Part shown: piece by piece, positions 1 to 329 of the stretch | How positions within the stretch are numbered: position 1 is the first letter of the stretch | Layout of the letters: each line of letters starts with the position of its first letter | NCBI RefSeq assembly: GCF_003334385.1 | Contig: NZ_QOWN01000201.1 | DNA: 329 nt | DNA from: Escherichia coli | GTDB taxonomy: Bacteria; Pseudomonadota; Gammaproteobacteria; Enterobacterales; Enterobacteriaceae | Reading direction: 5' to 3' (one strand) | Notes under the pieces: model-generated | Databases searched by the model: none | Told to the model about the DNA's origin: nothing | The model's input: only the letters and a program-made list of their open reading frames with translations | Translations under genes and position numbers: made by a program

Positions 1-159
1 TCTGAAGGTTGTTTTGAAATTGGTGTCACTATCAGTAACCCTGTATTTACTGAAGATGCCATTAACAAGAGAAAACACGAACGGGAGTTATTAAATAAAA
101 TATGCATTCTTTCAATGCTGGCCCGTTTACGTCCGATACAAAAAGGATGTGCACAATGA
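1..159 (+). CDS. 3' portion of a small ORF (52 sense codons plus TGA stop; 5' end outside window); hypothetical protein, possibly a Kil-like prophage early-region peptide (tentative)
   Basis: Frame 1 is open from position 1 to the TGA at 157-159, while frame 3 carries stops (TGA 3, 15, 51; TAA 36, 63, 96) over the same stretch. Conceptual translation: SEGCFEIGVTISNPVFTEDAINKRKHERELLNKICILSMLARLRPIQKGCAQ*. The stop overlaps the downstream start (ATGA), which is typical of real coupled genes. The C-terminus is basic and amphipathic. The Kil-like call rests only on vague recollection of short basic helical Kil peptides and of small genes of this kind sitting beside DUF1482 genes in lambdoid prophages; no alignment was run. 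Confidence 0.55.
   Translation, partial: SEGCFEIGVTISNPVFTEDAINKRKHERELLNKICILSMLARLRPIQKGCAQ
143..147 (+). promoter_or_regulatory. Shine-Dalgarno (AAGGA) for the downstream ORF
   Basis: AAGGA at 143-147 sits 8 nt upstream of the ATG at 156, which is canonical spacing. It lies inside the last codons of the upstream ORF, as expected for coupled genes. Confidence 0.6.
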
Positions 160-329
160 ATACAGCATTTGCACTTGTTCTGACAGTTTTTCTTGTTTCC
201 GGAGAGCCAGTTGATATTGCAGTCAGTGTTCACAGGACAATGCAGGAGTGTGTGACTGCAGCAACCGAACAGAAAATTCCCGGTAACTGTTACCCGGTCG
301 ATAAAGTTATTCACCAGGATAATAACGAA
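156..329 (+). CDS. 5' portion of a DUF1482-family (YebW-like) small protein; continues beyond the 3' end of the window
   Basis: ATG at 156-158 is preceded by AGGA (144-147) with an 8-nt spacer, and frame 3 is open from 99 to 329 with no stop. Translation (58 codons): MNTAFALVLTVFLVSGEPVDIAVSVHRTMQECVTAATEQKIPGNCYPVDKVIHQDNNE. From memory, E. coli YebW (DUF1482) shares the pattern FALVL.V...G...DI.V.V..T...C.......I..G.C.P....I, including both cysteines (QEC and GNCYP here). The family call is recalled, not searched. Confidence 0.8.
   Translation, partial: MNTAFALVLTVFLVSGEPVDIAVSVHRTMQECVTAATEQKIPGNCYPVDKVIHQDNNE
218..260 (+). repeat. Inverted repeat TGCAGTCA (218-225) / TGACTGCA (253-260) with 27-nt spacer; potential mRNA stem-loop
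   Basis: Read directly: the two 8-mers are exact reverse complements. TGCAG occurs three times (218-222, 241-245, 257-261). Lies wholly within the downstream ORF; the large loop makes a stable hairpin uncertain. Confidence 0.35.
282..294. repeat. Perfect 13-bp palindrome GGTAAC-T-GTTACC (imperfectly extended to 279-297)
   Basis: Read directly: 282-287 GGTAAC, 288 T, 289-294 GTTACC are exact reverse complements. The flanks CCC/CGG extend the symmetry with one mismatch per side. It overlaps codons G-N-C-Y-P of the downstream ORF. The symmetry is certain; any function is unknown. Confidence 0.5.

Follow-up and report, generated by a model that had tools for sequence, protein, structure and literature searches.

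The window analyzed here, a stretch of 329 nucleotides of DNA from Escherichia coli, is made up of two overlapping genes on the plus strand (Table 1). Frame 1, read from the first base, gives SEGCFEIGVTISNPVFTEDAINKRKHERELLNKICILSMLARLRPIQKGCAQ and is closed by the TGA at 157-159; it is the 3' part of dicB, the gene for the cell-division inhibitor DicB. Translation of positions 156-329 gives MNTAFALVLTVFLVSGEPVDIAVSVHRTMQECVTAATEQKIPGNCYPVDKVIHQDNNE, the peptide claimed for this segment in the initial annotation, with no stop codon inside the window. In the identical genomic DNA of strain VR50, this second frame runs on for five more codons (IPAGL) before it reaches a stop, so that the complete product has 63 residues, ends in NNEIPAGL, and has a typical length for the family to which it belongs, rather than being unlike its other members. 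The remaining open reading frames in the window are one of 30 residues on the minus strand (62-154) and three of 20-26 residues on the plus strand; each falls within dicB or ydfD or is out of frame with them, and all were discarded as unsupported. A scan of both strands of the window against Rfam at E <= 1 returned no RNA family.

Table 1. Positions of the genes and sequence features in the 329-nucleotide window.
Feature	Position	Strand	Basis
3' part of dicB (codons 11-62 and TGA stop at 157-159), cell-division inhibitor DicB	1-159	+	translation, NCBIfam NF049927, annotation under the match
Shine-Dalgarno-like AAGGA, 8 nt 5' of the ydfD ATG, within the dicB CDS	143-147	+	read from the sequence; putative function
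ydfD codons 1-58 of 63, orthologous to the lysis protein YdfD of K-12 Qin; DUF1482 family	156-329	+	translation, Pfam, identity, annotation
ATGA overlap (ydfD ATG 156-158, dicB TGA 157-159)	156-159	+	sequence
Hydrophobic uncharged N-terminal segment, residues 3-16, TAFALVLTVFLVSG	162-203	+	hydropathy and charge analysis
FALVLTV motif, residues 5-11	168-188	+	family alignment
Cys32 codon TGT	249-251	+	sequence, family alignment
Cys45 codon TGT	288-290	+	sequence, family alignment

We regard it as practically certain that the ORF at 156-329 is ydfD. A megablast search of complete E. coli genomes matched the window in 4001 of 5426 (~74%), and the matches at 100% identity, among them VR50, ABU 83972, and ML35, are always annotated as dicB together with ydfD or "DUF1482 family protein". 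Since many E. coli chromosomes carry the window, letter for letter, as an annotated junction of dicB and ydfD, the ydfD frame is far more than a chance ORF. Individual genomes match the window in up to six places, and 13 of the matching places are on plasmids. The upstream protein, taken at its full length of 62 residues, matched the NCBIfam model NF049927 (CellDivInhibDicB) with E = 1.3e-38 and 130.6 bits (cut-off 100); NCBIfam has no model for YdfD, and DicB was alone in being matched there. For the downstream protein, the 58 residues encoded in the window matched Pfam DUF1482 (PF07358) with E = 1.4e-23 and 83 bits over model positions 1-52 of 57, which confirms the family membership that had been proposed in the initial annotation, and the full protein matched PHROG 1092 with E = 2e-37. 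Compared with K-12 YdfD (b1576), whose RefSeq product name is "lysis protein", 59 of 63 residues are identical (94%, E = 4e-45) and four are substituted (S3T, V6A, M33V, and I57N), while 13 of the 329 nucleotide positions differ between the two alleles (96% identity). Phage mEp460_ev081 encodes a protein identical to the YdfD of the window.

The initial annotation had likened the product to YebW, a label that does not suit it. YebW (b1837) is a chromosomal E. coli protein that shares with YdfD the Pfam family DUF1482, the length of 63 residues, the FALVL N-terminus, and two aligned cysteines, but it has two extra cysteines, only 41% identity over 49 residues, and a gene at the non-prophage locus yebV-yebW-pphA. 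Judged by 94% identity over all 63 residues in the same synteny on the one hand, and by 41% identity at a different locus on the other, the gene in the window is an orthologue of ydfD and a paralogue of yebW. In K-12, pphA lies on the other strand, its end meeting that of yebW (locus L003, 3781-4970). The product of pphA is a phosphatase related to the NinI phosphatase of lambda, a relation that hints that yebW could be the remnant of an old lambdoid prophage.

The family itself is small. Among 1.84 billion proteins, DUF1482 has only 36 representatives at 50% identity; all database relatives of the protein carry PF07358, their length is 62-67 residues, and they come from phages and prophages of Escherichia, Shigella, Klebsiella, Salmonella, and Citrobacter. 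A number of entries in the database, 77-97 residues long, consist of the 63-residue sequence with extra residues at the N-terminus, probably from mis-called starts inside dicB. A profile search of the PDB with the family alignment gave no match at E <= 1. Relative to the 50%-identical homologue in PPompW, dN/dS is ~0.5 with dS near saturation, and close alleles differ by 5 or fewer changes, too small a number for a meaningful ratio; these values were not used as evidence.

The suggestion that the gene lies in an accessory region was borne out by its surroundings. In VR50, the locus is a lambdoid prophage adjoining ompW, with the gene order HTH repressor, ydfA, ydfB, ydfC, dicB, ydfD, exonuclease, excisionase, and integrase. 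The order repressor, ydfABC, dicF, dicB, ydfD, exonuclease VIII, xis, and int is common to VR50, K-12, phage Tritos, and PPompW, and the arrangement of VR50 recurs in phage mEp460_ev081 as well. In K-12, it is found in the cryptic prophage Qin, which has in common with the window the length of YdfD, its cysteine pair and Pfam family, the ATGA overlap between dicB and ydfD, and the downstream exonuclease gene. However, the element hosting the window is apparently a more complete lambdoid prophage, with exonuclease, xis, and int intact by ompW, whereas ydfE and intQ are pseudogenes in Qin. Klebsiella phages and metagenome contigs encode more distant DUF1482 members (36-50% identity), again at this position of the early operon, after the repressor and before an exonuclease VIII gene, a GamL-family gene, or an integrase gene.

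Two signals at the junction bear on how ydfD is translated. Both the AAGGA inside dicB and the ATGA overlap are invariant in K-12 Qin and in phage Tritos, and the CDS coordinates show the four-nucleotide overlap in VR50, K-12, Tritos, and PPompW alike. Taken together, the overlap and the AAGGA element suggest that translation of ydfD may be coupled to that of dicB. Between the DicB allele of the window and that of K-12, six of 62 residues are changed, and three of these changes are clustered at residues 55-57 (LMP to PIQ; nucleotides 134, 138, and 140), just 5' of the invariant ydfD Shine-Dalgarno element. Promoter and terminator motifs around the locus occurred at the level of shuffled sequence. 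Outside the window, 38 nt 3' of the ydfD stop (locus L001, 6385-6398), is a weak hairpin of 5 bp (TGCCA/TGGCA) which, with the T-rich tail behind it, resembles a terminator; it might mark the end of the 1,608-nt ydfABC-dicFB-ydfD transcript (PMC10448788), with the qualification that such motifs occur at chance frequency here.

At the distant loci, a small ORF overlaps or abuts the start of the DUF1482 gene. Its product bears no relation to DicB and falls into PHROGs that have no known function, and in one Klebsiella phage and one metagenome contig the ORF too forms a four-nucleotide overlap of the ATGA type with the DUF1482 gene. The upstream ORFs of these loci (L005, 3891-4192; L012, 3879-4192; L009, 163-557; L007, 1118-1455) encode a MxDFARKPARxQAVR protein of 37-41 residues (PHROG 22279), a 65-residue protein (PHROG 3722), and a product of 47 residues. 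On this comparison of gene orders, the DUF1482 gene may be one half of a conserved two-gene module in which the upstream partner varies.

The view that the family has no established function, which the initial annotation held, is out of date, because YdfD is a published lysis protein with IspG as its proposed target (PMC8835842). Indeed, ydfD, the lysis that it causes, the antagonistic effect of DicB, and the candidate target are all already known. As far as the work of Masuda 2016 is described in PMC8835842, overexpression of YdfD causes lysis of E. coli, cells that co-express DicB or SulA are spared this lysis, from which it follows that lysis requires cell division, and YdfD's C-terminal domain alone retains a reduced killing activity. 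Lu 2022 detected an interaction between YdfD and the MEP-pathway enzyme IspG by pull-down, co-elution in SEC, ITC (Kd 18 uM), and FRET, and mapped the binding to residues 1-28 of YdfD and residues 1-279 of IspG (PMC8835842). In the same study, deletion of even single terminal residues weakened or abolished killing by YdfD, and overexpression of ispG or addition of HMBPP rescued the cells. Other groups have found that induced YdfD is toxic and that ydfD is derepressed upon CRISPR-Cas inactivation. The gene belongs to the DicA-repressed ydfABC-dicF-dicB-ydfD transcript (PMC10448788). Our literature search for DUF1482 or yebW, most of whose results were noise, turned up functional work on no member of the family other than YdfD.

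These observations can be combined into a single account of the gene in the window. In Qin-like lambdoid phages and prophages, ydfD is a gene of the early-left operon (pL-type, repressed by DicA/cI), in which it immediately follows dicB, and its translation is probably coupled to that of dicB through the ATGA overlap. Its 63-residue DUF1482 product, by orthology with K-12 YdfD (94%), would be a toxin that acts from the cytoplasmic side, and dividing cells would lyse whenever YdfD is present in excess over DicB. In molecular terms, YdfD would bind IspG and thereby deplete the isoprenoid (undecaprenyl-phosphate) carrier needed for septal wall synthesis. We hold this account as a whole, the best supported of those considered, to be about an even proposition. 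The step through IspG is equally balanced in our estimate, and the same even chance applies to IspG inhibition as the inferred cause of lysis. The IspG model comes from one paper, and two features of its data weigh against it: the affinity is weak (18 uM), and the rescue relied on HMBPP supplied from outside, a diphosphate that carries charge and has no proven route of uptake (PMC8835842). That all YdfD phenotypes come from overexpression, whereas the natural operon co-expresses dicB, which cancels the lysis, weighs against it as well, as does the minimal effect that deletion of ydfD has on dicBF-mediated lambda resistance. The allele in the window is assumed to behave like that of K-12, with which the published results were obtained, and this can be put as an assumption only, because the two differ by four substitutions and the protein is reportedly sensitive to changes of single terminal residues (PMC8835842).

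The N-terminus of YdfD had been annotated as hydrophobic and as a possible signal peptide or membrane anchor. The hydrophobicity was confirmed; the signal or anchor part of the claim is weakly contradicted. The longest uncharged run comprises the 14 residues 3-16 and is followed by G-E-P. As had been noted, there is neither a basic n-region nor a lipobox, the first basic residue being R27, with no lysine or arginine before it, and the first cysteine being residue 32. In an alignment of 19 diverse members, the FALVLTV stretch at residues 5-11 is the best-conserved part of the family, with a mean column identity of 0.80 compared to 0.52-0.55 elsewhere; L7, G16, and C32 are invariant, and V8 and C45 occur in at least 90% of the members. 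Such conservation is unlike that of a generic targeting sequence and would fit a specific binding or structural role; it is also consistent with the N-terminus serving as a binding element. AlphaFold2, run with the family alignment, gave a model with a mean pLDDT of 77 and a pTM of 0.56 (pLDDT 80-90 over residues 1-50), in which a strand at 5-12 is followed by a strand at 18-26, a helix at 29-38 that carries C32, a strand at 44-47 that carries C45, and a low-confidence tail. A single-pass anchor calls for an uninterrupted hydrophobic helix of ~19 or more residues, whereas the run here has 14 residues and is modelled as a strand rather than a helix; over a 19-residue window, the summed Hessa-scale value is +6.2, which is unfavorable for membrane insertion. 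Because of the short run, the conservation of FALVLTV, the predicted strand, the soluble fusion proteins, and the cytoplasmic partner, a reading of the N-terminus as a signal peptide or membrane anchor is not favored, although peripheral membrane association or export is still conceivable. As a conserved β-strand, FALVLTV sits poorly with the usual description of this segment as a transmembrane domain.

The form of that reading implied by the initial annotation, in which a Sec signal peptide or signal anchor at the N-terminus brings the C-terminal part to the periplasm and a disulfide joins Cys32 to Cys45 there, seems to us very improbable. A hydrophobic core of 12-14 residues is typical of h-regions, V14-S15-G16 before E17 formally fits the -3/-1 rule, the hydrophobic run has an acidic flank (E17 and D20), and both cysteines are conserved. 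Yet the segment lacks a basic n-region, its sequence is conserved in a manner unlike signal peptides, and in the model it forms strand 1 of the folded domain. Furthermore, the C-terminal domain alone keeps some killing activity, according to the description of Masuda 2016 in PMC8835842, and N-terminal GST and MBP fusions bind the cytoplasmic IspG, with FRET observed between YdfD-CFP and IspG-YFP in vivo (PMC8835842). The cysteines themselves were correctly annotated as a pair at codons 32 and 45, and they are conserved, C32 being invariant and C45 present in 18 of the 19 aligned members. Lu 2022 found that cysteine mutants of YdfD still bind IspG, which speaks against a disulfide between the two proteins as what holds them together (PMC8835842). 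The pair could still serve in an internal disulfide or a metal site.

A membrane-associated protein could also kill without IspG. The N-terminus would then tether YdfD to the inner membrane, and the C-terminal domain would disturb an essential envelope process at the division site. Such a toxin we consider a doubtful but real possibility, and we are similarly reserved about the candidate processes, which would be septal peptidoglycan synthesis, lipid II handling, or membrane integrity. Its N-terminus is strongly hydrophobic, with a Kyte-Doolittle value of 2.95 over 11 residues. The Masuda abstract is said to propose that YdfD associates with the cytoplasmic membrane and that its essential target is not known. 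The strict dependence of lysis on division, as seen with blocks of septal wall synthesis (Masuda 2016, to the extent described in PMC8835842), would agree with such a toxin, and so would the facts that the binding to IspG is weak and that IspG was chosen by plausibility out of dozens of pull-down proteins (PMC8835842). On the other hand, an uncharged run of 14 residues ahead of G-E-P is short for a membrane-spanning helix, and AlphaFold2 gives the segment as a strand of a β-hairpin with pLDDT 80-88. GST-, MBP-, and His-tagged YdfD behaved as soluble proteins, and the rescue of cells by ispG overexpression likewise speaks for the cytoplasmic IspG account (PMC8835842).

Whether lysis is what the phage uses YdfD for is a separate matter. 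Tritos (locus L014, 41937-43492 and 29083-29459) is a complete Qin-like phage that encodes, in addition to dicF, dicB, and ydfD in its early-left operon, a separate late cassette of holin S, endolysin, and a spanin-like DUF2514 gene. This cassette lies behind Q and 13 kb from ydfD, so ydfD is not the canonical lysis device of this phage, and lysis may not necessarily be the natural role of YdfD. Tritos also encodes hokD and several cold-shock genes. Taken to its limit, this line of thought makes lysis an artefact of overexpression: the late holin and endolysin would lyse the host, and YdfD would be an early host-modulation factor made along with a division inhibitor, which might, for example, tune the supply of envelope precursors or act in exclusion or abortive infection. 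In all loci examined, the DUF1482 gene is found early-left between the repressor and exonuclease/xis/int and never in a late lysis cassette. The probably coupled small upstream ORF is, in E. coli, that of DicB, which neutralizes the lysis (PMC8835842) and which has, according to the literature, a proven function in exclusion. However, the published deletion of ydfD hardly affected the lambda resistance conferred by the operon, PADLOC defence models gave no family at E <= 0.1 for either YdfD or DicB, and IspG as the molecular target is compatible with an artefact, too. We rate this alternative as decidedly unlikely.

A bolder synthesis, which we think fairly unlikely, would have YdfD be a soluble β-β-α-β mini-domain in which the conserved hydrophobic strand 1 serves as a protein-binding surface. 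On this view, YdfD would not be dedicated to lysis, nor would it be a membrane protein. The DUF1482 gene would be paired in a conserved module with a small upstream gene that varies, encoding DicB in E. coli and unrelated products of 37-65 residues elsewhere, and that would restrain or time the toxicity; with this toxin/modulator pair, lambdoid phages would reprogram the envelope-precursor metabolism of the host early in induction.

In practical terms, about three in four complete E. coli genomes carry this sequence, which represents the ordinary ydfD of Qin-like prophages. If the inhibition of IspG is true, YdfD would be a natural peptide inhibitor of a pathway that is an antibacterial target, although the biochemistry behind the assignment of IspG as the target is thin. 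In the intact phage, ydfD is probably co-translated with its own antidote, dicB, if the coupling read from the junction holds, and the holin-endolysin cassette is separate.

Within the account of ydfD as an early-operon toxin that lyses dividing cells, two groups of known systems invite comparison. The first consists of protein E of phiX174 (target MraY), A2 of Qbeta (MurA), and LysM of phage M (MurJ), which, like YdfD, are small phage proteins and which lyse growing or dividing cells, as YdfD is proposed to do, by blocking a biosynthetic step and not by degrading the wall, an analogy drawn in PMC8835842. These proteins have no sequence or fold relation to YdfD, and the small ssDNA or ssRNA phages that encode them have no other means of lysis, whereas ydfD belongs to the early operon of a tailed dsDNA phage with a holin-endolysin cassette of its own, and its proposed target, IspG, acts further upstream, in isoprenoid synthesis. 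The second group is closer in its genetic setting. The kil gene of lambda and kilR of Rac are small, early-left, repressor-controlled host-killing genes, and together with dicB of Qin they resemble ydfD in operon position, repressor control, small size, and toxicity upon derepression. Their products differ from YdfD in effect, for they block FtsZ and cause filamentation, whereas YdfD causes lysis and is antagonized by such blocks.

Follow-up and report, generated by a model that had tools for sequence, protein, structure and literature searches.

The conserved dicB-ydfD stop/start overlap of a Qin-like prophage in Escherichia coli and its probable role in translational coupling

The 329-nucleotide stretch of Escherichia coli DNA analysed here, which we refer to in its entirety as the window, is identified by its sequence as the junction between dicB and ydfD in a Qin-like lambdoid prophage, situated in the early-left dicBF operon. 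The overlap between the end of dicB and the beginning of ydfD is real and conserved, and it is an ordinary arrangement that has already been annotated, in a cryptic prophage that ranks among the most thoroughly studied. Judging from the sequence of this junction, termination at the dicB UGA followed by reinitiation at the ydfD AUG probably couples the translation of the two genes. The genes, the overlap, the shared operon, and the antagonistic phenotypes of the two products are all annotated and published already. Since both the overlap and the link in function are thus known, the coupling is the part that we infer here, and the abutment of DUF1482 genes to varying small open reading frames (ORFs) across the family is one modestly new point.

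The window is 100% identical to the corresponding sequence of E. coli ABU 83972 and of many other E. coli chromosomes, and it is matched in 4001 of 5426 complete E. coli genomes. At an identical site, the RefSeq annotation names the genes dicB and then ydfD, the latter as a DUF1482 family protein. From this identity to annotated loci, it follows that the window encodes residues 11-62 of DicB and 1-58 of YdfD. In the identical locus that we used for flanking sequence (L001), dicB lies at 5971-6159 and encodes 62 amino acids, and ydfD lies at 6156-6347 and encodes 63 amino acids. The Qin prophage of K-12 MG1655 carries the same locus (dicB, b1575, 1649609-1649797; ydfD, b1576, 1649794-1649985), with the same ATGA junction, the same AAGGA Shine-Dalgarno sequence, and the same neighbors, namely a dicA-like repressor gene, ydfABC, DicF, and an exonuclease gene. 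It is identical to the window at 316 of 329 nucleotides (96%), and the 13 substitutions are accompanied by four amino acid changes in YdfD and about six in DicB. In the genomes that match the window exactly, the prophage looks more complete, with the exonuclease gene, xis, and int intact, whereas K-12 Qin is a remnant in which ydfE is disrupted by IS2.

Frame 1 of the window is open from base 1 and runs to a TGA stop codon at positions 157-159 (...AAA GGA TGT GCA CAA TGA). This is the 3' part of dicB (positions 1-159, plus strand; codons 11-62 and the stop codon), as indicated by its translation (SEGCFEIGV...QKGCAQ, followed by the stop), by its matches to DicB profiles, and by the RefSeq annotation. 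The full-length upstream protein, taken from L001, matches the Pfam DicB family (PF05358) over residues 1-62 of 62 with an E value of 4.7e-38, and the upstream protein scores 130.6 bits against NCBIfam NF049927, for which the cut-off is 100. The flanking sequence also supplies a plausible start and ribosome-binding site for this frame, an ATG with a GAGGA 7 nt upstream. Lambda Kil and Rac KilR are, like DicB, small early-left proteins of phages or prophages that block division of the host. Lambda kil is not known to have a DUF1482 gene behind it. Kil differs from DicB in that a Pfam scan of the upstream protein, even at E <= 10, returned DicB as the sole family and no match to Kil, and DicB is a division inhibitor that acts through MinC and not directly on FtsZ (PMC8835842). 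Thus, the original prediction, which had proposed a Kil-like division inhibitor as the upstream product, was right about division inhibition and wrong about the Kil family. Given that the DicB of the window is 90% identical to K-12 DicB, it would be expected to inhibit the FtsZ ring in the same MinC-dependent manner.

Frame 3 is opened by the ATG at positions 156-158 (ATG AAT ACA GCA...) and remains open through the end of the window. This is the 5' part of ydfD (positions 156-329, plus strand; codons 1-58 of 63), recognized by its translation (MNTAFALVLTVFLVSGEPVD...), by its profile matches, and by its identity to the K-12 gene. The downstream protein matches Pfam DUF1482 (PF07358) with an E value of 4.1e-25 and phrog_1092 with an E value of 2e-37, and the YdfD of the window is identical at 59 of 63 residues to K-12 YdfD, which is annotated as "lysis protein." It carries the two invariant cysteines of the YdfD/DUF1482 family, C32 and C45, and the hydrophobic N-terminus FALVLTVFL. 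Both dicB and ydfD are therefore real genes. For the activity of YdfD, we take the results of Masuda et al. 2016 as relayed by PMC8835842, PMC10448788, and PMC6832061. As given in PMC8835842, K-12 YdfD is a 63-amino-acid lysis protein, and the lysis that it causes is blocked by co-expression of either DicB or SulA. Since DicB or SulA prevents YdfD lysis, the lysis depends on cell division. YdfD binds IspG, and YdfD lysis is relieved by over-expression of ispG or by HMBPP (PMC8835842). The functional link between the division inhibitor and the DUF1482 protein, which had been offered originally as speculation, is thus upheld insofar as DicB abolishes YdfD lysis in the account relayed by PMC8835842.

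The start codon of ydfD (156-158) and the stop codon of dicB (157-159) overlap by 4 nt in the tetranucleotide ATGA (positions 156-159, plus strand). A Shine-Dalgarno sequence for ydfD, AAGGA, lies at positions 143-147 on the plus strand, within the Lys-Gly codons of dicB and 8 nt 5' of the ATG. The overlap, its coordinates, and the embedding of the Shine-Dalgarno sequence in the upstream coding sequence had all been predicted and are borne out by the letters; the description of the overlap as a +1 shift was loose, the downstream frame being -1 relative to the upstream frame. For the AAGGA paired with the 3' end of 16S rRNA, the predicted duplex has an energy of -6.0 kcal/mol, which places it among roughly the best 7% of positions across these regions. 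Another ATG in the ydfD frame precedes the annotated start by three codons (positions 147-149, plus strand) and would give a protein beginning MCTMNT..., which is how one Shigella protein cluster (P0063) is annotated. This ATG is probably not a functional ydfD start, as it has no correctly spaced Shine-Dalgarno sequence and is missing from the PPompW-type junctions and from those of Klebsiella and Citrobacter. Two rare database proteins carry DicB and DUF1482 domains in one chain, one (P0124) by a 1-nt frameshift fusion via the ATG-147 frame and the other (P0138) by an internal deletion. Each occurs once and is probably the product of mutation or sequencing error.

The two genes have been shown to lie on one polycistronic mRNA. 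The dicBF transcripts include a 1,608-nt ydfABC-dicFB-ydfD species, with no other promoters in the region (PMC10448788), and dicB and ydfD have already been published as one operon "with partial overlap." The order of the operon is a dicA-repressed promoter, ydfABC, the dicF sRNA, dicB, and ydfD. At L001, we found the DicF sRNA (Rfam RF00039, 76.7 bits) at 5745-5796, 175 nt upstream of dicB, with a DicA-like helix-turn-helix (HTH) repressor and ydfA/B/C further upstream and the exonuclease gene, xis, and int downstream, which is the setting of a dicBF-type operon in a lambdoid prophage. On the plus strand of the window, there are no promoter-like or terminator-like sites, and thus no terminator-like site between dicB and ydfD, nor are there plus-strand promoter-like sites across L001 5650-6500. 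An internal ydfD promoter within dicB was rejected on these grounds. An Rfam scan of the window gave no structured RNA match at E <= 1.

Outside the window, a palindrome, GTTAACTGGTTAAC, is located at L001 5907-5934, about 50 nt 5' of the dicB ATG. After it comes a hairpin, CCTGG-AGGCA-CCAGG, also located between DicF and dicB, and the arrangement is kept in over 160 of the DicB loci collected; the palindrome itself falls in an in-frame ORF extension upstream of dicB. At a different locus (L338), it is found about 940 nt upstream of dicB with an antirepressor-like gene inserted between the two, and this separation indicates that the palindrome does not belong to the start region of dicB. A processing site and a nut-like element are two roles that it could have. 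On the other side of the gene pair, a terminator-like hairpin, TGCCAGCAATGGCA, with a T-rich tail lies at L001 6385-6398, 38 nt past the ydfD stop codon. The same hairpin is shared with a PPompW-type phage (L003), and its position fits the 1,608-nt transcript (PMC10448788).

Co-directional gene pairs spaced at -8 to +6 nt make up 707 of 2,987 such pairs in E. coli (24%), with -4 as the commonest distance, and among the closely spaced pairs about 70% specify proteins that are not partners in a complex (PMC10666635). With 24% of E. coli pairs so spaced, one ATGA by itself is not beyond chance. Because a single junction is such weak evidence, we examined its conservation across DUF1482 loci, which were collected from IMG/VR viral contigs via four different queries and from phage genomes, locating in each the start of the DUF1482 gene and the nearest upstream ORF. 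We observed a stop/start overlap (-4 or -1 nt) with a Shine-Dalgarno sequence in 326 of 329 DUF1482 loci, spelled ATGA in 182 loci, TGATG in 72, GTGA in 70, and TAATG in 2. When duplicates were removed, the overlap was found in 187 of 190 distinct 395-nt junction regions. The three exceptions are an assembly with an N inside dicB, in which the junction still reads ATGA; a 1-nt insertion in an A-run; and yebW, a paralogue on the K-12 chromosome (L091 3622-3813). This last is a standalone DUF1482 gene that lies 104 nt after yebV and beside pphA, with no DicB and no stop/start overlap, which indicates that members of the DUF1482 family can be expressed from a start region of their own. As read from these loci, the conservation of the overlap across junction spellings and upstream genes exceeds what is expected by chance.

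The same association is seen when the search begins with the upstream protein. For divergent DicB proteins from the protein database, a DUF1482 gene follows directly in every context examined, at -10, -4, -1, or +1 nt, and in 20 of 20 DicB phage records a DUF1482 gene is adjacent. The two families therefore do occur together, as had been predicted, and with a good start and ribosome-binding site upstream as well, we found neither an upstream frame without a plausible start nor two families that never co-occur, either of which would have spoken against the pairing. A scan of species-representative genomes using the DUF1482 alignment gave one locus, in E. albertii, as the peptide patterns used were too specific, and yielded no cross-species statistics. 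A GGA-containing Shine-Dalgarno sequence lies 7-9 nt 5' of the ydfD start in every junction type, and its energies rank within the top 0.1-8% when compared with background positions. The GGA core is kept at an equal spacing in nine divergent DicB-YdfD junctions that differ from one another in codon phase and in the amino acids encoded. The retention of the Shine-Dalgarno sequence in different phases and residues suggests that it and the abutment have been maintained through sequence turnover.

The ORF that precedes DUF1482 is not always the same. Besides DicB type 1, which is that of the window, we found a DicB type 2, whose C-terminus has diverged and whose junction is mostly GTGA; phrog_22279, a family of 37-41 amino acids in Klebsiella phages, which itself overlaps the preceding ORF by 4 nt; and, in Citrobacter/Salmonella-type phages, either phrog_3722, of 66 amino acids, or a 42-amino-acid ORF. 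The 66-amino-acid family has no Pfam match. The Klebsiella partners of 37-41 amino acids were considered as remote DicB homologues and rejected (hhalign probability of 0.02%). At L338 1501-1877, a type-2-like DicB is joined to a type-1 YdfD through a TGATG junction, a combination that indicates recombination of the modules at or near the stop/start overlap. These arrangements fit translation of DUF1482 in tandem with whichever small early-left gene precedes it.

Early-left genes can be packed very tightly. In the Klebsiella phage loci L085 and L086 (2143-2692), three small ORFs are chained by 4-nt overlaps (2254-2394, 2391-2504, and 2501-2692), comprising an ORF of 46 or 83 amino acids, the 37-amino-acid phrog_22279, and DUF1482, and a 51-amino-acid ORF follows 8 nt later. 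In the Citrobacter/Salmonella-type loci (L172-L251), the unrelated 66-amino-acid (...AGTH) and 42-amino-acid (...TLH) ORFs share their last ~10 nt, CACTGATGG, which suggests that a recombining DUF1482 module may carry its start region along with it, including the final codons of the upstream gene.

In the mechanism that we favor, ribosomes would terminate at the dicB UGA and reinitiate at the overlapping ydfD AUG, aided by the Shine-Dalgarno sequence. Synthesis of YdfD would then take place mainly while DicB is being translated and would scale with DicB translation, and YdfD would not build up in the absence of the division block that neutralizes it. Given that the DicB division block neutralizes YdfD lysis, coupling would provide a sensible safety order. 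Coupling of this type in E. coli requires a distance of -8 to +10 nt, for which the upstream gene's final 15 nt are enough, and it collapses past ~20 nt (PMC10666635). The dicB-ydfD pair has the corresponding sequence features, being on one transcript, spaced at -4 nt, and equipped with a Shine-Dalgarno sequence inside the 3' end of the upstream gene. When five native E. coli ATGA pairs were tested, four were found to be coupled by termination-reinitiation, and the fifth, bioBF, showed de novo initiation despite its ATGA overlap (PMC6728339). The coupled pairs hyfHI, astDB, ydbH/ynbE, as well as menDH (Huber et al. 2019, PMC6728339; 2023, PMC10666635) share with dicB-ydfD the co-direction, the -4 overlap, and the Shine-Dalgarno sequence within the final 15 nt of the gene upstream. 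Those pairs rest on stop-codon and Shine-Dalgarno mutants, whereas the likeness of dicB-ydfD to them is drawn from the sequence, and in many coupled ATGA pairs the two products belong to the same complex, a partnership not known for DicB and YdfD. In the papers searched that name both dicB and ydfD, translational coupling is not mentioned.

Coupling might also be brought about if the Shine-Dalgarno sequence or the AUG of ydfD were hidden in a hairpin. We rejected this as a conserved mechanism. The consensus fold has an energy of -0.11 kcal/mol and shows no conserved RNA structure, and positions 100-200 of the window fold with a z-score of -1.0, no better than shuffled sequences. Likewise, near-identical E. 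coli variants differ widely in the predicted probability that the ydfD AUG is unpaired, with values between 0.11 and 0.88. With no conserved RNA structure to hide the ydfD start, termination-reinitiation is the likeliest coupling mechanism. Every variant keeps a recognizable Shine-Dalgarno sequence of its own, so independent initiation is possible.

Independent initiation is central to a different reading, which we consider unlikely but deserving of real weight, namely that the overlap reflects genome compaction in phage early operons and that ydfD is translated from its own Shine-Dalgarno sequence with little effect of dicB translation. The retention of a correctly spaced Shine-Dalgarno sequence by all variants and the lack of a conserved occluding structure agree with this reading, as do the close spacing of neighboring small ORFs (-4, +1, or +8 nt, as in the Klebsiella phage chain and at ydfA/ydfB, spaced at +1), the interchange of upstream partners among unrelated families, the separate start region of yebW, and the precedent of bioBF (PMC6728339). 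Compaction is harder to reconcile with the finding that the abutment survives changes both of partner and of spelling (ATGA, GTGA, TGATG, TAATG, and TAAgATG), whereas the spacing between ydfD and the gene after it varies from +8 to +95 nt. The E. coli-type Shine-Dalgarno sequence of ydfD is also only moderate in strength (-5.4 to -6.0 kcal/mol), and four of the five native ATGA pairs tested proved to be coupled (PMC6728339).

The original prediction had likened the two genes to stoichiometrically linked partners such as a toxin and its antitoxin. Read in this way, YdfD would be a toxin and DicB its cognate stoichiometric antidote, made first from the same mRNA, an interpretation that has lost ground and to which we give very little credence. 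It would account for the abolition of YdfD lysis by DicB co-expression (Masuda 2016, via PMC8835842), for the small size of both proteins (62 and 63 amino acids) and the 4-nt overlap of their genes, and for the presence of DUF1482 next to dicB in all 20 DicB phage records. However, SulA rescues cells from YdfD equally well in the account given by PMC8835842, which points to the division block and not to binding, so that the effect of DicB on YdfD would be indirect. Over-expressed DicB is itself toxic (PMC10448788), and the reported target of YdfD is IspG (PMC8835842). Moreover, the exclusive cognate partners of a type II toxin-antitoxin system are not seen here: DUF1482 is found with the same kind of overlap behind at least three upstream families that are unrelated to DicB (phrog_22279, phrog_3722, and the 42-amino-acid ORF), and it stands alone as yebW. 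The reassortment of DicB and YdfD types, together with the changing partner, argues against a co-evolving pair of this kind, and PADLOC models match neither protein.

Termination-reinitiation at the dicB-ydfD overlap, the reading that we prefer, has a parallel in an unrelated phage. In work attributed to Berkhout et al. and dated 1987, the lysis gene of MS2 was reportedly switched on when translation terminated at the coat gene that overlaps it. There, too, translation of a lysis gene depends on ribosomes having completed an overlapping frame upstream, so that production of the lysis protein is both limited and timed. MS2 differs in being an RNA phage with another overlap geometry, with no Shine-Dalgarno-assisted ATGA junction, and with unrelated proteins.

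Coupling of dicB and ydfD, if it occurs, would matter for the question of how a lysis protein is kept harmless in a cryptic prophage. It would also mean that constructs in which dicB is deleted or replaced could alter the expression of ydfD. A broader proposal, which we regard as quite improbable, is that DUF1482 lysis genes across the lambdoid phages of Enterobacteriaceae are obligately slaved by overlap to the preceding small early-left ORF, which is DicB in Escherichia, and that the unrelated partners in Klebsiella and in Citrobacter/Salmonella-type phages are functional analogues of DicB, acting as division blockers or as other antidotes. If this were true, the two genes would form a conserved "block first, lyse later" module in which the upstream partner has been swapped repeatedly. 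The abutment of DUF1482 genes to small upstream ORFs of varying family also gives an inexpensive way to find candidate host-takeover or division-inhibitor peptides in Klebsiella, Citrobacter, and Salmonella phages.

Follow-up and report, generated by a model that had tools for sequence, protein, structure and literature searches.

Bases 1–159 of the window, the 329-nucleotide stretch of Escherichia coli DNA analysed here, are almost certainly the 3′ five-sixths of dicB, the division-inhibitor gene of Qin/Kim-type E. coli lambdoid prophages, and none of the data contradict this identification. The feature is a known gene and as such an ordinary finding. It holds little discovery value: work on dicB goes back to the 1980s, and the allele found here is frequent both in E. 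coli and among its lambdoid phages. The features of the window are as follows.

1–159, plus strand: 3′ part of dicB, codons 11–62 of 62 followed by the TGA stop at 157–159; identical to the tail of an annotated dicB CDS.
156–159, plus strand: ATGA overlap, in which the ydfD start (156–158) overlaps the dicB stop (157–159), as read from the sequence.
156–329, plus strand: 5′ part of ydfD (DUF1482; ‘lysis protein YdfD’ in K-12), codons 1–58 of 63, from the RefSeq annotation.
62–154, minus strand: ORF of 30 aa with a GTG start, lying entirely within dicB.

Frame 1 of the plus strand is open from base 1 to the TGA at 157–159 and is translated as SEGCFEIGVTISNPVFTEDAINKRKHERELLNKICILSMLARLRPIQKGCAQ before the stop. 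These 159 nucleotides are 100% identical to the last 159 nt of the VR50 dicB CDS (L001:4971-5159), where the ORF starts with an ATG located 30 nt upstream of the window, is preceded by a GAGGA Shine-Dalgarno sequence and encodes a product of 62 aa. A first-pass annotation, made from the letters of the window alone, had described the stretch as the end of a partial ORF, and the start found upstream at the identical locus bears this out; the tail sequence it gave also agrees exactly with the translation. As the first 10 codons of dicB are outside the window, their sequence was taken from the 100% identical loci.

The full-length product gives an end-to-end match to the Pfam DicB family (PF05358; protein residues 1–62 against model positions 1–62, E 4.7e-38, 129.1 bits). 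For NCBIfam NF049927, ‘cell division inhibition protein DicB’, which has a curated cut-off of 100, it reaches 130.6 bits, and it matches PHROG 1251 with an E-value of 1.2e-40. The protein has the length of about 62 aa and the conserved residues 1–14 expected of the family, with position 2 being E and not K. On this sequence evidence the frame belongs to a genuine gene rather than being open by chance, since the curated DicB models match it and pN stays lower than pS whenever alleles are compared (see below). The window contains neither the dicB promoter nor the first 10 codons, and an upstream lesion in the source genome is in principle conceivable.

The first-pass annotation had suggested a possible Kil-like peptide, and had named a confident profile hit to some other, unrelated family as grounds for rejecting it. 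The search returned DicB, and the Kil reading is refuted. According to that reading the product would bind FtsZ directly and block its assembly without MinC, in the manner of lambda Kil. The two proteins are of similar size and are found at a similar place in the early operon of lambdoid prophages; both cause filamentation and both involve ZipA (PMC3961180). However, BLASTP of DicB against lambda Kil and against Rac KilR yields no alignment even at E <= 100, in the Pfam scan DicB comes up and a Kil family does not, even with E <= 10 allowed, and DicB is dependent on MinC whereas Kil is MinC-independent (PMC3961180). Kil membership is consequently rejected at the sequence level, and a direct FtsZ-binding peptide is extremely improbable. 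What stands of the earlier suggestion is the class, a small division inhibitor encoded among the early genes of an enterobacterial lambdoid prophage; the family is wrong, and so is the mechanism of direct FtsZ inhibition, as the literature has DicB acting through MinC and ZipA (PMC3961180). Reasoning from composition alone, with a small basic peptide in AT-rich DNA, thus arrived at the correct biological class and missed both the family and the mechanism.

Downstream, the frame of ydfD is still open at the right edge of the window. The YdfD protein matches PHROG 1092 over its full length (E 2e-37), and the K-12 protein is reported to be a lysis protein inhibiting IspG of the MEP pathway (PMC8835842). 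The same 4-base dicB/ydfD overlap is seen in the annotated CDS coordinates of both VR50 and K-12, and an ATGA layout of this kind, typical of coupled operon genes, suggests that dicB and ydfD may be translationally coupled. The YdfD of the window allele has an identical protein accession, WP_001090200.1, in two strains. The minus-strand ORF at 62–154 was treated as a chance frame, being absent from the features under the match in all records listed.

The window itself carries only dicB and ydfD, and the wider context is therefore that of the VR50 locus. Here, YdaS/YdaT-like genes on the opposite strand are followed by an HTH repressor, ydfA, ydfB, ydfC, two small hypothetical ORFs, dicB and ydfD, and beyond ydfD by a 2.5-kb exonuclease gene, an excisionase, an integrase and then the host gene ompW. 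The K-12 reference layout is dicC/dicA, ydfA, ydfB, ydfC, dicF, dicB and ydfD. A full-length DicF sRNA is found in VR50 at L001:4736-4787 (Rfam RF00039, 77 bits against a gathering score of 48), and its end lies 184 nt before the dicB start, so that DicF is upstream of dicB as in K-12 Qin. The VR50 context is thus the dicBF operon as in K-12, located in a lambdoid prophage. Within the window, an Rfam scan at E <= 1 gives no match, and a promoter and terminator scan detects no promoter-like or terminator-like site, which fits a position internal to an operon. The GC content is 40.4% for the whole window, 37.1% for bases 1–159 and 47.8% for the surrounding 10 kb of prophage and flank, in agreement with the figure of roughly 40% given in the first-pass annotation.

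Two features of the interval upstream of dicB vary between loci. The two hypothetical ORFs of VR50 are located between ydfC and DicF at L001:3760-4161 (plus strand) and 4121-4399 (minus strand). ORFs similar to this pair are found in the PPompW phages and in strain 143, and the corresponding K-12 Qin interval has no annotated gene. Separately, when the DicF region of JNEC-KY177 (L008:~1280-1320) is aligned with the other three loci, it shows a gap of 17 nt and several mismatches in the stem-loop. From the sequence, DicF may be altered or lost in JNEC-KY177 while a divergent dicB allele is kept.

Aligning the window allele with K-12 DicB (b1575, NC_000913.3) gives 56 identical residues out of 62 (90%). 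The six differences are K2E, Q36H, V47L, L55P, M56I and P57Q. Of these Q36H and V47L are conservative, and L55P, M56I and P57Q fall within the last 8 residues. When seven DicB alleles are aligned, residues 1–31 are nearly invariant, with residue 1 and residues 3–15 identical in all seven, and the second half is variable. Nei-Gojobori counts against the window allele give pN and pS values of 0.041 and 0.074 for K-12, 0.023 and 0.093 for phage mEp460, and 0.261 and 0.471 for the divergent PPompW type. As pN is lower than pS in all comparisons, dicB is under purifying selection. This constraint is weaker in codons 32–62 (pN 0.435) than in codons 1–31 (pN 0.085).

These values bear on whether the gene is still active. 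The window could hold an inert remnant, a decaying allele in a cryptic prophage from which active protein is no longer made, given that K-12 Qin is defective, with ydfE and intQ pseudogenised, and that six substitutions including proline 55 separate this allele from the tested protein. However, the full 62-codon frame is intact with its GAGGA Shine-Dalgarno upstream, pN is below pS, and the functionally critical N-terminus is conserved. Furthermore, alleles with the same residues are carried by phages such as mEp460, and the exonuclease, xis and int of the VR50 prophage look intact, in contrast to Qin. Decay is therefore very unlikely.

The division of the protein into a constrained and a variable half agrees with earlier mutational work on DicB. 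The N-terminus is essential, and loss of even the first residue after the methionine weakens DicB, although the K2A, K2G and K2R variants keep activity (PMC4967827). The E2 of the window allele is a charge reversal of K2, and K2E is absent from the substitutions tested in that study. At the other end of the protein, Yang et al. found that DicB remains lethal after deletion of the C-terminal 8 residues (PMC4967827). The N-terminal ~14 residues of DicB are critical, and the basic tail is tolerant and the least conserved part. The tail was also the cue behind the Kil-like call, which was thus drawn from a part of DicB that varies and can be dispensed with.

The tail had been described as basic, amphipathic and helical. 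It is indeed basic, with 8 K/R against 4 D/E in the last 36 residues, whereas the tail of the PPompW and KY177 alleles (...NDNSILSRIALLELGIIGEQQ) has no net charge. Amphipathicity is unsupported, as the best 18-residue helical hydrophobic moment (0.354, in residues 28–54) is reached or exceeded in 3052 of 5000 shuffles and is not significant. The helical part of the description fares better. An AlphaFold2 model built from the seven-allele alignment contains one helix, at residues 24–53, and a helix over this region is plausible, with the reservation that the model is of low confidence (mean pLDDT 55, pTM 0.24). The proline at position 55 may cut the C-terminal helix short relative to K-12. A sequence search of the PDB with DicB finds no meaningful relative with a solved structure, the sole match being a ribosomal protein at E 0.11.

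A further feature of the locus is a block of ~130 nt (L001:4890-5017, reaching bases 1–17 of the window) that is almost invariant at the DNA level. It begins ~80 nt before the dicB start codon and extends through codon 15, and is invariant even between alleles that differ upstream, from DicF to the block, and that diverge sharply downstream (pS 0.71 in codons 32–62). The block could represent homology for mosaic exchange or recombination, or a translation or processing signal. When folded as RNA, the dicB leader and first codons are no more stable than shuffled sequences (z -0.67, not significant).

The variable C-terminal half could in turn act as a specificity module, setting the second partner of the DicB-MinC complex, whether ZipA, ManYZ or another inner-membrane phage receptor. 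The idea is rather a long shot; if it holds, different dicB alleles would exclude different phages. The residual value of the locus is found here, in the split of dicB into an invariant N-terminal and a variable C-terminal half and in a possible allele-specific choice of partner or specificity of phage exclusion.

The sequence is widespread. By megablast, 4001 of the 5426 complete E. coli genomes contain the window; identity is 99% or more in 194 records, and 100% in many, and in all megablast records listed the annotation reads DicB followed by ‘DUF1482 family protein / ydfD’. Eight records of lambdoid Escherichia phages also carry the window sequence, at 93.5–98% identity; with genomes and phages taken together, almost every record listed is annotated dicB + ydfD. 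The residues E2, H36, L47 and P55-I56-Q57 are also present in phage-record alleles, for example that of mEp460. Sequence resembling dicB occurs at up to 7 places in a single E. coli genome and at 16 places on plasmids. Some strains would appear, judging from these matches, to have several dicBF operons on different prophages, consistent with a report of more than one DicF copy in O157:H7 (PMC6832061). In the record of phage mEp460_ev081 (L002:3875-4159) DicB is annotated as a protein of 94 aa starting 96 nt upstream of the conserved ATG. The 62-aa form is found in all other records, and the family models have 62 positions; the longer form is probably the result of a miscalled start codon.

The mechanism proposed for the window allele rests on the literature for the K-12 protein and is carried over on the basis of the 90% identity. 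In K-12 dicBF is transcribed from dicBp under repression by DicA. Repression can be lifted by Rem, the antirepressor of Qin, or under some stresses, and in a subpopulation of cells it can be lost spontaneously; RNase III and RNase E release DicF from the polycistronic RNA (PMC10448788). Expression of DicB prevents formation of the FtsZ ring and leads to filaments (PMC4967827, PMC6832061, PMC3961180). The DicB-MinC complex is not under the control of MinE and is targeted to septal rings by ZipA, with the destruction of midcell Z rings (PMC4967827, PMC3961180, PMC6832061). Through MinC, DicB also inhibits ManYZ, which blocks both mannose uptake and the entry of lambda-like phage DNA and gives ~100-fold protection (PMC6832061). 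By extension, the operon of the window would be kept off by the DicA repressor, and once expressed the 62-residue DicB would recruit host MinC to stop cell division. The DicB-MinC complex would then go to the septal ring via ZipA and dismantle the midcell FtsZ rings, resulting in filamentation. By the same interaction with MinC, DicB would inhibit ManYZ and so block DNA entry by those lambda-like phages that use it.

Of these two activities, the second may be the one for which the gene is retained. DicB could be kept mainly for superinfection exclusion via MinC and ManYZ, with division inhibition being a side effect of overexpression. Transient expression of dicBF gives ~100-fold resistance to lambda, an effect that requires DicB and disappears in MinC mutants unable to bind it (PMC6832061). 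The gene also sits in the immunity/early region and is present in about three-quarters of complete E. coli genomes, often in multiple copies at up to 7 places per genome. However, the operon is repressed under normal circumstances, and the conditions that induce it in nature are ill-defined (PMC10448788, PMC6832061), and intact plaque-forming phages also carry dicB, which fits a role in the lytic cycle too. Furthermore, the PADLOC defence models have no match for DicB, nor for Kil. A main role in exclusion is thus a reasonable minority view, and the reading adopted here is of a DicA-repressed division inhibitor that would act through MinC.

Comparison with known systems places the window allele closest to DicB (b1575) of the K-12 Qin (Kim) cryptic prophage, with which it shares the family, the length of 62 aa and 90% sequence identity. 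The operon order dicF, dicB, ydfD and the 4-base ydfD overlap are common to Qin and to loci of the window type. Unlike the decayed Qin, however, loci 100% identical to the window have an intact-looking prophage next to ompW and two extra ORFs between ydfC and dicF.

Lambda Kil (47 aa, NC_001416) is encoded in the pL operon between cIII and gam. Like DicB it is small, belongs to a lambdoid early operon, prevents Z rings from forming and causes filamentation, with ZipA involved (PMC3961180). The two differ in that DicB requires MinC, whereas Kil acts directly on FtsZ and independently of MinC (PMC3961180). The position also differs, as the neighbours of the present gene are DicF upstream and ydfD and the exonuclease downstream, and not cIII and gam. 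KilR of the Rac prophage (73 aa, b1352) is similarly a small division inhibitor from a cryptic lambdoid prophage. It is encoded upstream of a recE-type exonuclease, and Rac has a DUF1391 gene, ydaF, like ydfA. MinC dependence is not established for KilR, in contrast to DicB.

Finally, the host protein MinD, the normal activator of MinC, provides a functional rather than a structural parallel. DicB replaces MinD as the partner that activates and localizes MinC (PMC3961180, PMC4967827), but it is unrelated to the MinD ATPase, and the DicB-MinC complex is free of regulation by MinE and is targeted to the ring via ZipA.

Follow-up and report, generated by a model that had tools for sequence, protein, structure and literature searches.

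The window analysed here, a stretch of 329 nucleotides, comes from a Qin-like lambdoid prophage of Escherichia coli and spans the boundary between dicB and ydfD. Its identity with the corresponding part of the chromosome is 100% in E. coli ML35 and 96% in E. coli K-12 MG1655, and matches were obtained in 4001 of 5426 complete E. coli genomes as well as in eight deposited phages of Escherichia. All annotated records place the last part of dicB and the first part of the following gene here. The ATG of ydfD is located at 156–158, and the window ends before its reading frame does; the complete ML35 gene comprises 63 codons (L001 20156–20347). The features dealt with below are compiled in Table 1.

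Table 1. Genes and sequence features of the 329-nucleotide window at the dicB–ydfD junction.
Feature	Position	Strand	Description or basis
dicB 3' end (cell division inhibitor DicB), last 52 codons and TGA stop (157–159)	1..159	+	Translation; RefSeq annotation of the 100%-identical ML35 locus and of K-12
ydfD, first 58 codons (DUF1482)	156..329	+	Translation; RefSeq annotation; PF07358 on related proteins
Perfect 13-bp palindrome GGTAAC-T-GTTACC (GGTAACTGTTACC)	282..294	no strand	GGT AAC TGT TAC plus first C of CCG (G43 N44 C45 Y46 P47)
Extended imperfect palindrome CCCGGTAAC-T-GTTACCCGG	279..297	no strand	9+1+9, 8/9 pairs, 89% complementary
TGT codon of Cys45, second conserved DUF1482 cysteine	288..290	+	Protein alignments

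As a gene, this region is already known, being a member of the ydfD/DUF1482 family. RefSeq lists the product of the identical ML35 gene as 'DUF1482 family protein' and that of the K-12 allele as 'lysis protein YdfD'. All close relatives of the protein carry the precomputed Pfam assignment PF07358.17, and protein alignments revealed both C32 and C45 as well as the motif G-x-C-[YFW]-P, with C32 invariant and C45 nearly invariant across DUF1482. Gene order agrees with this assignment: in E. coli and E. albertii dicB is followed by a DUF1482 gene that overlaps it by 4 bases, and then by an exonuclease gene. The YdfD protein of K-12 is a lysis protein that binds IspG (PMC8835842); its N-terminal (residues 1–28) and C-terminal (residues 29–63) domains are both needed for lysis, and two well-conserved cysteines have been described in it (PMC8835842).

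In K-12, ydfD (b1576) of the cryptic prophage Qin is the last characterised gene of the dicBF operon, and gene order there (ydfABC, dicB, ydfD, exonuclease) is the same as at the window locus. The K-12 gene also contains the identical 13-mer, and its product is 92% identical to that of the window allele. The latter, which is of the ML35 type (WP_001090200.1), differs from K-12 YdfD by T3S, A6V, V33M, N57I, and P60S. The prophage of ML35 is largely complete, with ydfD located between ydfABC/dicB and an exonuclease-excisionase-integrase block that adjoins ompW; it is more complete than K-12 Qin, with intact exonuclease, excisionase, and integrase genes. At both loci the dicB stop and the ydfD start overlap as ATGA (window 156–159), an arrangement which suggests that translation of the lysis protein is coupled to that of the division inhibitor. 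According to the literature, co-expression of dicB prevents lysis by YdfD. A variant of the locus is found in strain 3059 (L004 1737–2904), where a truncated dicB fragment, a gene for a Rha-family regulator, and a second, intact dicB precede ydfD; in this strain the dicBF operon has acquired an insertion or a duplication. An unannotated antisense open reading frame of 184 amino acids that spans the window in ML35 (L001 19823–20377, minus strand) was considered as a further gene and rejected. It is interrupted in most homologues, the antisense open span having a median of 84 and a minimum of 34 codons among 103 unique homologous stretches, and is very likely spurious.

The feature of ydfD that drew attention is a short inverted repeat over the second conserved cysteine codon. 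An earlier reading of the window, made from the sequence alone, had described a perfect palindrome of 6+1+6 bases at positions 279–297. Such a palindrome does exist, at 282–294; the wider coordinates delimit a 9+1+9 extension which is not perfect, its sole mismatched pair being C281/C295. The overlap with the conserved Cys codon and with the peptide GNCYP that had been noted likewise holds in the ydfD frame, the centre of the palindrome, T288, being the first base of the Cys45 codon.

How unusual is a palindrome of this size? The sequence-only reading had roughly estimated that none would be expected by chance in 329 bp, an estimate which proved too strict, as 8–11% of randomised windows contain one. 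Specifically, 10.6% of 3000 dinucleotide-preserving shuffles of the window contained a perfect palindrome of at least 6+1+6, with an average of 0.11 per window; the proportion was 18.8% if centres of 0 or 1 base were accepted and 61% if spacers of 0–10 were. When synonymous codons were resampled according to local codon usage with both proteins kept, the corresponding values for the three criteria were 8.0%, 12.7%, and 56%. An expectation of 0.01 pertains to this exact 13-mer picked post hoc and not to any palindrome of that size.

The coding sequence itself accounts for part of the symmetry. With the degenerate sequence GGN AAY TGY TAY CCN, nine of 13 positions are fixed and two pairs out of six (G1-C13 and A4-T10) are given, and each of the remaining four pairs hangs on a single wobble base, in GGT, AAC, TGT, and TAC, respectively. 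Given GNCYP, the palindrome has a probability of 0.033 if codons are drawn by local usage and of 0.031 (1/32) if they are drawn uniformly. We found no difference between this case and the incidental palindromes that arise from partly self-complementary codons, and the evidence supports its inclusion in that category.

Other perfect inverted repeats with arms of 6–8 bases are present in the window at 32–53, 218–260, and 306–326. Those in dicB (TCAGTAA/TTACTGA, 32–38 and 47–53) and in the distal part of ydfD (GTTATT/AATAAC, 306–311 and 321–326) demonstrate that arms of 6–7 bases are common in this window. The third, located in the part of ydfD that encodes the N-terminal domain, consists of the 8-nt arms TGCAGTCA and TGACTGCA (218–225 and 253–260) separated by a 27-nt spacer; its arms are longer than those of the palindrome over Cys45, and it is probably incidental because the sequence there differs completely in other allele types.

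If the symmetry were itself under selection, it should persist in homologues that encode the same peptide. An earlier retrieval based on the YdfD protein of the window had yielded 80 viral-contig loci whose products were 97–100% identical to it and which were biased towards the palindrome. As such near-identical copies are useless for a test of synonymous sites, this set was replaced by one obtained with a degenerate DNA pattern: viral contigs were scanned with the fully degenerate back-translation of QKIPGNCYPVDK, which is unbiased at synonymous positions, and at least 120 loci with 119 usable gene copies were recovered. Among the matches listed, the palindromic spelling GGTAACTGTTACC occurred in 44 of the 119 copies (37%), GGCAACTGTTATC in 42, GGTAACTGTTATC in 22, GGGAACTGTTATC in six, GGTAACTGCTATC in four, and GGCAACTGCTATC in one. 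The non-palindromic copies specify the same amino acids by means of GGC or GGG, TAT or TGC. When identical genes were counted once, 27 of 76 unique genes among the matches listed carried the palindrome. The genes of strain AST85 and of E. albertii have TAT, or GGG together with TAT. Hence, GNCYP is kept while the synonymous sites vary freely, and the nucleotide-level conservation among homologues for which the sequence-only reading had proposed to look is not found.

Variation was not evenly distributed over the four wobble positions. Synonymous entropy was 1.17 bits for the G43 codon and 0.94 bits for that of Y46, which places these codons among the most variable synonymous sites of the 3' half of ydfD (76 unique genes among the matches listed). 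The two other wobbles vary little, N44 being encoded by AAC in 76 and C45 by TGT in 71 of the 76 unique genes among the matches listed. This invariance is not specific for the palindrome because many other codons of the 3' half (those of K40, K50, V51, I52, N57, E58, and P60) are equally invariant. When a neighbour-joining tree was calculated from 65 intact unique genes with the palindrome codons masked, the four critical third positions required 3.25 parsimony changes on average as compared with 2.93 at other third positions. Thus, conservation of nucleotides beyond what coding needs, as would be demanded of an operator, was not detected, be it in the proportion of unique genes with the palindrome (27 of 76 among the matches listed) or in the number of changes (3.25 versus 2.93).

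A special block of conserved nucleotides round the palindrome was likewise considered and rejected on the basis of a conservation profile of 103 unique 1-kb stretches. In this profile the region from dicB through ydfD to the downstream sequence has a majority fraction of 0.85–0.97, with lower values where ydfD encodes its variable N-terminus. No special peak was apparent at the palindrome: positions 270–314, which are partly fixed by the search pattern, did not exceed dicB or the downstream intergenic region.

As a separate observation, codons 50–52, 56–58, and 60 of ydfD (window 303–311 and 321–329, codon 60 lying past the window end) showed no third-position change in the 65 unique genes. 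This set includes the four-fold degenerate codons GTT (V51) and CCG (P60), and the neighbouring codons 43, 46, and 48 vary. Recombination of the 3' module, or a genealogy that is merely shallow, may be responsible for the invariant codons. The gene as a whole is mosaic. Its N-terminal half (codons 14–37; window about 195–266) exists in sharply different types, such as IAVSVHRTMQ, LVIDIYGSMK, AITGMYNSMK, and others, and codons 38–63 are nearly constant. In strain 3059, a divergent 5' half is joined to an ML35-type 3' half that includes the palindrome. Given that the N-terminal domain is the IspG-binding part of YdfD (PMC8835842), its allelic diversity may merit a look.

The distribution of the palindrome across the family follows that of one allele type. 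On the tree, the palindromic state required only two state changes; nearly all genes with it belong to the K-12-like 'IAVSVHRTMQ' allele group, in which no fewer than eight unique genes lack it. The peptide EQKIPGNCYPVDKVI shows little or no variation within the YdfD clade. In a close-alignment scan of species-representative genomes, YdfD of the QKIPGNCY type was found at one locus only, in Escherichia albertii. The clade of this type appears to be confined to Escherichia/Shigella, and more distant DUF1482 proteins exist elsewhere. These distant proteins read GTCF, GECF, GECY, NECW, GSCH, and the like (G[T/E/S]C[F/W]P), and because the residues differ the palindrome cannot be encoded there.

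Further copies of the palindrome nearby, the second check that had been proposed, were not encountered either. A search of 40 kb of ML35 round the site, with up to one mismatch allowed, returned a single match, and in 120 phage contigs (1.25 Mb) there was no exact copy outside ydfD and at most one per locus. The same limit of one exact copy per locus applied to all 207 loci compared (1.55 Mb, including the 1.25 Mb of unbiased phage contigs). As the 127 matches equal the 127 palindromic ydfD copies in 127 loci, all of these matches are within ydfD. Taken singly, the half-site GGTAAC is found 13 times and GTTACC 15 times in the 40 kb, numbers which are unremarkable.

These data bear directly on the possibility that a dimeric DNA-binding protein recognises the palindrome as a kind of operator or roadblock, specific to one lineage and located inside ydfD of the K-12/ML35-type allele only. 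Its dyad symmetry is perfect, with a centre-to-centre distance of 7 bp between the half-sites, and is what such a protein might recognise; the restriction of the palindromic state to a clade, rather than a scattered occurrence, would suit a function gained recently in one lineage. Short dyad-symmetric sequences are also typical of lambdoid operators, including those of DicA and DicC in Qin, which is the same prophage and in which they are analogous to OL/OR of lambda. The resemblance ends there. The known operators come in sets of three, are intergenic, and overlap promoters (PMC10448788); those of DicA and DicC are situated between dicA and dicC and between dicA and dicBp (PMC10448788). The palindrome in ydfD, by contrast, is single, intragenic, away from any promoter-like site, off-motif, and not conserved among homologues. 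It lies about 1.3–2 kb downstream of the known DicA/DicC operators, and the placement expected of an operator is lacking, as the window contains no promoter-like site. The DicC motif determined by ChIP-seq is TT[ACT]G...C[GAT]AA (PMC11430063), which GGTAACTGTTACC does not fit (DicA operators were compared by position only); the proposed comparison with known operator motifs thus gave no match. Nor is there the multiplicity of sites seen with operators, since no second copy was present in 40 kb with up to one mismatch or, as an exact copy outside ydfD, in 1.25 Mb. Moreover, some members of the same allele group do without the palindrome, and its occurrence is within chance. None of the papers found in the literature mentions a site within ydfD. 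We therefore consider a protein-binding site of this kind highly unlikely, and infer that none is present in the palindromic lineage.

A more specific version of this idea would be that a T-to-C change (TAT to TAC at codon 46) made a very young, lineage-specific 13-bp dyad which some dimeric host or prophage protein might now use in the K-12/ML35-type allele only. We would grant it an exceedingly small chance. If true, the site could for example act as a roadblock that tunes read-through from dicB/ydfD into exonuclease-xis-int, and would be a regulatory site embedded in a toxin gene; even then, it would be of modest interest.

Palindromes are typical targets of type II restriction enzymes, and a restriction-modification target, whether kept or avoided, was the other half of the interpretation favoured by the sequence-only reading. 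A similar specificity in E. coli is GGTNACC (Eco91I/BstEII type), but direct reading of the sequence showed GGTNACC to be absent from the 13-mer, and we know of no restriction enzyme that recognises the 13-mer GGTAACNGTTACC. The 19-mer contains the short sites GTNAC, CCSGG, and CCGG, each twice, which we take to be common and trivial. As there is a single site per prophage, with its presence varying among close relatives, there is no signal of selection in either direction, and the probability of a restriction-modification target is as good as negligible. The favoured interpretation as a whole, dimeric-protein site or restriction/modification target, thus founders on the free variation of synonymous sites in homologues with GNCYP and on the lack of other copies in the 40 kb of ML35 and the 1.25 Mb of phage contigs, an outcome which the sequence-only reading had itself named as a refutation.

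A role at the level of nucleic acid structure was also considered, whereby the repeat would fold into a hairpin, as RNA in the dicBF-ydfD transcript or as single-stranded DNA, and serve as a signal for processing, stability, or translation pausing. The statement that a loop of one nucleotide cannot fold is correct, and the best alternative hairpin (5-bp stem, 3-nt loop) does not surpass shuffled sequence. An interrupted 7-bp stem with a loop of 3 nt is possible in the extended repeat. However, the predicted RNA fold of 279–297 reaches only -5.3 kcal/mol (z = -0.36), and 63 of 200 shuffled sequences fold at least as well; the DNA fold has -3.1 kcal/mol (z = -0.38). In most homologues the stem is broken, GGC together with TAT disrupting two pairs, and no compensating change is seen. 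No T-run follows the repeat. A scan of the window for sigma-70-like promoters and intrinsic terminators detected neither, and an Rfam search of the window gave no match at E≤1. With no terminator-like site, no Rfam match, and a fold like that of shuffled sequence, the region does not look like a structured RNA or a terminator, and we regard a functional hairpin as extremely improbable.

As a functional DNA or RNA element, then, the palindrome is not a real feature but a by-product of coding together with chance codon choice. This was the fallback offered by the sequence-only reading, and it is supported here in a refined form: the peptide gives two of the six pairs, and four wobble choices provide the rest, in one allele lineage. 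We are highly confident that the palindrome has no function of its own and is the accidental spelling of a conserved Gly-Asn-Cys-Tyr-Pro in one ydfD allele lineage, where it is the peptide that selection keeps. Selection would act on the protein, namely on EQKIPGNCYPVDKVI within the C-terminal domain, and not on DNA symmetry, and all four of the wobble bases needed (in GGT, AAC, TGT, and TAC) come together in the K-12/ML35-type allele lineage only. Conservation of the peptide at the protein level is explained by the requirement of the C-terminal domain (residues 29–63) for lysis (PMC8835842).

For the biology of the prophage the palindrome is of little significance: it lies in the known dicB–ydfD locus, which about three quarters of the complete E. 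coli genomes possess, and bears no sign of selection. Its value is rather one of calibration, a perfect 6+1+6 palindrome being found by chance in roughly one in ten windows of ~330 bases. Given this chance rate and the existence of partly self-complementary peptides such as G-N-C-Y-P, palindromes of this type in coding regions should be flagged only if their wobble positions are conserved.

Follow-up and report, generated by a model that had tools for sequence, protein, structure and literature searches.

Hairpins in coding regions are known to control the lysis genes of phages, as in the case of the coat/lysis hairpin of MS2; such hairpins are conserved and sequester the start site or the ribosome-binding site. 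In E. coli, the lysis gene ydfD is encoded together with dicB, and both are parts of the DicA-repressed dicBF polycistronic transcript, which is processed by RNase III as well as by RNase E around dicF, upstream of the region studied here (PMC10448788). Nothing has been reported on processing sites in ydfD, and the ydfABC-dicF-dicB-ydfD transcript is reported to accumulate upon inactivation of RNase E (PMC10448788). The lysis protein YdfD of K-12 binds IspG, and lysis via inhibition of IspG has been shown for this K-12 protein alone; in K-12 this lysis is counteracted by DicB (PMC8835842). The dicB–ydfD junction is well studied, and the module is widespread in E. coli prophages.

We analysed a window of 329 nt, by which we mean the whole stretch of DNA under study. 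It spans the junction between dicB and ydfD in a Qin-like lambdoid E. coli prophage. The sequence shares 100% identity with a prophage region in strain ML35 of E. coli, and 96% with Qin, the cryptic prophage of K-12 MG1655. A match to the window is present in 4,001 of 5,426 complete E. coli genomes, and matches were also found in several temperate Escherichia phages. In ML35, ydfD is followed on its 3′ side by an intact exonuclease gene of ~2.5 kb (L001, 4440-6911) and then by the genes for an excisionase and an integrase. In K-12, an IS2 element has cut the counterpart exonuclease gene short (ydfE and adjacent remnants; L002, 3440-4207). Since the exonuclease gene is intact in ML35 and truncated in K-12, the prophage of the window is less decayed than the Qin prophage of K-12.

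Both genes of the window lie on the plus strand. The first 159 nt contain the 3′ part of dicB, i.e. its last 52 codons and a TGA stop codon at 157-159, as seen from the translation and from the RefSeq annotation of the identical ML35 locus. Full-length DicB, a cell division inhibitor, matches the NCBIfam model NF049927 over residues 1-62 of 62 with 130.6 bits, above the cut-off of 100. According to translation, RefSeq annotation and Pfam, positions 156-329 contain the first 58 codons of ydfD; its product, a lysis protein of the DUF1482 family, has 63 amino acids in full. As NCBIfam has no matching model for YdfD, Pfam was used instead, and PF07358 (DUF1482) gave a full-length match (E = 4.1e-25, model positions 1-57 of 57). 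When translations were compared directly, YdfD of the window was 94% identical to K-12 YdfD. RefSeq names these proteins either 'DUF1482 family protein' or 'lysis protein YdfD', the latter for K-12, and the family appears to be confined to prophages of Escherichia and Shigella.

The dicB stop codon and the ydfD start codon overlap as ATGA at 156-159. A Shine-Dalgarno-like AAGGA can be read from the sequence at 143-147 on the plus strand, inside the end of dicB and 8 nt upstream of the ydfD ATG. The AAGGA and the CAATGA that follows were kept in 115 of the 118 distinct homologous junctions. This conservation of the overlap and of the AAGGA suggests that ydfD is translationally coupled to its antagonist dicB.

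Inside ydfD lies a perfect inverted repeat of 8 bp, with a left arm TGCAGTCA at 218-225 and a right arm TGACTGCA at 253-260, both read on the plus strand, which are 100% complementary and have 27 nt between them. The first-pass annotation had pointed out this repeat about 60 nt into the coding region together with a third TGCAG inside the loop, and the description is accurate: the left arm begins 62 nt into ydfD (ATG at 156), and TGCAG occurs at 218, 241 and 257. The left arm runs from the third base of Ile21 through Ala22 (GCA) and Val23 (GTC) to the first base of Ser24, and thus reads (AT)T-GCA-GTC-A(GT), for Ile-Ala-Val-Ser. The right arm starts at the second base of Val33, continues through Thr34 (ACT) and Ala35 (GCA) and reads (G)TG-ACT-GCA, for Val/Met-Thr-Ala; a PstI-type palindrome, CTGCAG, at 256-261 lies partly within it. 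Two of the three TGCAG copies are simply the repeat arms read as xxT-GCA-Gxx, that is a T-ending codon, the Ala codon GCA and a codon starting with G. The third copy (241-245, plus strand) is located in the predicted loop and is read in another frame, as A-TG CAG of Met29 and Gln30.

The left arm sits within the most variable stretch of the YdfD protein family. This hypervariable stretch of DUF1482 comprises residues 21-28 (IAVSVHRT; window positions 216-239), and the residues that flank it are nearly invariant. For K-12 YdfD, an N-terminal domain (residues 1-28) and a C-terminal domain (residues 29-63) have been described, and the hypervariable stretch coincides with the boundary given between them (PMC8835842). 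Near the right arm, residue 33 (252-254) is Val (GTG) in the allele of the window and Met (ATG) in K-12 YdfD. The substitution falls immediately outside the 8-bp arm and, in the predictions for the hairpin described below, changes the inner part.

A repeat of this kind is no more than what chance and codon choice produce. When the window was shuffled 1000 times with its dinucleotides preserved, 17.1% of the shuffles contained a perfect inverted repeat of 8 bp or more whose loop did not exceed 40 nt, and 56.7% contained one when any distance between the arms was accepted. In a second control the YdfD protein was kept fixed and codons were redrawn at the frequencies found in 1,793 codons of neighbouring genes of the prophage; here, 16% of the resamplings contained a repeat that was as long or longer. 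Three copies of TGCAG specifically were rare in the shuffles (P = 0.008). Counted over all pentamers, four have at least three copies in the window, compared to about seven expected from the shuffles.

We then consider how the repeat may fold in the mRNA. The largest predicted local hairpin extends over 210-265 on the plus strand, in a fold of the 59-nt stretch 210-268 with a predicted energy of -16.6 kcal/mol. It has a 9-bp core that pairs 217-225 with 253-261, an outer helix of GUUG (210-213) with CAAC (262-265) and an inner helix of 231-234 with 249-252, and this extended fold is broken by one bulge and a large internal loop. The predicted probability of the stem was 0.33 in the window and 0.35 in dicB..ydfD, and rose to 0.63 when 90 nt of 3′ flank were added and to 0.71 in the 1,040-nt dicF-dicB-ydfD context; for the K-12 allele values of 0.46-0.80 were obtained. 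In all contexts the best structure containing the stem was 0-0.7 kcal/mol from the minimum free energy (MFE). The probability is however strongly dependent on the context, and sliding windows of 120-240 nt gave values between 0.001 and 0.998. The earlier proposal that the arms could pair thus holds in silico, with probabilities of 0.33-0.80 and at most 0.7 kcal/mol from the MFE, although the stem is not included in the MFE structure of the window itself. The stem is a predicted member of the ensemble, and the models suggest that in naked RNA the arms can pair into a moderately stable hairpin, which competes with alternative folds.

The stability of this hairpin is ordinary. Dinucleotide shuffles of the stretch 210-268 folded at -14.85 ± 2.68 kcal/mol compared to the observed -16.6 kcal/mol (z = -0.65), and 48 of 200 were as stable. 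Against synonymous resamples the local fold reached z = -0.9, with 18% as stable. When the best 59-nt window of the ydfD coding sequence was taken, 71.5% of the synonymous resamples were at least as stable, and the coding sequence as a whole was less structured than expected from such resamples (z = +1.13).

Two other self-complementary features were observed in the window. One is a long-range complementarity of 11 nt between 64-74 in dicB (AACAAGAGAAA) and 187-197 in ydfD (TTTTTCTTGTT), which encloses the ydfD start. This pairing is contained in the MFE structure of the window and has a probability of ~0.95 in alleles of the window type and ~0 in several other clades; for the pair 66/195 we counted C-G 59, U-A 31, U-G 9, C·A 9 and G·G 10. 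This complementarity is A/U-rich and allele-specific; it is probably fortuitous too. The other is a near-palindrome at 279-297, CCCGGTAAC-T-GTTACCCGG, in which 8 of 9 arm positions are complementary. It is located in the part of ydfD that encodes IPGNCYPV, the most conserved motif of DUF1482. Positions 292-294 within it are TAC in the window and TAT in most homologues, by which one G-C pair becomes G·U.

For a comparison across homologues, 317 DUF1482 loci were collected from three E. coli genomes and from four scans of viral contigs seeded by members of the family. The scan seeded by the window's own YdfD returned near-identical copies only and was useless for covariation; the diversity was supplied by three further seeds, the divergent members P0081, P0044 and P0018. 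From these loci we derived 87 distinct alleles, which were aligned without gaps over their first 174 nt. Pairing of the arms was not kept across these 87 ydfD-family alleles: all eight pairs are formed in only 16 of them, and the stem is absent from the other 71. The group with the perfect stem is a common one, found at 101 of the 317 loci.

In the sister clade (16 alleles), the left arm is of the same type and the right arm is at most one mismatch from TGGCAGCA, which results in Thr34Ala. Eleven of these alleles are exactly TGCAGTCA / TGGCAGCA and carry an uncompensated central A·A mismatch. The remaining 51 alleles are more divergent, with arms such as GGTTATTG / TGGCTGCC that form four to seven nominal pairs, mostly G·U, around two central mismatches. 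Of all 87 alleles, 59 cannot form one of the two central pairs and 47 cannot form the other. In every group with fewer than eight pairs the median probability of the stem was 0.00, even in the 59-nt local context, and the RNAalifold consensus (-2.44 kcal/mol, with a folding term of -0.72) dropped the central pairs.

Column shuffles of the alignment gave at first sight a different picture. Paired cells amounted to 81.2% compared to 78.5 ± 0.8% in the shuffles, and the covariation score was 0.374 compared to 0.322 ± 0.012, with 0 of 500 shuffles as high in both cases. Sequences that are related may exceed every shuffle even when no structure is present. Slid controls gave 9-58% paired cells. We do not take the excess as support for covariation, since the structure came from one of the aligned sequences and the signal reflects one deep split, transitions that preserve G·U pairs, and a level of pairing that chance stems reach as well: other chance stems of at least 5 bp from the same reference sequence had 62-95% paired cells in the same alignment. 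Most of the retained pairs are G·U wobbles that arose from transitions. Double changes are frequent at one pair only, 218/260 (U-A in 36 alleles, G-C in 32), and this alternation is a single deep split between clades. Within the divergent clade, the same pair is G-C in 32, U·C in 13, G·A in 5 and U·U in 1, so that 19 of 51 alleles break it and none compensates.

Across the 87 alleles, no independent compensatory change was found beyond one singleton. In this allele (L280), a GCA>GCT change restores pairing with the TGGCAGCA arm and leads to 8/8 pairs. The identical change in another allele (L019) breaks the stem in its background. The occurrence of GCA>GCT in both stem-restoring and stem-breaking backgrounds is what neutral drift at third positions predicts.

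The arms were not depleted of polymorphism, and in every clade they were at least as variable as the remaining coding sequence. When the 16 arm columns were compared to the 158 others, variable columns made up 25% vs 9.5%, 19% vs 17% and 75% vs 46% in the three clades. Within the perfect-stem clade we found synonymous variants that break the stem, A221T (GCA>GCT) and G254A (GTG>GTA), and the arms also hold two non-synonymous variants. The distribution of these variants indicates that there is no purifying selection on the pairing of the arms.

Taken together, the repeat is very probably a by-product of the codon sequence of one ydfD allele group, made up of Ala, Val and Thr codons, and not a selected element. 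We regard it as ordinary because it falls within the expectation from chance and codon choice and is not kept in related copies of the gene. The codon runs of the left and the right arm would simply happen to be reverse complements of each other, and ribosomes would unwind the resulting hairpin inside the short ydfD reading frame, which is putatively coupled in translation to dicB. We infer that the repeat is without function. The suggestion that it could affect translation elongation or mRNA stability found no support, given the ordinary stability, the 71 of 87 alleles without the stem and the polymorphic arms; the fallback of the first-pass annotation, coincidence, is the reading favoured by the evidence.

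It is quite unlikely that the hairpin is instead a lineage-specific functional mRNA structure of K-12/ML35-type alleles, which slows down ribosomes or shields the mRNA from RNase E and in this way tunes YdfD relative to DicB. The stem does occur in the predicted ensemble with the probabilities given above and within 0.7 kcal/mol of the MFE, and the perfect-stem group at 101 of the 317 loci is a large one. Its stability does not exceed that of shuffled or synonymous controls, however, the closest sister clade lacks the stem and shows no compensation, and synonymous stem-breakers segregate within the clade, in arms that are more polymorphic than the remaining gene. Moreover, ribosomes that translate an mRNA easily open a stem of 8-9 bp with a loop of 27 nt. 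The biology of the operon would leave room for such a role: the build-up of the transcript without RNase E implies that mRNA decay matters here (PMC10448788), and since DicB opposes lysis by YdfD, the ratio of the two proteins could be under selection (PMC8835842). A more specific version, to which we give very little credence, would be that the hairpin arose recently in the K-12/ML35 ydfD alleles as a lineage-specific translation brake or RNase E shield, which lowers or stabilises the expression of YdfD relative to its co-transcribed antagonist DicB and helps the cryptic prophage to silence a toxic gene. If the stem were functional, it would add an extra post-transcriptional layer to the balance between a division inhibitor and a lysis protein.

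That the stem serves as a processing site for RNase III, or for another activity specific for double strands, in the dicBF polycistronic mRNA is extremely unlikely. Typical substrates of E. coli RNase III comprise roughly two helical turns, and the helix in ydfD falls far short of this: it has only 8-9 contiguous pairs, and the extended fold is interrupted by the bulge and the large internal loop. The stem is also not conserved among homologues. The operon transcript is indeed processed by RNase III, but its cleavage has been mapped upstream, to the 5′ terminus of the DicF species of 190 nt, and not to ydfD (PMC10448788).

As a DNA-level element, such as a site bound by a protein dimer, a signal for recombination or a cruciform, the repeat is hardly credible, for despite the perfect 8-bp inverted repeat and the overlap of the right arm with the palindrome CTGCAG, the half-sites of a dimeric protein are not typically 27 bp apart, no promoter-like site is nearby, the arms are not conserved in homologous prophages and the repeat is within chance expectation.

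Searches for other classes of elements covered both strands of the window. Scans for promoters and terminators found no site, and a permissive Rfam search returned only a snoRNA hit on the other strand (94-172) with E = 4.2, which we consider meaningless. An intrinsic terminator was rejected on account of the scan, the loop of 27 nt and the sequence that follows the stem, GCAACCGAAC.

Compared to the known systems, the ydfD repeat shares with intrinsic terminators and REP-like palindromes an inverted repeat and some G+C content; it differs from them in that it has no U tract, has a loop of 27 nt and is located inside a reading frame. It resembles the MS2-type hairpin in that it belongs to the mRNA of a small phage lysis gene, one that overlaps (ATGA) with the 3′ end of the gene before it, and in principle it could gate expression. 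In contrast to that hairpin, the ydfD stem is situated 62-104 nt downstream of the start, clear of the Shine-Dalgarno sequence and the ATG, and is not conserved. With the structures at which RNase III and RNase E process dicBF mRNA to make DicF, it has the same polycistronic transcript in common (PMC10448788), whereas the known sites are upstream around dicF and the ydfD helix is much shorter and gave no Rfam hit. From the fortuitous intragenic hairpins of bacterial coding sequences we found no difference: like these, the ydfD repeat is a short perfect stem made from ordinary codons, it is allele-specific, its stability is within the shuffled and synonymous range, and its arms are freely polymorphic.
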